IMG/VR virus record: IMGVR_UViG_3300024270_000002
Strand: one strand, 5' to 3'
Source of the DNA: a virus
Lineage: Duplodnaviria > Caudoviricetes
DNA length: 64,000 bases
Part shown: in pieces, positions 1 through 64,000 of the stretch
Numbering within the stretch: the stretch's first letter is position 1
Layout: each line of letters begins with the position of its first letter
Notes under the pieces: generated by a model
Database searches by the model: none
What the model was told of the DNA's origin: nothing
The model's input: only the letters and a program-made list of their open reading frames with translations
Program-made: the position numbers and the translations under genes

Positions 1-2
1 AA

Positions 3-209
3 GACAAAGTTTGTGTAGAAAAAGAGCTCATTACTACTAAGCCTGCTCAATCAGAAATAAAAGCCGAACTTTGCACTGATAATGACTTATTAGAGCCGCT
101 CAGTGTCAAAGAGGCAGAACAAGCAGAAATTGAGCCTTTTGAATATTTTGTAGACTTTGACGAGCCTATAGGTGACCCGATTTCTGACGAAGACCTTTAT
201 GGTAATTAA
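3..209 (+). CDS. 3' end of an acidic hypothetical protein (truncated by window start)
   Basis: Open frame from window edge (DKVCVEKELIT...DEDLYGN) to TAA at 207-209, followed by a terminator hairpin. Confidence 0.7.
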   Translation, partial: DKVCVEKELITTKPAQSEIKAELCTDNDLLEPLSVKEAEQAEIEPFEYFVDFDEPIGDPISDEDLYGN

Positions 210-214
210 TTTAA

Positions 215-252
215 AGAAGCACTCTAAAATTTAGGGTGCTTCTACTTTATTT
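215..252 (+). terminator. Intrinsic terminator
   Basis: Inverted repeat agaagcactcta/tagggtgcttct followed by a T-rich tract. Confidence 0.7.
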
Positions 253-261
253 GCTAAATTA
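253..261 (+). promoter_or_regulatory. Putative phage late promoter motif GCTAAATTA (other intergenic copies at 2608, 8517, 8988, 13953, 19501, 21923, 30245, 39638, 46204, 51094, 53943)
   Basis: Exact 9-mer seen 12 times in intergenic DNA, always + strand and upstream of gene starts, mostly structural genes. Confidence 0.75.
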
Positions 262-264
262 TAT

Positions 265-318
265 AGCGGCTGCGGCGGCGGACTTAGCCTTTCACCGTTG
301 TCGTGGTCGCTTTTCTTT
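265..318 (+). ncRNA. Putative short late RNA or attenuator: 17-bp stem with 6 G-U pairs, 13-nt loop, U-tract
   Basis: agcggctgcggcggcgg (265-281) pairs with ccgttgtcgtggtcgct (295-311) only when G-U is allowed; starts just after the GCTAAATTA motif. Confidence 0.45.
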
Positions 319-348
319 TAAATACTTTTCAGAAGGAGACTACTTCTA

Positions 349-1098
349 ATGATTATAAATAAACCGGCTTTAATAGAAGCTAAAAGAAAAAAGCGTAAAA
401 AGAAGCTACCGTATAGTTCTCTCAGTTATACTACCGGAGATATTGGATTAAATATCGATAGGTTTAATCAAGCGATGGGCACCGACTTTGGCCAAGGTAG
501 TACCGACAGTGGAGCTAATACAGGAGCTTCTGAAGGTGGAGCCCTCTGTGAAGCTAAGAGATATGTGCGTAGGTATTACATTCGCCCGCAAAACCTATTC
601 TGTAGTAATAAGGCTGAAATAATTAAAGCTCTTATTGAAATCGGTAACGCAAACTGCTCAGTATATACTCTTAATAACCTTGGAGATGATAAAGATGTTT
701 CTAAGCTTATGAATAGCGATATCATCTATTACTACGATGATGGAATTCTTTATGACAAAAATAAGGTAAAAGTAATGGACTATGACCTTTCTATTAAAAA
801 GGAAGAAGATCGTAAACATTTTGCAAATGTAGATAAAGCGTCCGATAAAGAATTTAAGGCAGAGTATGAAGACCGTATGACTGATGCTACAGAACTTGAA
901 GAAGCTTTTAATTTAGACTTTGACGACTACAATGTTTTCGGTGAAAAATTGACTGAAGCTAAAGAAAATTTTTGCTGCATCTGTGGTGAGCCTATTGAAG
1001 ATTATGGAAATAATCCTGAGCCGTATATGTCGTCTGATAAAGGACGTTGTTGCTCTGGGTGTCATTTAAAATTCGTACTACCTATTTCGGAGGTGTGA
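349..1098 (+). CDS. Hypothetical virion-associated protein with C-terminal Cys zinc finger
   Basis: RBS aaggag; C-terminal CCICG...GNNP...GRCCSGC; repeated LxEA motifs. Confidence 0.7.
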   Translation: MIINKPALIEAKRKKRKKKLPYSSLSYTTGDIGLNIDRFNQAMGTDFGQGSTDSGANTGASEGGALCEAKRYVRRYYIRPQNLFCSNKAEIIKALIEIGNANCSVYTLNNLGDDKDVSKLMNSDIIYYYDDGILYDKNKVKVMDYDLSIKKEEDRKHFANVDKASDKEFKAEYEDRMTDATELEEAFNLDFDDYNVFGEKLTEAKENFCCICGEPIEDYGNNPEPYMSSDKGRCCSGCHLKFVLPISEV

Positions 1099-1099
1099 T

Positions 1100-2563
1100 A
1101 TGGCAACGCCTGTAATAACTGATCCAAGGCAAGTAATGCCGACCGCAGAAGATTTCAAAAGAATACTAAAATCTAAAATACTTTATGAAGCAGCACAAAA
1201 GCTTCCAACTAAAGATTCTTGGAATAAAGCACATTTTAATGATACTCCTTGGGGAATTTCTTATAATGTAAGTATTGGTAAATATAATAAGTCTATGGCT
1301 TCCTATAATAAGGTTAGGAGAAAAGGTGCAGTACCATTACCTAAGCTAGATATCGCCCTAAAATATCTTATAGTGGCCATCGCAATCGATTGGCAGGAGC
1401 TTATTGACCAGCTAAAGCGCGCAGTAAAAAATTGGGGCTACACCACTAATGACTTGAAAAACGTTGCAAAGAACGTATGGAACGCGCCCGGCAATGCAGA
1501 GGAAATTGCAAAAATATGTGGAAGCGTTGTAGTCGACCCGCTAGAAGAACATCTCTCATTAGATCATCTCACGGAAGCTATCGAAAAACACGACTCTTTA
1601 AATAGCAAACTCTTTACAAAAGATGAGGTGCTTAAAGATAAAGTTCGTGATAAGATGCTCGAAATTGTAAATACCTTTTTGGCTGACCTTAAAGAACAAG
1701 ATATCAAAATAAAAGTTGATGATGTTTTATTTATCGGTTCAAATGCTAGCTATAATTATACAAAAGATAGCGATATAGACCTTCATATTGTAGCTAATAC
1801 TAAATCGGTAGATTACCCAGCTGAACTCGGAAATGCTCTTTATAGTGCCTACAGAAGTATCTTTAATAAAAACTTAGATATAACTATCTATGATATTCCT
1901 CTCGAACTTTTTGTTGAAATCGAAGATAGCGCTCGAGTAAGTAACGGCGTTTATTCAGTAAAGAAAAATAAATGGGTCAAGAAGCCTGTTCAAGAAGATA
2001 TTCCTGAGTATGATAAAGAAGCTCTTGACAAACTCGTTGATGAGTGGGAAGAAAAATGCAAAAAGCTTATTGACGACATAAAAGCTGACAAGCTCGACGA
2101 TGAGACAGAAGTAGTTAAGATGCTTGAAGATATCTATGAGAAGCTCCGCAAAAAAGGTGTTGCTAAGGGTGAGTATGCTATTGAAAACTTGGCCTTTAAA
2201 GAACTGCGTAATAAAGGTTACTTAGACCAACTTAAGGATTATAGAAATGAGCTTACTTCCAAGAGACTTTCTCTCGAAGAAAAGCTAGACAGACAAACTC
2301 GTGTCGATATTTATAATCAGCTGACGAGAGCTGCCGGTACTCAGCCTATTATTCAAGATAATGGAATGTTCTTTATATACAACTTAAAATCATCTGATGT
2401 TAATAGAGTACTTAGTATTATTCGAAATCTTCCTTTCGTGGCTGATGCTCAAGCAAACGAAAACGGTAAATATGACTTTTCTAATACCCTTGAGCTCGCT
2501 ATGAACAAGATGCCAACTAAATACTACAATATTCGCGGTATGATTAACTATCAAAATAACTAA
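1100..2563 (+). CDS. Pol-beta superfamily nucleotidyltransferase domain protein
   Basis: VLFIGSNASYNYTKDSDIDLHIV matches the hG[GS]x9-13DxD motif; third acidic residue candidate in LELFVE; downstream GEYAIENLAFKELR. Confidence 0.8.
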   Translation: MATPVITDPRQVMPTAEDFKRILKSKILYEAAQKLPTKDSWNKAHFNDTPWGISYNVSIGKYNKSMASYNKVRRKGAVPLPKLDIALKYLIVAIAIDWQELIDQLKRAVKNWGYTTNDLKNVAKNVWNAPGNAEEIAKICGSVVVDPLEEHLSLDHLTEAIEKHDSLNSKLFTKDEVLKDKVRDKMLEIVNTFLADLKEQDIKIKVDDVLFIGSNASYNYTKDSDIDLHIVANTKSVDYPAELGNALYSAYRSIFNKNLDITIYDIPLELFVEIEDSARVSNGVYSVKKNKWVKKPVQEDIPEYDKEALDKLVDEWEEKCKKLIDDIKADKLDDETEVVKMLEDIYEKLRKKGVAKGEYAIENLAFKELRNKGYLDQLKDYRNELTSKRLSLEEKLDRQTRVDIYNQLTRAAGTQPIIQDNGMFFIYNLKSSDVNRVLSIIRNLPFVADAQANENGKYDFSNTLELAMNKMPTKYYNIRGMINYQNN

Positions 2564-2592
2564 GGTGTTCTTCTTGAGCACCTTTTCTTTTT
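2562..2592 (+). terminator. Intrinsic terminator
   Basis: aaggtgttc/gagcacctt stem followed by ttcttttt. Confidence 0.7.
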
Positions 2593-2647
2593 GTCCTAAA
2601 ATAATTTGCTAAATTATACAGTAATTCATTTGAAAGGATATAAAGTA

Positions 2648-3610
2648 ATGAAAAGACAAACACTACAAGAGCAATGTCTAACTGAATTACTTAAGCTAGA
2701 CGAGGCTACGCGTACTCAGCTGGTGGCACAGTCTAGAAATGCTGGAGTATATAAAGATCAATCTAGAGGCAAAACGAGATTCGAGCGTAAAAAATATTCC
2801 AAAATTGCTAATCAAGTAAAGAGTTTTAACCAGATTGACATGAATAAGCTCTTTAAACAAGATATTTTATTAGTAAATATTCCGGTAGTCGGAGAAACTG
2901 ATGAGTACACAGTTACAATCAAACTCGAGAGCGTCATAGCTGAGATACAGAAGAATATAAAAAATAACGGTAATAAATTCGAATATCGAACAGTACTTCA
3001 GTCGCTTACCAAGGTATTTAATACTACTGACGTCTATACAAAATGTCAATGCCCTGACTTCAAATATCGCTTCGCGCACTGGAACATTATAAAAAATGTT
3101 TCTGTAGACGACTCTGCTAGCGACCCTGGGCCAGGAAAAGGGATAGCTAACCCTAACGATGATAAAGGAAGAGGCTGTAAACATTTACTTTTAACGCTAG
3201 CCAATGGCGAGTGGATGATGAAGGTAAGTTCAGTAATAGTTAACTACTGTCATTTCCTATCCGAGAAAAAACCAGACGCGTTTTTGAAACTGGTATTCCC
3301 CAAACTCTATGGAGTTCCTGCTGACGAAGCTGACCAAAACGGAATTGTTGAAGATAATGAAGACCTAGAGACTGGTAAAGACTTAATTGATATTATTAAT
3401 GACTGGGCCAAGAAAAGAGGACACTTCAAGAAGGGAAGTAATATTAACCCCGTATATGCAGATAAGCTTTCTAAAGAGCAGGAAAAGAAAGCTAAAGAAG
3501 AACAGGAAAAAACGAAGGCTGAAGAACCTACTGAAGAGAAAGAGACTTCGGAAGAACCTGATACAAATAAAAACGAAACTGAAGAAGAAATGGAGAATCA
3601 AAGATCATGA
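2648..3610 (+). CDS. SWIM-type zinc finger protein
   Basis: CQCPDF...GCKHL (CxC-xn-CxH); ATG at 2648 with gaaagga RBS; acidic C-tail. Confidence 0.7.
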   Translation: MKRQTLQEQCLTELLKLDEATRTQLVAQSRNAGVYKDQSRGKTRFERKKYSKIANQVKSFNQIDMNKLFKQDILLVNIPVVGETDEYTVTIKLESVIAEIQKNIKNNGNKFEYRTVLQSLTKVFNTTDVYTKCQCPDFKYRFAHWNIIKNVSVDDSASDPGPGKGIANPNDDKGRGCKHLLLTLANGEWMMKVSSVIVNYCHFLSEKKPDAFLKLVFPKLYGVPADEADQNGIVEDNEDLETGKDLIDIINDWAKKRGHFKKGSNINPVYADKLSKEQEKKAKEEQEKTKAEEPTEEKETSEEPDTNKNETEEEMENQRS

Positions 3611-3930
3611 CAAAGCATTTTTCTGATGCTCTTTTTGAAGGCATCTGGGACTATCAAACCTGGACACGTACTGGCCCTAGAAATAAACCTATTTATACAC
3701 TTACTTATGGACAAAATACTGTTGCTAAGTACGATAAAAATACTTTCGACTTTGCACTCTGTGCGGATTGGGAAAGGCATATTGATAAGCTACTAGAGTG
3801 GCTTAGTCAATACTATCCTGGATTCTTTATTCGCCGTGAGTCTCCCAGCTCAGCGTCATATGAAAGATTTTATCCGACAAGAGAAGAAGCTGTAAAGTAC
3901 ATTAAAAACAAAAATATAAACATTATTTAA
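3607..3930 (+). CDS. Hypothetical protein
   Basis: ATGA overlap with upstream stop; 107 aa ORF. Confidence 0.7.
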   Translation: MTKHFSDALFEGIWDYQTWTRTGPRNKPIYTLTYGQNTVAKYDKNTFDFALCADWERHIDKLLEWLSQYYPGFFIRRESPSSASYERFYPTREEAVKYIKNKNINII

Positions 3931-3966
3931 AAACTGTATAATATATAGTAAGGAGATTTCGACTTG

Positions 3967-6012
3967 ATGATGTCAAACGAACTAAATTTAGAACAACTAA
4001 ATAATCTGTCTCCTGAAGAACGCGCGCTAGCTCTAGAAATTCTAAAAGAGTATTCTCAAGAAGGCTACTCAAGCCTTTTAGAAGACTTAAAATACTCGGA
4101 CTACGAAGAGATTCCTGTAGATATTATGACATTTATTTCAGAAGAAAGATATCTCGGTAGAGGCCTTTATATCGTAGACGACTTTACTGGAGAGAGAAAA
4201 TGCACAGTCTTTCCGTATTGGATAGAGAAGCTAAAAGAAATATTTCCTGATAACATAACAACTCGATATAATACAGTAATACTTACGGGCTCTATTGGTC
4301 TTGGTAAATCTTTTATTGCAGTTATCTGTCAACTCTATTTACTATACCGAATGATGTGCTTAAAAGACCCTTATACATTTTTTGGGCTTCAGCCCATAGA
4401 CAAGATAACGTTCTCCATGTTGAACGTAACCATAGAAGCTGCTCAAGGCGTCGGCTGGGACAAGATGCAGCAACTCCTCCAAAGCTCTGATTGGTTCATG
4501 GAACGTGGTAATATGAATGCCAGTAGAACAAATCCGCAATGGCAGCCGCCAAAAGGAATTGAACTAGTATTCGGTTCTAGTAATAGACACGTAGTTGGTC
4601 GTGCGCTATTTTCTAACTTCAGTGATGAAGTTAACTTCGGAGTTAGCAATAATGTAGAGAAGCAGAAAGCTAAGCTTAAGAAAATGATTTCTCAGATTGA
4701 CGCCCGTATGATTTCTCGTTTTGGTAAAGGTACATACCTTCCCACGATGAATATAATTGCGTCTTCTAAAGATTCTGAGCAGGCTTTCTTGGAATCTTAC
4801 ATAGAGACAAAACGACAAAATGAAAGTAAAACTACTCTTATTGTAGACGAGCCTCAGTGGGTAATTAGAAATGACAAAGGTACGCCAGATGATCCTGGAA
4901 GTTTCTATGTTGCTGTCGGAAACAAGTTCCTGGCTCACGAACTCCTACCTGTAGATGCTACAGAAGAAGAGGTAAATGCTTACAGAGAAAAAGGCTACTT
5001 CATGTTAAAAGTTCCTCCTATTTACAGAGAAGCTTTCGAAGATAATATGGACCTTGCTCTTACAGATAACGCCGGTATTTCTACTTCTAGTTCTACTAAA
5101 TATATTTCTGGTGTTAGACTAAATCAAATTAAACTAGACACCTATAAAAATCCATTCGTAAAAGATGTTATCGAAGTCGGTAATAGCCCGGAAGATGTGG
5201 TACAATACGCTAACTTCTTTGACTTAACACGAGTCAATCAAAGAGACTTAGTAAGACCTTTATTTATCCATCTTGATATGTCACTCTCCGGAGACAAAAC
5301 CGGTATTGCAGGCGTGTGGATAACGGGCAAAAGACCGCAAAAGGTTGGAGAAGAGCCGAGTAAAGAACTTGAGTTTAAGCTGGCTTTCTCAGTATCCGTT
5401 AAAGCTCCTAAAGGATTCCAGGTAAGTTTTGAAAAGAATAGAAACTTTATACGCTGGCTACGAGATAGGGGCTTTGCAATAAAAGGAGTATCAAGCGACA
5501 CTTACCAGTCTGCTCAAATTCAACAGCAATTAAAAGCAGATGGTTTTAATACAAAGATACTTTCAGTGGATAGAGTTGATAGCACAACCAAACTTTGCCA
5601 ACCTTATGCATTCTTTAAGTCAGCTATTTATGAGCGACACATTCAAATGTATAAAGATTGTCAGCTGTTAACAGAAGAGCTCGTAAGTTTAGAAAGACTT
5701 TCTGACGGACACATTGACCACCCGCAAAATGGAAGCAAAGACCAAGCCGACGCAGTATGTGGTTCACTCTATTTAGCGAGTGAGTTTGCAGAAGAGTATT
5801 CCTATGACTACGGCGAAAATCTTGAGACTTCTTTAGATGTCAATGTAGAAAGCTCTGATGAGTACAGAAAGCATCAAATGATAGCTGAATTCCAAGAGGA
5901 ACTTACTAAAATTTATTTTGATATGGCAGCTGCTGACGAAGCAATAGATTATAAGAAAAAACAAGAATACGAAATGTACCAAAATATAATGGACGGTATA
6001 ATCATTTTATGA
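3967..6012 (+). CDS. terL: Terminase large subunit
   Basis: Walker A GSIGLGKS, Walker B FSDE, RNase H-like nuclease HLDMSLSGD...DHP...SKDQADA; lies before portal. Confidence 0.92.
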   Translation: MMSNELNLEQLNNLSPEERALALEILKEYSQEGYSSLLEDLKYSDYEEIPVDIMTFISEERYLGRGLYIVDDFTGERKCTVFPYWIEKLKEIFPDNITTRYNTVILTGSIGLGKSFIAVICQLYLLYRMMCLKDPYTFFGLQPIDKITFSMLNVTIEAAQGVGWDKMQQLLQSSDWFMERGNMNASRTNPQWQPPKGIELVFGSSNRHVVGRALFSNFSDEVNFGVSNNVEKQKAKLKKMISQIDARMISRFGKGTYLPTMNIIASSKDSEQAFLESYIETKRQNESKTTLIVDEPQWVIRNDKGTPDDPGSFYVAVGNKFLAHELLPVDATEEEVNAYREKGYFMLKVPPIYREAFEDNMDLALTDNAGISTSSSTKYISGVRLNQIKLDTYKNPFVKDVIEVGNSPEDVVQYANFFDLTRVNQRDLVRPLFIHLDMSLSGDKTGIAGVWITGKRPQKVGEEPSKELEFKLAFSVSVKAPKGFQVSFEKNRNFIRWLRDRGFAIKGVSSDTYQSAQIQQQLKADGFNTKILSVDRVDSTTKLCQPYAFFKSAIYERHIQMYKDCQLLTEELVSLERLSDGHIDHPQNGSKDQADAVCGSLYLASEFAEEYSYDYGENLETSLDVNVESSDEYRKHQMIAEFQEELTKIYFDMAAADEAIDYKKKQEYEMYQNIMDGIIIL

Positions 6013-6027
6013 AGGAGACCATAGATT

Positions 6028-7959
6028 ATGGCTGAGACTGAAAATAAAAATAAAACATCACATCCACTGGTCGGTAGTCAAACGCAGCCAGTTACACTAA
6101 ATAATACTACTACTTTGGACATTGATGTTAAAAATACGCTAGCAGATAATATCATAGAGGCAAGCCTAACTAGCAAATTAGATATGGCTGCTATTGAAAA
6201 CTTTACTAATATTTCTAATTCCCGTGACCAGATATATCAAATGATTGACACCATGGCACAAGACTCCTCTGTGGCAGCGATTCTAAGAACTTACACTGAG
6301 GATGTGTGTGAGCCGGCAGATAACGGACACGTTATTTGGTGCGAATCGAATGATCCAAAAATTAGTAAATTTGTTAACTATCTCTTAAATACTATGAATG
6401 CTGATAAGAATATGTACGGTTGGACATATGAGCTAATCAAGTACGGAGATGTATATTTGCGTCTTTTCAGAGAATCTGACTACGAAGATACTTTGTTTAA
6501 GCCAGCAAGTATTGACCAAGCTTACTCTGCTAGAAACACTCTTAATGAGGATTTCAAAGAAAAACTGGATGAAGCCGTTAAGCTAAATCTGCACTCCGCT
6601 TCTGACCCATATAGTTATTATGTTGAGGCGATAGACGACCCGGGCACTATGTTTGAGCTTACTAAGTTTGGTAAAACTTATGGCTACATAGAAACTCCTA
6701 ACGAGGATTCCGGATTAGATACTATATCAGCTTTTACTGGTACAAATACCTCAGGCACATACAATTTTAGAATGAAATCTGCTGACGTTAACGTCTATCA
6801 GGCTGACGACTTTGTACATGCCTGTCTTGAAGACAACTTTACGAGATTCCCAGAAACAGTTGATTTGTTTATCGATCCGGAAGGAAAAAAAAGTCAATCA
6901 TATAGTGTTCGTCGTGGTAAGTCATTACTATACGATGCTTATAAGATCTGGCGAGAAAAGGCACTTCTAGAAAATGCTGCACTCTTAAACAGAATTACTC
7001 GTTCAAGTATTGTTCGTAAAGTCGGTGTAGAGGTTGGTGATATGCCAAAAGAACAAGTACAACAAACACTCCGCCGTGTTAAAGACATGATGGAACAAAA
7101 AAGTTCTGTTAATGTCGGCAAATCTATGAATGAATATAATAACCCAGGACCAGTTGAAAATAATATCTACTTCGCGACTCACGGAGGTCAAGGTAATATC
7201 ACTGTAGAAGCAGTTGGCGGTGACGTAGAAGTTAAAAACCTCGCAGACCTTGATTGGTGGAATAATAAATTTTATGCTGCTTTCGGAGTGCCAAAAGCAT
7301 TCTTTGGATGGACTGATGATGCTGCAGGATTTAATGGCGGTACTTCACTTTCAATTATTTCTAGTGTTTATGCTAAAGGCGTTAAGAGAGTTCAAAATGC
7401 TATGATACAGGCTCTTACAGATGCTATTAATCTTTTCCTATTAAATAGAGGACTAAAGAGCTACCTAAATAACTTTACTCTAAAAATGAAAGCACCTGTA
7501 ACTCAAGAAGAAATTGACTATCGTACTGACTTAACAAACAAAGTTAATGCTATCAGCAGTATGCAAGGACTATTTACTGATATTGAGGATAAGCCACGAC
7601 GCCTACGTATTTTAAAAGCTCTACTAGCTTCCCTGAACTACGGAGATGCTATTAATGCTGAAATCGATGAAGAGATTAAGGCAATAGAAGAAGCTGCCGC
7701 AGCTGAAGTAGAAGATGAAGAAGATTTAGAAAATGTCGAGGCTACAGAAGAGGTTCCTACCGAGGCTGGTACTGAGCCAGAAACCTCTGGTGATGATATG
7801 GACCTTGGCACGCTAGATGCTCTTGAGTCCTTTAATACCGGAACAGGTGATATATTATTGGAAGACCAAGAAATCATTAGTAGCATGTTATTAACTGAAG
7901 ATGATCTTCCTTCGCCTGCTGACCTTGACGCAGAAAAAGATTTTTCAGAAAATAATTAA
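6028..7959 (+). CDS. Portal protein (T4 gp20-like)
   Basis: KYGDVYLRL, GKSLL, VEVGDMPK, FGVPKAF motifs; between terminase and prohead protease. Confidence 0.88.
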   Translation: MAETENKNKTSHPLVGSQTQPVTLNNTTTLDIDVKNTLADNIIEASLTSKLDMAAIENFTNISNSRDQIYQMIDTMAQDSSVAAILRTYTEDVCEPADNGHVIWCESNDPKISKFVNYLLNTMNADKNMYGWTYELIKYGDVYLRLFRESDYEDTLFKPASIDQAYSARNTLNEDFKEKLDEAVKLNLHSASDPYSYYVEAIDDPGTMFELTKFGKTYGYIETPNEDSGLDTISAFTGTNTSGTYNFRMKSADVNVYQADDFVHACLEDNFTRFPETVDLFIDPEGKKSQSYSVRRGKSLLYDAYKIWREKALLENAALLNRITRSSIVRKVGVEVGDMPKEQVQQTLRRVKDMMEQKSSVNVGKSMNEYNNPGPVENNIYFATHGGQGNITVEAVGGDVEVKNLADLDWWNNKFYAAFGVPKAFFGWTDDAAGFNGGTSLSIISSVYAKGVKRVQNAMIQALTDAINLFLLNRGLKSYLNNFTLKMKAPVTQEEIDYRTDLTNKVNAISSMQGLFTDIEDKPRRLRILKALLASLNYGDAINAEIDEEIKAIEEAAAAEVEDEEDLENVEATEEVPTEAGTEPETSGDDMDLGTLDALESFNTGTGDILLEDQEIISSMLLTEDDLPSPADLDAEKDFSENN

Positions 7960-7988
7960 GTTTTGTTAAAAGAAAGGTACTTAAATAA

Positions 7989-8462
7989 ATGATCACAAAA
8001 AATGACTGCTTAACTGTTTTAGTAGCACTTGAAGATAGAGGCATTAATATTAATACGCCAATGCGAAAATTAGTAACTTCTAAGGAAGTTCCAATGGAAG
8101 TGCTAAAATTTATTTTAGACAATCGTGGAATTGAAGTCGCAAATTTTTATGAAATGCTACGCAAAAAACATAATCAGAAGAAATCGCCGCTATATCATAA
8201 TATAGTAAAAGAAATTACTGATACAGATGAGATTATTACTACCCTTGCCTGTTTACTTGTCCAGATTACTTTGTATAGTAAGAAACTCCCAACCAGCAAA
8301 GAAATTTTCCAACGCGAAGTAAGAGCTGAGGAAATTACTAGGGTCTTAAATAATTATTACAAGACAGGCGAATTCGACCAATGTTTGGCGCTACTCAAAC
8401 TGCTAAAAACTGACTTGCTCGTACTTGAGCACATCAGCGGACGCAGAGAATTATTAGTATAA
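7989..8462 (+). CDS. Hypothetical head-module protein
   Basis: 157 aa ORF with RBS gaaagg, between portal and protease. Confidence 0.7.
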   Translation: MITKNDCLTVLVALEDRGININTPMRKLVTSKEVPMEVLKFILDNRGIEVANFYEMLRKKHNQKKSPLYHNIVKEITDTDEIITTLACLLVQITLYSKKLPTSKEIFQREVRAEEITRVLNNYYKTGEFDQCLALLKLLKTDLLVLEHISGRRELLV

Positions 8463-8469
8463 ATAATTT

Positions 8470-8500
8470 AAACCGTGGTATTTTACCACGGTTTTATTTT
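8470..8500 (+). terminator. Intrinsic terminator
   Basis: aaaccgtggta/taccacggttt stem plus T tract. Confidence 0.75.
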
Positions 8501-8587
8501 ATATTTAAAAATATTCGCTAAATTAATTGATTAGACGACAGTCTAAAAACGTTTTAAATATTATCTATTTATAAGGAGATTTTTATA

Positions 8588-8950
8588 ATGGATTTAAAAA
8601 ATGGCTATAAAGTAATTTACGAGAAGGCCGCTGACGGCGTAAGAACTTTCTATGCTTCTAAGAATGTTAAGTGCGACCCTACAGTAGACGATAAAATCGT
8701 TGAGGCTGAAATCGGTAAGTATAGACTTATCTATGAAAAGGCAGGACGTTTCTATGGCAGCGAAACAGGTATTCCAGCTGACAGTGATTACTGCTTTGAG
8801 GACTTTGACAAAGTTTTCGTAGAAGCAATGGCAGAGCCGACGGCAATTGCTGAAGATGAGGCAGTTACTCCTGTTGTTGAACCTACTGTTGAACCTGAAA
8901 TTGAGCCAGAGGTTGAAGTACCTGTGGTTGACCCTGAGGACGAAGAATAA
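8588..8950 (+). CDS. Hypothetical protein with internal Y(K/R)(V/L)IYEKA repeat and Pro/Glu tail
   Basis: RBS aaggag; preceded by GCTAAATTA at 8517. Confidence 0.7.
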   Translation: MDLKNGYKVIYEKAADGVRTFYASKNVKCDPTVDDKIVEAEIGKYRLIYEKAGRFYGSETGIPADSDYCFEDFDKVFVEAMAEPTAIAEDEAVTPVVEPTVEPEIEPEVEVPVVDPEDEE

Positions 8951-9026
8951 TTTATTATTAAATTATCAGTTTAATAATTTAATATCTGCTAAATTATTTA
9001 GAACACTGTAACTGAAGAGGATAACT

Positions 9027-10979
9027 ATGGAATTAAAAAATAAAAAGATTCTTGAAGCGTTACAGATGCAGCCACTATCACAGGAGGAAATGACCTCTAG
9101 ACATATTTTAGGCAGAATGTACGGTCCTATTGCTACTTGTGTTGATAGCACACGTAATGGCAGACTTTACAACAAGCCTCTTTGGGAGAAAGCTCTACAA
9201 GATGATATTTTTCTAGAGAAGGTTGCTACTAAAGCACTTTTCTTAGAACTTGGGCATCCTGCCGACCGTGAAGAAACGGACATGAAACAGACTTGTGCTT
9301 GTATTCCTGAAGTTCCTAAAATTGTCGGTGATGACCTATGTGCCTATGTTGATATATTAGACACGCCTAACGGCAGACTGCTAAAAACGCTTGTAGACTA
9401 TGGATTTGTTCCTGGAATCAGCTCGCGCGGTTCCGGTGACGTTATGGACAATAATCAAGTAGATCCTGAGACGTTCTTCTTAGAGACTTGGGACATTGTT
9501 CAATTACCTGCAGTTAAAAAAGCAAGATTGAATGTTTGTGAATCTTTAGACTCTGAAGGCCTCAAGCTTAAAAAAGCTTTGGCTGAGTCTTATAAGGCTG
9601 CAAAAGAAGAGGATAAAGATACTATGAAAAAAGCATTAGAAAATTTAAATATCGATATCGAAGAAGAAATTTCTAACGAAGAAGCTACTGAGGAAACTCC
9701 TAAAAAGGTTCTTACTGCTGATGATATTCCTTGGTCTGAGGACGAGAACGAAGTTCTTGTAGAAGAAATGCCCGCAGATGATGAGGATGAACCAGAAGAG
9801 AGTGAAGAGACTTCAGAGGAGCAAGTTGAGGTAGAAAGTTCTGAGGAGCCAACAGAAACAGATATAGCTGTAACTGATGAAGAGTCTGCAGAGGAAGCTG
9901 AAGAAGCTTCTGAGAAAGAAGTTATTGACGTAGACTCTACCGAAGAGGTTGAGCTTAATACTGTCGGTGATGCTATTGAAATGCTTCAGGAATATGACGA
10001 TGATGTTAGAATTGAACTCGAGCCTATTGAAATTGATGGCCAAGAGTATGCTTTAAATGGCATTACTTCCTTTGTCGACGATGAGGGCGAAAAAGATATC
10101 TTAGTTTTAGGTGTTACCTGTGAAGACTCTGAAGAAGCTTCAGATGACACAGATTCAAATATAGAGATTGAAACCGAAGAAACTCCTGTTGAAACCATTG
10201 AACAAGTAGACGATGGCGAAGACTCAGCCGACGATGACGGAGATGAAGAAGTAATCGAAAGCTTGAAAGAGATGATCAGACAGAAGGAAGCTTTGGAAAC
10301 CGAAGTTAGTGATTTGCGTAAAGCTAAGTCAGTTGGCGATGCCAAGGAGCAGGAGTTACAAGAAAAGCTAGACCGGTACAGAACTGCATTTAGAACCACT
10401 AGTGCAGAAGCAGCAAAAGTTCCAGAGCTGCAAAAACAGGTTAAAGAGCTCACTGAAAAATTAACACAATCAAGCAACCAAATTAAAACATTAACTGAAA
10501 AGGTTAATAACGCACGACAGCTAAAAGAGAGCATTGAAGGTAGCAAAGCTACTGAAAGACGCTTAACAGAAGAAGTGTCTATACTTACTAAAAAGTCTGA
10601 AACTCTTGAAGCTAAATTAGAAGGTCAAACTAAGGTTTATACTGAAAAACTTCAGGAACGAACTGACCTTGCAAAAGCTTATAAAACACGCTATATTGAA
10701 ACCCTCAATAGGTATGTAAAGTCTAAAGCAGATATGCTAGGTGTTGCGCCTTCTGAAATTACAAGCCGCCTCAATGAAAGTTACACTCTTAAAGATGTTG
10801 ATGCTGTTTGTGACCAAATTCTTGAATCTACTGTAAACTTCAGTAGACTTCCTTTCGGCGGAAGGGCAAAGGCTTCTGCACGTATTGCTGAGTCTATCTC
10901 TAAACCTACTGTAAAAGACACTGAATACGGCTATGAAATCGATGACGATCTTCTCGAGCTCGCTGGATTGAAGAAATAA
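9027..10979 (+). CDS. Prohead core protease (T4 gp21-like) fused to acidic and coiled-coil scaffold region
   Basis: RNGRLY, ELGHP, ILDTPNG, GISSRGSG, WDIVQLPA motifs; long acidic stretch then heptad region; directly before MCP. Confidence 0.88.
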   Translation: MELKNKKILEALQMQPLSQEEMTSRHILGRMYGPIATCVDSTRNGRLYNKPLWEKALQDDIFLEKVATKALFLELGHPADREETDMKQTCACIPEVPKIVGDDLCAYVDILDTPNGRLLKTLVDYGFVPGISSRGSGDVMDNNQVDPETFFLETWDIVQLPAVKKARLNVCESLDSEGLKLKKALAESYKAAKEEDKDTMKKALENLNIDIEEEISNEEATEETPKKVLTADDIPWSEDENEVLVEEMPADDEDEPEESEETSEEQVEVESSEEPTETDIAVTDEESAEEAEEASEKEVIDVDSTEEVELNTVGDAIEMLQEYDDDVRIELEPIEIDGQEYALNGITSFVDDEGEKDILVLGVTCEDSEEASDDTDSNIEIETEETPVETIEQVDDGEDSADDDGDEEVIESLKEMIRQKEALETEVSDLRKAKSVGDAKEQELQEKLDRYRTAFRTTSAEAAKVPELQKQVKELTEKLTQSSNQIKTLTEKVNNARQLKESIEGSKATERRLTEEVSILTKKSETLEAKLEGQTKVYTEKLQERTDLAKAYKTRYIETLNRYVKSKADMLGVAPSEITSRLNESYTLKDVDAVCDQILESTVNFSRLPFGGRAKASARIAESISKPTVKDTEYGYEIDDDLLELAGLKK

Positions 10980-11042
10980 AATAAGCTCAAATAAACTATT
11001 AAAATAAAAAAAATTAATTATTACTTTAGAAAGAGGTAAATT

Positions 11043-12365
11043 ATGAGACAGAATCTTTTAGAGACTTATTCTCGCCAGCTCAAGGTTGCTGAGGCTTATG
11101 TAGCTAAGAACTTTGAAGGCAAAACTATGTCTAGCAATACAGCTCTTACTACTGCTGTTCTTCTAGATAACACTAACCGTTGGATGACCGAGTCACTCAA
11201 CAACACTATCGGTGCAGTTAATCATACTGACCTTGGCGCTTGGAAGAAGTTCTGCTTGAACCTTACTAATATTGCAGTTCCTTCCCTTATCGCTAATGAT
11301 CTTGTTATCGTTCATCCTATGACTTCTTACTCTGGTTCTATCGCATACCTTGAGTACGTTTCTCTTACTAAGAAGGGCGGCGTTGAGGTCGGCGATATGT
11401 TCAACAGCGTATTCGGTCATGGCGCTATGGAAGGTGAGAAGGGCGAAGCTCGTATGAACTTCACTTCTCAGATCATCGTTGAGACTATCGGCGCTGATAA
11501 GAAGCTCGCTTTTGATAAGGTTGTTGCTGGCGGTCTTACTTACATGGACGAAACAAGTTCTGATGTTAAGAAAGCTACTTACAAAGTTAACGGCAAGTAC
11601 GTAGATGAGTACACTCCTGCTGAGGGTGACAAAGTTGCTTACGTTGCTGAGCAGTTCCAGATGGCTAAGGTTCCTGCTACAGAGATTCCTGCTATTGGTC
11701 CTCGCATGAAGCACATTCCTCTTGTTGCTGAGCCTCGTAGAATCGCTGTTCGTTACGACCAGATCACTGCTTTCCAAGCTAAGACTGACTATGGCTTCTC
11801 TCTTGACAAGCAGATCGCTGAGCAGGCTTGTGGTGAGCTTGCATACGAAATCGACACCGAGATCGTAGCAATGCTTAAGGAAGGTGCTGGTGAGGCTCTT
11901 GCTGAGCTTACTTGGAGCAAGACTCTTCCTGCAGGCGTTTCTAAGTTCGAGCATTACAACGGCTTCCTTGAGGTTGTTGAAATTGCTAGAGCTATTATCT
12001 ACAACAGAACTAAGAAGTTCCATCCTAACTACATGGTAATCGCTTCTGACGTTCTTCCTGTTCTTCGTTTCATCAACGGCTTCACCGCTGTTAAGAACGT
12101 TAAGATGAATGGTCCTTACAAGGTTGGTGAGCTTGACGGACTTGCTGTTTATGTATCTCCTCTTATGGGTGAAGGCGAGTTCTTCCTTGGTCTCAACGGT
12201 AACGATATGATGAGCTCTGCTGGTGTTTATGCACCATATATGGCTATAGTGCCTACACAGCTTCTCGGAACTCCTGATGGAGGAATGGCACAGGGCTTCA
12301 GTACCTGGTACGCTAAGGCACTCCTTAACAAGTCTCTCCTTGTTGCAGGTAAAATTGAGAAATAA
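11043..12365 (+). CDS. Major capsid protein (T4 gp23-like)
   Basis: PSLIANDLVIVHPM, ELAYEIDTEIV, YAPYMAI motifs; very strong codon bias typical of high expression. Confidence 0.92.
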   Translation: MRQNLLETYSRQLKVAEAYVAKNFEGKTMSSNTALTTAVLLDNTNRWMTESLNNTIGAVNHTDLGAWKKFCLNLTNIAVPSLIANDLVIVHPMTSYSGSIAYLEYVSLTKKGGVEVGDMFNSVFGHGAMEGEKGEARMNFTSQIIVETIGADKKLAFDKVVAGGLTYMDETSSDVKKATYKVNGKYVDEYTPAEGDKVAYVAEQFQMAKVPATEIPAIGPRMKHIPLVAEPRRIAVRYDQITAFQAKTDYGFSLDKQIAEQACGELAYEIDTEIVAMLKEGAGEALAELTWSKTLPAGVSKFEHYNGFLEVVEIARAIIYNRTKKFHPNYMVIASDVLPVLRFINGFTAVKNVKMNGPYKVGELDGLAVYVSPLMGEGEFFLGLNGNDMMSSAGVYAPYMAIVPTQLLGTPDGGMAQGFSTWYAKALLNKSLLVAGKIEK

Positions 12366-12473
12366 TCTAATATAATAAATAATTACATATAATTTATTGT
12401 ATAATATATTAAGGGTTCACTGCAGAACCCTTAATATTAAGTAAAATTAAAAACTAAGTAGGAGCAATAATGT

Positions 12474-13907
12474 ATGGCGAGGCTTTTATTTGAAGATTAC
12501 TTACAACAAATAGATAAAAATGAACTTATAAATAACTATATTACAGAAAATAAATCTGTTAAAGAGTGTTGCTTAATATTCAATATAGGGCAATCTATGC
12601 TTATGCGAATATTAAAGCATTATAAGATAAGAAAACCTAAAGACGCGCATGTACAAAACATTAAAAAGAGTAAGCTTGAGCACTTTGGAAATCCTAATTA
12701 TAATAATCATGCAAAAAGAACACAAACCAATTTAGAAAAATATGGAGTAGAAAACCAATTTCAAAGACCTGAGCTATTTCCACAGATACAACAACTAAAA
12801 AGAGACCGATATGGTTCTTACAATAATATAAAAAAGAATTTAGAAACGCGAGCTCAAAATAGCGGCTCTTTGGAAGCTTCTTATGCAGCTCAGCAAGAAA
12901 CCTATAAACAAACCTGCTTAAAAAAATATGGTGTACCAAATACAGCAAAAGTCGAAGGCATAAGACGACAGATCGCAAGTACACTAAAAGATACTTTTAT
13001 TGAACGCTATGGTGCAGAGAATTACTGGGCAATGCCAGATGCTAAGCGATCAAATGGTAGTAAAAATTCTAGAGCAAATCTGTACTTTAAAGATTTGTTA
13101 GAAACTGGCCAAATATCTTTCACAGTAGAATTTCCACTTGATGGTAAATGGTTTGACTTCAAGGTTGATAATTATCTAATTGAAATAAACCCAACAGCGA
13201 CACATAATAGTACTTGGGGTATATATTCATCTGAAGGATTAGCTAAAGATTACCACAAACAAAAAGCAGCTATTGCCGCTGCTAATGGTTATATGTGCAT
13301 TCATGTATTTGATTGGGATGACCAAAACAAAATTATACAAATGCTAGAAAACAAAGAGCGTATCTATGCGAGAGATTGCACTATAAAAGAACTTTCCGCG
13401 GCTGAAGCGGCTGAGTTCCTAAATAAAAATCATTTGCAGGGGTACGCCAAAGATAAAATAAGATTAGGTTTATTTTATCAAGACTGTCTAGTATCGCTAA
13501 TGACATTTGATGCTCCGAGATATAACAGAAAGTATGAATATGAGTTAATTAGGTACTGCACTGCAGCCTATAATGTTATAGGCGGTGCTGAAAAGCTTTT
13601 TAAACATTTCATTGATCAGTATTTACCGGCATCAGTCATAAGCTACTGTGATCTTAGCAAATTTACTGGTAAAGTATATGAAAAACTCGGCTTTAAGTTA
13701 GTAAGAAAAGCTGGGCCAAGCAAGCACTGGTACAATATGAAAACAAAGCAGCATATTACGGATAACTTACTTAGACAGCGAGGCTTTGATCAGCTCTTTA
13801 AAACCGACTTTGGCAAAAACAGCGATAATGAAGAACTGATGCTTAATCACAATTTTGTAGAAGTCTATGATTGTGGACAAGCAACTTATGTATGGCATAA
13901 CAATTAA
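12474..13907 (+). mobile_element. Free-standing homing endonuclease-like gene (KYGxxN repeats, PD-(D/E)xK/Vsr-like nuclease, C-terminal GNAT-like domain; Hef-like)
   Basis: TNLEKYGVEN/TCLKKYGVPN repeats; FDFKVDNYLIEIN...YHKQK...CIHVFDWD; IYARDC...NHLQG...ELIRYC...GGAEKL; own promoter at 12395; inserted between MCP and neck genes. Confidence 0.75.
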
Positions 13908-13910
13908 ATT

Positions 13911-13948
13911 TAAAGCACGTAGTGTAAAAAGCTGCGTGCTTTATTTTT
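13911..13948 (+). terminator. Intrinsic terminator
   Basis: taaagcacgtag/ctgcgtgcttta stem plus T tract. Confidence 0.7.
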
Positions 13949-13991
13949 ATTTGCTAAATTAATTAGTAATGTTAGCAAGGAGTTATAAACA

Positions 13992-14714
13992 ATGAAACTT
14001 GAAGATATTATAGACGAAGTTAAACTCGAACTCACTGGCTACATATTGGATATGGAGATAACAGATGAAACTTTGGTATCTGTTATTAAAAAAGCACTTA
14101 GAGAGCTAGAAAGATTCTGGGATGAGACAACTATGATCAGTGTACCATTTGCAAGCTGCATTGACTTAGATGGTGAGTTCTTCCAAGAAAAAGTAAGCTC
14201 TATTGTAAAAGTGTATAGAACTGAAGGCTTTGGCGACTCTGGTGGTGGACTTTCTGTAACAAGCGACCCGGTTCAAATGGCACAATTTGCTATTTTCAGC
14301 AACGGTGGTACAATGTACAGCTTACAGGATTATGTTATGAACTACGCTTCTTGGATGTCCATGCATCAGATAAGAAATACTATGTCTACAGACATGTCCT
14401 TCAAAGAAGATCGTCACAATAAAAAACTCTATATAAATAGTGCAAATAGCGCGCCCAATATGGTCACAATTGAGTACATACCAAAATTGCTCTCAGTAGA
14501 AGACATTAAAAGCGATTATTGGACGGACATTCTGGTTAAATACTGTGTAGCACTTACTAAAGTAGTTTTAGGAAGAATTAGAACACGCTTTAGTCAGACT
14601 AATGCACTCTGGACGCAAGATGGCGAGAAGATTTTAGAAGAAGGTAACACTGAGCTAAAAGAACTTCGAGAGCTGCTACGTCTAAATTCAAATATGATTT
14701 ATTTAATTGATTAA
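13992..14714 (+). CDS. Neck/head-completion protein (T4 gp13-like)
   Basis: C-terminal LGRIRTRF...DGEKILEEG..EL..L pattern; position after MCP. Confidence 0.7.
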   Translation: MKLEDIIDEVKLELTGYILDMEITDETLVSVIKKALRELERFWDETTMISVPFASCIDLDGEFFQEKVSSIVKVYRTEGFGDSGGGLSVTSDPVQMAQFAIFSNGGTMYSLQDYVMNYASWMSMHQIRNTMSTDMSFKEDRHNKKLYINSANSAPNMVTIEYIPKLLSVEDIKSDYWTDILVKYCVALTKVVLGRIRTRFSQTNALWTQDGEKILEEGNTELKELRELLRLNSNMIYLID

Positions 14715-14733
14715 CAAATTAAGGAGAAATATA

Positions 14734-16899
14734 ATGAAAGAATCTGTTACTAAGTTTGATCTAGAGTCTGCTTTTAAGGCTCTTGATGAAATAGATATCC
14801 CAGTAGCTGATCAAGGTATTAGAGCTAACAGACCTGCACTTACGGAGATTTTTTCACGTAAATCTAAATTCGACTCTCTTTTCGAGGAGTACTATGATAT
14901 TGGTACTACTGACGGTCTTGATGGTGCTAAGGAAGCTCGTGAAGCTGAGGTAGCTAAAGCTAAGCTAGAGCGTATTGAAAAAATTGTTGATCTTGACGCT
15001 GAGTCTCCTGAAGACCTTCTTACGTCTTATGTTGGTAAGTATATTATGCAGTGTCCTCAGTGCATGACTCTTTTCTATAAAGATAAAGAAGATATTGTAG
15101 AGTCTGAGGAAGATCCTAATACTGTAAATGTAAATGAGATTTGTCAGCACTGTGGTAACGAATCTGGTTATACCCTAGTCGGTAAAGTGGGTGAAGCTGA
15201 GGCAGAAAATGCTGGAGAGCTACCTACTGACTTAGAGGCAACAGAAGCTGATGAGATTGACTTGGAGATGCCCACAGAAGAGCCTACGGAAGATGACCTT
15301 GAAATTGACCTCGATGCTATCAATCTTGACGAGGAGCCAGCGGAGGAAGAAGAAAAGACAGAGGAAGCTTTTGTAGTGCATACTGGCGAGTCTCTCATAG
15401 AGGATATCCAAGAGGACAAAGACCTTGATGCAAAGCTTGAGGCTCATAATGAATATATTGAGTATCTTAGGACTGCGATCTCTCAGGAAGAAGCAGCACT
15501 AGAAAAAGCTACTAATGAACAAGTTAAAGTTGCTATTCAAAGAAATATAGATGCTTTTAAAATTGACTTGGAGGCAGCACTTCCTGACGCAGTAAAAAAT
15601 GACGAGGCTATTGCTGAGAGTACTACAGAAGATACTACAGAAGATACTGTAGATGAGATGCCGGTTGAGGAAGCTCCTGTAGAGGTCGAAGAAGTTGTTG
15701 AGAGTCTGACAGAGTCTTTGCAAGAAGAAGCCGACCTTGAAGTATCTGCAGAAGAATTTGAAGAGCTTATTAACTCTCCTGAGTTTAAAAAGCCTATATC
15801 AGATACAGCGGCAAGAGCTATGATTGATGCTGAAAACGAGGAAGAAGATGTTAAAGAAAGTGCTGAGGCTAAGGAGGAAACTGACACCCTAGAGGAAGGT
15901 ATCTTCGACACACTTAAGTTAACACGTTCCAGTAAAGCAGAGTGGGTACTTAATAATGCATTAGTCGACTATGAGAAGGCTGTCGTGGATAAGAACGGCG
16001 GTGTGGAAACTAGTAAAGATAACAAACTTTTTAATGTTTTTGTTATTTTGTGTCTAAAGCCTGACGGTAACGGCGGTTTTGTAAGAGGTACAAAGTATGC
16101 TGACGTTAAGACAAAGTACAAAGATGCAGAAAATATCGCTAAAGGCTGGAGCATGAAGAGTGATGGTGGTCCTGCAGAAATCTATCTCACAAAGAGTGCA
16201 GATGCTGTTAACGGCGTATTCTTATGCAAATATATTAACGGCAAGCTTGATACTACTACAGATAAACTTGACGAAATTATTAATACAATAAAAAAAGACC
16301 AAAAAGGTAGTAAACTGCGTGTTAAAGGTGGAACTGACCAGTCTGAAACTCGTCAAATAGCCGCTTCTAATCTAAAGCAAGGTATGCAAATTAAAGTAGA
16401 TGACACAACTACGGGAGAAGTAGTTAAAGTAGCGCAGTCAAAGTCTAAAGCAGTTAAAAACCAATATGTTGTTAGTATTAAATACGCAGACGGTAAAACT
16501 GAAAATGAACGTGTTGATGGCAACTATGAGTTTACAGTTGTAAGAGACTCTATTAAAAACGAGAGTCTTGCTACAATAATGCACGATGTAGATGAATTAC
16601 AAGAGGCTGTGTTAGAGTCACTTATTTCTGACTCACTAGTAAAGACCTATGGTAATGTAGCAGGCTATAGATTAACTAACTGTAGTTATATAAATGAATC
16701 ACTTAATATTGCAGGCACTATCTATTTCACTTCTGGCAACACTAGAAAAACTACATATTCTTTCTACGAAGCTGGCACTGAAAATGATAAAGTCACGCTT
16801 ATTGGTCTAAATGAGAAGCTTGGTCACGGTAAGCAATTCGAACTTACCTGTAGCATTAAAAATAAAACACTTATTACTGAATCTTTCGGTCGTAAGTAA
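14734..16899 (+). CDS. Large acidic virion/head-associated protein with Zn ribbon and many LxE sites
   Basis: ATG 14734 with aaggag RBS; CPQC...CQHC; LTESLQEEA, LEEG, INESL, LITESF. Confidence 0.65.
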   Translation: MKESVTKFDLESAFKALDEIDIPVADQGIRANRPALTEIFSRKSKFDSLFEEYYDIGTTDGLDGAKEAREAEVAKAKLERIEKIVDLDAESPEDLLTSYVGKYIMQCPQCMTLFYKDKEDIVESEEDPNTVNVNEICQHCGNESGYTLVGKVGEAEAENAGELPTDLEATEADEIDLEMPTEEPTEDDLEIDLDAINLDEEPAEEEEKTEEAFVVHTGESLIEDIQEDKDLDAKLEAHNEYIEYLRTAISQEEAALEKATNEQVKVAIQRNIDAFKIDLEAALPDAVKNDEAIAESTTEDTTEDTVDEMPVEEAPVEVEEVVESLTESLQEEADLEVSAEEFEELINSPEFKKPISDTAARAMIDAENEEEDVKESAEAKEETDTLEEGIFDTLKLTRSSKAEWVLNNALVDYEKAVVDKNGGVETSKDNKLFNVFVILCLKPDGNGGFVRGTKYADVKTKYKDAENIAKGWSMKSDGGPAEIYLTKSADAVNGVFLCKYINGKLDTTTDKLDEIINTIKKDQKGSKLRVKGGTDQSETRQIAASNLKQGMQIKVDDTTTGEVVKVAQSKSKAVKNQYVVSIKYADGKTENERVDGNYEFTVVRDSIKNESLATIMHDVDELQEAVLESLISDSLVKTYGNVAGYRLTNCSYINESLNIAGTIYFTSGNTRKTTYSFYEAGTENDKVTLIGLNEKLGHGKQFELTCSIKNKTLITESFGRK

Positions 16900-16905
16900 C
16901 TAACT

Positions 16906-16943
16906 ATCAATACACAGTGTTTATTTAAGCACTGTGTATTGAT
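16906..16943 (+). terminator. Hairpin / possible terminator
   Basis: atcaatacacagtg/cactgtgtattgat inverted repeat. Confidence 0.55.
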
Positions 16944-16963
16944 GCTAAAAGAAAGGAGCTTAT

Positions 16964-17473
16964 ATGTCAAATAATGTAAAAGACTACGGTGTACTTATAC
17001 GTGACGAAATAAAATTACATCGTATGTGGTTTAAACAGTGCGTTGCCTTACATGGGATTAACTGCAAATATAGAGCTCCTATAGGTAAAGATTACGATAC
17101 ATATGGGGATCTTCAATCTGGGTACAAGCCAGAAATTATTGTAGGTTGTTTATTTGAAGAGCATCCAAACCAAAAATCCCTGAAAAAAGCGGGCTGGGTT
17201 GCTGAACTACAAGAAGGCTCATCTATAATACATGTACCATATGACTTACCAGGACTTCAAGTCGGTGCACTATTTAAAGTACCAAGTGGGCTAGACAACG
17301 GCAATGGTCGGCTATTCCGCGTGATAAGTATGTCAAACATCATGATATACCCTGCTTCTATTGCTTGCGAAATTGCACTTGAGTACGAGTCAGTTGATGA
17401 ACAGCGACTAAGCACGGCTGCCAACGAAAAAGAAGATATGCCACTACTTATAGATAGAGAGGATGATGACTAA
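16964..17473 (+). CDS. Head-closure/neck protein (gp14-like)
   Basis: Position in neck region; LKKAGWVAE and RLFRV beta-rich pattern. Confidence 0.5.
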   Translation: MSNNVKDYGVLIRDEIKLHRMWFKQCVALHGINCKYRAPIGKDYDTYGDLQSGYKPEIIVGCLFEEHPNQKSLKKAGWVAELQEGSSIIHVPYDLPGLQVGALFKVPSGLDNGNGRLFRVISMSNIMIYPASIACEIALEYESVDEQRLSTAANEKEDMPLLIDREDDD

Positions 17474-18486
17474 TGCCAAATACTCTGCTCGAAGCGAATT
17501 TTCCAACAGTTAACCTTCGCTCCATATATACGCAGACGGTAAATACTAATACAGCTAGCACCGAGTCTAGTGCAGACACAAAAGACGCTAATACAATACT
17601 AGCAGCAAAACTAGCTAGTCTTGGTTTCAATGATGACATTATTAAAAAACTAATTAGCTTTGGTGAACCATTTAAGAAGGTATGTACTGCACTTGGTTTT
17701 AAGCTGAATAATGCGACTGGTGGGAATCCTATACTTGCTTTTGTAAATCAAACATATGTACAAGAAAAGCTACTTAAAACAGATCTTTTAAATAGTCGTA
17801 CCTTTAAGGTTATCTATAATGCAGTTGCGAAAAAACTAGTGGCAGACAGCGAATTTTTTACTGAAAGAACCTATAACATAATCTATTGCCAAGACTTATA
17901 TAGTAAGTCTGTTCAGGAAATGGAAGAATATTTAATATTACAGCGCAGTATATTATCACCAACAGCTCAAAGCTATGATGGACAAACACAACTTAAAAAT
18001 AGACAAGTATTCCTATCTATAGATAACATTAAAAATTCAAATGGCGAAAAAGAGCTTGACCCAAATACATACGTAAAAAAAGTTAAAGCAATAACCCTTG
18101 ATGATAAAGCACTGCCAACAGTATTTAATGCTAAGCTCAACAGCATAGCAGTAGCTAAAGCAATCAGCGGTAGTAAACAAGAAGAGCCAAAAGCAATTAC
18201 TAAGAGCAATAAAGAACTTATTGCTATTTTAAAAAAGCTTACTACTATTGAAGACAAACTTGCTGTAATAATGTCATTGAGCGCAAGCACTAACAGCAAG
18301 AAAGCACAACAAGCACTAGTTGCTCCTGAGCTTGGCGGTGTTAGCGGGGATTTAGTTACAAAAGCTTTCTTACGGCTTTCTAAAGATGGTATATTACCAA
18401 AAGGTCAGTTAAGCACAGAGACTGCAGACACTTTAGTAGGTCTTATAATGGCTACACTTAAGTCAAAAGAAGAAGCTGATATATAA
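17473..18486 (+). CDS. Hypothetical virion protein
   Basis: 337 aa ORF translationally coupled in structural operon; N-terminal LLEA. Confidence 0.65.
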   Translation: MPNTLLEANFPTVNLRSIYTQTVNTNTASTESSADTKDANTILAAKLASLGFNDDIIKKLISFGEPFKKVCTALGFKLNNATGGNPILAFVNQTYVQEKLLKTDLLNSRTFKVIYNAVAKKLVADSEFFTERTYNIIYCQDLYSKSVQEMEEYLILQRSILSPTAQSYDGQTQLKNRQVFLSIDNIKNSNGEKELDPNTYVKKVKAITLDDKALPTVFNAKLNSIAVAKAISGSKQEEPKAITKSNKELIAILKKLTTIEDKLAVIMSLSASTNSKKAQQALVAPELGGVSGDLVTKAFLRLSKDGILPKGQLSTETADTLVGLIMATLKSKEEADI

Positions 18487-18488
18487 TT

Positions 18489-18818
18489 ATGTTTTTTACT
18501 ATTAAAAACAAACGCAAGCAATCTACTGAACAATTGCGTACAGATACTTTGCTTGCTGCGTACTTTGTAATAAAAAATTATCCAATACATGCGTCTGACC
18601 TTATGCTGGACAGGTTTATTCAGCAGCAATATAAGGTGTCGTTAAAGGATATGTGTATTAAACTACTACTAAGCCTTACTTTTAGTATGGATAGTAAAAA
18701 CAATTTAATACTTCTATTTAAAGACCCTAGGTATGATAAAATTGCTCGCTTAATTACGTACGGCAACGGCGCAATACCTGGAAGCAAAATTCTTCAAATA
18801 GCACTAAATAATAGATAG
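18489..18818 (+). CDS. Hypothetical protein (neck/tail completion region)
   Basis: 109 aa ORF; ARLITYGNG motif. Confidence 0.6.
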   Translation: MFFTIKNKRKQSTEQLRTDTLLAAYFVIKNYPIHASDLMLDRFIQQQYKVSLKDMCIKLLLSLTFSMDSKNNLILLFKDPRYDKIARLITYGNGAIPGSKILQIALNNR

Positions 18819-18835
18819 AAGGATGTGGACTACTG

Positions 18836-19483
18836 ATGGCAATAAGTTATTATGATGAAGCTATTACACAAAAAATTAAGGGTTGGCTAGCAGACTCTTC
18901 TCAACTTAGAGTGCTATCTCCTGACGAGTCAACAAGATTACTTCAGCTGCAAGCAGAAGACTCTAGTGACCAGCCGCTAAAGCTTCCGCTAATTGCGATA
19001 TCAAGAAATAGAGACATTGAGATTGAGTCAACAATAAAACAAAACAAATCTTTTAATGGTATTGTTATTGGTAAAGATACAGAAAGTGCAACTACCGTTC
19101 ACCTAAATGTGATACCAATAAAAACTACGTACCAGCTCGATATTTATACAAAACAGCGCATTGAAGCAGATGAATACGTACGACAATATTTATTTAAGTT
19201 AATAAATAATCCGCAAATAATTATTGATATTCCCTATAACAGCGCAAATAACGGCTGTGTAGTTAGACATACTGCGAATTTAAGAGTATTAAATACCGTG
19301 TCAGACACCAGTGACATACCTACACATATTTTCCCAGGTCAGTTTTATAAGTGGACAATACAACTTGAACTGCAGGATGGCTTTTTATTTAGTATACCAC
19401 AAAAGAAAAACTGGCGGTTCATTGGCTGTGAAGTAGCACTTTCAGACAAGATAGTTGACCCAACCTATGAACAAATAATATAA
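18836..19483 (+). CDS. Tail terminator / sheath stabiliser (gp15-like)
   Basis: LPLIAISR, IPIKTTYQLDIYT..R.EADE pattern; directly before sheath. Confidence 0.6.
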   Translation: MAISYYDEAITQKIKGWLADSSQLRVLSPDESTRLLQLQAEDSSDQPLKLPLIAISRNRDIEIESTIKQNKSFNGIVIGKDTESATTVHLNVIPIKTTYQLDIYTKQRIEADEYVRQYLFKLINNPQIIIDIPYNSANNGCVVRHTANLRVLNTVSDTSDIPTHIFPGQFYKWTIQLELQDGFLFSIPQKKNWRFIGCEVALSDKIVDPTYEQII

Positions 19484-19571
19484 CTAAATAAAAATAATTT
19501 GCTAAATTATTTGAAAGTCTTGAACAAATAGTTCAAATAAATTAATAATAAAAACAAGGAGATACATTAGT

Positions 19572-21209
19572 ATGCCAAGAATACGTATAAATGAAAAGGA
19601 CCTCACCAGCCCAGGCACGCCAGGTAGATACGGTAATTACGCTGTCTTAATTGCTGGATATCTAGGTGAGCCGTCTTCTGATCCAACAAAAGTGCAGGAT
19701 CCTGATGAGAATGGCGTTTATGAGTTTAGTTCTGCTCAAGCTTTTAAAGATACTATTGGGTTAGTAAGTGAGAAACCAGACGGAGAAACCGTTTATCACT
19801 ATGGTAATAAAATGGCTTATGAGCTATTAAACCTAGGTTATACCGTTATTTATAAACCTTTTAATACCGTCTTGGAAGAAAACGGTATTACTACAGAAAC
19901 TTTCTGGGAAATCTTTAAAGATAAAGCAAGCTATGACTTCAGATTTGTCAGCCATGGTCTACTTGAGGCTGTTAATGATACAACATATGATAGTAATTGT
20001 ATTAAACGCGATGCAATGGAAGCTGACCTAGAGCTGCTAAAAGAAATTGAAAAAGAGGCAGGAATTCCTGAAAACATTGAAGCATTTACTCTAGACCAGG
20101 TAAAGACTTGTGATGAGATCTTTGCCGAAAAGCTTGAAAATGGTAATTTCGGTAGTTTTTCTTCTGATAACATCTATGCAGTACCCTATACGCTGTATCA
20201 CGTGGCTGCAGGTTTTAGTAGTGATCAAGGCGGCAAAAAAGACACAACAAAAGGCATTCCTGGCGAGTTGGCTGGGGTAGTGGGTAATATCAAGTCTGCG
20301 GATGGTAGTAGCGTGACCGCTGGCGTTATTAATACAGTAAACAGTCATATTGCTAAGCTTGCTAGCTATAGAACCGATGACAGTGGCGTTGTATTAAGAA
20401 ACGGTCGTGGTGACTGTACTGCACTCATTGAACTTAATGAGGGCGCTTATAATAAGCCTGCAGCAACAGATAGACCTGAAGCGCTTATTATTAGTGGTAT
20501 TAAAGGTATGTCTAGATTTATTGGTGATGATGGTGAATACTGTGCGCTGACGGTTCCAAGTGTTCATTATTATGTTGATGGCAAAAAGACTGATAAGATG
20601 CCAGGCGCATTCCACTACCTGGCGTGCTTCATGAATTCTCTTGGTGCCGGTTTTGCAGAATGGTATGCGGCAGCTGGATATAATCGTGGTGTATCTAGTT
20701 ATGTAATTGATCATACGTCAGTCAAGCTCGGTGAAATTGCTATTAATGCGCTTGAACCTAGAAATATTGAAAATCAGGCGACACAGCCTCCTTTTGCGTG
20801 CAATGTAATTGCAAACTTTAGAGGAAGCTACTACCTATGGGGTAATAGAACTGCAGCGCCTCTTGGTGACGCAGCTGGCGGTGATGACCTAACTGCAAAG
20901 CACTTCCTTAACATTAGACAACTTTGTTCTACTATTAAGAAGCAACTCTATATTTCTTGCAGACGTTTCACATTTGACCCTAATAGCGATACCCTTTGGA
21001 TTAGCTTTGTAGATTCTATCACACCAACTCTCGATGCTATGAAAGCGGATCAGGGTATTAGAGATTATAAAGTTATTAAAGAGGCTACTGATAAGAAAGC
21101 AACGCTTAAGGCTAAAATCAGAATTATTCCTATCGAAGCTGTAGAAGACTTTGATATTATGATAACTCTTGAAGATTCCTTCGGTGTCGCTTCAGTTACA
21201 GCTGTATAA
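19572..21209 (+). CDS. Tail sheath protein
   Basis: W.AAAGYNRG, YLWGNRT, FLNIRQL, FTFDPN...LW, IIPIEAVEDF sheath C-terminal motifs. Confidence 0.9.
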   Translation: MPRIRINEKDLTSPGTPGRYGNYAVLIAGYLGEPSSDPTKVQDPDENGVYEFSSAQAFKDTIGLVSEKPDGETVYHYGNKMAYELLNLGYTVIYKPFNTVLEENGITTETFWEIFKDKASYDFRFVSHGLLEAVNDTTYDSNCIKRDAMEADLELLKEIEKEAGIPENIEAFTLDQVKTCDEIFAEKLENGNFGSFSSDNIYAVPYTLYHVAAGFSSDQGGKKDTTKGIPGELAGVVGNIKSADGSSVTAGVINTVNSHIAKLASYRTDDSGVVLRNGRGDCTALIELNEGAYNKPAATDRPEALIISGIKGMSRFIGDDGEYCALTVPSVHYYVDGKKTDKMPGAFHYLACFMNSLGAGFAEWYAAAGYNRGVSSYVIDHTSVKLGEIAINALEPRNIENQATQPPFACNVIANFRGSYYLWGNRTAAPLGDAAGGDDLTAKHFLNIRQLCSTIKKQLYISCRRFTFDPNSDTLWISFVDSITPTLDAMKADQGIRDYKVIKEATDKKATLKAKIRIIPIEAVEDFDIMITLEDSFGVASVTAV

Positions 21210-21232
21210 TTAACTGAAAGGAGATTTAAAAT

Positions 21233-21844
21233 ATGGCAAGTACTAAAGAGTTACTATCTGCAACACACATTAGCTCACACTTAGAAGATTATGAAGCTGC
21301 TAGATCTGGTTTTTTTACACTTTTTGTCAACGGTCTTACTAATATTCCTAAAGCAACATTCTCAGGCGAAGGCGACCCACAAGCTGACGACAAGCTAAAA
21401 TCAACAGCATCGGATATTTTGCAGCTTAACGTTGTTCAGGCGCCAGTTCCGCACTTTCAGCTTGAGAAGCTAAGTTACAAACGCGGCAATGACACTGTAA
21501 CATTCGCTGGAGTGCCTACATTTAGCGATGGTGAAATTACAGTTGACGATGTTGTTGGTTTGAATACCAAAGCTATTCTTATGGCTTGGCAGGGGCAGGC
21601 TTATAATGTTCATACTCGTAAAGGTGGACTTATGAAGGATTATAAGAAAACTGCTACACTAATAGAGTATACGCAAGATTTTAAGCAAATCAGAAGCTGG
21701 AAACTCTATGGATGTTGGATTCAAAACATTACGGAAGATAACTTCAACAAAGAGCAGGATGGGGCAAGAAAAATTCGTGCAACAATCGTTTATGACCGTG
21801 CTGAAATGCAAGAGGTCGAGAATAGCGCAATTACGTACCCTTAA
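21233..21844 (+). CDS. Tail tube protein (T4 gp19-like)
   Basis: FAGVPTFSDGEITV, YKKTATL, WKLYGCWI; follows sheath. Confidence 0.85.
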   Translation: MASTKELLSATHISSHLEDYEAARSGFFTLFVNGLTNIPKATFSGEGDPQADDKLKSTASDILQLNVVQAPVPHFQLEKLSYKRGNDTVTFAGVPTFSDGEITVDDVVGLNTKAILMAWQGQAYNVHTRKGGLMKDYKKTATLIEYTQDFKQIRSWKLYGCWIQNITEDNFNKEQDGARKIRATIVYDRAEMQEVENSAITYP

Positions 21845-21859
21845 TAATTTAAACAAATA

Positions 21860-21902
21860 AAAATAAAGAGCAGAATTTAATCTGCTCTTTATTTTTATTT
21901 TT
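21860..21902 (+). terminator. Intrinsic terminator
   Basis: aaaataaagagcaga/tctgctctttatttt stem. Confidence 0.75.
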
Positions 21903-21975
21903 AATAAATCTATTTATCTTTTGCTAAATTATATGACGTGTTTATAAATATATCGTAAATGAAAGGAACCTTGCT

Positions 21976-22140
21976 ATGGGAAGAAAAAAAGTAGACAGGA
22001 GCGATAAAGTAATACAAACTTTTGAGTCGTCTAAGCCTTTAGTTGAAAGACTTAAACTTACTGCCAAAGAAAGAGATATTACAGTATCTGCGCTTATAAG
22101 ATATATTTTAGAGCACTATTTTGAAAATCGTGAGCTTTAA
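21976..22140 (+). CDS. Small ribbon-helix-helix-like DNA-binding protein (54 aa; not in ORF track)
   Basis: MGRKKVDRSDKVIQTFESSKPLVERLKLTAKERDITVSALIRYILEHYFENREL; RBS gaaagga; CopG/Arc-like pattern. Confidence 0.65.
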   Translation: MGRKKVDRSDKVIQTFESSKPLVERLKLTAKERDITVSALIRYILEHYFENREL

Positions 22141-22169
22141 AACTCACTCTAAAAGAAAGGTATATTATT

Positions 22170-22937
22170 ATGGAAATGAGACAAACTGACTTTACTATTA
22201 TGGAAGGCTATGAGCTTCCGTCAAAAGGAAAGATCTACAATGAAAATGTAAATCCACATGTTGAGCTGCGGTCTATGACAGCACGTGAAGAGATGCGCCG
22301 CTTGTCACCGTCTAGCACACCACTTAAGACCCTTGCAGATATTATCGAAGATTGCTGCATTGAAAAACCTGCCATACATGTATATGATATGAGCTTAGGC
22401 GACTATGAATTTTTACTCCATAAACTTAGAATAGTCACTTACGGCGAAGACTATAAAGTAGCACTACGCTGTTCTGAATGTGGAGAGCTGATTGAGACTG
22501 TTGCTAAGTTAGATCAATTAAATGTTAAGGAATTTGATGAGGAGCTTGTGCATAATCTTCAGACGTTTTCGCTCCCTAAGAGCGGTCGCACAATTACGCT
22601 AAACTTTTTAACACCTCGTAGAGTAGAAGAAACTGAGGTTAAAATAAAAGATATGAAACGTAGATATAAGACAGCTACTATCGATTTTGAAACACTTGTT
22701 CGTTTACTTATGAATATTGACCTTGTCGACGGAGATAAGAAAACAGAACACGAGCTTGAAAACTTTATTACTAACCTGCCGGCGCTTGACTTACAGAAGA
22801 TTTTAAACAATATTGATAAGCTAAATCAGCAGATTGGCTTGGATAATATTTTATATTTAACTTGCCCAAAATGTGGTGAGGAAATAACTACCTTTTTTCG
22901 CTTCGGGCCCGAGTTTTTTAGACCCTCAACTATCTAA
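22170..22937 (+). CDS. Tail/baseplate hub assembly chaperone (T4 gp26-like) with Zn ribbons
   Basis: LPSKG, LRSMTAREE, LR..TYG, CSECG and CPKCG, terminal FFRP; directly before tape measure. Confidence 0.75.
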   Translation: MEMRQTDFTIMEGYELPSKGKIYNENVNPHVELRSMTAREEMRRLSPSSTPLKTLADIIEDCCIEKPAIHVYDMSLGDYEFLLHKLRIVTYGEDYKVALRCSECGELIETVAKLDQLNVKEFDEELVHNLQTFSLPKSGRTITLNFLTPRRVEETEVKIKDMKRRYKTATIDFETLVRLLMNIDLVDGDKKTEHELENFITNLPALDLQKILNNIDKLNQQIGLDNILYLTCPKCGEEITTFFRFGPEFFRPSTI

Positions 22938-23139
22938 CGATGGTACCCCTTACGGGCCTAAGCGTTATAAGGAAATTGTAAAAGAGTGCTGGTATATAAG
23001 TGACAATTTAAATACTAGCTATACTGATGTGCTAAACTTAGCATATCTCGATAGAATATTTTTAATTAATTGTATAAACGAAAAGAAGGAAGCTACTATG
23101 CAAGCGATGGCTGAGGCCAGACAGGCTGCAGGTCGATAA
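22915..23139 (+). CDS. Start-less ORF in +1 frame, probable frameshift extension of the chaperone
   Basis: Frame open 22888-23139 (..FLDPQLSNDGTPYGPKRYKEIVKECWYISDNLNTSYTDVLNLAYLDRIFLINCINEKKEATMQAMAEARQAAGR*) with no ATG/GTG/TTG in its first half; overlaps GAG TTT TTT AGA. Confidence 0.6.
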   Translation, partial: FLDPQLSNDGTPYGPKRYKEIVKECWYISDNLNTSYTDVLNLAYLDRIFLINCINEKKEATMQAMAEARQAAGR

Positions 23140-23165
23140 CTTTAAAATTAAGGAGGAAAGATTGT

Positions 23166-26100
23166 ATGGCAGATAGAGAGCTAGGCAAGCTATCATCAGA
23201 ACAAATACAAAAACTTGCTAACACAATTTCAGAAGCAAAAAGCCTAACCAGCCAGCAAGAGGAAATTATTACAAAAGTGCTTGAAGGCGAAATTGAGATT
23301 GGAAATACTAGAATTGCTTCGCTAGAAAAGTATTTTGATATATATTCTAGAAACCTTGATAAGGTAGCTAGTAAGTACAGTGACCTAGACGACGCTTTTT
23401 TAGTTCTTAACAACAAACTTACTGAAAACTACAAGAAGCTTTCCTCTGATATAACTAAGCTAAGTGAACAGCTAAAAAAGGCCACAGAGGACTCTGGTGA
23501 AGCTACTTCAAACAGGTCTTCAAAAAAATCTAATGAAACCGATGACACTAAAAATAATAAGCCTGCAACGCAAGGTCTTACTAGTGACCTTATAGATAAA
23601 GACACTGCAAGTGCTATTAGACAAATAGCAAAGGCACTCACAGAGCGACCTAGACCAGATACTGCGACTGCTTATACACCGCTAAGCGGTGGACAGATGC
23701 GAGACGCTTTTACTGTTAACGGATCTAGTGATGGAGGTGTTACAGGACAATCTGGACAACCGTCTATACCTGATACTGTTGACGTCGGGCAAATAGTTAC
23801 AGAAGCTTCCGGTGAATTACTACGACCAGAAAGAACATCTGCTGACATTGTGGAGCATTTGCGCAGCATTGAAACTGTTCGTAAGGCAATAGAAGAACTT
23901 CATGCGGCAGAAGAAGAAGCAAGAAAGACCGGAGATTATGCTAGACTAGAAGCTGCTAAAAATAATTATGATCAAATAGCGGAAAGTCACAACGAGCATC
24001 TAAAAACTTTAAAGTTAGCTCGTGATAAATATTTAAATAGCATAATAGAAGCAGAGGAAGCTACAAAGAAAAAATCTGCAGACCTTGAACTTGCTAAGTT
24101 ACATACACAAGAAATGCAAGAAGCTCGGTATACTGAATTTCGTCTAAAGGAGCTTGACAAGGTTTTAGATGCTGAACTAGCCGCTAAAGAATTTGAAAAT
24201 CAACTTGCAGCTGAAATTAAATTTGCAAACTCAGATGAAGGTATTGATCTCAGAATACGTGAAGCACAGGCCAAAGATGAGCTGGCTTCCGCTAAAGAAC
24301 TTGCTGCAAGGAAGGCTAATTTTATTGTCGAAGCCGAGCGACAAGCAAGACTCGCAGCTAAAAATGATGACGAGTATAAGGAAGCTGTTAAACGTATAAG
24401 AAAAGAAGCCGACATAAAGTTTAAAGCAGATAAAGAAACACTTGAAAAACTAACAAAAGAACGTCTTACTCAAGAAGCTAAAGAGGCAGACAAAAAGAAA
24501 GAAGCGAAAAAAAAGGAACTTCGCGAACTCGGTGAAAACATTTTAACTAGTGGCCCACTATTTGGTAAAAATGGTATAAAGGCAAGGTATAATGATTTCG
24601 TTGAAAACGCTGTAAAGAATGCAGAAGAAAATGGTGACGACGCAGAAGATGCAAAAACTGCAGCACAGATACAAGGCGCCGTGCTCGCTATTAGCAGCTT
24701 AGCTAAACAGCTTGAGAACACTGTCGACCAAATAGCATCTTATAAGGGTGATATTGATACTCGTCTGCAAGGCTCGAATAATGAAAAGTATGCTGGCTCA
24801 TACTGGGATCGACTCGCTAAAGATATGATAAGCGTCGGTGCAGTAACGCCATACTTCAAACAAGAAGACTTCGCTAATAATATAAAAACATTAGTAGATC
24901 GTGGTATTGCTTTTGATCTAAAGCAGCGCGCTTTCTTAATGACGATTCAAGAAAAGATTGCAAATACTTTTGATGTTGCTGACGGCACACTATTAAGGTT
25001 AATCCGAATTCAGCAAGAAGATTCTACCGCAGGCCGTCTTGGCATGGAATCCGCCCTAAACTCGTTTTTAAATGAGATGTACGAAAATACTGAATATTTA
25101 AAAGACGTGGCAGCGAGCGTTCGTGGTAGCTTACAAGAAATGGAAGCACTTATGGGCGGCGCAGAGGCAACAGAAGTTGAGTACCAGGTTCAAAAATGGA
25201 TGGGCTCTCTATATTCAGTAGGTATGTCGCAAGATGCCGTGCAGAGTATTGCTAACGCCCTTGGCCAAATAGCTGCTGGGCAGGTTGATGCTCTCACTAG
25301 CGGCAACGGAGCAGGAAATTTATTAGTCATGGCTGCTAATGAAGCCGGTATTCCTATTGCGGATATTCTAGCAGAGGGTCTAGATTCGACAGAGACTAAT
25401 AAATTATTACAGGCTACCGTAAACTATTTGGCCGACATCGCTGAATCCACAGAAGGCAATAATGTAGTACAGCAACAGCTAGCTAACGTATTCGGTGTTA
25501 AAGCCTCTGATCTTAGAGCGGCAACAAACTTAGCTGTTCCAGGAACTACTGAAGATATTTTTAAAGAGTCCCTATCATATGACAACATGTTGCGCCAACT
25601 ATATAAAATGGCAGGCAGTATGGGGTTAAGAACAAGTCTCGGTGAAAAGATGTCAAATGTCTGGGCAAACGGTCAATACACTTTAGCAGGAAGCATGGCA
25701 AGTAACCCAATGTCTTATTTACTTTATAAAACAGCTACGTTACTAGATAATACTGTTGGTGGCATCGACTTTAGCATACCACTAATAATGGGTAACGGTA
25801 CAGCTCAAACATTTAATGTCGCTGACATTATGCGCGTAGGTGCAATAGGTGGTGGCGTGCTTGGAAGTCTTGGTCAACTAGTAAAGGGCTTAGCGTCGTC
25901 TTTTAGTGGACACAGGATGCTGGCTAGTATGGGTATTGAGTCTGGCTCTGGTCTTAAAGTAACTCCAAGAGGTACTGGCGCAGGTGTCGGTGCGGGAGAT
26001 GCCGGAGATGGAGGCAAATCCACATCAGGCTCTGGCTACGTAGGAAACGCAAATGCGAGTGATATAAAGAAGTCTACTATACAAGAAACAAAGGACTCTG

Positions 26101-26447
26101 AAAAAAAGAAACTTATTGAGGCAAAAGAAGAAGCTGAATCAACGCAAGTAGACTTTATTAATATCAATGTATTAAAAATCTATGAGCTACTTGATGAAGT
26201 CGCATCAGGCAAACGTAGCTTAAATGTAAAAGTATCTGGCTACGGATTAACTAGAGCTAGTAATTCTGCAGCTCTAGGCAGCGCTCAAGGTGGTGTTGCT
26301 GGTCTGCTTAGCAACACGGCTGCTAGTGACTATACTGATAATGTACTTACTAAGGGTTTTGGTGCTAGCAGCGGTGCAAGTGGGAGCAGTTCTACTGATA
26401 GCTTCGGCAACACTAATATAGGCCTTGGTGGCTGGTCCATGACATAA
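23166..26447 (+). CDS. Tape measure protein
   Basis: 1093 aa, long Ala/Glu/Lys helical region, Gly-rich C-terminus; follows chaperone. Confidence 0.75.
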   Translation: MADRELGKLSSEQIQKLANTISEAKSLTSQQEEIITKVLEGEIEIGNTRIASLEKYFDIYSRNLDKVASKYSDLDDAFLVLNNKLTENYKKLSSDITKLSEQLKKATEDSGEATSNRSSKKSNETDDTKNNKPATQGLTSDLIDKDTASAIRQIAKALTERPRPDTATAYTPLSGGQMRDAFTVNGSSDGGVTGQSGQPSIPDTVDVGQIVTEASGELLRPERTSADIVEHLRSIETVRKAIEELHAAEEEARKTGDYARLEAAKNNYDQIAESHNEHLKTLKLARDKYLNSIIEAEEATKKKSADLELAKLHTQEMQEARYTEFRLKELDKVLDAELAAKEFENQLAAEIKFANSDEGIDLRIREAQAKDELASAKELAARKANFIVEAERQARLAAKNDDEYKEAVKRIRKEADIKFKADKETLEKLTKERLTQEAKEADKKKEAKKKELRELGENILTSGPLFGKNGIKARYNDFVENAVKNAEENGDDAEDAKTAAQIQGAVLAISSLAKQLENTVDQIASYKGDIDTRLQGSNNEKYAGSYWDRLAKDMISVGAVTPYFKQEDFANNIKTLVDRGIAFDLKQRAFLMTIQEKIANTFDVADGTLLRLIRIQQEDSTAGRLGMESALNSFLNEMYENTEYLKDVAASVRGSLQEMEALMGGAEATEVEYQVQKWMGSLYSVGMSQDAVQSIANALGQIAAGQVDALTSGNGAGNLLVMAANEAGIPIADILAEGLDSTETNKLLQATVNYLADIAESTEGNNVVQQQLANVFGVKASDLRAATNLAVPGTTEDIFKESLSYDNMLRQLYKMAGSMGLRTSLGEKMSNVWANGQYTLAGSMASNPMSYLLYKTATLLDNTVGGIDFSIPLIMGNGTAQTFNVADIMRVGAIGGGVLGSLGQLVKGLASSFSGHRMLASMGIESGSGLKVTPRGTGAGVGAGDAGDGGKSTSGSGYVGNANASDIKKSTIQETKDSEKKKLIEAKEEAESTQVDFININVLKIYELLDEVASGKRSLNVKVSGYGLTRASNSAALGSAQGGVAGLLSNTAASDYTDNVLTKGFGASSGASGSSSTDSFGNTNIGLGGWSMT

Positions 26448-26459
26448 GGAGGAAAATAA

Positions 26460-27962
26460 ATGTTTAAGTATAATAATTCACATATTTTTACAGGTTATTT
26501 AAAACAATTATTAACCTCATTTAACCTGCCTGCAGGAAAGGTCTACACACATGAATTCGCAAAATACTTAGAAAAGCATGGCAAGGAAGACCCGAGGGTT
26601 TTAGAGTCATTTGACACTATTGATGAGAATCGATTAGGCGTACGTATAAACTATCTGAAAAATAACGAACTATATAACTATTTCTGGCGCTACACTAAAT
26701 CAGAACAGGACTTAGGACGGAGTAAAGCTACTTGGAAAAGCTGCCCAGGTACCTATTATGATAGTAGCAAAACAGTACACGGTATAACAAAAAGCTTATC
26801 TAGCCCTGGCACTATTTATGATGCAAAAACACATGAGTACTTAGGCGAGTACCTACGTTTTATGCGAGATTATCATAATATTAACTTAATGTCTTTGTAT
26901 AACTGCTTTACAGATAAAATTTATAATAATATAAACTTTAACTTTACCATAAATCCTAATAGCAGTACTAAAGCTGTTTTTAATACACAAGACCCTGGGT
27001 ACAGAATATATGCACTACCAGTTAAACTTTTTGCAGAGTACACCATAGCTATAGATAGTAGCCAGGGTATTGAGCTATTTTGCGGGCTTTATAATACTAA
27101 CCTAGACACGTCAGAAAAAGCCGAGGAGTTTGCGGCAATGACTTATAAAAAAGTTAATAAAGCATTATTTAGTCAACCGTTTATATACGATAACTTAAAT
27201 ATAGATAACTGGTTAGCCGAAGAAGACAAGCACGACTTTACCACTGTTAACGGAAAAAAAGTAATTCGTACTGACGTTTATACACGCTGGGATATTGCTA
27301 ATCGTGAAAAGGACTTAAAATTAATTATAAAAGTACCTATTTCCTGCAGATCTTCCATAACGATTTTGGAAGGTGATTTTCGATCTTTTAATGACACCAA
27401 GTATGCACCAAAAAACAAAGTGTTAACATATCAAAACAATCACAGTATTTTAAACTTTGACAGTTCTATACGCGGCGATAATATTGATTTAAATAACTAT
27501 ACTTTTAAACCAATAAGCAAGCTACAACTTCTAGCAATTAATACCGGCGAATCTTACCCATTCGCAGATAGACTAGTAGAGTATCTTAGTGGAAGTGCTA
27601 CTACATCGATAGATGAAATATCGGATAATATTAAACGAGCTCAAAGAATTATGAGTCAAAATAATCACTACTTCGCGATAGATGGACTTTGGGAAGGTAA
27701 GATGCAAAATATTCTATATGATTATGTAATGAACTCTGGGCCAATTGAACTTGATAAAGAGGCTGATAAACTGGTAGACAGGCGCCGTGGGCACCATGCT
27801 AGACAAGGCTACGGAGCAAAAAGTGCTCTGTATGATATATTAGGCTATGTAGATAAAGACACAGAAAAATTATACGCTAGCTGGAAAAAAGAAAACGGCG
27901 CCGCAAAGACTAAGAGCAGTATACAGAGTATAGATATATACAATGGACTATATGACATTTAA
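26460..27962 (+). CDS. Putative baseplate/tail protein
   Basis: 500 aa ORF after tape measure, strong RBS. Confidence 0.55.
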   Translation: MFKYNNSHIFTGYLKQLLTSFNLPAGKVYTHEFAKYLEKHGKEDPRVLESFDTIDENRLGVRINYLKNNELYNYFWRYTKSEQDLGRSKATWKSCPGTYYDSSKTVHGITKSLSSPGTIYDAKTHEYLGEYLRFMRDYHNINLMSLYNCFTDKIYNNINFNFTINPNSSTKAVFNTQDPGYRIYALPVKLFAEYTIAIDSSQGIELFCGLYNTNLDTSEKAEEFAAMTYKKVNKALFSQPFIYDNLNIDNWLAEEDKHDFTTVNGKKVIRTDVYTRWDIANREKDLKLIIKVPISCRSSITILEGDFRSFNDTKYAPKNKVLTYQNNHSILNFDSSIRGDNIDLNNYTFKPISKLQLLAINTGESYPFADRLVEYLSGSATTSIDEISDNIKRAQRIMSQNNHYFAIDGLWEGKMQNILYDYVMNSGPIELDKEADKLVDRRRGHHARQGYGAKSALYDILGYVDKDTEKLYASWKKENGAAKTKSSIQSIDIYNGLYDI

Positions 27963-27976
27963 GGAGGATTTTTGAA

Positions 27977-28564
27977 ATGCCAGATACAGACGTTATTAAT
28001 AGAATACTCCCAGACTGTTACATATACATTTCTCACTTAGATTTACCAGAGGAAGCTAAATATTGGATGTTACCAGGTTACCCAGAGGAAGTAACTGACC
28101 AAATGAACTCCACTTTTATGGAAAATAGTGCATTAGGTCGCTCTGCCCCAGTTTATACGTTCAGTAACTCCGGTCCTAGGTCCATTAACATTAGTCTAAC
28201 TTTCCATAGAGATATGTTTGATGAGATGCCGAGTAACGCGGCGCTAGCTGACGGTGAGGATAAAGCAGAAAACTTTATTCACGCTATTCAGGCAATAGCA
28301 GTCCCAAAATATAATTTGTCGAATAAAGCTATAGAGCCTCCCCTTGTTGCAATTAGACTAGGTAGTGAAGTTTTTATAAAAGGAATTGTGTCTGGTGGTG
28401 TCTCGGTTACCTATGGTAAACCAATTTTAGCAAATGAGAAATATGCAGTAATAAAGATCAGTTTTACAGTATCTGAGGTAGACCCATACGATGCAACTAC
28501 CGTTTTTAAAAATGGCTCATTTAGAGGCCTTACTGCAACGCTCCGGAATGGCATGCATTTTTAA
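27977..28564 (+). CDS. Baseplate tube-initiator-like protein
   Basis: LGRSAPVYTFSNSGPRSINISLTF...PPLVAIRLG...IKG motif typical of tube-like baseplate proteins. Confidence 0.65.
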   Translation: MPDTDVINRILPDCYIYISHLDLPEEAKYWMLPGYPEEVTDQMNSTFMENSALGRSAPVYTFSNSGPRSINISLTFHRDMFDEMPSNAALADGEDKAENFIHAIQAIAVPKYNLSNKAIEPPLVAIRLGSEVFIKGIVSGGVSVTYGKPILANEKYAVIKISFTVSEVDPYDATTVFKNGSFRGLTATLRNGMHF

Positions 28565-28583
28565 AATAAGGAAGTGAAAAACA

Positions 28584-28913
28584 GTGAATACTTTGAAAAA
28601 TAAAATGTATGCCAACTTTGATTATCTAAGTCGGTATACTAATACACCCTATTATTATGATACACTCGAAGATAGACAGGTCTATGGAATAGGTACTAAT
28701 CTAAAAACAAACACAGAATTTGTCACACATAAAATAAGAAGTAATGATACATTAAATTCGCTAGCTTTAAAATATTATAACAATCCAACATTTTGGTGGA
28801 TAATTGCATATTTTAATAATATCCAGGATCCATTCAAGCCGCTCAGAGATAAATACGTCACAATAAAAATTCCAAGTATTTCTAGTATTGAGTTCGGAAA
28901 GGTTAACAAATGA
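28584..28913 (+). CDS. LysM-like baseplate wedge protein (gp53/tail X-like)
   Basis: DTLNSLALKYYNNPTFWWIIAYFNNIQDPF. Confidence 0.75.
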   Translation: MNTLKNKMYANFDYLSRYTNTPYYYDTLEDRQVYGIGTNLKTNTEFVTHKIRSNDTLNSLALKYYNNPTFWWIIAYFNNIQDPFKPLRDKYVTIKIPSISSIEFGKVNK

Positions 28914-30202
28914 GTGAGATAATAAAAAACAAGAGCCTGCTATCTAGCCAAGCTAGAATACAAGTACCTTGGGTAAAAGTTACTATAGGCGATTATACCT
29001 TTGGAGTTTTTGATGACCAAACAAAGGAGTGGGGCAGAGATAGCGCCGACTTTTATCAACCGTTTTCAATACAATTTCCACAGTATATAAAGACACTAGA
29101 AGTCACTAAAGTAAACGGGCAGGTAAATAAATATACCCTAAATATAAACTATCCAATTACTCAATTTGATGACCCCAACTTCTTTGAGAAGGTTTTCTCT
29201 AGCGTAAGCAATACTAGAAAAATAATATTTACTTATGGTGACGCAGAAAACCCTGCTTATGTGTATAAAAACGAAGAGGCTATTATAACCAGTGTATCAC
29301 AACAGTTTGCTTTACAAAATAGTTCAATCGACTACACTGTTACTGCTGTATCTAGTGCTGCTTTATCCACTGACGGTAGTATTACTAAAGTTGGAACAGG
29401 GAGTGGTATTAAAGTAAAGCCAAGTGACGAAATTAAAAATCTATTTAGAACTAATACAAGCCTTCGGAATACTTTTACTGGCATGTCTTCTGCCGACCTA
29501 GACAGTCTCATCGCTGGTGATGATATGGCAGTAGAGCTCGAATCTAAACGAAACATCTCTGCGATAGACTATATAAATTACCTAGCAGGCTGTATGATCC
29601 CAGAAGGGTCTGCTCCAGGACTAAGTAAAGAAATTTATATATTAACTATACACGACGACTCTATAACTAGTGCAGATAGGTCACTTAGCAAAGCAGGGCC
29701 ATATTTTGAAGTAAAAAAAGTATCTACTATCATGGATCGTGGAGATGCTTACGAAATTGATATCGGCATAAATACTTCTACAATAGTAAGAGAATTTCAA
29801 ATTAATAAAAATGAAAACTTCTCAATATATTATAATTATCAAAATCTAGCCCACCCGGAAAATTATAAACGAAAGCTAAATGCTGACGGACTTTGGGAAG
29901 ATGAATATGCACCAACAAGTATGGTGCGAGAAGGCAAGTTTGATATTAAGTCAGATGACAAAGTTTGGTGGACCAAAGCAACGCAATTCCCAATTAGCGC
30001 TACAATTAAAATTCAAGGACTACTAAGACCAGCTACGCTAATGCAATATGTAAAGCTCAACGTAATCTTTCCAGGAGGTAATAAACACCTCTCTAGCGGG
30101 CTTTATATTGTAACAAGTCAAGTAGATAATATTGGTCCAAATGGATATGCCACTAATCTAGGATTAACAAGAATAAAAGGCGACATGGATAAGATTCAAT
30201 AA
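28910..30202 (+). CDS. Baseplate hub protein (gp27/GPD-like)
   Basis: C-terminal ATIKIQG...SGLYIVT...D.I...GY.T.L.L.R pattern. Confidence 0.65.
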   Translation: MSEIIKNKSLLSSQARIQVPWVKVTIGDYTFGVFDDQTKEWGRDSADFYQPFSIQFPQYIKTLEVTKVNGQVNKYTLNINYPITQFDDPNFFEKVFSSVSNTRKIIFTYGDAENPAYVYKNEEAIITSVSQQFALQNSSIDYTVTAVSSAALSTDGSITKVGTGSGIKVKPSDEIKNLFRTNTSLRNTFTGMSSADLDSLIAGDDMAVELESKRNISAIDYINYLAGCMIPEGSAPGLSKEIYILTIHDDSITSADRSLSKAGPYFEVKKVSTIMDRGDAYEIDIGINTSTIVREFQINKNENFSIYYNYQNLAHPENYKRKLNADGLWEDEYAPTSMVREGKFDIKSDDKVWWTKATQFPISATIKIQGLLRPATLMQYVKLNVIFPGGNKHLSSGLYIVTSQVDNIGPNGYATNLGLTRIKGDMDKIQ

Positions 30203-30206
30203 GCAT

Positions 30207-30242
30207 AAAAGCTTGACTATTGCGCAGTCAAGCTTTTATTTT
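30207..30242 (+). terminator. Intrinsic terminator
   Basis: aaaagcttgact/agtcaagctttt stem. Confidence 0.75.
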
Positions 30243-30364
30243 ATGCTAAATTATATAGACTATTTTAGTATAAATTAAAGTAGCTATTGTATGTGAAAAC
30301 CTGAAATGATGGTTTTCTTATAACTCCAAATTTTGAAAATGATAAATTGAAAGGGGTACTCTTA

Positions 30365-33300
30365 ATGGCAGAAACAAAAGCCGTAAAAACAAGAATTCAA
30401 TCTAAACATGGTCTTGAAAAAGATTGGATTCAAGCAACAAACTTCAGACCACTACCTGGTGAAATTATTGTCTATGAGCCGCAGGTTACAGAAGCATCAA
30501 GAAAAATAACAGGTGATGTACGAAAAGACGAAGTCCTTCCTGTTATAAAAAGACCTAGATTTAAGGTTGGTAATGGAACTGACGTAGTTACTGATTTACC
30601 TTTCGCAGAACAAGAGCAAGTTGTGAAAAGAGGTGAGGGCGAATATTCTACAGTTAGTGGGCAAGACACCGAGGCAAAAGGTTTTGCAGCCCATGCTGAA
30701 GGATATAGCACCTCTTCAGAAGGTTTTGGATCTCACGCAGAAGGTGCGATGACACAAGCAATCGCAGAAGCTTCTCACACAGAAGGCAAGGGAACTGTCG
30801 CTGCAGGTATTCGTGGACACGCTGAAGGACTAGAAACTCGTGCTGTTGGTGAAGACTCTCACGCAGAAGGTATTGCTTCTTTTGCAATAGGTAAAGGAGC
30901 TCATGCAGAAGGCTATAAAACAAATGCAGGAGCGCCAGAATTTAAAATAACAACATTTGATGATGAAACTAAGACTTATACTAGTAACATAATTCCTGAT
31001 TTAACATATGTTGGAATTGACTTTACTAGTGAAAATCTTTGTGGATATATTAAAGTAAAGGATTATACGCAGACGCCACTACTTAGATATGCGTCATTGG
31101 GTCAAGTTGAATTAACAAGAGATTTAGATTCAAATACTTTCTCAATAAAAGTAATTGATGAAGATAAATATATATCTTATGAGAATATATTAAAATATGC
31201 TTCTGAAGTTTATTTTATTCTTGAAGATAGATATTTTGAAATAGAAGGCGGTGAAAGTGGAGATATCCCTGATATCCCAGAAGGTGAGCTTCCTATATTT
31301 GCTCTTAGTGAATTAGGAAGCTCTGCTCACACCGAAGGATTTAAAACTTATGCTTACGGCGGAAGTGCACACGCTGAAGGTAGATACACAGTAGCATTAG
31401 ACGATTTTTCACACGCAGAAGGCGTGCTGACTAAGGCTTTCGGATACGCTTCTCACGCAGAAGGTAGTGAGACCGAAGCTAGTGCAAATTATACTCACGC
31501 AGAGGGCGCTAATACAAAAGCTACAGAATATTTTGCTCATGCAGAAGGATACGGAACTAAGGCTACTCAAGCTGCAGCGCATGCAGAAGGTCGTGGTGCA
31601 ATAGCCTCAAATGCAGCTGCTCACGCAGAAGGAGAACACACTATTGCCTCAGGATTTTCAGCCCACTCCGAGGGCGATATGACTCGCGCGGCTGGTGGTA
31701 GTGCTCACTCTGAAGGCTACAATACAAAAGCCAGTGGTTATGCTGCTCACGCAGAAGGAAGTGGAACGCAAGCATCTGGAAACTATTCACATGCTGAAGG
31801 TGCAGATACTATAGCTCTTGCTGACTTCCAACATGTTCAAGGTAGATTTAATAAGCAAGATGATGCGCAAAAATATGCACATATTGTTGGTAATGGAACA
31901 AATGAAAATAATAGATCCAATGCGCACACAGTGGACTGGGAAGGTAACGGATGGTTTGCTGGTGATGTTATGTCAAGCGACAGCACGCTTGTCGGAATAA
32001 GTGACGCCGTATTAGCAAACATTCAGTTTGGATCTGATTTAAATAATGTTCGAAGCAAGTCCATCTATGTTTTTGGTGACTCTTTTATGTCTGAGCTGAG
32101 CTCTGATCGTAGTGTCGAACAAGAGCATCATATGTTTAAAACATTTAAGAGCGAATATGATTTAGATATTACTAACTATGCAGTAATTGGCGGTTGTGTA
32201 GCGAATCATAGTAACAGAAGCATTCTATATCAGCAAATTGATGAAGCTAGCGCGGGTTCTCCTGATTTTGTAATCTTTAATGGCTTGATAAATGAAGTAG
32301 TAAATAAAAATCAAGTTGTTGAACAAGGTAGCTCAATTTATTGTGGTCTTGGCTCTCTAACTGAAGGTTTTGAGACTCCTTTTGAAAGTTTTGATCGTAA
32401 CACTTTCTTTGGAGGACTAGAATATGCCGCAAAGAGATTGAAAGAAAAATATCCAAATGCTATCAAGATGTATGTTACTCCTCACAATGCGTCACAAAAA
32501 TCACCTGATGGCATGCTACAACTTATAGATGCTGCAAGAACAGTTTGTAAAAAGTGGGGCATTGTATTTATTGATATTTATAATTATAGTGAGCAGAATC
32601 TATCTGAAGTTGGTTTAACACTTAGCGAAAGTGATTTCCATCCAACACAAGAGGGATACGATAAATGTTATATCCCATTTGTTCACAAAACAATGTCTGA
32701 CATTATTGATAGATTCAATAAAGATGATGAGCTGTCTTCCCTAGACAAGAGAGTTGACACACTTGAAAGTGCTAAAGGTGAACGTGTAACAGCCGGTCAA
32801 AAAACAGGTACAAAGCTAGGCTATAGAGCTACCGCTGAAGGATCTGATACAACTGCATCTAATAACTATGCGCATGCAGAAGGCTCTGGCACCGAAGCAT
32901 CAGGAAACTCCTCTCACGCAGAGGGTAATAATACACACGCTACAGGAAAATGCTCGCACGCTGAGGGACAGAATTCTACGGCATCGAATGATTCTGCACA
33001 TGCAGAAGGTTTTAATACCACTGCTTCAGGATCTGTTGCTCACGCAGAAGGTAAAGATACAGTAGCATCTGGAAACAGATCTCATGCAGAAGGTGAAAGC
33101 ACTACTGCTAAAGGATTTACCTCTCACGCTGAAGGTCAAGGCACTGTAGCCGGTAGTGATCGTCAGCACGTTCAAGGAAGATATAATGTTGAAGATACTG
33201 CAGGTAAATATGCTCACATTGTTGGTGGAGGCTGGAGTGGATCTCCTAAAAATATTCATACTGTTGATTGGGATGGTAATGCTTGGTTTTCTGGAAACAT

Positions 33301-33565
33301 ATATGTTGGGAATAACTCAGACAGGCTTACAACTGAACAAGAATTACAGTTTATCAGGGACGGTATTTTTAACAAATTTGATGAGTTACTAAATAAAATT
33401 TCAGAGCTGGAACAGGAGCTTACTCAAATAAAGGCGCGTACATCTTGGAAGTCATTTTCTTCTACACCCGATATTCCTGAAGAACCTGATATTCCTGTAT
33501 CTAACTATGCTGTGTACAATAATGAAAATTTAATACATAATAACGAAAATGTTATTATTGAATAA
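30365..33565 (+). CDS. Tail fibre/adhesin with about 25 xHAEG (YadA-head-like) repeats and an internal SGNH/GDSL esterase domain
   Basis: ATG 30365 after gaaagggg; N-terminal RIQ.K...W....F.P..GE...RFKVGNG..LPF anchor; 14-aa HAEG repeats; FGDS...G..N...DFHP blocks. Confidence 0.8.
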   Translation: MAETKAVKTRIQSKHGLEKDWIQATNFRPLPGEIIVYEPQVTEASRKITGDVRKDEVLPVIKRPRFKVGNGTDVVTDLPFAEQEQVVKRGEGEYSTVSGQDTEAKGFAAHAEGYSTSSEGFGSHAEGAMTQAIAEASHTEGKGTVAAGIRGHAEGLETRAVGEDSHAEGIASFAIGKGAHAEGYKTNAGAPEFKITTFDDETKTYTSNIIPDLTYVGIDFTSENLCGYIKVKDYTQTPLLRYASLGQVELTRDLDSNTFSIKVIDEDKYISYENILKYASEVYFILEDRYFEIEGGESGDIPDIPEGELPIFALSELGSSAHTEGFKTYAYGGSAHAEGRYTVALDDFSHAEGVLTKAFGYASHAEGSETEASANYTHAEGANTKATEYFAHAEGYGTKATQAAAHAEGRGAIASNAAAHAEGEHTIASGFSAHSEGDMTRAAGGSAHSEGYNTKASGYAAHAEGSGTQASGNYSHAEGADTIALADFQHVQGRFNKQDDAQKYAHIVGNGTNENNRSNAHTVDWEGNGWFAGDVMSSDSTLVGISDAVLANIQFGSDLNNVRSKSIYVFGDSFMSELSSDRSVEQEHHMFKTFKSEYDLDITNYAVIGGCVANHSNRSILYQQIDEASAGSPDFVIFNGLINEVVNKNQVVEQGSSIYCGLGSLTEGFETPFESFDRNTFFGGLEYAAKRLKEKYPNAIKMYVTPHNASQKSPDGMLQLIDAARTVCKKWGIVFIDIYNYSEQNLSEVGLTLSESDFHPTQEGYDKCYIPFVHKTMSDIIDRFNKDDELSSLDKRVDTLESAKGERVTAGQKTGTKLGYRATAEGSDTTASNNYAHAEGSGTEASGNSSHAEGNNTHATGKCSHAEGQNSTASNDSAHAEGFNTTASGSVAHAEGKDTVASGNRSHAEGESTTAKGFTSHAEGQGTVAGSDRQHVQGRYNVEDTAGKYAHIVGGGWSGSPKNIHTVDWDGNAWFSGNIYVGNNSDRLTTEQELQFIRDGIFNKFDELLNKISELEQELTQIKARTSWKSFSSTPDIPEEPDIPVSNYAVYNNENLIHNNENVIIE

Positions 33566-33585
33566 TATACGGAGGATAAATATAA

Positions 33586-35475
33586 ATGGCAAATAACGTG
33601 ATTAATAAGTTAACTGGTGCTACTTCTGGCAAGGAGTATAAAATCAAAGGATACTCAAGTATGCCTTCGTTTGGGCCCATTGCAGGCTTTTCAAGAGGTT
33701 ATAGCAATCTATTTGAGGGATATGACGGTCAAGAATTTAAATATCAATACGATACGCATGGAAAGTATTTTCCTGAAGGACATTTTGCAGGAGTAGGTTT
33801 ATATATAGACTATTCTGAACAACAGTATTACTGGTATGTGGCGTCTCGTTATGTGATAGCATCCTACACTAACTACGAACATTTTTCTATCGATTTTTAT
33901 AGCTTTTCAGGAGAAAAGAAGCAGCCCACTTCAAAACCATATGTTTGTTATTTTGACGGAAGTCAGTATGACTGTTTTGAAGCGACTGGTGTTACAGAAG
34001 TTGGTAGGTGGGATTTCCCTTCTAGTGGGTTTTTTCTAACAGACGAATATGGTATGAAAGAGTTTATAAATGGTGTGCGTCCTGAAAGTGATGTATTGTT
34101 AGGATCTTCATTAGGTTTCTGGCTATTTGATAGTGGAACTGAATGGACATGCTTTATGGAAGGTACAAAGATTGCAATGGCAGATGGCACCACTAAGAAT
34201 ATTGAAGATGTTCAAGTTCATGATGAAGTTGCTTATTTAAATGATAACGGAGAGTTATTAAGTACTAAAGTTGTTCTTCCTGTTAATATTCACGAAGGAG
34301 AAACAGATAATTATGTAGAATACATCTTTAGTAATGGCACTTCTCTTAACATTTATGAGAAACAGCGTCTTTGGAATGAAGATGAAAAGAAGTATACTAT
34401 TGTTCAAAATTGGCCTATTGGAACAAGAACTAAAACAGTTCAAGGCGAAATTATTTCTTTGGTTAACAAGATTTCTCATAAGCTTGAAACACCTAAGAAG
34501 CACTATTTCTTACAAACATTCTCAGGTGTATATGCTGTAAACGATATTCTTACGTATACTTCTCAAGATACTATCTGGGATGAGTGGTCTAGGGAAGAGA
34601 ATAAACAGTATTGGCTTGATGAAAAGACAATGCAAAATCAGAAGAAGAAGGTTATTACAAGAAGATACGAAAATCATCCTAACTTATATAAATACTTTAG
34701 AGATGCTTTAAATAACTGGAATTCACTTCAGAGTGAACTGAGCGATCGTATCTTAGCCAACAAAAAGTATTTAAATGATACTGACTATCTTGTAATCAAG
34801 TATACAGAGGGCTTGATTGATGAAGCTTCTTACGAAACAGAAAGAGTTAAGCGTGCAGATGCAAGATCTCAGATCAATGAAGATCAAGAAACACTAACAA
34901 AGGAACAATCTTATATCGATGCTCTTAAAAATAAGTATGCACTTAAGAGTACTCATCCTCGTGCTTCCTCTCAGGGTGCTGAAAGCTTAGTTCTTATGGC
35001 TGATGGAACTACTAAGGCAATCAAAGATGTTGAGGCAGGAGATGTTATTTGTTATTTGAATGACAATCATGAGCTTGCTCAAACTCAAGTTATGTTACCT
35101 CCTGAGCCAGAGCTTATTTGGGATTATCATCTTGTATCTTTAGATAACGGAACTGAATTAAGAATGAGCGGTAAGAGAGAAATTTACAATGTTTCTCAAG
35201 ATAAATATTGCTATCAGCAAGATTGCTTAATTGGTGACGAAATTCTTCTAAGTGATGGAAGTAAAGCAAAAATTCTTAAAGTTACAAAAGTAAGACCTAA
35301 GAATGGAGAAGAGTTCTATAGATTGAATACTCGTTCTGGAAGATATATTCTAAACGGAATCTCTATCGGAGGTGACTCTAAGAGAAATTACAAGGATATG
35401 TTATGGGAAGAGCATGAATATTGGAGACCTTCTGACGAATTCATGTCAGAATGGAAGGCTGAATGCGGTCTATAA
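33586..35475 (+). CDS. Tail-region protein with two Hint (intein-like) domains flanking a tail-fibre chaperone-like helix
   Basis: CFMEGTKIAMADGTTKNIEDV (34150) and SQGAESLVLMADGTTKAIKDV (34969); YLNDTDYLVIK...R..AR..IN between them. Confidence 0.75.
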   Translation: MANNVINKLTGATSGKEYKIKGYSSMPSFGPIAGFSRGYSNLFEGYDGQEFKYQYDTHGKYFPEGHFAGVGLYIDYSEQQYYWYVASRYVIASYTNYEHFSIDFYSFSGEKKQPTSKPYVCYFDGSQYDCFEATGVTEVGRWDFPSSGFFLTDEYGMKEFINGVRPESDVLLGSSLGFWLFDSGTEWTCFMEGTKIAMADGTTKNIEDVQVHDEVAYLNDNGELLSTKVVLPVNIHEGETDNYVEYIFSNGTSLNIYEKQRLWNEDEKKYTIVQNWPIGTRTKTVQGEIISLVNKISHKLETPKKHYFLQTFSGVYAVNDILTYTSQDTIWDEWSREENKQYWLDEKTMQNQKKKVITRRYENHPNLYKYFRDALNNWNSLQSELSDRILANKKYLNDTDYLVIKYTEGLIDEASYETERVKRADARSQINEDQETLTKEQSYIDALKNKYALKSTHPRASSQGAESLVLMADGTTKAIKDVEAGDVICYLNDNHELAQTQVMLPPEPELIWDYHLVSLDNGTELRMSGKREIYNVSQDKYCYQQDCLIGDEILLSDGSKAKILKVTKVRPKNGEEFYRLNTRSGRYILNGISIGGDSKRNYKDMLWEEHEYWRPSDEFMSEWKAECGL

Positions 35476-35488
35476 TTATGTATAATAT

Positions 35489-35520
35489 ATTGACAGGTAG
35501 TTTATAAACTACCTGTCAAT
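35489..35520 (+). terminator. Near-perfect hairpin / terminator
   Basis: attgacaggtagttt/aaactacctgtcaat. Confidence 0.6.
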
Positions 35521-35579
35521 ACAACATAATGAATTGTATCACAAACATAAAAATAAACTCATATTGAGGTAAAATTATA

Positions 35580-35993
35580 ATGAGCAATGAAAATAAAAGA
35601 TCATTAGATCTATATTACGGCAATCAATCAGAGCTACCTGAGCCAGACAAATGGCCAGAAGGTTCACTGTTACTCACAGATAAAGGTAGACTTTATGATG
35701 GTTCTTACAAAAAGTTAATCGGTGAAGATCTTGATAACTTAAATGTAACAGTGGCTATAACAACTGCTACTTTGAGGGTTGAAAATGATGCTAACATAAA
35801 GAATGTTACTGTAAACGGAAATATCAAGCTTGGTGGAAAGATAACAGACCTTAATGGAAACGTTATAAACATGAGTGGTGGAACAGATATAGAGACTCCT
35901 TCTGGTATCCTTGAGGGAGCAATTCCAGTTTGGAATGGATCTAAATTTGTAGCACAAAATATTGATGTCAATCCTGCGTTTGCTACTACCTAA
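35580..35993 (+). CDS. Hypothetical tail-fibre-associated protein
   Basis: 137 aa, beta-rich; GAIPVWNGSKFV motif seen in fibre proteins. Confidence 0.6.
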   Translation: MSNENKRSLDLYYGNQSELPEPDKWPEGSLLLTDKGRLYDGSYKKLIGEDLDNLNVTVAITTATLRVENDANIKNVTVNGNIKLGGKITDLNGNVINMSGGTDIETPSGILEGAIPVWNGSKFVAQNIDVNPAFATT

Positions 35994-36019
35994 CAGTTGA
36001 GGAGGACATTTGAGATAAT

Positions 36020-37096
36020 ATGAGCATAAATCTTTCAGACTACTGTTTAGTTACTAAAGCGGATGCAAAGGCACTAGTAACTTCGGCGCTTAGTTTTTGT
36101 GACAAGTATACACGAGTGTATAGTTCTGATGAGTCGGACACATTTACTATGACAGACGTAACTGAGTGGTTACAGGAGATTGCAAGTAACCACTCAGAGT
36201 GTTTTAACAATGCGTGGACATCTGAAGAAATTCCTGAAAATTCAGGATCGGTTGATGCTGAATTTTGTTACGTTCTTAGAGAAGACATTCAATACATACG
36301 TAATTTCTTAGACAAATTTTCTGATAGTCCTGCAGAGAAGAAATTAACATGTTGGCAAATGTCTTACATTTTTGATCATCTTGTAGCTGAGGAGCCAGAA
36401 ATAACATACACGCTAACAATTGTTACTCCTACTCAAGACACAACTGTTGATGAAACAATAACAACCTTAACAGTTACAGAAGGACAGCCCTTGATTGTAT
36501 ATCAGAACCGGATCGACAATGCGTTTTCTAGATATGAAGAATTAACGCAATACAGCCGAGTATCTGCTACAGGGTATATATTCTATAATGGAAGCAGAAC
36601 AAGAATTGATGATGTTATTGTTTCTTCAGATGCCACGTTAACTTGGGATGTTGATTTCATGGGTACTACAACTGGAACGAAACTTACTGGTCCTACTTTG
36701 TTTGAGTGCTATTCAAGCGACTATGATCCCGTTACAAATCCTGTTAATCCCAGTATACAATTTGAATTGGATGACGGTGGCACAATACTTGGATATGTTT
36801 CTCTTGATAACAGTAGTAGTGCAACCATTTCAGGAACTCAGTACGAACAGACATTTAGTGTTGACTGCAATATATATGGATCTGATCACGGAGATACAGG
36901 CATAGAGTTGCACAATCCATACATTTATGATTATGGAACATCTCATAATAATCCCTGGACCAGTGTGAAAATAATAATAAGACCTTCAAATACTTCAGAC
37001 AGCTTTAGATATAGAGACACTTCGGGCCTTTGGGTAAGTGCCGATTATGCCGAAATATATATTGAAGGTGATGACTTTAGTCCAAGTATGAAATGA
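36020..37096 (+). CDS. Hypothetical acidic Thr/Ser-rich protein (possible fibre/receptor-binding accessory)
   Basis: 358 aa ORF, RBS gaggagg. Confidence 0.65.
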   Translation: MSINLSDYCLVTKADAKALVTSALSFCDKYTRVYSSDESDTFTMTDVTEWLQEIASNHSECFNNAWTSEEIPENSGSVDAEFCYVLREDIQYIRNFLDKFSDSPAEKKLTCWQMSYIFDHLVAEEPEITYTLTIVTPTQDTTVDETITTLTVTEGQPLIVYQNRIDNAFSRYEELTQYSRVSATGYIFYNGSRTRIDDVIVSSDATLTWDVDFMGTTTGTKLTGPTLFECYSSDYDPVTNPVNPSIQFELDDGGTILGYVSLDNSSSATISGTQYEQTFSVDCNIYGSDHGDTGIELHNPYIYDYGTSHNNPWTSVKIIIRPSNTSDSFRYRDTSGLWVSADYAEIYIEGDDFSPSMK

Positions 37097-37277
37097 TAAG
37101 TAGCATAAACTAAATGCATATGATAACTTCCAGCTAAAATCGTCTGGCATGTGTATAATGTCATATAACATGCTAGGATATATAAACATATTAAAAAATA
37201 ATAATTATAAGTTCCCTTATAATACTATAGTATTTAATGAGGCACTTTAAATATATAAATTAAGGAGACGGTCTATT

Positions 37278-38339
37278 ATGGCTCAAACTAGTAAAATAAA
37301 GTTTTTAAAAGATATTTTTGATAGTAGAGACTCTGCGTATGTTACAGCTAACGAGATCAACTCAATAATTGATGGACTGCGAGCTGTACACCCAGACTTG
37401 TTTATCAATAATATAAGAGAAGTAGACACTATTACGTCAAATTTGGTTACTAATAAATTGATCAAGACTGCTATAATTCCTTTTGGTGTTACTAGCATTG
37501 GAGAGTCTGCGTTCGCAAACTGTACAAACCTTACAGATGTTGTGATCCCAGCAAGTGTGACGAGCATTGGAGAGAAAGCGTTCTACGGTTGCAACTCCTT
37601 GGCGAGCATCGAGATCCCCGACGGTGTGACGAGCATTGGAATCGGTGCGTTCTACGGTTGTAAAAAGTTAGAGAATATTTTATATAGCGGCACTACTAGC
37701 AGTTGGTATACTGGTATTGGAAAACATAGTAACGACCTCTGTGATATCACTGACGATATCTCCCGGAGCTGGTTGGTTGATTTAGTTGGCAAATCGGTAA
37801 TATGCACTGATGGCACTATACAGATTACTTGCTCACACAGCAAAATTACTGTGGATTATGACAATCCGACAGTACACGGCAGGTACTGTGACGGTTGCAA
37901 AACTTGGATAATACCAGAGGGTGACCATGAATTCGGTGGCGGTGAGCATTATGGCATTTATTGCACTAGAACGTGTGTAGTCTGCGGATATCACGTATCA
38001 GAACCTTATGACTGGGACTTCCAATCCAGCGATAGTGGATGCGGTAACTATTGCACTGTGTGTGGCGCGGAGTCATCTTGGCAATTTCATGACCCTGCGA
38101 GTGCGAGCGCTACTAGCTGCAAAGACGTTAATTATGGCACATATGAACACGTAGCATGCTGCGACATTTGCGGATATGAATATGGTGAACCACAGGTTTA
38201 TTATAGTTACGATGGTCCTGCATGGCATTATGTAAACTGCTGTATATGTGACAAGGAGCTAAAGCAGGACGGACATGGTAACATTTATACCGATGGCGGC
38301 ATTAAGTACTGTGGCTACTGCGGTGGAGAGGTTTATTAA
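37278..38339 (+). CDS. BspA-type leucine-rich repeat protein with C-terminal Cys/His-rich repeats
   Basis: Three IP..VTSIG..AF..C..L repeats; many CxxCG/H units. Confidence 0.8.
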   Translation: MAQTSKIKFLKDIFDSRDSAYVTANEINSIIDGLRAVHPDLFINNIREVDTITSNLVTNKLIKTAIIPFGVTSIGESAFANCTNLTDVVIPASVTSIGEKAFYGCNSLASIEIPDGVTSIGIGAFYGCKKLENILYSGTTSSWYTGIGKHSNDLCDITDDISRSWLVDLVGKSVICTDGTIQITCSHSKITVDYDNPTVHGRYCDGCKTWIIPEGDHEFGGGEHYGIYCTRTCVVCGYHVSEPYDWDFQSSDSGCGNYCTVCGAESSWQFHDPASASATSCKDVNYGTYEHVACCDICGYEYGEPQVYYSYDGPAWHYVNCCICDKELKQDGHGNIYTDGGIKYCGYCGGEVY

Positions 38340-38376
38340 AATAAGTCTGGCCAAATTGGCCAGACTTATTTTATTT
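38339..38376 (+). terminator. Intrinsic terminator
   Basis: aaataagtctggcca/tggccagacttattt. Confidence 0.75.
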
Positions 38377-38465
38377 GTTAATTATGTATATTTAGACTAT
38401 TTTTATTGTATATTAAAAATAAGGTTAATAATTTTTAGTCTAAATTTATAAGGAGTATTTTGGTT

Positions 38466-38888
38466 ATGTCATTAAAAGAAACAATTAATCAAAAATTTGT
38501 TGAAGAATTCAAAACAAGAATTGCATTAAGACGCTATCCTTACGAAGTAATGAAACAAAGAATTTTGATAGCAGAAAAGTCTGGTCAGTTTGAACTTCCT
38601 CTTACAGACGAACAGGTCACCAATCTTATTGCGAAAGAATGTAAAGAAAGAGAAGAACTTCTTACTATCTATAAACCTGAGGACGAACAGTATATTACTG
38701 CTAAATATACTATCGAAGAGCTGTCTCAGTATCTTCCAAAGCAGATGAGTGAAGAGGAAGTTATTGAGATCATCAAAAGACATAAAGAATTTGAATCTAA
38801 TTCTGGTAAGCTTATCGGATTAGTAGTAAAAGAAGTTGGTAATAGGTTTGATAAATCTAAGATTGCGGCTCTCGTACGGCAGGTTTAA
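38466..38888 (+). CDS. GatB/YqeY domain protein
   Basis: KECKEREE...YLPKQMSEEEV...GKLIG.V.KE pattern. Confidence 0.75.
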   Translation: MSLKETINQKFVEEFKTRIALRRYPYEVMKQRILIAEKSGQFELPLTDEQVTNLIAKECKEREELLTIYKPEDEQYITAKYTIEELSQYLPKQMSEEEVIEIIKRHKEFESNSGKLIGLVVKEVGNRFDKSKIAALVRQV

Positions 38889-38891
38889 TAA

Positions 38892-39167
38892 ATGGATAAT
38901 CGTCTTTTAGCAGAAGGCATGCTTCTAGGAATCAGCTCCCTCGGAGTTGTTATTGACAAGTGGGAAGAAAATATAATTTACATATCAGTACCCAAAGATA
39001 CTACTGATTACAATGCTGAATCAGAGAAACTTGCTGGCAAGAAATTAGCAGACAGACTGCAAACCAAGTTTAGAGATCTTGGCTGCTGCGGCTTGCAAGT
39101 AAAATATAGGATTAGAGATGAAATTTGGACAAAAGAAAAACGAGATAGAATAATCTCTCATAAATAA
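38892..39167 (+). CDS. Hypothetical protein
   Basis: 91 aa ORF in operon. Confidence 0.6.
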   Translation: MDNRLLAEGMLLGISSLGVVIDKWEENIIYISVPKDTTDYNAESEKLAGKKLADRLQTKFRDLGCCGLQVKYRIRDEIWTKEKRDRIISHK

Positions 39168-39198
39168 ATATTTATACAAAAGAAAGGTAAAAAGAATT

Positions 39199-39579
39199 AT
39201 GAAGAAGATTTTTGCATTGTTGTTCGTTTTGGTAATTATTTGTACTTGCTTTGCATCATGCACTGCTGCTGATAATGTTAACCACAACTTGTCACAGGCC
39301 GCAGATAACTTCCAAGTACTCAGGAAAATTACAGTCTATAACGCAAGAACAGACCTTATTGTTATGGAAATGGAAGGTTATATGAGCCTTTCTAATTCTA
39401 GTACTAATGAACTTGTCGTTACTTGTATGACTGGAATTAACCAATATAAGAAAAATTATATCTATCTTAATGAATATGTTATTTATGTTGTAGAAGATAT
39501 TACAGGCGTTGCTACTGACCCTTATCACTATAAGGTACATTTTTACACGGCGCTGCCTGATATTGATGTAAATAACTAA
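39199..39579 (+). CDS. Putative lipoprotein
   Basis: Signal peptide MKKIFALLFVLVIICTCFASC with lipobox-like FASC; NLS..ADNF.V.RKITV.N.RTD phage lipoprotein pattern. Confidence 0.7.
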   Translation: MKKIFALLFVLVIICTCFASCTAADNVNHNLSQAADNFQVLRKITVYNARTDLIVMEMEGYMSLSNSSTNELVVTCMTGINQYKKNYIYLNEYVIYVVEDITGVATDPYHYKVHFYTALPDIDVNN

Positions 39580-39754
39580 TAAATATAAAAAGAAGCTTGA
39601 TAATAGTATCGAGCTTCTTTTCTTTATGCTATTTATTGCTAAATTAGGTAAGAGTATGAATATAAAATTATGCCAATGTTAAACCACTGTCAATGGCCAG
39701 CAGTGCGAGACTAGGCATATTTAAAATAATAAAATTTTAAAGGAGGCATATCAA

Positions 39755-40066
39755 ATGCAAAGAGTATACGGTGAGTTTGATATTAATGGAACTACAACTG
39801 AAAATGTAGTTTCTGCAATAAAAGAATATGAAATAAATCTCGGACTTAATGAAGTTCCTGATAATTTTGTATTAAGAAAATTAGGTATTAAAGTTAGTGC
39901 TGCCTGTGATGTAGCAATTAACGGAAGAGACTTTTCTATCAATGAAAAAGAACCCCTTGAATTTGGATACGATAGTATCAAAGTGGATAGTATTGTATTT
40001 AAAACAGCGGGACTAAACGCAATAGTAAGATACATGTATTTTAGAGAGGATAAGGTATATCAATAA
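39755..40066 (+). CDS. Hypothetical (likely virion) protein
   Basis: RBS aaggagg; late motif at 39638. Confidence 0.65.
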   Translation: MQRVYGEFDINGTTTENVVSAIKEYEINLGLNEVPDNFVLRKLGIKVSAACDVAINGRDFSINEKEPLEFGYDSIKVDSIVFKTAGLNAIVRYMYFREDKVYQ

Positions 40067-40698
40067 TGAACATGCAAGATCTTCCATTCTTCCCAGTAGC
40101 AGGAAGCGCCGGCGATACAGGTAAAGACGGTATTTCACCAACCGTGTCTGTAGAAGATATTTCTGGCGGGCATAGATTAATTATTGTAGATGCCACTGGC
40201 AGAAAAACAGTTGATATAATGAATGGCGTTGATGGTTTGCCTGGTGCGCAAGGCCCTATAGGAAATACTGGACCACAGGGTGAGCGCGGAGAAAAAGGCG
40301 ATAAGGGCGATAAGGGCGATAAAGGTGACCAAGGACTGACAGGCCATGATGGACCCAAAGGCGACCAAGGTGAGCCAGGAGAAAAAGGTGATACAGGAGA
40401 ACAGGGGCCACGAGGTGAACAAGGTCCAATAGGTCCTCAGGGACCTCAAGGAGAAAAAGGTGCTGATGGTCAACCTGGTAAAGACGGCGCCAATGGTATC
40501 AATGGTAAATCTGCCTATGAGTATGCAAAAGACGGTGGATATACTGAGACTGAAGCTACTTTTGCCGAGACTTTGGCTAATATTATCGATAAACGAAATA
40601 TTTCAATAGGTCTGCATACTGACGGCTTATTATATCTATTTATTAACGGCGAGCCGGCAGGAGCAGGCGTCACAATTAATACAGGTACCGAGGCTTAA
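40066..40698 (+). CDS. Collagen-like (Gly-X-Y) fibre protein
   Basis: Uninterrupted G-X-Y run; GKSAYEYA..GGY..TE..F motif. Confidence 0.85.
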   Translation: MNMQDLPFFPVAGSAGDTGKDGISPTVSVEDISGGHRLIIVDATGRKTVDIMNGVDGLPGAQGPIGNTGPQGERGEKGDKGDKGDKGDQGLTGHDGPKGDQGEPGEKGDTGEQGPRGEQGPIGPQGPQGEKGADGQPGKDGANGINGKSAYEYAKDGGYTETEATFAETLANIIDKRNISIGLHTDGLLYLFINGEPAGAGVTINTGTEA

Positions 40699-40711
40699 TT
40701 AAAAACAATAG

Positions 40712-40755
40712 AAAGAATAATACTGAAATTTTATTTTGGTATTATTCTTTTTTTT
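40712..40755 (+). terminator. Intrinsic terminator
   Basis: aaagaataatac/gtattattcttt plus T tract. Confidence 0.65.
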
Positions 40756-40813
40756 ATTAATTTAATAACCTACTTATCGTATTATAGAATAGCAACTTAT
40801 TAAGGAGGAACTT

Positions 40814-41923
40814 ATGATTTATACTTATCAAAAACGCTTGAAAGGAAAAAAGGTAGGAGTTGTTTTCGGAACCTTTGCTCCACTGCATCAAGGACACCTC
40901 GATGTTATTATGCGAGCTAAGAAAGAATGCGACGGAGGATGTGTCGTTATCGTAGACGGTAGAGAAGGTGATAGAGGCGGAGAGCTTATGCCTCTTAAGC
41001 TTCGTTATCGTTATGTAAGAGAATTCTTTGCTGATGATGATCTCGTGGCTGTTTATCCTATTGATGAAACTGAGCTTGGCATTGAAGCCTATCCGAATGG
41101 CTGGGACAAGTTCATCGATAAAGTCGAAGAAATTCTTGGTCGCGCAGCTACTCTTTGTGATTCTGTGTTTTATGTAAGCGAAGAAGAATACGCAACGCAT
41201 CTTGAGAGCCTTGGATACGAAGTAGTAAAGCTCGACAGAACGCTTAATCCTATTTCGGCAACAATGATCAGACAGAATCCTATTAAGTACTGGGATAAAA
41301 TTACTTTTCCTTTTAGAAGAGTATTCAGTACTAATATTCTTATTTGCGGCACAGCGAGTGAGGGAAAGACAACCTTGGTAAAAGACCTTGGTAAATATTT
41401 CAATGCACCATACTCGCATGAGTACGCCAGAGATTATATGAAAGAGAGTTCTATTTCTGAGTGGGAACTTGATGGAGCAGACTATCTTGCCTTTCTCGAT
41501 GGTCAGTATCAGATGAATAAGAAACTTATTAACTCGCCGAGCAATCAGGGAATCTTTTTCGCTGACTCTGACAGCATGACAACTCGTATGTATGCTGAGT
41601 ACTATCACAAAGATCCCGAGCTTGATCTCACAGAAGAAGAGTTTAAAGATATTGCTGTTGCTGCAGACGCTATTACTAAGAAGTGTCGTTGGGATAAGAT
41701 TTATCTGCTCTGTCCTCACGGAACATTTGTAGACGATCATACTCGCTATATGGCTTTTAGCGGTGATGCTGAAAGACAAGAGCTCTTTACTATTCTTTGT
41801 AATAATATTAAAGCCTCAGGAAATTGGGATAAGGTAGTTATTCTTGACGGCGGATATTATAATAACTTTAAGAAAATTGTTGATGATGTAAAGGAGATTA
41901 TTGAAAATGGTAAGATGGCTTAA
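40814..41923 (+). CDS. nadR: NadR-like bifunctional NMN adenylyltransferase / ribosylnicotinamide kinase
   Basis: FGTFAPLHQGH (HxGH), ISATMIR, P-loop GTASEGKTT, EYAR, FADSD. Confidence 0.9.
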   Translation: MIYTYQKRLKGKKVGVVFGTFAPLHQGHLDVIMRAKKECDGGCVVIVDGREGDRGGELMPLKLRYRYVREFFADDDLVAVYPIDETELGIEAYPNGWDKFIDKVEEILGRAATLCDSVFYVSEEEYATHLESLGYEVVKLDRTLNPISATMIRQNPIKYWDKITFPFRRVFSTNILICGTASEGKTTLVKDLGKYFNAPYSHEYARDYMKESSISEWELDGADYLAFLDGQYQMNKKLINSPSNQGIFFADSDSMTTRMYAEYYHKDPELDLTEEEFKDIAVAADAITKKCRWDKIYLLCPHGTFVDDHTRYMAFSGDAERQELFTILCNNIKASGNWDKVVILDGGYYNNFKKIVDDVKEIIENGKMA

Positions 41924-42590
41924 GAATGAATTTTGGAACGGTTACAGCACTTTTGAGAAAATCTTTTTTGCTTCTCTGATTTTGCTTCAGGTAATTATGT
42001 ATTTCATTGTGCCTGACTCTGCTATCGGAATTGTCTGCGGACTCGCCGGCGTTGTCTGCGTCGCCCTTACCGCAAAAGGAAAGATTTCTTCGTACATCTT
42101 TAACTTCATTCAGATGATTACTTATATGATTATCTGTTGGGACTTCGCCCTTTACCTTGAGTTTGGTGAGCAGGTATTCTACTTTATCGTTTGTATCTTC
42201 GGTGTATTTATGTGGAAGAAGAATATGACTAAGAATGAAGACGGTTCTGAACAGGTTAAGGCAAAGAAGTTTAAACTTTGGCAGTGGCTTGTGTCTGCTG
42301 GTGTAGTTGCTCTTAGTACCTTCTTGCTCGGCTACTTTGGTGATGCAGTTCTTGGAAGTACTCTTCCTTATCTTGATGCTATGACTGTTGCTCTCGCTGT
42401 TATTGCCCAGCTTCTTATGGTTTGGAGATATAGAGAGCAGTGGGCTTGTTGGATTCTTATTGACGTAGTAAGTTTGATTATGTTTATTATTCTCAGTCAG
42501 TGGTCTATGGTAGCTATGTATATTGCTTGGACTGCTAATGCTTTCTATGGTTGGTATAACTGGAGCAAACTTGAGAAGGTTGCTAACTAA
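41907..42590 (+). CDS. pnuC: Nicotinamide riboside transporter PnuC
   Basis: Multi-TM protein; PYLDA, AQLLM.WRY.EQW..WI..D, YGWYNW motifs; coupled to nadR. Confidence 0.88.
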   Translation: MVRWLKNEFWNGYSTFEKIFFASLILLQVIMYFIVPDSAIGIVCGLAGVVCVALTAKGKISSYIFNFIQMITYMIICWDFALYLEFGEQVFYFIVCIFGVFMWKKNMTKNEDGSEQVKAKKFKLWQWLVSAGVVALSTFLLGYFGDAVLGSTLPYLDAMTVALAVIAQLLMVWRYREQWACWILIDVVSLIMFIILSQWSMVAMYIAWTANAFYGWYNWSKLEKVAN

Positions 42591-42604
42591 TTAAAGAACA
42601 ATAT

Positions 42605-42646
42605 AAAGAACAATACTAGACAAAAAGTTTAGTATTGTTCTTTTTT
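42605..42646. terminator. Probable bidirectional terminator
   Basis: aaagaacaatacta/tagtattgttcttt between convergent genes. Confidence 0.7.
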
Positions 42647-42677
42647 ATCTATATTCATATTGTATTATTATATGTAC

Positions 42678-43232
42678 TTATGATAATTCTTGAATCTTTT
42701 TAATGGCTAAAGTGGCGAGTCTTTCTTTATCTGACTTACGATTTGAGTATCGAACAAAAGATCGCAAAACTGCGTAAAGATCTGTCATAGGACTTATCTC
42801 CGCCTCAAACTTCTTTAAGTTAGCATTTACTTCATCTAACTTTGCGCGGCTTTCTACAAACTTACGTTGTATAAGCTCTTCTACCTTGACCTCATATGCG
42901 AGTCCATCAGTTATTTTGTAAATAGGTACTGTGGACTTTGCTTTTTGAGATAGGAAAGAAAACTTAGCGGTTTCATTTTCAATGCTAATTCTGTAATGAC
43001 TGTTGCTGCGATTACTTGTAATTCCTGTCGTTTGAAGTATTATCTTGCCGGTTATTGTAGTACAGTCGCCATCGTCTAAATAGATACTGCCTCCATTTTC
43101 GAGAGCTTGCTTAATTAAAGTCTGCTTATAATTTTCTGCGTCTACTTTGTCTAAGTAAGATAAACTTATAAACAACTCGCAAGTAGATTTGTCAGAAAGC
43201 TTTGCTTGTTGATAAATAGTACAATAGAACAT
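42678..43232 (-). CDS. Hypothetical protein; the only clear minus-strand gene
   Basis: ATG at 43232 with aaggagg RBS and TTTACA-N17-TATGAT promoter (43295-43267). Confidence 0.75.
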   Translation of the reverse strand: MFYCTIYQQAKLSDKSTCELFISLSYLDKVDAENYKQTLIKQALENGGSIYLDDGDCTTITGKIILQTTGITSNRSNSHYRISIENETAKFSFLSQKAKSTVPIYKITDGLAYEVKVEELIQRKFVESRAKLDEVNANLKKFEAEISPMTDLYAVLRSFVRYSNRKSDKERLATLAIKKIQELS

Positions 43233-43378
43233 ATGTAATCCTCCTTTTAATTTTTTATTTATTCTTATCATATCATAGAAGATTTGTTTTGTAAACAGCT
43301 AATTTTTATTTTTTGGTAATTCTTCTGCTCGCCGTATTGTATTATAAAATATAAAGTTTATTTAGGAGGACTTGGATA

Positions 43379-44422
43379 ATGGCAAATACTATAGATGAAC
43401 TGTTTAACGACCTTGTAATGAAAATTGCAAGTGATGCTACAAAAGCCGATAAGGAAACCATTGAAAGACTTGCTAAAGAAAATGTTGACCTTAAGAAAGC
43501 AAATGTTTTATTAACTAAGGCGGCAAATAGAGTTGCAGCTGCCGATGATAATTATACACTCTTTAATTTTCTTATGAACAGAATTAAGAGAAATATTGAA
43601 GGCCTTGACGGAGAAGAGAAAGCTAAAGCTGTTTATGATTTTCTTGATTGCTTCTTTGAAAGAGATTTTATAGAAAATACTTATGAGGCCCCTCTATGGC
43701 TAGGTTGTGGTACTCTTTATTATAATAACAGAAAAGAAGTCTTTGCAATTTTGAGAGCTCTTGGCTTTACGCTTCCTGAAGGCATTGAAAACTTTAGACT
43801 GCCGCATGACTGGACCGAAGATGAACTTGATGAAGTCTTTGAGCACATGTCAAACCATGTAAACTGTAACAGTTGCTATTTCAGAGATAATCTCAGATAC
43901 TGGAAGCCTAACGCTCTTGACGACCCAATTAAAGTCTGTAGCCAATCTTTTACTGAAATCCCGTGGCAGTTCCTGCTTAGAAATCCTCTGCTTAAGAAAG
44001 AAAAGTACTTGAAGGAAATCGGTAGAATGTTTTGTGTGCCTAACGGAAAGTACCACGCTTACCAGTGGTATCACTTTGCAAAGATTACTGAATATCTGGA
44101 ATTAACAGCTGAAGAAATTAAACTTATTATCGATAACATTGATTATTCTCATTACAATAATAAGGACGAGGACTTGAAGAGATTCTTATTAAATAACGTT
44201 AACCTTATCGATAATGAAGTTTTCTTGGATATACTTTATACATATAACAAAGGTTCTTATGATTTTAAGTATACCAACACAATTCTTAAAATGCCTCGTA
44301 GATATGTAAAGTATTATATGAGAGATACTCATGATCTTGAGTGGCTTAAGAAGAATAGTGATAAGTTCACTAAAGAACAGATTACCGAACTTACTTTGGT
44401 TGCTCTTGGCGTTGAGGAGTAA
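43379..44422 (+). CDS. Hypothetical protein
   Basis: 347 aa, RBS aggagg. Confidence 0.75.
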   Translation: MANTIDELFNDLVMKIASDATKADKETIERLAKENVDLKKANVLLTKAANRVAAADDNYTLFNFLMNRIKRNIEGLDGEEKAKAVYDFLDCFFERDFIENTYEAPLWLGCGTLYYNNRKEVFAILRALGFTLPEGIENFRLPHDWTEDELDEVFEHMSNHVNCNSCYFRDNLRYWKPNALDDPIKVCSQSFTEIPWQFLLRNPLLKKEKYLKEIGRMFCVPNGKYHAYQWYHFAKITEYLELTAEEIKLIIDNIDYSHYNNKDEDLKRFLLNNVNLIDNEVFLDILYTYNKGSYDFKYTNTILKMPRRYVKYYMRDTHDLEWLKKNSDKFTKEQITELTLVALGVEE

Positions 44423-44437
44423 TAAGGAGGCTGTGTT

Positions 44438-44854
44438 ATGAGAAAAGAATGGTTTGAAAAGCTTAGTGAAATTGATAAAGCTAATGAAACTATAATCGGC
44501 ATTCAGGAGCTGAGGCCTTATATCTACAATAGAACCCTGTTGTATGGCTATACTTGTGAACGAGAAACTTTTCACGTTTACTTAAAAGACCAAAAGACTT
44601 ATACAGTAGTTTATAAAACAGACTACTCACGAGGAGCTCCGATGCCTAAGAATATGCGGCAAATTGAAGTAAATTCAAATAGAGACTTTGTTCCCGATAA
44701 AAGACTTTATCCTGAAAGATGTGATTATCACTTCTGTCGAGCTCTTAAAGAAAGAGGAATTGATCTTCCTTTTACTCACTGGAGTGAAGAGATTGAGCCA
44801 AACGAAAAAGGCTATTGTGGCTTTACCTTAGAAGATATAGGAGATATACAATGA
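44438..44854 (+). CDS. Hypothetical phage protein
   Basis: RTLLYGYT..RETFHVYL...PDKRLYPE.CD..FC..L motif; RBS aaggagg. Confidence 0.75.
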   Translation: MRKEWFEKLSEIDKANETIIGIQELRPYIYNRTLLYGYTCERETFHVYLKDQKTYTVVYKTDYSRGAPMPKNMRQIEVNSNRDFVPDKRLYPERCDYHFCRALKERGIDLPFTHWSEEIEPNEKGYCGFTLEDIGDIQ

Positions 44855-45147
44855 AAACAAAACAAACGTATAATCCATGCGACGATTGCCAGTATTCTTA
44901 CTCTAAAAACGGTCAAGAAAGCGGAATGTGTAAAATCTGCGAATTTACTTATTTCAGAAATCGGGTACCAAAAGAAGGAAAGTGGCAGGTTGCTGATACA
45001 CTGCGTAAAGACGACGACGGTATTACTTGGAGTAGATACAGCTGTTCAGAATGTAAGTGTACAACAGAAGCTTATTATAGTGACCCACTAGATATTAGTA
45101 GGTTCTGTCCTAATTGCGGAGCGAAAATGAATGGAGGAAATAATTAA
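44851..45147 (+). CDS. Small Zn-ribbon protein
   Basis: CDDC, CKIC, CSEC, FCPNCGAKM. Confidence 0.7.
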   Translation: MKTKQTYNPCDDCQYSYSKNGQESGMCKICEFTYFRNRVPKEGKWQVADTLRKDDDGITWSRYSCSECKCTTEAYYSDPLDISRFCPNCGAKMNGGNN

Positions 45148-45294
45148 ATGGATAGATATGATTTTATGTCAATGGTTGACGATATTTTTAAAGAGTGCGA
45201 CTCTGTAGAAGACATAGCCAACAGATATATACAAATGAAAAAAGATTTAGATAGTCTGTTCCAACAAAATATTGCATTGAAGGGCGGATACTAA
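45148..45294 (+). CDS. Small hypothetical protein (48 aa; not in ORF track)
   Basis: MDRYDFMSMVDDIFKECDSVEDIANRYIQMKKDLDSLFQQNIALKGGY; RBS ggagg; fills the gap between neighbours. Confidence 0.6.
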   Translation: MDRYDFMSMVDDIFKECDSVEDIANRYIQMKKDLDSLFQQNIALKGGY

Positions 45295-45295
45295 T

Positions 45296-45679
45296 ATGGA
45301 TCATGTAAATATTATTTCTAAAGAAGCTATTACAATGATGGCACCTTGGATAAGTAATGTTATTTGTATCTTCGGATTTTCTATGATTATCTTTCTTATT
45401 GGCTGTTTAGCCTATTCTTCACTCAGTCACAATAAGAAGCTTTCTAATGAAAAGCTATTGAAAGTAATTCTTTGGACAGGCACTGTCGGCTTGTGTACAC
45501 TTCTTATTCTTGGGCTTATTGCTGGTATTTTCTTCAGAGTTCCTAGTGGAAGATATAAATACACAGCAACTATAGATGAAGAAAATATGACAGTAGCAGA
45601 GTATAACGAATTTATGAAGGCTTATAGTCACAGCTACTGTAAAGACGGAATTTATTATTTCGAGGACTGGGCTGAATAA
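45296..45679 (+). CDS. Two-TM membrane protein
   Basis: Two hydrophobic segments. Confidence 0.7.
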   Translation: MDHVNIISKEAITMMAPWISNVICIFGFSMIIFLIGCLAYSSLSHNKKLSNEKLLKVILWTGTVGLCTLLILGLIAGIFFRVPSGRYKYTATIDEENMTVAEYNEFMKAYSHSYCKDGIYYFEDWAE

Positions 45680-45682
45680 GGT

Positions 45683-45922
45683 ATGGAAAATAATAATAAA
45701 CTTTGGTGTGAAGAATATAAGGACTACTACGGAAATTCTGATCAACAATACGGAGGCATACTAACAGATTTATATACACTTCCAGTAGGAACAAAATTTT
45801 CTGTCGCAAACGGTTGGTGGGAAGGAGAAAAACTAGAAGATGAGTATATCCTAGTTCACGCTCCAACCGGAGACAGAAGAGTAAAACTAACCGAGGAATA
45901 TCATTCCCTGTATCTACAATAA
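45683..45922 (+). CDS. Hypothetical protein
   Basis: 79 aa ORF followed by terminator hairpin aagactatatc/gatatagtctt. Confidence 0.65.
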   Translation: MENNNKLWCEEYKDYYGNSDQQYGGILTDLYTLPVGTKFSVANGWWEGEKLEDEYILVHAPTGDRRVKLTEEYHSLYLQ

Positions 45923-46326
45923 TCCTATAAGACTATATCCGTAAGATATAGTCTTTCTCTTTTCTGCCGGCATGAAAAATATTAATTACAGATTTTACGT
46001 TTTTATTATATATAAATATATAGAAAATATATTATTACAATACTTTAAAAACGAAATAGACGTTTTTATTGATTAAGCTCTCAACTTTTAGTATATAGAT
46101 AATATATCATATATGATAAATAAACTATCACTTTCTTCCTTAACCTATCATATTTGATAAATTATCAAGTTATTAAAATAATAAATTAAGTTAAAATATT
46201 TACGCTAAATTAATTGAATGGGAAAATAGAGTTGCGAGAAGTAGACTCTAAAATAAATAATAAAATTTTTTAGAGCTTCTGAGAATACGGACTTTCTCGG
46301 AGGCTTCCTTAATATAAGGAGAATAT

Positions 46327-47193
46327 ATGAGACTAAGAGAATGGCAAGATGCTAACGGAAAGAAAGTAAATACAGGTTCTTCTGCTCCGGTACAGAGTAC
46401 TTCAGGAACCTCTTCCGGCAGCTTTAAGAAAAGATTAGATAAATTAGTAACTTACTACGGACAACATCTTCCTGCAGGAATAGATTATATAGATGTTACA
46501 CTGCTTACTCCCGACACCTTAGTATTTACCGAGCACTACGACACAGGCTCTAAGGCAGTCTGTAGAATCTATATAGGTGCTACTACGGAAGCTTGGAGCT
46601 TTAGAGTGTCTGTAGACGGAAAGCCTACTGACGACCTTTCTGGTATGGGTTGGACAGAACTTCTAAAAACTCTTCGAGCTTATATAACTGTTCCGGTAGT
46701 AAGTACTCCAGAGTATAAGAGTTTACTTACTGAGTGGGTCGACTCTAAAGGAAATAAAATTTCTAAAGTTTCGCAGCCGGCTTCAAGTAGTTCTTCTACT
46801 CCTTCTAAAACTAATAAAGAAAAGTTTACTGATTTGATCGATTACATGATGAAACATAAAAGTTCTTTGGTAACTAAGGCAGAGATCATTAGATTAGACG
46901 ACGGTGGTTTTACTTATAAAGAACAGTGGCATAGTCCTTCTGCTGGACAAGATTATATTTTAACTTTATTAGTAGGCTATAGTAGATTTAATTCTTCTTG
47001 GCGATATGAACTTTATATGGATACTTCTTTAATTAAGGAAGCTCAAGGTTCCGGCTGGGAAGACCTACTTGAAGAACTTGAGAAATACTTCCATGTTCCT
47101 AAGGCGTGCATGAAAGAGTATAAAGATTTATGTGAGTCTCTTTCTATAGCCGATGACTTTAAGCTCTATGAAAACTTATGGGAGAGTATATGA
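46327..47193 (+). CDS. Tandem-duplicated-domain protein, putative head cargo
   Basis: Two homologous halves beginning LREWQDANGKKV / LTEWVDSKGNKI and ending G.GW.ELL..L..Y..VP....EYK.L; late motif at 46204. Confidence 0.75.
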   Translation: MRLREWQDANGKKVNTGSSAPVQSTSGTSSGSFKKRLDKLVTYYGQHLPAGIDYIDVTLLTPDTLVFTEHYDTGSKAVCRIYIGATTEAWSFRVSVDGKPTDDLSGMGWTELLKTLRAYITVPVVSTPEYKSLLTEWVDSKGNKISKVSQPASSSSSTPSKTNKEKFTDLIDYMMKHKSSLVTKAEIIRLDDGGFTYKEQWHSPSAGQDYILTLLVGYSRFNSSWRYELYMDTSLIKEAQGSGWEDLLEELEKYFHVPKACMKEYKDLCESLSIADDFKLYENLWESI

Positions 47194-47194
47194 T

Positions 47195-47734
47195 ATGAAT
47201 TTACTAAATGCCTTCGGGCTTCTTAATATGATAAATGAAAATCTTGATGGTTATCAGGAAGAATATAAGAACTATGTTATAGAACATAAAGAAAGAGTTA
47301 CTCAATTTTCTTCTTGGCTCCAGAAAGAATGTCCAGACCTTTTTGAGAATATAGATATAGAAGATTTTAATTCTCTTATAGCTGAGCACGACGAATCTAA
47401 ATTTTCTGAAGAAGAGTTCGAACCCTACGCTCAGAAGTGGTACGGCGACGGTAAAGAGACAAGAGAGTACGAGGCAGCTTGGGAACATCATTATATGAAT
47501 AATGAACATCACCCTGAGTACTGGGCCGGAGAAGATATGCCTTATATCTATATATTAGAAATGATTTGTGACTGGGGTTCCTTCTCTATAGCTTCAGGAG
47601 ATATGAAAGAACTTTCTGACTTTTATTTTAATAAAGCTAAAGCAGACCCAGAGAAAAATCTTTCTGAAGCCACTCAGGAAATTATAGAAGACATACTTTC
47701 TCGTATTGATTCCGTTCTCGCCGACGAAGAATAA
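47195..47734 (+). CDS. HD-superfamily phosphohydrolase (DUF5662-like)
   Basis: H...V, HDESKF..EEF, AW.HH...N.HHPEYW, MP..Y..EM.CDW. Confidence 0.75.
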   Translation: MNLLNAFGLLNMINENLDGYQEEYKNYVIEHKERVTQFSSWLQKECPDLFENIDIEDFNSLIAEHDESKFSEEEFEPYAQKWYGDGKETREYEAAWEHHYMNNEHHPEYWAGEDMPYIYILEMICDWGSFSIASGDMKELSDFYFNKAKADPEKNLSEATQEIIEDILSRIDSVLADEE

Positions 47735-48628
47735 AAAATAAAGACCTTCTTTTTAGTAGGTCTTTTTATAATAGTTCTAAAACTCTTTCTGTCGCCCTTT
47801 ATACTCTTTAGTATATAAGTTTATTGCTGCCGGTCTCTAAACGCGACAGAAAGAGAATTTGAGCTGCCTGAGCTGGTTCCGATAGCTCGACAGCTTCTTT
47901 TATATTATAACCGAAAATATCAATATTTATTCTGGCTCAATTTAAGGCACCTATTTCGCTTTTAATAGCCTTAGATATATAAGTACTAGGCCCTAGGTAT
48001 AAAAGCTCGATACAGTAGATTCTGGAGCCGCCTGTTAAGCTTTTGCTGTCCTGACCAGGCCTGTAATTAAAAAGTTTACGAAATATTCACAATTTCGTTA
48101 TTAAATTATTAACTTAATAAATTAATAGATAGTTAAATTTTTAACAAGCCCTAATAAAATAATATATTTTTTTCTAAAAATTTTTCATTAATTTATTAAA
48201 TTACTAAAGTTTATACTGTATTATATATTGTATATAACTATATATAAATAAAAAATACTATATAAATATACTTTATTGTATATCTATATAGCTCCCGAGA
48301 AATTTCTATATATTTTTAGCTACATACTTCTGCTTTCCTGAAGGTATAGTGGTAGCTAAAAATATATATTATAATATATTATATATATTTAAATACTTAT
48401 TTTATTTAACTTTACAATCAGCTTGCTGATTGTCTACGTTTCGAAAACCTAACGGTTTTCTCAACGTATTGAGTATCTAAGAAGTATTTTCAAATAAACT
48501 TATAAACTTATTAAGTTTAGCAGATTATTTTAATTAAAAAAATATTTTTTTAGAAAAATTATAAATTTATCGGCCGAGGAGGCCCAGCAACATTTGCGAA
48601 CATATTATATCAAGGAGCTAAAATTTAA
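47735..48628. other. About 0.9 kb non-coding AT-rich region with many inverted repeats; candidate replication origin or regulatory hub
   Basis: No ORF; very AT-rich core (about 48070-48290); IRs at 47783-47855, 48307-48368, 48414-48433, 48443-48460; upstream of helicase. Confidence 0.45.
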
Positions 48629-48934
48629 ATGAAAACATTAGTTGCACATAAAACCCCTATAATTAGATGCCCACACTGTGGTGCAGAATATCTTCCTGGA
48701 GAAGTCTACATGCCTGGCTCTCTTATTGGTCAGCCGGAGGATCTTGTTAAGGACTCTTTGGGTAAAGTTATTTACGAGGATTACCGTGATGGTAAGGAGC
48801 CGGACATGATAGAGCATTTTACATGTGAATACTGTGATAAGCCTTTTATAGTAGAAGCTACTATTACATATAAGTCTAGAGAAGAAGCACCTGAGAACGA
48901 TTTTAGTACTCAGTACGTTTCGTTGCTCGACTAA
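48629..48934 (+). CDS. Zn-ribbon protein
   Basis: CPHCG...CEYCD. Confidence 0.7.
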   Translation: MKTLVAHKTPIIRCPHCGAEYLPGEVYMPGSLIGQPEDLVKDSLGKVIYEDYRDGKEPDMIEHFTCEYCDKPFIVEATITYKSREEAPENDFSTQYVSLLD

Positions 48935-48958
48935 AAGGTAATTTAGGAGATTTCATAA

Positions 48959-50686
48959 TTGATAAGAATATTTGAAATATCTCCGGGAAAAAAGATTTCT
49001 GGGTTATCAACACTAATCATTGATTTTGACTTCAATCAATATATAGTAGATGCCCTAAAGACCCTCCCTACCTATCACTACCATAAACGTGAGAAATGTT
49101 GGGAAGTGCCTTTGTGTTACCTTGGCAGAGTTTTAGATAGTCTTACTTTCTTGGATGATATACAGCTTAAACTTTTAGATACACCGGAATCTGACGGATT
49201 TCGTTTACACAGAAAATATAATCTCGATGCTCTTTCCGAGATTGAGAAGATTTCGTTTAAGGCTTCCCCTTTCACTCATCAGTTAGAGGCAGTAGATTTC
49301 TTACTTAAACAGGAGAAGTCTTTATTGCTTGACGGCTGTGGAGTTGGTAAGAGTCTTGAGATGATCCTGTTCGCAGAAACTCTCAAGAAGCGAGGGATTA
49401 TAGATCATTGTCTCGTAATTACCGGAATTGCCGGGCTTAGGGGGAACTGGGAGAGGGAGATTCAGAAGTTTTCGACCGAGTCGGTCGTCACTATCGGAAA
49501 GTATGTTACTAGAACCGGAAGTACTAGGTATCGTTCTATGGTTAAGAGAGCGGAGCAGCTTAAGAACAAGATCGATGAGTTCTTCGTCCTCCTTAATGTT
49601 GAGTCTATTCGAGATCCTAAGATTGTCGAAGCAATTAAGACTTCAGAAAATAAATTTGGGTTAATAGCTTTCGATGAGTCTCATAAGATCGGAGCTCCGG
49701 ATACTACTCAGTATAATAATCTGATGAAGCTAGACGCCGACTTTAAGGTAGCTGCTACCGGCACTTTGATAGTTAATAGCCCACTCTCTGCTTATCCTAG
49801 TTTAAAGTTCACTGATAATGAAAGTGCAACACTTACTAATTTCAAATCTCAATATTGCGCTTTTGGTGGCTATGGAAATAAACAGATTATTGGGTCTAAG
49901 AACCTTGAAGTACTTCGAGAGGAAATAGCTAACTGCTCTATTCGCCGGACTCTCTATGATGTTCGTAAGGATATTCCCGAACTCACTATAGATGTAGAGT
50001 ATCTTGAGATGGAAGAGGATCAGCAGAAGTTCTACGAAGCTATTAAGGAAGGAGTCAAGGAAGAAGCAGATAAGATTGACCTTAAAGCCGGAAACCTTCT
50101 TGCTCTTACTACCAGACTTCGTCAGGCCACTGCTTGTCCGAGCGTTCTTACTACTCAAGCTATTGAATCTATAAAGGTTAATCGAGCTTTTGAGTATATT
50201 GAAGAGATCACTTCTCAAGGTGAGAAAGTAGTAGTATTCTCGATGTTTAAAGAACCTCTTCATCAACTCGCAGCGAAATTAGACGGATTTCGTTATAGTT
50301 TAAATACTGGTGACGTTCCAGATCCAGTAGCTTTCCAAAACATGGTTAGATTTCAAGAAGATCCTAATGAGCAAGTCTTCTTGGGAACTTTCGGTAAGGC
50401 CGGCACCGGATTCACCCTAAATGCTTCTATGTATTTAATATGTATTGATACACCTTATACTTTCTCACTATTTGAACAAGGGTACCAAAGAGTGCATAGA
50501 ATTTCTAATACTCGTCCTGCCTTTATTAAGGTACTCTGTTGTAGCGAGACCATAGATGAGAGAGTTCAGCAGATTATAGAAACTAAAAAGGAACTTGGTG
50601 AGTACTTAGTAGATGGCGTCGAGGGAGACGGAAACTATGACAACAGACTTACTGACGAGCTCAGAGCAATCATTAGAGACCTCTAA
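48959..50686 (+). CDS. SNF2-family (SF2) helicase
   Basis: HQ motif, DGCGVGKS, FDESH, ATGT, RLRQ, GTGFTL, QGYQRVHRI. Confidence 0.88.
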   Translation: MIRIFEISPGKKISGLSTLIIDFDFNQYIVDALKTLPTYHYHKREKCWEVPLCYLGRVLDSLTFLDDIQLKLLDTPESDGFRLHRKYNLDALSEIEKISFKASPFTHQLEAVDFLLKQEKSLLLDGCGVGKSLEMILFAETLKKRGIIDHCLVITGIAGLRGNWEREIQKFSTESVVTIGKYVTRTGSTRYRSMVKRAEQLKNKIDEFFVLLNVESIRDPKIVEAIKTSENKFGLIAFDESHKIGAPDTTQYNNLMKLDADFKVAATGTLIVNSPLSAYPSLKFTDNESATLTNFKSQYCAFGGYGNKQIIGSKNLEVLREEIANCSIRRTLYDVRKDIPELTIDVEYLEMEEDQQKFYEAIKEGVKEEADKIDLKAGNLLALTTRLRQATACPSVLTTQAIESIKVNRAFEYIEEITSQGEKVVVFSMFKEPLHQLAAKLDGFRYSLNTGDVPDPVAFQNMVRFQEDPNEQVFLGTFGKAGTGFTLNASMYLICIDTPYTFSLFEQGYQRVHRISNTRPAFIKVLCCSETIDERVQQIIETKKELGEYLVDGVEGDGNYDNRLTDELRAIIRDL

Positions 50687-51080
50687 AGAAGCAAAGCAGC
50701 TCGGGCTCGTAATTAGATATGATACTATAAGGTACAGGGGTTATGAGATCAATTTTCTCTCTGACCCCTCTGGTGTTCAATGCTTCGCACAATGGGAGGG
50801 GAAGCTCGTTGACCTAGGCCTTAACAATATATATTATAAGGAAGACATGTGTAAGTTCGTAGACCGCGAGCTAGACCTTATTACTGACTTCCGAGATTCG
50901 CCAAATTTCGTTGGTGCAAAGTTAGAGTATTTCCATAACGGCGACTTTAGAGATATTAAGCTTTCTTACAAAGGTAGGATACTTAAGATCTTCTTAGTCG
51001 CCGGACTGGTGAATGAAACTCGGATAATTTCAGAATCAGAAAGAATACTACGAACTTCTGGCTTATTAGATGAGATTTGA
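50637..51080 (+). CDS. Hypothetical protein
   Basis: Overlaps helicase end; likely ATG at 50637 after gggag. Confidence 0.6.
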   Translation: MTTDLLTSSEQSLETSKEAKQLGLVIRYDTIRYRGYEINFLSDPSGVQCFAQWEGKLVDLGLNNIYYKEDMCKFVDRELDLITDFRDSPNFVGAKLEYFHNGDFRDIKLSYKGRILKIFLVAGLVNETRIISESERILRTSGLLDEI

Positions 51081-51129
51081 TCAATTTCAGTTTGCTAAAT
51101 TATATGATTACTTTTTAGGAGATACGAAA

Positions 51130-52434
51130 ATGATTCAATACATTTATTTTGTAAAGTGCCCAAACTGTGAAGACGAGCACTTTGATTTCTTTGACGAAGC
51201 AAAAGAGTTTGCTCTTAGTTGCTTAAGTAATAAACCTATTATCACTCAGACCGAAGTATGTCGCAATGACTTCGGTGAATGTACTGACTCCGCTGACCTC
51301 GGAACCGTCTGGTCTTGGGAAGATATGATGAAAGAGGCTGAGCCTGAAGATACAGTATTTTCTAAGGACGAAACTTTCGGAATTTCAGAAGGTCTCGATG
51401 ACTTCGACGATTTTGACATTGGTCCTCAGATTGACGAATTTGACAATTCCTTAGATTTTGATTTCGAGGACGATTCTACCGAGACTCTCTGGGTTGCCGA
51501 GAACCTTAATGGTGGTGAGATCGTAGCTGCTTGCTGGGCGGATTCCGAAGATCTCGCTCACAGACTTCTATCTCAGGCATTCCGTGAGAGAACCGGTGGA
51601 GACCTAAAAGATTGCTATATTCGTGAAGCAGAAGCTGATGAACCTGACTATATTACAGATAATCCTAACTTACTCGCAGAAGCTTGCTCTGAACGAAAGC
51701 CGATTCCTGAAGGCATGACTATCGAGCAGCTAGTAGAAGAGATGGAAGAGAACGAGGATACAGTAGAGTGTACTTGGTGTGAAGAACTCTTTGATAAGAG
51801 TGAGTGTCGTAAGGAAGTTAATCTCGGCTGGCTCTGTAGTAGATGCGAAGCTGCTATAAAGTCTAGAGGCGAAACTCTTACCTTTAGAGAGAACAACTAT
51901 TGGGATTTCTTGGACGAAGCTGCTACTGGTAAGCGGGTACGATTAGTTCATAATAGCTCAAAGTATCATAGTGATGGCGAGCCATATCAGTTATTTGATC
52001 TTAAAAAACTATTTAAGAGTAGTGACATTCGTGACCTTGACACTGGTAGTATTAATCTTATCGCAAAGTTTGATAACAACTGTAAGGTTATTCAGGAGAC
52101 TGATAAGGCTTACTTAGTGACGGTACCTTGCTATTATCGTAATCAACAGGACCGTTCGAAATTTGAAGAGCGTCCAAAGTATATTAGATGCTGGGTACCT
52201 AAAATACAGACAGAGCTTATTAATGAGTCTATTAGTGAGGACCCTAATGACGTAGAAACTCTTCTTGACCTCGGTAATGAATACGACGGTGGTTATCCTG
52301 CTGATAATAAGTTAGCAGAGCTTGAAGAAGCAGCTGACTACAGAAAGCATTTAGACCTTTGTCCTGAGTGCGGCGGAGAAAACGCATTTGACCACGAGAC
52401 AGGTTTCTGTCTTGACTGTGGATTTAATCTTTGA
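51130..52434 (+). CDS. Acidic multi-Zn-ribbon protein, putative head-cargo polyprotein
   Basis: ATG 51130 after taggaga; CPNC, CTWC..CSRC, CPEC..CLDC; ISEG, LAEA, LDEA, LINES; late motif at 51094. Confidence 0.7.
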   Translation: MIQYIYFVKCPNCEDEHFDFFDEAKEFALSCLSNKPIITQTEVCRNDFGECTDSADLGTVWSWEDMMKEAEPEDTVFSKDETFGISEGLDDFDDFDIGPQIDEFDNSLDFDFEDDSTETLWVAENLNGGEIVAACWADSEDLAHRLLSQAFRERTGGDLKDCYIREAEADEPDYITDNPNLLAEACSERKPIPEGMTIEQLVEEMEENEDTVECTWCEELFDKSECRKEVNLGWLCSRCEAAIKSRGETLTFRENNYWDFLDEAATGKRVRLVHNSSKYHSDGEPYQLFDLKKLFKSSDIRDLDTGSINLIAKFDNNCKVIQETDKAYLVTVPCYYRNQQDRSKFEERPKYIRCWVPKIQTELINESISEDPNDVETLLDLGNEYDGGYPADNKLAELEEAADYRKHLDLCPECGGENAFDHETGFCLDCGFNL

Positions 52435-52550
52435 TAAATTGAATAATCTAATAAGTCTCAGGTTAGAAGATTCATTTTAATATATTGTTTTATAGATGAG
52501 AGGACTTCTATATTACGAAAATAAAAATACTAATAGGATGGTAAATTAAA

Positions 52551-53057
52551 ATGACTAAGAATACTGAAAAGAATAATAACATTGGATACTCTTTTTATTC
52601 GAGAGTACTCGAGAAACCTTTTGATTCCTTGAGTGAGCTCACTGCTGCTGAAGCAAAGCATGCTGCAGAGCTTAAGGCTAAGGAAGATGCCGCTGCTAAA
52701 AAGAGAGCAGATGCTAAGGCAGTTGAGGATGCTTTTAAGGCACTCAATGCCGCACGTAAGACTTATAAGGAAGAGCTTACTCAGCTTACAAAAGAGTACG
52801 CTGAATCTCTTGAGAATCTTAAGAAAGCTTTTGAGCTTGGTAAGAAGGACATATCTAATAAGCTTGCTGCTGCGGAGACTACCTTTGATGAAGCTCTTAA
52901 GGCTTTTCAGACAAAGTACCCAGAGGGCTATCACCTTACTCTCAAAGATGGTGATTTCGAGACCACTATCAGTGGCAGCTCTAAAACTGGTTCCAACGTA
53001 CAGGTACCGAAGACCAGTAATATTTTTGACATCTTTGATTGGATGTTTAGTTTCTAA
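52551..53057 (+). CDS. Ala/Lys-rich coiled-coil protein
   Basis: 168 aa with high-expression codon bias. Confidence 0.75.
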   Translation: MTKNTEKNNNIGYSFYSRVLEKPFDSLSELTAAEAKHAAELKAKEDAAAKKRADAKAVEDAFKALNAARKTYKEELTQLTKEYAESLENLKKAFELGKKDISNKLAAAETTFDEALKAFQTKYPEGYHLTLKDGDFETTISGSSKTGSNVQVPKTSNIFDIFDWMFSF

Positions 53058-53120
53058 TAAATACATAAAAAATTACTGAGACAATTTCAAAAATTTCAAT
53101 TTTTTATTGTATAATATAAC

Positions 53121-53192
53121 ATAAGATGAAAATCTTGTAAACAAGTTTCCTCCTTTGTTTCGTGCGCCGGATGTTTCCTCCCGTCCGGCGCT
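53121..53192 (+). ncRNA. Putative sRNA or leader: GAAA-tetraloop hairpin plus two hairpins with identical UUUCCUCC (anti-SD) loops
   Basis: aagat-gaaa-atctt; aaacaag-tttcctcc-tttgttt; gcgccggatg-tttcctcc-cgtccggcgc; TATTGTATAAT at 53105-53115. Confidence 0.6.
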
Positions 53193-53219
53193 ATTATTAT
53201 AATTTAAGGATTTTACAAA

Positions 53220-53588
53220 ATGCAAAATGTAGAAGCACAAGAACTTTTATTACAAATATTAGAACAAGCTCAAGAAGGTAAGGTTACTGAATTTCACCTT
53301 ATCATGACTATGAGTGAATGTAAATTTTACTACCGTCGGTACAGAGCTGATAAGCTGATTATTAGGACACTAAAGTCTGCTGCAAAAAGACTCTATAAGA
53401 CTTACTGTAAAGAGGTAAGAATAGGAACGGCAGATGCTGGTAAGCTATTTGCTTACGTACAGCTACAGGAAGTTATTAATTTCTACACGCGAGATCTTAC
53501 AACAATAAAACAGATGTTATCAGAATATGATGAATATCTAGGTCAGGGAAATTTTTGGTATTCTTTTTTGGGTGGCGAGAGACGATAA
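53220..53588 (+). CDS. Hypothetical protein
   Basis: 122 aa ORF. Confidence 0.65.
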   Translation: MQNVEAQELLLQILEQAQEGKVTEFHLIMTMSECKFYYRRYRADKLIIRTLKSAAKRLYKTYCKEVRIGTADAGKLFAYVQLQEVINFYTRDLTTIKQMLSEYDEYLGQGNFWYSFLGGERR

Positions 53589-53601
53589 CAGGAGTTATAT
53601 T

Positions 53602-53826
53602 ATGGAACATTCATTAACAACTTTATTTCATGCTTATGCAGATCAGGAAAAGCCGCCGGTAATAGAACTTCTTAGTATAGATAAAAAGCCGGTGGGGGCA
53701 ATTTATTTTGATAAGTTAAGATATAAAAACTTTATAGTATCCGAAACAAACAACTCTGAAAAATATTATTTATATGTTGATGGTTTAGGAATTTATTTCT
53801 CATTTTATCAAAAAATAACACCTTAA
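53602..53826 (+). CDS. Hypothetical protein
   Basis: ATG 53602 after aggag. Confidence 0.55.
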   Translation: MEHSLTTLFHAYADQEKPPVIELLSIDKKPVGAIYFDKLRYKNFIVSETNNSEKYYLYVDGLGIYFSFYQKITP

Positions 53827-53841
53827 TTATCGTATAATACT

Positions 53842-53931
53842 ATAGGTGAGTGCGAGTATGTGGTGTCATTGGCATCTGGGGCGATGAGGTAAAACTCGTC
53901 GTCCCACCTCCTTTTTAGGGCCTTAACCTAT
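53842..53931 (+). ncRNA. Putative structured sRNA containing CACCUCCUUU
   Basis: TATCGTATAAT at 53828; GC-rich hairpin 53877-53906; ends ataggt/acctat complementary. Confidence 0.45.
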
Positions 53932-54005
53932 TATCGTAATTGGCTAAATTAAGTACAAGAGTTTCTACTCTTTAGACATAATATTTTAAAAGAAAGGTTT
54001 AATTT

Positions 54006-56228
54006 ATGCAAAGAGTTATTAAGCGTGATGGTCGCGAAGTTGACTTTAATAAAGCTAAGATTATTGAAGCAATTTCATGTGCTAATCAAGAAATTATTAA
54101 ATCAAAGCAGATCGGTCCGCGTAAGATTAATCAGCTTGCAAACATTGTAGAAGAGAAGTGCGCCGAGTATAAGAGAGCAATTAAGGTCGAAGACATTAAC
54201 GATCTTATTGAAGACGAACTTATCTTCCGAAATTACAACGATCTCGTTCGTGCCTTTATTAAGTATAGACATAATAAAGAGTTAGTTAGAAAGTCTAATA
54301 CTACCGATGATTCAATACTCAGTTTGATTAACCTCAGCAATGAGGAACTAAAGCAGGAGAACTCGAATAAGAATCCGGTCGTTAATTCTACTCAGAGAGA
54401 CTACATGGCTGGCGAAGTATCCAAGGATCTTACTCGCAGACTTCTTCTACCTAAGGATGTAGTGAAGGCACACGATGAAGGAGTACTTCATTTCCATGAC
54501 TCAGATTACTTCGTTCAGAAGATGCATAATTGTGATCTAGTTAATCTGGAAGACATGCTTCAGAACGGTACCGTCGTCAGTGGTACTCTGATTGAGAAAC
54601 CACACAGTTTCTCTACTGCCTGTAATGTGGCTACACAGATCATCGCACAGGTTTCTAGTAACCAGTATGGTGGACAGAGCATCACTCTCTCTCACCTGGC
54701 TCCATTCGTAGACATTAGTAGACAGAAGATCCGTAAAGAAGTAGAGGAAGAGCAGAGACTTGCCTGTAATAAAACATATAATATGAACTTAGTAGAGTTC
54801 TCGGATACAATGAAAGCTGTAATTGAAGAAATTACAGAAAAGCGAGTTCGAGCAGAAGTAAAGCGCGGAGTACAGACGATCCAGTATCAGGTTAATACTC
54901 TACTTACTACTAACGGTCAAGCCCCATTTATTACCGTCTTCATGTATCTCAATGAAGTAGAAGATAAGCAAACCAAGAAAGACCTGGCGATGATCATTGA
55001 GGAAGTTCTTCTTCAGAGATATGAAGGAGTTAAGAATGAAAAGGGAGTTTGGATTACCCCGGCTTTCCCGAAGCTCATCTATGTTCTAGAAGAAGATAAT
55101 ATCTACGATACCTCTGAGTACTGGTACCTTACCAAGCTTGCTGCTAAATGCTCAGCTAAGCGTTTAGTACCTGACTACATAAGTGAGAAGATCATGAAGG
55201 AGCTTAAGGATGGATACTGCTTCCCGGTTATGGGATGTAGATCTGCTCTTAGCCCTTGGTACGATGAAAACGGAAAAGCGAAATTCTACGGTCGCTGGAA
55301 TAAAGGAGTAGTTACTGTTAACCTTGTAGACGTAGCATGTAGTGCTGCAGGAGAAAATTATGCTAAGGACATGAATAGTTTCTGGAAGAACTTTGATGAG
55401 GTTCTTGAGCTCTGTCATAAAGCCTTGCTTTGCCGCTATGAGAGACTCAAAGGAACTGTCAGTGATGTAGCTCCTATTCTGTGGCAGCACGGTGCTATTT
55501 CTAGACTTAAGAAAGGTGAGACCATTGATAAGATGCTTACTGGAGGATACTCTTCTATTAGCCTAGGGTATGCCGGTTTGTGGGAGTGTGTAGTAGAACT
55601 TATCGGTAAGGATCTACTAACTGACGAAGGCCAGAAACTCGGACTTGAGATCATGGAACACATGAATAAGAAGTGTGATGAGTGGAACGCTGAGCTTAAC
55701 CTCGGGTTCGGAATCTATGGAACTCCTCTCGAGAGTACTACATATAAGTTCGCCAGATGTTTGCAGAAGAGATATGGCGAAATCCCAAGAGTTACAGATC
55801 GAAACTATATTACCAATAGCTATCACGTACATGTAGAGGCTCCGGTAGATCCGTTTAGAAAACTCGAGATTGAAGGTAAGTTCCAAAGATTATCTAAGGG
55901 TGGAGCGATCAGTTATATCGAGAGTGCTAATTTGGAAAATAATCTTGCAGCAGCCTTGACTGTAATTCGTTACATCTATGATAACATCATGTATGCGGAA
56001 ATTAACACTAAATCTGATTACTGTCAGAAGTGCGGTTGGGATAAAGAAATTAAGATTGTAGAAGATGATTCAGGTAAGCTGGTTTGGGAGTGCCCTAACT
56101 GTGGTAACAGAGATCAGTCTACTATGAATGTTGCTAGGAGAACTTGCGGTTATATCGGAACTCAGTATTGGAACGCCGGAAGAACTGAAGAAATTAAATC
56201 AAGATATGTTCATCTTGGTGGTAACTAA
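54006..56228 (+). CDS. nrdD: Anaerobic ribonucleoside-triphosphate reductase with ATP cone
   Basis: VIKRDG ATP cone, HFHD, NCDL, QYGGQS, MGCRS, YGTPLES, TNSYH, CQKC..CPNC, RRTCGY glycyl-radical motif. Confidence 0.95.
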   Translation: MQRVIKRDGREVDFNKAKIIEAISCANQEIIKSKQIGPRKINQLANIVEEKCAEYKRAIKVEDINDLIEDELIFRNYNDLVRAFIKYRHNKELVRKSNTTDDSILSLINLSNEELKQENSNKNPVVNSTQRDYMAGEVSKDLTRRLLLPKDVVKAHDEGVLHFHDSDYFVQKMHNCDLVNLEDMLQNGTVVSGTLIEKPHSFSTACNVATQIIAQVSSNQYGGQSITLSHLAPFVDISRQKIRKEVEEEQRLACNKTYNMNLVEFSDTMKAVIEEITEKRVRAEVKRGVQTIQYQVNTLLTTNGQAPFITVFMYLNEVEDKQTKKDLAMIIEEVLLQRYEGVKNEKGVWITPAFPKLIYVLEEDNIYDTSEYWYLTKLAAKCSAKRLVPDYISEKIMKELKDGYCFPVMGCRSALSPWYDENGKAKFYGRWNKGVVTVNLVDVACSAAGENYAKDMNSFWKNFDEVLELCHKALLCRYERLKGTVSDVAPILWQHGAISRLKKGETIDKMLTGGYSSISLGYAGLWECVVELIGKDLLTDEGQKLGLEIMEHMNKKCDEWNAELNLGFGIYGTPLESTTYKFARCLQKRYGEIPRVTDRNYITNSYHVHVEAPVDPFRKLEIEGKFQRLSKGGAISYIESANLENNLAAALTVIRYIYDNIMYAEINTKSDYCQKCGWDKEIKIVEDDSGKLVWECPNCGNRDQSTMNVARRTCGYIGTQYWNAGRTEEIKSRYVHLGGN

Positions 56229-56398
56229 TTAAATTGATAACGTTTGTAATTATAGACAAAACCTGACATTTTGTTTATTTTTACAAACGTTATTTTTTTT
56301 TATTAGCCTACTAATATTTATTACAAAGGCTATTTACAAATCTTACCAATTGTGTTATACTATACTTATAAGGTTAATAATTTTAAGGAGGTAGCATT

Positions 56399-56749
56399 AT
56401 GAGTATAGTAAAGGATTTATTAACTAAGGAAGAACAGAGGTCAGTACATAGAATGTTAGAGATTCTACCAGAGGATGCTCCTTTATGTTATGAGGTGTGG
56501 GCTATAGGTTATTATAATAGAAGAGTTACTGATACTACTTTCTTGCTTCGAGTCTTTACAGACCCGGAAGATGCTATAGAATACGCGAAGCTTGAAGCAC
56601 CGCAGGAACTCAGAAGAATCTTATTAGAAGCTGACTTAAGTACTTTTAATGCTGTTGCCCTTGAAGTCGAGACAGTTATTGATGACAACGAAGAAGGCAC
56701 TATAAATATTTGTACATTATATAAAAAGATGTTTATTATTAAATCCTAG
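56399..56749 (+). CDS. Hypothetical early protein (paralog of 57384-57992)
   Basis: LPED...YEVWAIGY...EVETV..D...GT.NI.T.Y shared. Confidence 0.7.
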   Translation: MSIVKDLLTKEEQRSVHRMLEILPEDAPLCYEVWAIGYYNRRVTDTTFLLRVFTDPEDAIEYAKLEAPQELRRILLEADLSTFNAVALEVETVIDDNEEGTINICTLYKKMFIIKS

Positions 56750-56857
56750 CTGAAAATGCTAGGATTTTTTATTAAACTCTGTTAGTTTTGTCGGTTTACA
56801 AATTCATTAAAATATGTTATAATATAAATGTAAGAAAAACAATGGAGGAAACTAAAT

Positions 56858-57097
56858 ATGGAAATTAAGAATGTTACGGAAGATATGGACTGGAGCGGCT
56901 GGCTGGTAAGACCTAAGTCTGAATGGCTTAATCCCGGAGAGGAAGCTCACCCTTATGTAGTTCTTGAAGACAGAGGTCCGAGAGTACTGATTCAGCTTCT
57001 TCCTCAGTATCAGCCTAAGAATCTTACCTTCCCTTGTGTAGAGTCCGGGCTTAAAGACTGGTATGAAGTAATTGATAAGGAGATTCAAACGAGATGA
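56858..57097 (+). CDS. Hypothetical early protein
   Basis: RBS ggagg, early promoter at 56795. Confidence 0.7.
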   Translation: MEIKNVTEDMDWSGWLVRPKSEWLNPGEEAHPYVVLEDRGPRVLIQLLPQYQPKNLTFPCVESGLKDWYEVIDKEIQTR

Positions 57098-57276
57098 AAC
57101 AGAAAGTACATATTATTAAAATGAAGAAACCCGATAACATCATTCAGGTTAAGATCGATATTACGACTGTTCCTTCTAAGGACAGAAAGTATTCGAGGCT
57201 CAGAAATAAAGCTCAGGTCTTTGACGACCGCCGTTTTCGTAAACCCAAATATAAGAAAAATTATTTGGATGATTAA
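57094..57276 (+). CDS. Small basic protein
   Basis: ATGA overlap; Lys/Arg-rich. Confidence 0.6.
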   Translation: MKQKVHIIKMKKPDNIIQVKIDITTVPSKDRKYSRLRNKAQVFDDRRFRKPKYKKNYLDD

Positions 57277-57383
57277 TAATTTGTTTACGATGTGTTAGCA
57301 CATTTCGTGTCGGAATACGTTATAATATATTTGTAAGTTTAATAAACAAACTAACTACTTAATAATTTTTGGAGGAAGCAAAA

Positions 57384-57992
57384 ATGAATGTAAAAGAATT
57401 GTTTGAGAATAAGGAACTTATGGAATCTATCGTTGAGGACATTGACGAGCTTCCTGAAGATACTGAGGTTGTCTATGAAGTGTGGGCCATTGGTTATGAC
57501 AGTGAGGATGACTGCACTGAGGCAGAAGTTCTTGTCGGCGAGTTTGATAATCCTGACGAAGCAGTTGCCTGCGCAGATAAAGTAACTATCGAGCAGCTCA
57601 ATGAGATTGGTTACGAGTGCCCTATTCCCGGCACAGCTTACTTCTCTATCGAGGTAGAAACTGTTGTCGAAGATCCTGAAGACGAATGCGGCGGTACTAT
57701 GAATATCGGTACTGTCTACTCGAGAGACCTTTGGATCGATGGTGAATATGGTACTGACGAAGATGCTCCTGACTATGGAGATCCTGTTGTAGCAGTTGCT
57801 GAAGGTGATTATGAGCTTCTTGAAGATGGTACTCTTAAGCTGAGTGCTAAGTTCTTGAAGGGCTTTAATAAGAACGATACGATCAGAGTTCAGTTTATTG
57901 TGGAGCCTGATGTTGACTTGCTTCCTTATAAGATTATGTCTAAGGTAGAATACGCTGATGGTGATTATTACCATTGCGAATTGATGCTCTAA
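57384..57992 (+). CDS. Highly acidic hypothetical protein
   Basis: ATG 57384 after ggagg; Asp/Glu-rich. Confidence 0.75.
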   Translation: MNVKELFENKELMESIVEDIDELPEDTEVVYEVWAIGYDSEDDCTEAEVLVGEFDNPDEAVACADKVTIEQLNEIGYECPIPGTAYFSIEVETVVEDPEDECGGTMNIGTVYSRDLWIDGEYGTDEDAPDYGDPVVAVAEGDYELLEDGTLKLSAKFLKGFNKNDTIRVQFIVEPDVDLLPYKIMSKVEYADGDYYHCELML

Positions 57993-58029
57993 GGGTTTAC
58001 AAAGCAATTCCTTCATTATATAATAAGAG

Positions 58030-58160
58030 AGTGTTCCAAACACAACCTATTATATTCAAACGTTATTCAGTAGGCTCATAAGGAAGAGCAGTGGCAGCAT
58101 CCTCATACTAATTACCTTAACTCCTTCAATCCCCCGAGTTAGCTCTTCCTTATGCTGTCT
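58030..58160 (+). ncRNA. Putative early sRNA with 13-bp closing stem and C-rich loops
   Basis: TTTACA-N17-TATAAT at 57996-58024 with no ORF before the next promoter; cataaggaagagc/gctcttccttatg; inner taactc-cttcaatccccc-gagtta. Confidence 0.45.
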
Positions 58161-58217
58161 TCTACATATTGCATAAAAACAAATAAAATAATTTTGAAAC
58201 TTCGGTTGTTTTGTCAG

Positions 58218-58246
58218 TTTACAAATCGGCCTTTTTGTGATATAAT
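58218..58246 (+). promoter_or_regulatory. Early sigmaA-type promoter TTTACA-N17-TATAAT (also at 56333, 56795, 57996, 59052, 62838, 63802; minus strand 43295)
   Basis: Exact 17-nt spacing in every copy; most have the TGn extension. Confidence 0.8.
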
Positions 58247-58288
58247 TATATACGTAAGAAACACGTACATATTTAGGAGGAAAAGAAT

Positions 58289-59020
58289 ATGTTTTACAAA
58301 ACCGGTGTTGACATTTCGAACGTAAAATCCATGTGGGAGTTCTTGCACAGTCACCCTACATACTCTACGATGAACTCGTGGAACGGACACAAGTCCATAG
58401 CACATAATGTTAAACTCTATAACCTCAATCTCGAAGGAGACTGGACGAGAGTTCTTAACTTCCTGCACGATGAAGCAGACTGCGGGCAGCTTCAGATGTT
58501 TATTTCTGATGAGATTTCTGAATTCAATAGAGCTAATCCTTGTTATAGAGCATGTTTCAACGGTCGCTCTAGCGGCTATCTCGTACTTTATAATAAAGAT
58601 AACTATCACACCGTTCTTCCTGATTGCCTCGGCTATGACTGCTATGAAGATTTTAAGGAAGATTACACCGGCTATGGTTACTCTGTCTCAGACTGTATGT
58701 ACGAACTCAGAGAGACCACTAAGTTGGTAAGAGAGTTCGACAAACTTTGTGACCGACTTAGAGACCTCGTGAACGGTTACTCTAAGGAGGATACCTTCGA
58801 CAAATGTAAACTCGAAGACGCTGTAGATAGATTCAATTATAACTACGGAGATGACCTTGACTCTCTCGACCTCGAAGGCCCTGAGGTAGAAGATGACCAC
58901 GTTAATCTGAATGATATCGCGTATTATGCCGCATTTATGGAATGCTTTGAGAATTGTCTCGGTGATGATAAAAGAAGAGCTTATACTAACAGTGATAAGC
59001 TTTATCTTAAGAAGAACTGA
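58289..59020 (+). CDS. Hypothetical early protein
   Basis: 243 aa; TMNSWN...AHNVK, FNGRSSGYLVL motifs. Confidence 0.75.
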   Translation: MFYKTGVDISNVKSMWEFLHSHPTYSTMNSWNGHKSIAHNVKLYNLNLEGDWTRVLNFLHDEADCGQLQMFISDEISEFNRANPCYRACFNGRSSGYLVLYNKDNYHTVLPDCLGYDCYEDFKEDYTGYGYSVSDCMYELRETTKLVREFDKLCDRLRDLVNGYSKEDTFDKCKLEDAVDRFNYNYGDDLDSLDLEGPEVEDDHVNLNDIAYYAAFMECFENCLGDDKRRAYTNSDKLYLKKN

Positions 59021-59117
59021 GATTATTAACAATTTGTTTACATAAGAAGTATTTACAAATGTCTAATTTTGTGTTATAATGTAATATACTAAAGATTTTT
59101 TTTGGGGGAATATACTA

Positions 59118-59978
59118 ATGCTGAATGAAACTAAGAGAGACCTTACGATGCAGGCTCGCAAACTTGTGAAGCCTTATGAACAGTACACTATCGATGAACT
59201 CGCAGATGCTTATTGCGATGCTGTCGATACCAATAACGAAACTCTTAAAGATATTTATATCTCGGCGCTTATTCTGCGCTTCTGGTATACTATTGATAAG
59301 ATGTACAAGGCGAATACTGTAGCACCTTGCCTTGATTACGAGGATTTCTTTGAGTGGCTCTATGAAGCAATCGAGTACGCTTGTAAGTACAGAGGTTGGA
59401 GAGATCCTTCTAAGAATCTCAATGCTCAGCAGTGTATCAATAAGTGCATTGATACCATCAAGCTTCAGAAGTACTACGACCTTCGTCTTGATAAGCGTAA
59501 GGCTGTAAACTACTGTACCAGTATGGATGCTCCTATCGGCGGCGAGGGCGACGATGCCTCTAAAACCTTGGGAGACATTCTTGAGGATGAAGACGGTGGC
59601 TATGATTCAAGCACTGATGATGTTATCATGCTCGTTCAGAGTTATATCAACCGCAATAAAATTATCGAAGCAATCTTGATTGACAACATTGCATTCAATG
59701 ATGTGCAGAAGCATTTTAAGAAGGTTGTTAAGTCTGAGACCGTGGACGGTGAGACGTTCAGATACACCGAGCATAGCTCTGAGTTCTGGCCGTATAAGCT
59801 GGTTCAGATCGTAAGTAAGCTTCCGGCTACATATAAGAAGTCCTTTATGAAGCGTTATAACATTTCCGAAGAGAAGCTGTCCGCCGTACTCGGCGTGATT
59901 GATAAGTCTACGAATCAGAAACTGTATCGCTATCTTGAGTCCTGCCTTACTGAACTCAGGACTTCTTATGCGATGTAA
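59118..59978 (+). CDS. Sigma-factor-like protein (region 2/3-like)
   Basis: LILRFW..I...Y...LDYEDF...LYEAIEY, then SMDAPIGGEGDD..TLGDILED (region 3.2-like); no clear region 4. Confidence 0.6.
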   Translation: MLNETKRDLTMQARKLVKPYEQYTIDELADAYCDAVDTNNETLKDIYISALILRFWYTIDKMYKANTVAPCLDYEDFFEWLYEAIEYACKYRGWRDPSKNLNAQQCINKCIDTIKLQKYYDLRLDKRKAVNYCTSMDAPIGGEGDDASKTLGDILEDEDGGYDSSTDDVIMLVQSYINRNKIIEAILIDNIAFNDVQKHFKKVVKSETVDGETFRYTEHSSEFWPYKLVQIVSKLPATYKKSFMKRYNISEEKLSAVLGVIDKSTNQKLYRYLESCLTELRTSYAM

Positions 59979-59985
59979 AATTGTT

Positions 59986-60010
59986 AGGCCGGCTTAAACC
60001 CCGGCCTTTT
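59986..60010 (+). terminator. Intrinsic terminator
   Basis: aggccgg/ccggcct plus T tract. Confidence 0.7.
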
Positions 60011-60011
60011 C

Positions 60012-60022
60012 TATTGTATAAT
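60012..60022 (+). promoter_or_regulatory. Putative middle promoter TAYYGTATWAT (similar copies near 3932, 12395, 38404, 40775, 42658, 43335, 53105, 53828)
   Basis: Recurrent intergenic motif lacking a TTGACA/TTTACA -35. Confidence 0.55.
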
Positions 60023-60054
60023 ATAATAAGAAATGAAACTTGGAGGATTTCAAA

Positions 60055-60753
60055 TTGTACCTTGACCTATTTGATGAACTAAGATTAAATAAAAAATTGG
60101 TTAAACTTGCCGGCTTTGAGGTAGCCGCTTACTGGGCTGAGCTTCAGAGTATTCTTAAACAGGTAGTAAAGAAGCAAACAGCCGATGAGAAAGGATTCTT
60201 TACTCTGGACCGAGATTATGTAGAAAGAGAAACAACTCTTACAGTAATGAAGCAGCTCAAGTGCGAGGAGAAGCTTATTACTATGGGAGTAGTAATGAAA
60301 GATCCGGATAATCCTAATAGACTTGCTATCAGTGTTACTAACATGGTAGAGATCATTACCGATGAGGATACCACTAAGCTTAAGAAGAAGTCTGCTAATT
60401 CTGCTGACGCTAAAGCCGCTAAGGTTGCTGGTATTAAAGCAACTATGAAGAAAGCTATCTTGGAAGATGACCTAGAACTTCGAGCAGCCTACGAACGTTG
60501 GGTAGATGGTATGATAGATGCTGAGAACTGTAGGTTTACTAAAGCAGTTGTTCAGGTGTTTGAGAAGACAGTTACGCAGTATACCACGGATAAAGCTCTG
60601 CGACTTAAGATTATTGAGATTGCTACTACTAATAGCTACAAGGACGCAACTTGGGCAATTAACAGAATCTACAACCCCGGAAAGTTTACGCAGACTGCCA
60701 CTAAGCTTCCTGAGCAGAAGATTTGCACCGGCGTTTCTAACGAAGTATTTTAA
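60055..60753 (+). CDS. Winged-helix replication initiator-like protein
   Basis: NKKLVK.AG..VAAY..EL...GFF......VERET.L....Q......L...G pattern; TTG start after ggagg. Confidence 0.55.
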   Translation: MYLDLFDELRLNKKLVKLAGFEVAAYWAELQSILKQVVKKQTADEKGFFTLDRDYVERETTLTVMKQLKCEEKLITMGVVMKDPDNPNRLAISVTNMVEIITDEDTTKLKKKSANSADAKAAKVAGIKATMKKAILEDDLELRAAYERWVDGMIDAENCRFTKAVVQVFEKTVTQYTTDKALRLKIIEIATTNSYKDATWAINRIYNPGKFTQTATKLPEQKICTGVSNEVF

Positions 60754-60765
60754 GGAGGACCTAAT

Positions 60766-61059
60766 ATGGAAAACTACGTATCGATTAAACTTTGTCCTAT
60801 CTGTGGCGAAGTGCCGGAGAAAACCACTCAGAGCCTTGAGGGGCCGAATGGCAGAGGTTACCGTGGCTGTTATGCTTACCAGTATAAGTGTGAGTGCTGT
60901 AAGTTGATCAAAGGGACAGAGGTTACTGACATCTATGAGTCCGCTCAAGCGGCACAGAACCGTGCTAAAGTTGAGTGGAATGTAGAAGTAGAAAGAGTAC
61001 AGGGTTTCCTTGACCGCCAGTATGTGCTCAGAACCCTCGTTGAAAATAACGTAATTTAA
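60766..61059 (+). CDS. Lar-like Zn-ribbon protein
   Basis: LCPICG...CECC...A...WN. Confidence 0.6.
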   Translation: MENYVSIKLCPICGEVPEKTTQSLEGPNGRGYRGCYAYQYKCECCKLIKGTEVTDIYESAQAAQNRAKVEWNVEVERVQGFLDRQYVLRTLVENNVI

Positions 61060-61149
61060 TTATTTACAATTTCGTAATAATTTTATAATATCCAGTTAAT
61101 ATCTTCCCGGTATAATATATATGTCAGAAAAACTTAGGAGGATTTAGTT

Positions 61150-61377
61150 ATGGATACCGAACTTATGATGATTCAGATTACTCAGGACATGAATGAACTT
61201 GCAGAACAGTATGCTGGTGCAGCAAGTAATGAAAGACTTTGGGCAAAGGGCGCTCCTGATGCTGAGTCTGCTCAGATGCACGAACAGAACGCACTTCATA
61301 ATCATACTATGGCGCTGTTCTATGGTTACCTCGCAAGCAGAGCTCTCGACCTTGTAGAATCTTACATGGAGGACTGA
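61150..61377 (+). CDS. Hypothetical protein
   Basis: RBS aggagg. Confidence 0.7.
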   Translation: MDTELMMIQITQDMNELAEQYAGAASNERLWAKGAPDAESAQMHEQNALHNHTMALFYGYLASRALDLVESYMED

Positions 61378-61379
61378 TT

Positions 61380-61709
61380 ATGCCGACTATTACTGGAATT
61401 ACCTCAAGAGACCTGAGCCGTGAGCTTCTGTGCGAAGGCTATACTGCTAAAGTAGACTGCATGAACTTCTGGGACTCGCATGGTAAGCGTATTGAATACG
61501 CACCGACTCAGCATAAGTTCGACTCGCCTAAGAAATTCGAAATTTGGAAAGTTACCGGCGAGACTCATTACTCTACTCTTGACTATGTACATCAGTGGGA
61601 ATACTGGAAACTCTACATCGACGGCGAGCAACTCGACGTTGGTGAGATCATGAGCTATCGAATTCTTAAAACAAAAATTAAACTTGACGTCTGTGTAGGT
61701 GCAGGCTAA
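61380..61709 (+). CDS. Hypothetical protein
   Basis: RBS ggagg. Confidence 0.7.
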   Translation: MPTITGITSRDLSRELLCEGYTAKVDCMNFWDSHGKRIEYAPTQHKFDSPKKFEIWKVTGETHYSTLDYVHQWEYWKLYIDGEQLDVGEIMSYRILKTKIKLDVCVGAG

Positions 61710-61732
61710 TAATTGAACGGAGGAACACACTA

Positions 61733-62062
61733 ATGAAGAAATCTAAATTTGTAGGTATGCAGGATGATCTGTGGGAGTGCGTACGTTGCGCAGTAGCTAC
61801 TGTACAAGGCACTCGCTGTAAGCGTAAGCGCACTGAGAATGGTAAGATGGCTAAGGCAAAGTCTCCCGGATCCAGACAGTACGAGTACGACTGGCGCCGT
61901 CCTACATCTGATGGTAAGGCATTTAAGTACATTACCTTGAATGCGCAGCAGACTGCGAGAGTGCGTAACGGCCTCGCTACGGTAGAAGAGTACGCGCAGA
62001 AGAAGGAAGCAAAGCGCTCTTTCAGACACCTCGAGAGAATCGACTACAGCTTTTGTGATTAA
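61733..62062 (+). CDS. Basic hypothetical protein
   Basis: RBS ggagg; Lys/Arg-rich. Confidence 0.7.
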   Translation: MKKSKFVGMQDDLWECVRCAVATVQGTRCKRKRTENGKMAKAKSPGSRQYEYDWRRPTSDGKAFKYITLNAQQTARVRNGLATVEEYAQKKEAKRSFRHLERIDYSFCD

Positions 62063-62065
62063 TAC

Positions 62066-62776
62066 ATGAGAAAAGAAGAATTTCAGAAAATTATGTATGT
62101 GCTCGCGAAGCGTACTGAACTTTGCGAGCTTCACCTCGGAGACATACATACTACAGATGATCTGAGTAAACTCACTATTGCGACAGCTGCAGACCTGAAG
62201 AACTTCTGTATCGCAGAAGAAGAAGTCATGACTAAGATAGTTATGGTTGACCTTTATCATATAATTGGTATGGGAGAGCTTACCCCTCCGCAGATGATGA
62301 AGTTTACTTATGCTATTCAGAAGTACCTCCAGTATCGTCCTACTATCAAAGCGATTGCTAAATATCTTGATAGTATCTTCGAGTTGCCGAAGATTCCTGT
62401 AGCAACACAGTATAAGCTTATGGGACTCGGAGACCTTACTCTGACTTCAGGGGTTGGAGAGACCGTAGTTGACGCGGCATCTGTAGAAGATTATAAGCCG
62501 GCAAATGGACGGACTCTTGGACAATCCCTTCTACCTTTCCGAGTTGAGGGAAGACAGATTAGAGTAGACATGACTCAGTTCGATTTCTTCGTGACCCTCA
62601 TGACAAACCTCTTCAAGTCTCCGCTCTCAGTAGATAACTTCAGAAAGAAGATTACTACTAAGGGAGAGTATCTTGGAATTGAGTGGACTACTTATGACGG
62701 GTACGAAGCAGTCGGTCAGATTAAGTCTGCTGAGTCTTTTGCAAAGCTTTCCGGGTATTATAACAATCGAAAATAA
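62066..62776 (+). CDS. Hypothetical protein
   Basis: 236 aa ORF in operon. Confidence 0.7.
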   Translation: MRKEEFQKIMYVLAKRTELCELHLGDIHTTDDLSKLTIATAADLKNFCIAEEEVMTKIVMVDLYHIIGMGELTPPQMMKFTYAIQKYLQYRPTIKAIAKYLDSIFELPKIPVATQYKLMGLGDLTLTSGVGETVVDAASVEDYKPANGRTLGQSLLPFRVEGRQIRVDMTQFDFFVTLMTNLFKSPLSVDNFRKKITTKGEYLGIEWTTYDGYEAVGQIKSAESFAKLSGYYNNRK

Positions 62777-62905
62777 TATTATATAAAACAGCCAGAGCGA
62801 GGATGAAAAATTTCCAAAACTCTGGCTGTTTTGTCAATTTACAAATGGACGATTTTGTGATATAATATATATGTAATCAAGAGTACATAATTTGGAGGAA
62901 AGAAA

Positions 62906-63091
62906 ATGATTAAGGTTGAAGGTTACAAAGCATTTCACGGTGATATGAGGATTACCCCTAAGAACGGACTTTATCCTGCTTTCTACATCTGTAATAAGGA
63001 CTGGCTCTACAAGCCGGACACTGATTGCTGGTATGGCAATGGGCAGTCTTTCCCTGCTGAAATTTGCGAAGTTATTTCTATGAAGATTTAA
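62906..63091 (+). CDS. Small hypothetical early protein
   Basis: RBS ggagg; early promoter at 62838. Confidence 0.7.
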   Translation: MIKVEGYKAFHGDMRITPKNGLYPAFYICNKDWLYKPDTDCWYGNGQSFPAEICEVISMKI

Positions 63092-63105
63092 GGAGGCTAC
63101 AAAAG

Positions 63106-63750
63106 ATGAAAAAGATTATGATGACTAAGTACGGATTCGTTCGTTGCCCTGAAGAGGACTTCTCTGACGACGGTAACAGATTTCAGGCTTATAAAGTAGG
63201 TAGAGTGCGAGTAACTAAACTCGTATCTGACGGTGAAGCATATATCGACGGCGATATTAATGACGGTAAGCTTCCCTATGAAGTTTATTCCAAGCTTCCT
63301 CACTATGTATTTTGTGGTAAGCTGAACGGAGTACCCGCTGCTGCTCTCACTGACGAGGACCTTCAGGAACTCTATGAAAGTTGTCAGGCTTATGATAAGG
63401 AGTACACTGATGCTGAGAACTCTATTCAGTATCCTACTGAGCTCGAGCTTCAGCGCAAGTGCAACCATATTCAAGCAAAGCTTATTAAGGAAATGAATGA
63501 GCTTGAGCAGCTGTTGGGCAACTATGCTATCGAGGCAGCTACTAAGTTTGCTAAATGGGAGTGGCAGCAACTTCAGGAGTATCTTAAGAATATGCTTCAG
63601 AAGCTTAGCCAGTATAATCCTGATAAGTTTATTCCTGCTATTCTCGGAACTGCTATAAGCTTTACCTTCCTTGCAAATAAAGAGGACACTGAGCCTACAT
63701 ATTATTATTCGTATATCAAAGAAATGTTTAAGAAGCATTCGATTATTTAA
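63106..63750 (+). CDS. Hypothetical protein
   Basis: ATG 63106 after aaggagg. Confidence 0.7.
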   Translation: MKKIMMTKYGFVRCPEEDFSDDGNRFQAYKVGRVRVTKLVSDGEAYIDGDINDGKLPYEVYSKLPHYVFCGKLNGVPAAALTDEDLQELYESCQAYDKEYTDAENSIQYPTELELQRKCNHIQAKLIKEMNELEQLLGNYAIEAATKFAKWEWQQLQEYLKNMLQKLSQYNPDKFIPAILGTAISFTFLANKEDTEPTYYYSYIKEMFKKHSII

Positions 63751-63864
63751 TCCGCAGGCAAAGTACACAGAAAAATAAATAAACTCTGTGTGCTTTGTCA
63801 GTTTACAAATCAATCAAAACGTGGTATAATATATATGTAAGTTAATGATACGGAGGATAAAAAT

Positions 63865-64000
63865 ATGAGAAAAGACGTCACAGGCTATGCCGCATTTGAA
63901 AAAGAAACAGGTAAAGCAATTACTATTTCTTTTGGAATTACAAACCGGCTTTCCCTTACAGATGACCCTCTCAAGGTAGAACTTGCACCTACCAAGGAGC
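63865..64000 (+). CDS. 5' end of hypothetical early protein (truncated by window end)
   Basis: Early promoter at 63802, RBS ggagg, MRKDVTGYAAFEKETG... Confidence 0.65.
   Translation, partial: MRKDVTGYAAFEKETGKAITISFGITNRLSLTDDPLKVELAPTKE

Follow-up and report, generated by a model that had tools for sequence, protein, structure and literature searches.

The window, by which the whole 64,000-nucleotide stretch of DNA analysed here is meant, is part of a 127.8-kb IMG/VR virus contig that is ~55% complete. Its genes encode the portal, protease, major head and sheath proteins, followed by a helicase and NrdD; immediately behind the major head protein gene is a homing or HNH endonuclease gene (12474-13907). 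Among cultured phages, the closest major capsid proteins are those of Bacillus, Listeria and Streptococcus myoviruses, with identities of 24-29%. GGAGG is present before the start codon in 60 of the 175 called genes, and GGAGGA in 43. As GGAGG is this frequent and the nearest cultured relatives infect Bacillota, the host is likely to be of the Bacillota type and dependent on Shine-Dalgarno (SD) sequences. The carriers of the element described below are a group of large (~220-kb), myovirus-like gut phages, which probably infect gut Bacillota.

The element lies between an upstream gene of 168 aa (52551-53057) and a downstream, + strand gene of 122 aa (53220-53588, here gene 53220), the ATG of which is preceded by AAGGA. 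It is a + strand unit comprising positions 53108-53205 and is divided into five parts: a copy of the phage consensus promoter, a 7-bp 5′ hairpin, an A/U-rich linker, a GC-rich 10-bp hairpin and a U-rich tail. The promoter motif TATTGTATAAT spans 53105-53115; the promoter sequence TTATTGTATAAT has its -10 at 53110-53115 and a TG. The extended -10 element TGTATAAT (53108-53115, + strand) conforms to the phage consensus T[CT]GTAT[AT]AT, and the site is also called by a promoter scan. In the 127.8-kb record, 25 copies of this consensus are on the + strand and four are on the - strand. Nearly all of the copies are intergenic, their usual distance to the start codon is 26-50 nt, and a terminator is often found directly before them. 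For the promoter at 53108, the next ATG is 113 nt away, with a terminator in between. Upstream of the -10 is an A/T-rich box, ACTGAGACAATTTCAAAAATTTCAATTTT (53076-53104, + strand), which is nearly invariant in 13 of 15 relatives and possibly represents an UP element or a regulator site; other copies of the consensus promoter have a terminator in its place. Within the box is a direct repeat, AATTTCAA-AAATTTCAA, which is replaced by GAAATTTGAGAAATTTCA in two of the relatives (L161 and L162).

Transcription is predicted to start at ~53121-53123, that is, at the 5′ hairpin (HP1, 53121-53138, + strand). This 7-bp hairpin has a GAAA loop (core aagat-GAAA-atctt) and a folding energy of -4.3 kcal/mol (z = -6.1). 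It is immediately followed by the linker (53139-53163, + strand), which carries the first of two anti-SD motifs, GUUUCCUCCUUUG (53145-53157). The linker leads into the GC-rich hairpin (HP3, 53164-53191, + strand; -18.9 kcal/mol), which is called as a terminator and has 10 bp and an 8-nt loop, UUUCCUCC (53174-53181), the second anti-SD motif. The U-rich tail UAUUAUUAUAAUUU (53192-53205, + strand) is broken up by A's in the present phage and reads UUUUAUUUUAAUU in most relatives. The predicted RNA is ~80 nt long, and the fold of an 85-nt RNA has an energy of -27.5 kcal/mol (z = -6.6).

An initial annotation of this DNA had described a structured, + strand RNA of three hairpins behind a promoter, with identical 8-nt loops in the second and third. 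All of the sequence features that it listed were found at its coordinates: the promoter looks genuine, being a consensus copy, and both loops read TTTCCTCC. The three hairpins are likewise all present, but the second (53139-53160) is marginal at -1.9 kcal/mol and has no comparative support. Absent from that reading was the nature of the third hairpin, which by its sequence is an intrinsic terminator. With this terminator, the unit would have the anatomy of a complete small RNA (sRNA) gene or that of a terminator-containing leader. The stretch from the upstream stop codon at 53057 to the promoter has no terminator, so HP3 would end the upstream transcripts as well.

The two copies of TTTCCTCC, at 53146-53153 and 53174-53181, are the only ones on the + strand of the 64-kb window. 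The - strand has eight more, which read GGAGGAAA in the + strand messages. Chance expectation is 1.9 copies for both strands together, and the 10 copies observed were reached by none of 100 shuffles.

Twelve viral loci were reached by way of the upstream protein, all of which have the element, and further loci came from scanning viral and metagenome contigs for the pattern. The outcome is 15 distinct versions in related phage contigs with a constant gene neighbourhood. A covariance model built from their alignment scores every version at 82-114 bits. There is one copy per genome, as the remainder of the 127.8-kb record has no other, and five relatives, among them a 220-kb genome rated 96% complete, also have just one each. 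Prokaryotic genomes gave 12 pattern matches, none of which fits the covariance model, and wider pattern scans of viral contigs returned the same clade only, plus unrelated coding or low-complexity matches. Separately, an unrelated, GC-rich viral contig (L049, 800-860) carries TTCCTCCTTTT followed by a hairpin, ggcgggtgggg/ccccacccgcc, with the loop TTTCCTCCTTT; here, an anti-SD tract and an anti-SD loop are laid out as in the element, in another lineage.

The RNA is on average 84% identical to its relatives, versus 73% and 66% for the flanking coding DNA. The gene order in all relatives is a 165-190-aa gene, the element, a 122-133-aa gene, a 75-84-aa gene, the nrdD leader and nrdD. In all 14 loci that reach past the element, it adjoins gene 53220, and it never occurs away from this gene. 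The Rfam search that had been proposed at the outset found no family covering the element: the whole window is without a match at gathering score, and at E values up to 10 there are only chance-level matches, with no Bacillota sRNA model among them. Judged by these comparisons, the element can be taken as a real, new and comparatively supported RNA family, although of an already known kind.

Structure prediction and covariation centre on HP3. In a model-guided alignment of the 15 sequences, seven of its 11 pairs show changes in both bases, with 98.7% of cells paired. None of 500 shuffles reaches this level of covariation and no slid control comes near it. The alignment was fitted to the structure, and RNAalifold, given this fitted alignment, arrives at the HP1 and HP3 helices on its own; the stem changes are visible already in a plain MAFFT alignment. 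Across the 15 versions, stem energies range from -16 to -21 kcal/mol. In contrast to the stem, the loop is constant, reading nUUCCUCC in 15 of 15, with UUCCUCC invariant. Thus, the covariation test suggested by the initial annotation came out in favour of HP3, with a covarying stem and an invariant anti-SD loop. In HP1, 97% of cells are paired in the 15 sequences and one pair is changed on both sides, with the loop sequence being variable.

The same test went against hairpin 2. None of its pairs has changes in both bases, shuffles score at least as well, it is broken in three relatives (L002, L009 and L010), and RNAalifold leaves the region open. Since it lacks covariation and is broken in these relatives, motif 1 is better read as lying within a weakly structured linker, in which a marginal 7-bp hairpin may form in the present phage. 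The sequence of the linker motif, GUUUCCUCCUUUG, is invariant in 14 of the 15 versions, the remaining one (L010) having GUUUUAUUCCUUUG. In the predicted ensembles of all 15 versions, the CCUCC of the HP3 loop is unpaired with a probability of at least 0.91; for the linker CCUCC, the value is at least 0.87 in 11 versions.

The + strand is the structured one. The original argument for this, made from G-U pairs, is borne out by the relatives, where wobble pairs recur that fit the + strand only; pair 59-70, for example, is U-G in 11 of 15. The minus-strand, promoter-like TTTACA-N17-TATATT sequence, which had been raised as a caveat, is called by the scan, but its TGTAAA is replaced by TATAGA or TATAAA in most relatives, so this promoter-like site is not conserved. 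A minus-strand reading was rejected, as the site is not conserved, the ORF that follows GGAGGAAAC has 23 codons here and stops after eight in L009, and the wobbles favour the + strand.

What the analysis shows is the anatomy, conservation and covariation of the element, together with its strand and the exposure of its motifs in predicted folds; that it is transcribed and terminated and acts in trans, and on which targets, is inferred. The favoured reading, to which we give about an even chance, is that the element is a phage sRNA of ~80 nt with its own consensus promoter and its own terminator, the two anti-SD motifs of which occlude selected ribosome binding sites (RBSs) in trans. It would be made from its own copy of the promoter and ended at its own intrinsic terminator, and perhaps it also serves as the 3′ end of upstream-gene transcripts. 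The anti-SD sequence would be displayed twice, with copy one in the flexible linker (GUUUCCUCCUUUG) and copy two in the terminator loop (UUUCCUCC). These exposed, CU-rich motifs may base pair with GGAGG-type RBSs of selected phage or host mRNAs and such pairing would block 30S binding, as it does for LhrC, the csRNAs, RsaE/RoxS and SprX in Bacillota. Specificity could come from the conserved flanks of motif 1. Read-through past the terminator would produce transcripts carrying gene 53220, so the unit may serve as both sRNA and leader.

Two of the features that define the CU-rich anti-SD sRNAs as a class are seen in silico: a short unit with a promoter and an intrinsic terminator, and a C/U motif complementary to the SD, here in two copies. 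Homology to a described Rfam family of this class was not found. The scarcity of the motif also speaks for this reading: CCTCC occurs only 23 times on the + strand of the 127.8-kb record, and seven of these fall within three promoter-led non-coding units, one of them being the four-motif RNA of ~230 nt that is described below and is conserved in the 220-kb relative. It is the anatomy of a Bacillota-type regulatory RNA, together with the likeness to known anti-SD sRNAs, which makes SD occlusion in trans, possibly with a leader role in addition, the favoured reading. By analogy with the known Gram-positive small RNAs, the element probably blocks the translation of chosen messages.

Which messages might these be? 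Six genes with GGAGGAAA had been pointed out as having the exact complement of the loop. Each of these sites is indeed 5-7 nt before a start codon, but the genes do not form a distinct regulon: GGAGG is found in 60 of 175 genes, so those with GGAGGAAA are not a special class, and after GGAGG, AAA (seven genes) is no commoner than ATT (10). As the flanks of motif 1 are conserved, extended pairing to this motif was looked for instead. The candidate that emerged is the RBS region AAACAAuGGAGGAAACU (56837-56860, + strand) of a 79-aa gene at 56858-57097, which is complementary to the linker at 16 of 17 positions, with one mismatch. This RBS is the best in the record and, with the flanks of the linker shuffled, its score is equalled for any gene in only one of 300 cases. 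In the 220-kb relative (G001), a weak homolog of gene 56858 ranks second among 269 genes with 13 matches, and in the L001 phage the match of the 56858-type gene is 11. The top predicted target in G001 has 17 matches, which none of 200 shuffles equals, and is without a counterpart in the present, incomplete record. The best predicted targets of the two phages are not clearly orthologous, and the RBS of gene 56858 is considered a lead only, suggested by complementarity. Whole-genome duplex energies with long seeds were too noisy for the ranking of targets.

Gene 56858 is also located behind a promoter of a second class. These TTTACA-N17-TATAAT promoters consist of the box AAACTnTGT..TTTGTC(A/G)GTTTACAAA, then N17, TATAAT and ATGTAAG. 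There are four + strand copies, at 56790, 58213 and 63797 and, outside the window, at window-type position 73751. Each drives a small gene with a GGAGG(A) SD, and the class possibly represents early promoters.

The unit can also be viewed from the gene that follows it. Here, it would be a cis leader or attenuator of the operon starting at 53220, in which the promoter-proximal terminator limits or times transcription, the CU motifs are sites for a phage or host protein or RNA controlling read-through, and the short RNA is a by-product. No consensus promoter lies between the terminator and gene 53220, even though the promoters of this phage are typically 26-50 nt before the start codon, so this gene must be expressed by read-through, as would suit a leader and an sRNA alike. 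A promoter-proximal terminator directly upstream of a gene, with no promoter intervening, is what would be expected of an attenuator, and synteny with gene 53220 is strict. In addition, the next intergenic unit, the structured nrdD leader (53826-54005), has the same promoter (at 53830), a structured RNA and a covarying terminator, and it is plainly a leader. It includes a conserved CATTGGCATC box, the covarying terminator hairpin at 53877-53906, GCTAAATTAA and a further hairpin before the nrdD SD; conservation in relatives does not extend to the CCUCC behind the hairpin, Rfam gives no match, and this leader may be a new attenuator or riboswitch. The read-through needed by gene 53220, together with this similarly built unit, makes a cis leader a serious alternative, which we regard as possible while doubting it.

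The doubt comes from the missing parts of an attenuator. Alternative, antiterminator pairing can be dismissed: the linker is invariant while the terminator stem changes sequence, so no conserved competing helix is possible. No Rfam aptamer was found and no leader peptide is conserved: a MKIL mini-ORF is missing in L009, L063, L142 and L154. This candidate peptide (ATG AAA ATC TTG TAA, within HP1) was rejected, being without an SD and missing from several relatives. All of the downstream SDs contain AGGA and could pair with motif 1, but the predicted probability of such pairing is at least 0.4 in only three of 15 read-through transcripts. The protein of gene 53220 offers no RNA-binding or antiterminator fold. 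It has no Pfam or PHROG match, and a search with it found no relative; the alignment of gene 53220 proteins is highly variable. Its model is a helical bundle of three helices (pLDDT 91), against which nothing significant was found in the PDB, the best matches being coiled coils and T4 UvsY (E 0.15-0.5). Finally, a plain terminator has no need of an invariant loop. If the element does act in cis, it would be an unusual attenuator without an alternative structure, which implies a factor that reads CCUCC.

Two further explanations were considered. According to one of them, which we think distinctly unlikely, the element is a mimic of the 16S rRNA 3′ tail or a general decoy, where CCUCCUUU tracts, along with a second RNA bearing four motifs, titrate SDs globally or bait a protein or nuclease acting on the rRNA 3′ end. 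CCUCCUUU, found within motif 1, forms the core of the 3′ tail of bacterial 16S rRNA. Furthermore, the complement of the motif is the consensus SD itself and not a gene-specific sequence, and the second conserved RNA has four such motifs, one of which is CACCUCC. This RNA is a stand-alone, non-coding unit of ~230 nt, located outside the window in the 127.8-kb record (G000; window-type ~75230-75480); it has a promoter and terminator of its own, and the next gene is served by a different promoter. Its four CCUCC motifs include CACCUCCCUCCUUUUU, CCUCCUU and CCUCCUUU, and it is conserved in the 220-kb relative (G001, 9597-9711, reverse strand), which supports the idea that CU-rich RNAs are used by this clade. 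Against the decoy explanation, the phage would itself suffer from global occlusion, as its own genes depend on the same SDs (GGAGG in 60 of 175). Conservation of the motif 1 flanks extends past the SD complement and suggests specific pairing; titration of all cellular SDs looks stoichiometrically implausible; and no candidate protein partner was found. The other explanation, a highly improbable one, places the function in the DNA: two direct TTTCCTCC repeats, 28 bp apart and just 3′ of the promoter, would bind a regulator, and it would be a coincidence that they fall in RNA loops. In support of this, the repeats are exact and close to a promoter, with a conserved A/T-rich box upstream of it. 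Yet the second repeat is exactly in the loop of the covarying hairpin in 15 of 15 versions, the spacing of the repeats varies from 24-29 nt, and the wobble pairs point to selection on the RNA.

A bolder form of the tail-mimic idea would take the two RNAs together. Here, the clade of ~220-kb phages, probably of gut Bacillota, would carry a set of RNAs, namely the twin-motif element and the four-motif RNA of ~230 nt, which imitate the 16S anti-SD tail to reprogramme translation initiation. This would be achieved either by occluding the strongest host or early phage SDs or by baiting a factor at the 3′ end of the ribosome. We regard this as a speculative and rather unlikely proposal. If true, the RNA set would be a viral, RNA-based counterpart to the phage-encoded ribosomal protein S21. 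As a separate observation, positions 58030-58165 contain a promoter-like ATTATATAAT and, after it, a long hairpin (cataaggaagagc...gctcttccttatg); the apical region of the hairpin is CU-rich, and no ORF is obvious.

To our knowledge, very few regulatory RNAs have come from large, apparently virulent phages and almost none from gut Bacillota phages. The element is a clean, new RNA family with an obvious, testable mechanism, SD occlusion by the linker and terminator-loop motifs; a candidate target is at hand, and the same genomes have a sister RNA. Should it act in trans as favoured, these phages would tune translation initiation with RNA. Whether the outcome is cis or trans, it would add to the knowledge of gene control in jumbo phages.

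The layout had at first been thought not to correspond to any described phage system. This is not the case for the kind of RNA, as CU-rich anti-SD sRNAs that use the terminator loop are known (LhrC; PMC4132741) and one anti-SD sRNA, SprX, resides on converting phages (PMC4005690). One of these is LhrC of Listeria monocytogenes, a ~100-nt RNA with its own promoter and a Rho-independent terminator. Its CU-rich motifs pair with the SD of targets such as lapB and block translation (PMC4132741). The likeness lies in redundant CU-rich motifs, followed by U's, which are placed in a single-stranded stretch and in the terminator loop. The motif differs, being CUCCC/UCCC at three sites in LhrC, including the loop of the 5′ hairpin, and UUCCUCC at two sites in the element, neither in the loop of the 5′ hairpin. 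In addition, LhrC is chromosomal, multicopy and stress-induced, whereas the element is single-copy in a large phage and its function is predicted; there is no sequence homology between the two.

The cia-dependent csRNAs of streptococci have stem-loops with a conserved CCUCCU anti-SD motif (PMC4438229). They are encoded by the host, controlled by CiaR and have their motifs placed otherwise than in the element, with no homology detected. SprX (RsaOR) is found on converting phages of Staphylococcus aureus, and its exposed, C-rich loop pairs with the spoVG RBS, thereby blocking ribosome loading (PMC4005690). As proposed for the element, it is a phage-carried sRNA with a Bacillota host. The SprX phages are temperate and converting, host genes are regulated and the UCCC is in an internal loop; in contrast, the element has two motifs and belongs to a ~220-kb, myovirus-like phage.

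Variable stems combined with constant, anti-SD-like loops in adjacent hairpins are also characteristic of the cuckoo RNAs (ar14, RF02344) of Alphaproteobacteria (PMC4615179). Their loop motif CCUCCUCCC is present in each of two to four hairpins, whereas the element has the loop UUUCCUCC and one hairpin with the motif in a supported loop. RF02344 is the only Rfam model with even a weak match to the element, and its 19.8 bits (E = 0.15), compared with a gathering threshold of 58.8, place the element outside the cuckoo family. Type I 3′UTR-derived sRNAs with an internal promoter, such as DapZ and MicL, are Hfq-dependent and enterobacterial. The element resembles them in that its promoter comes right after the upstream gene and its terminator is common with the upstream transcript.
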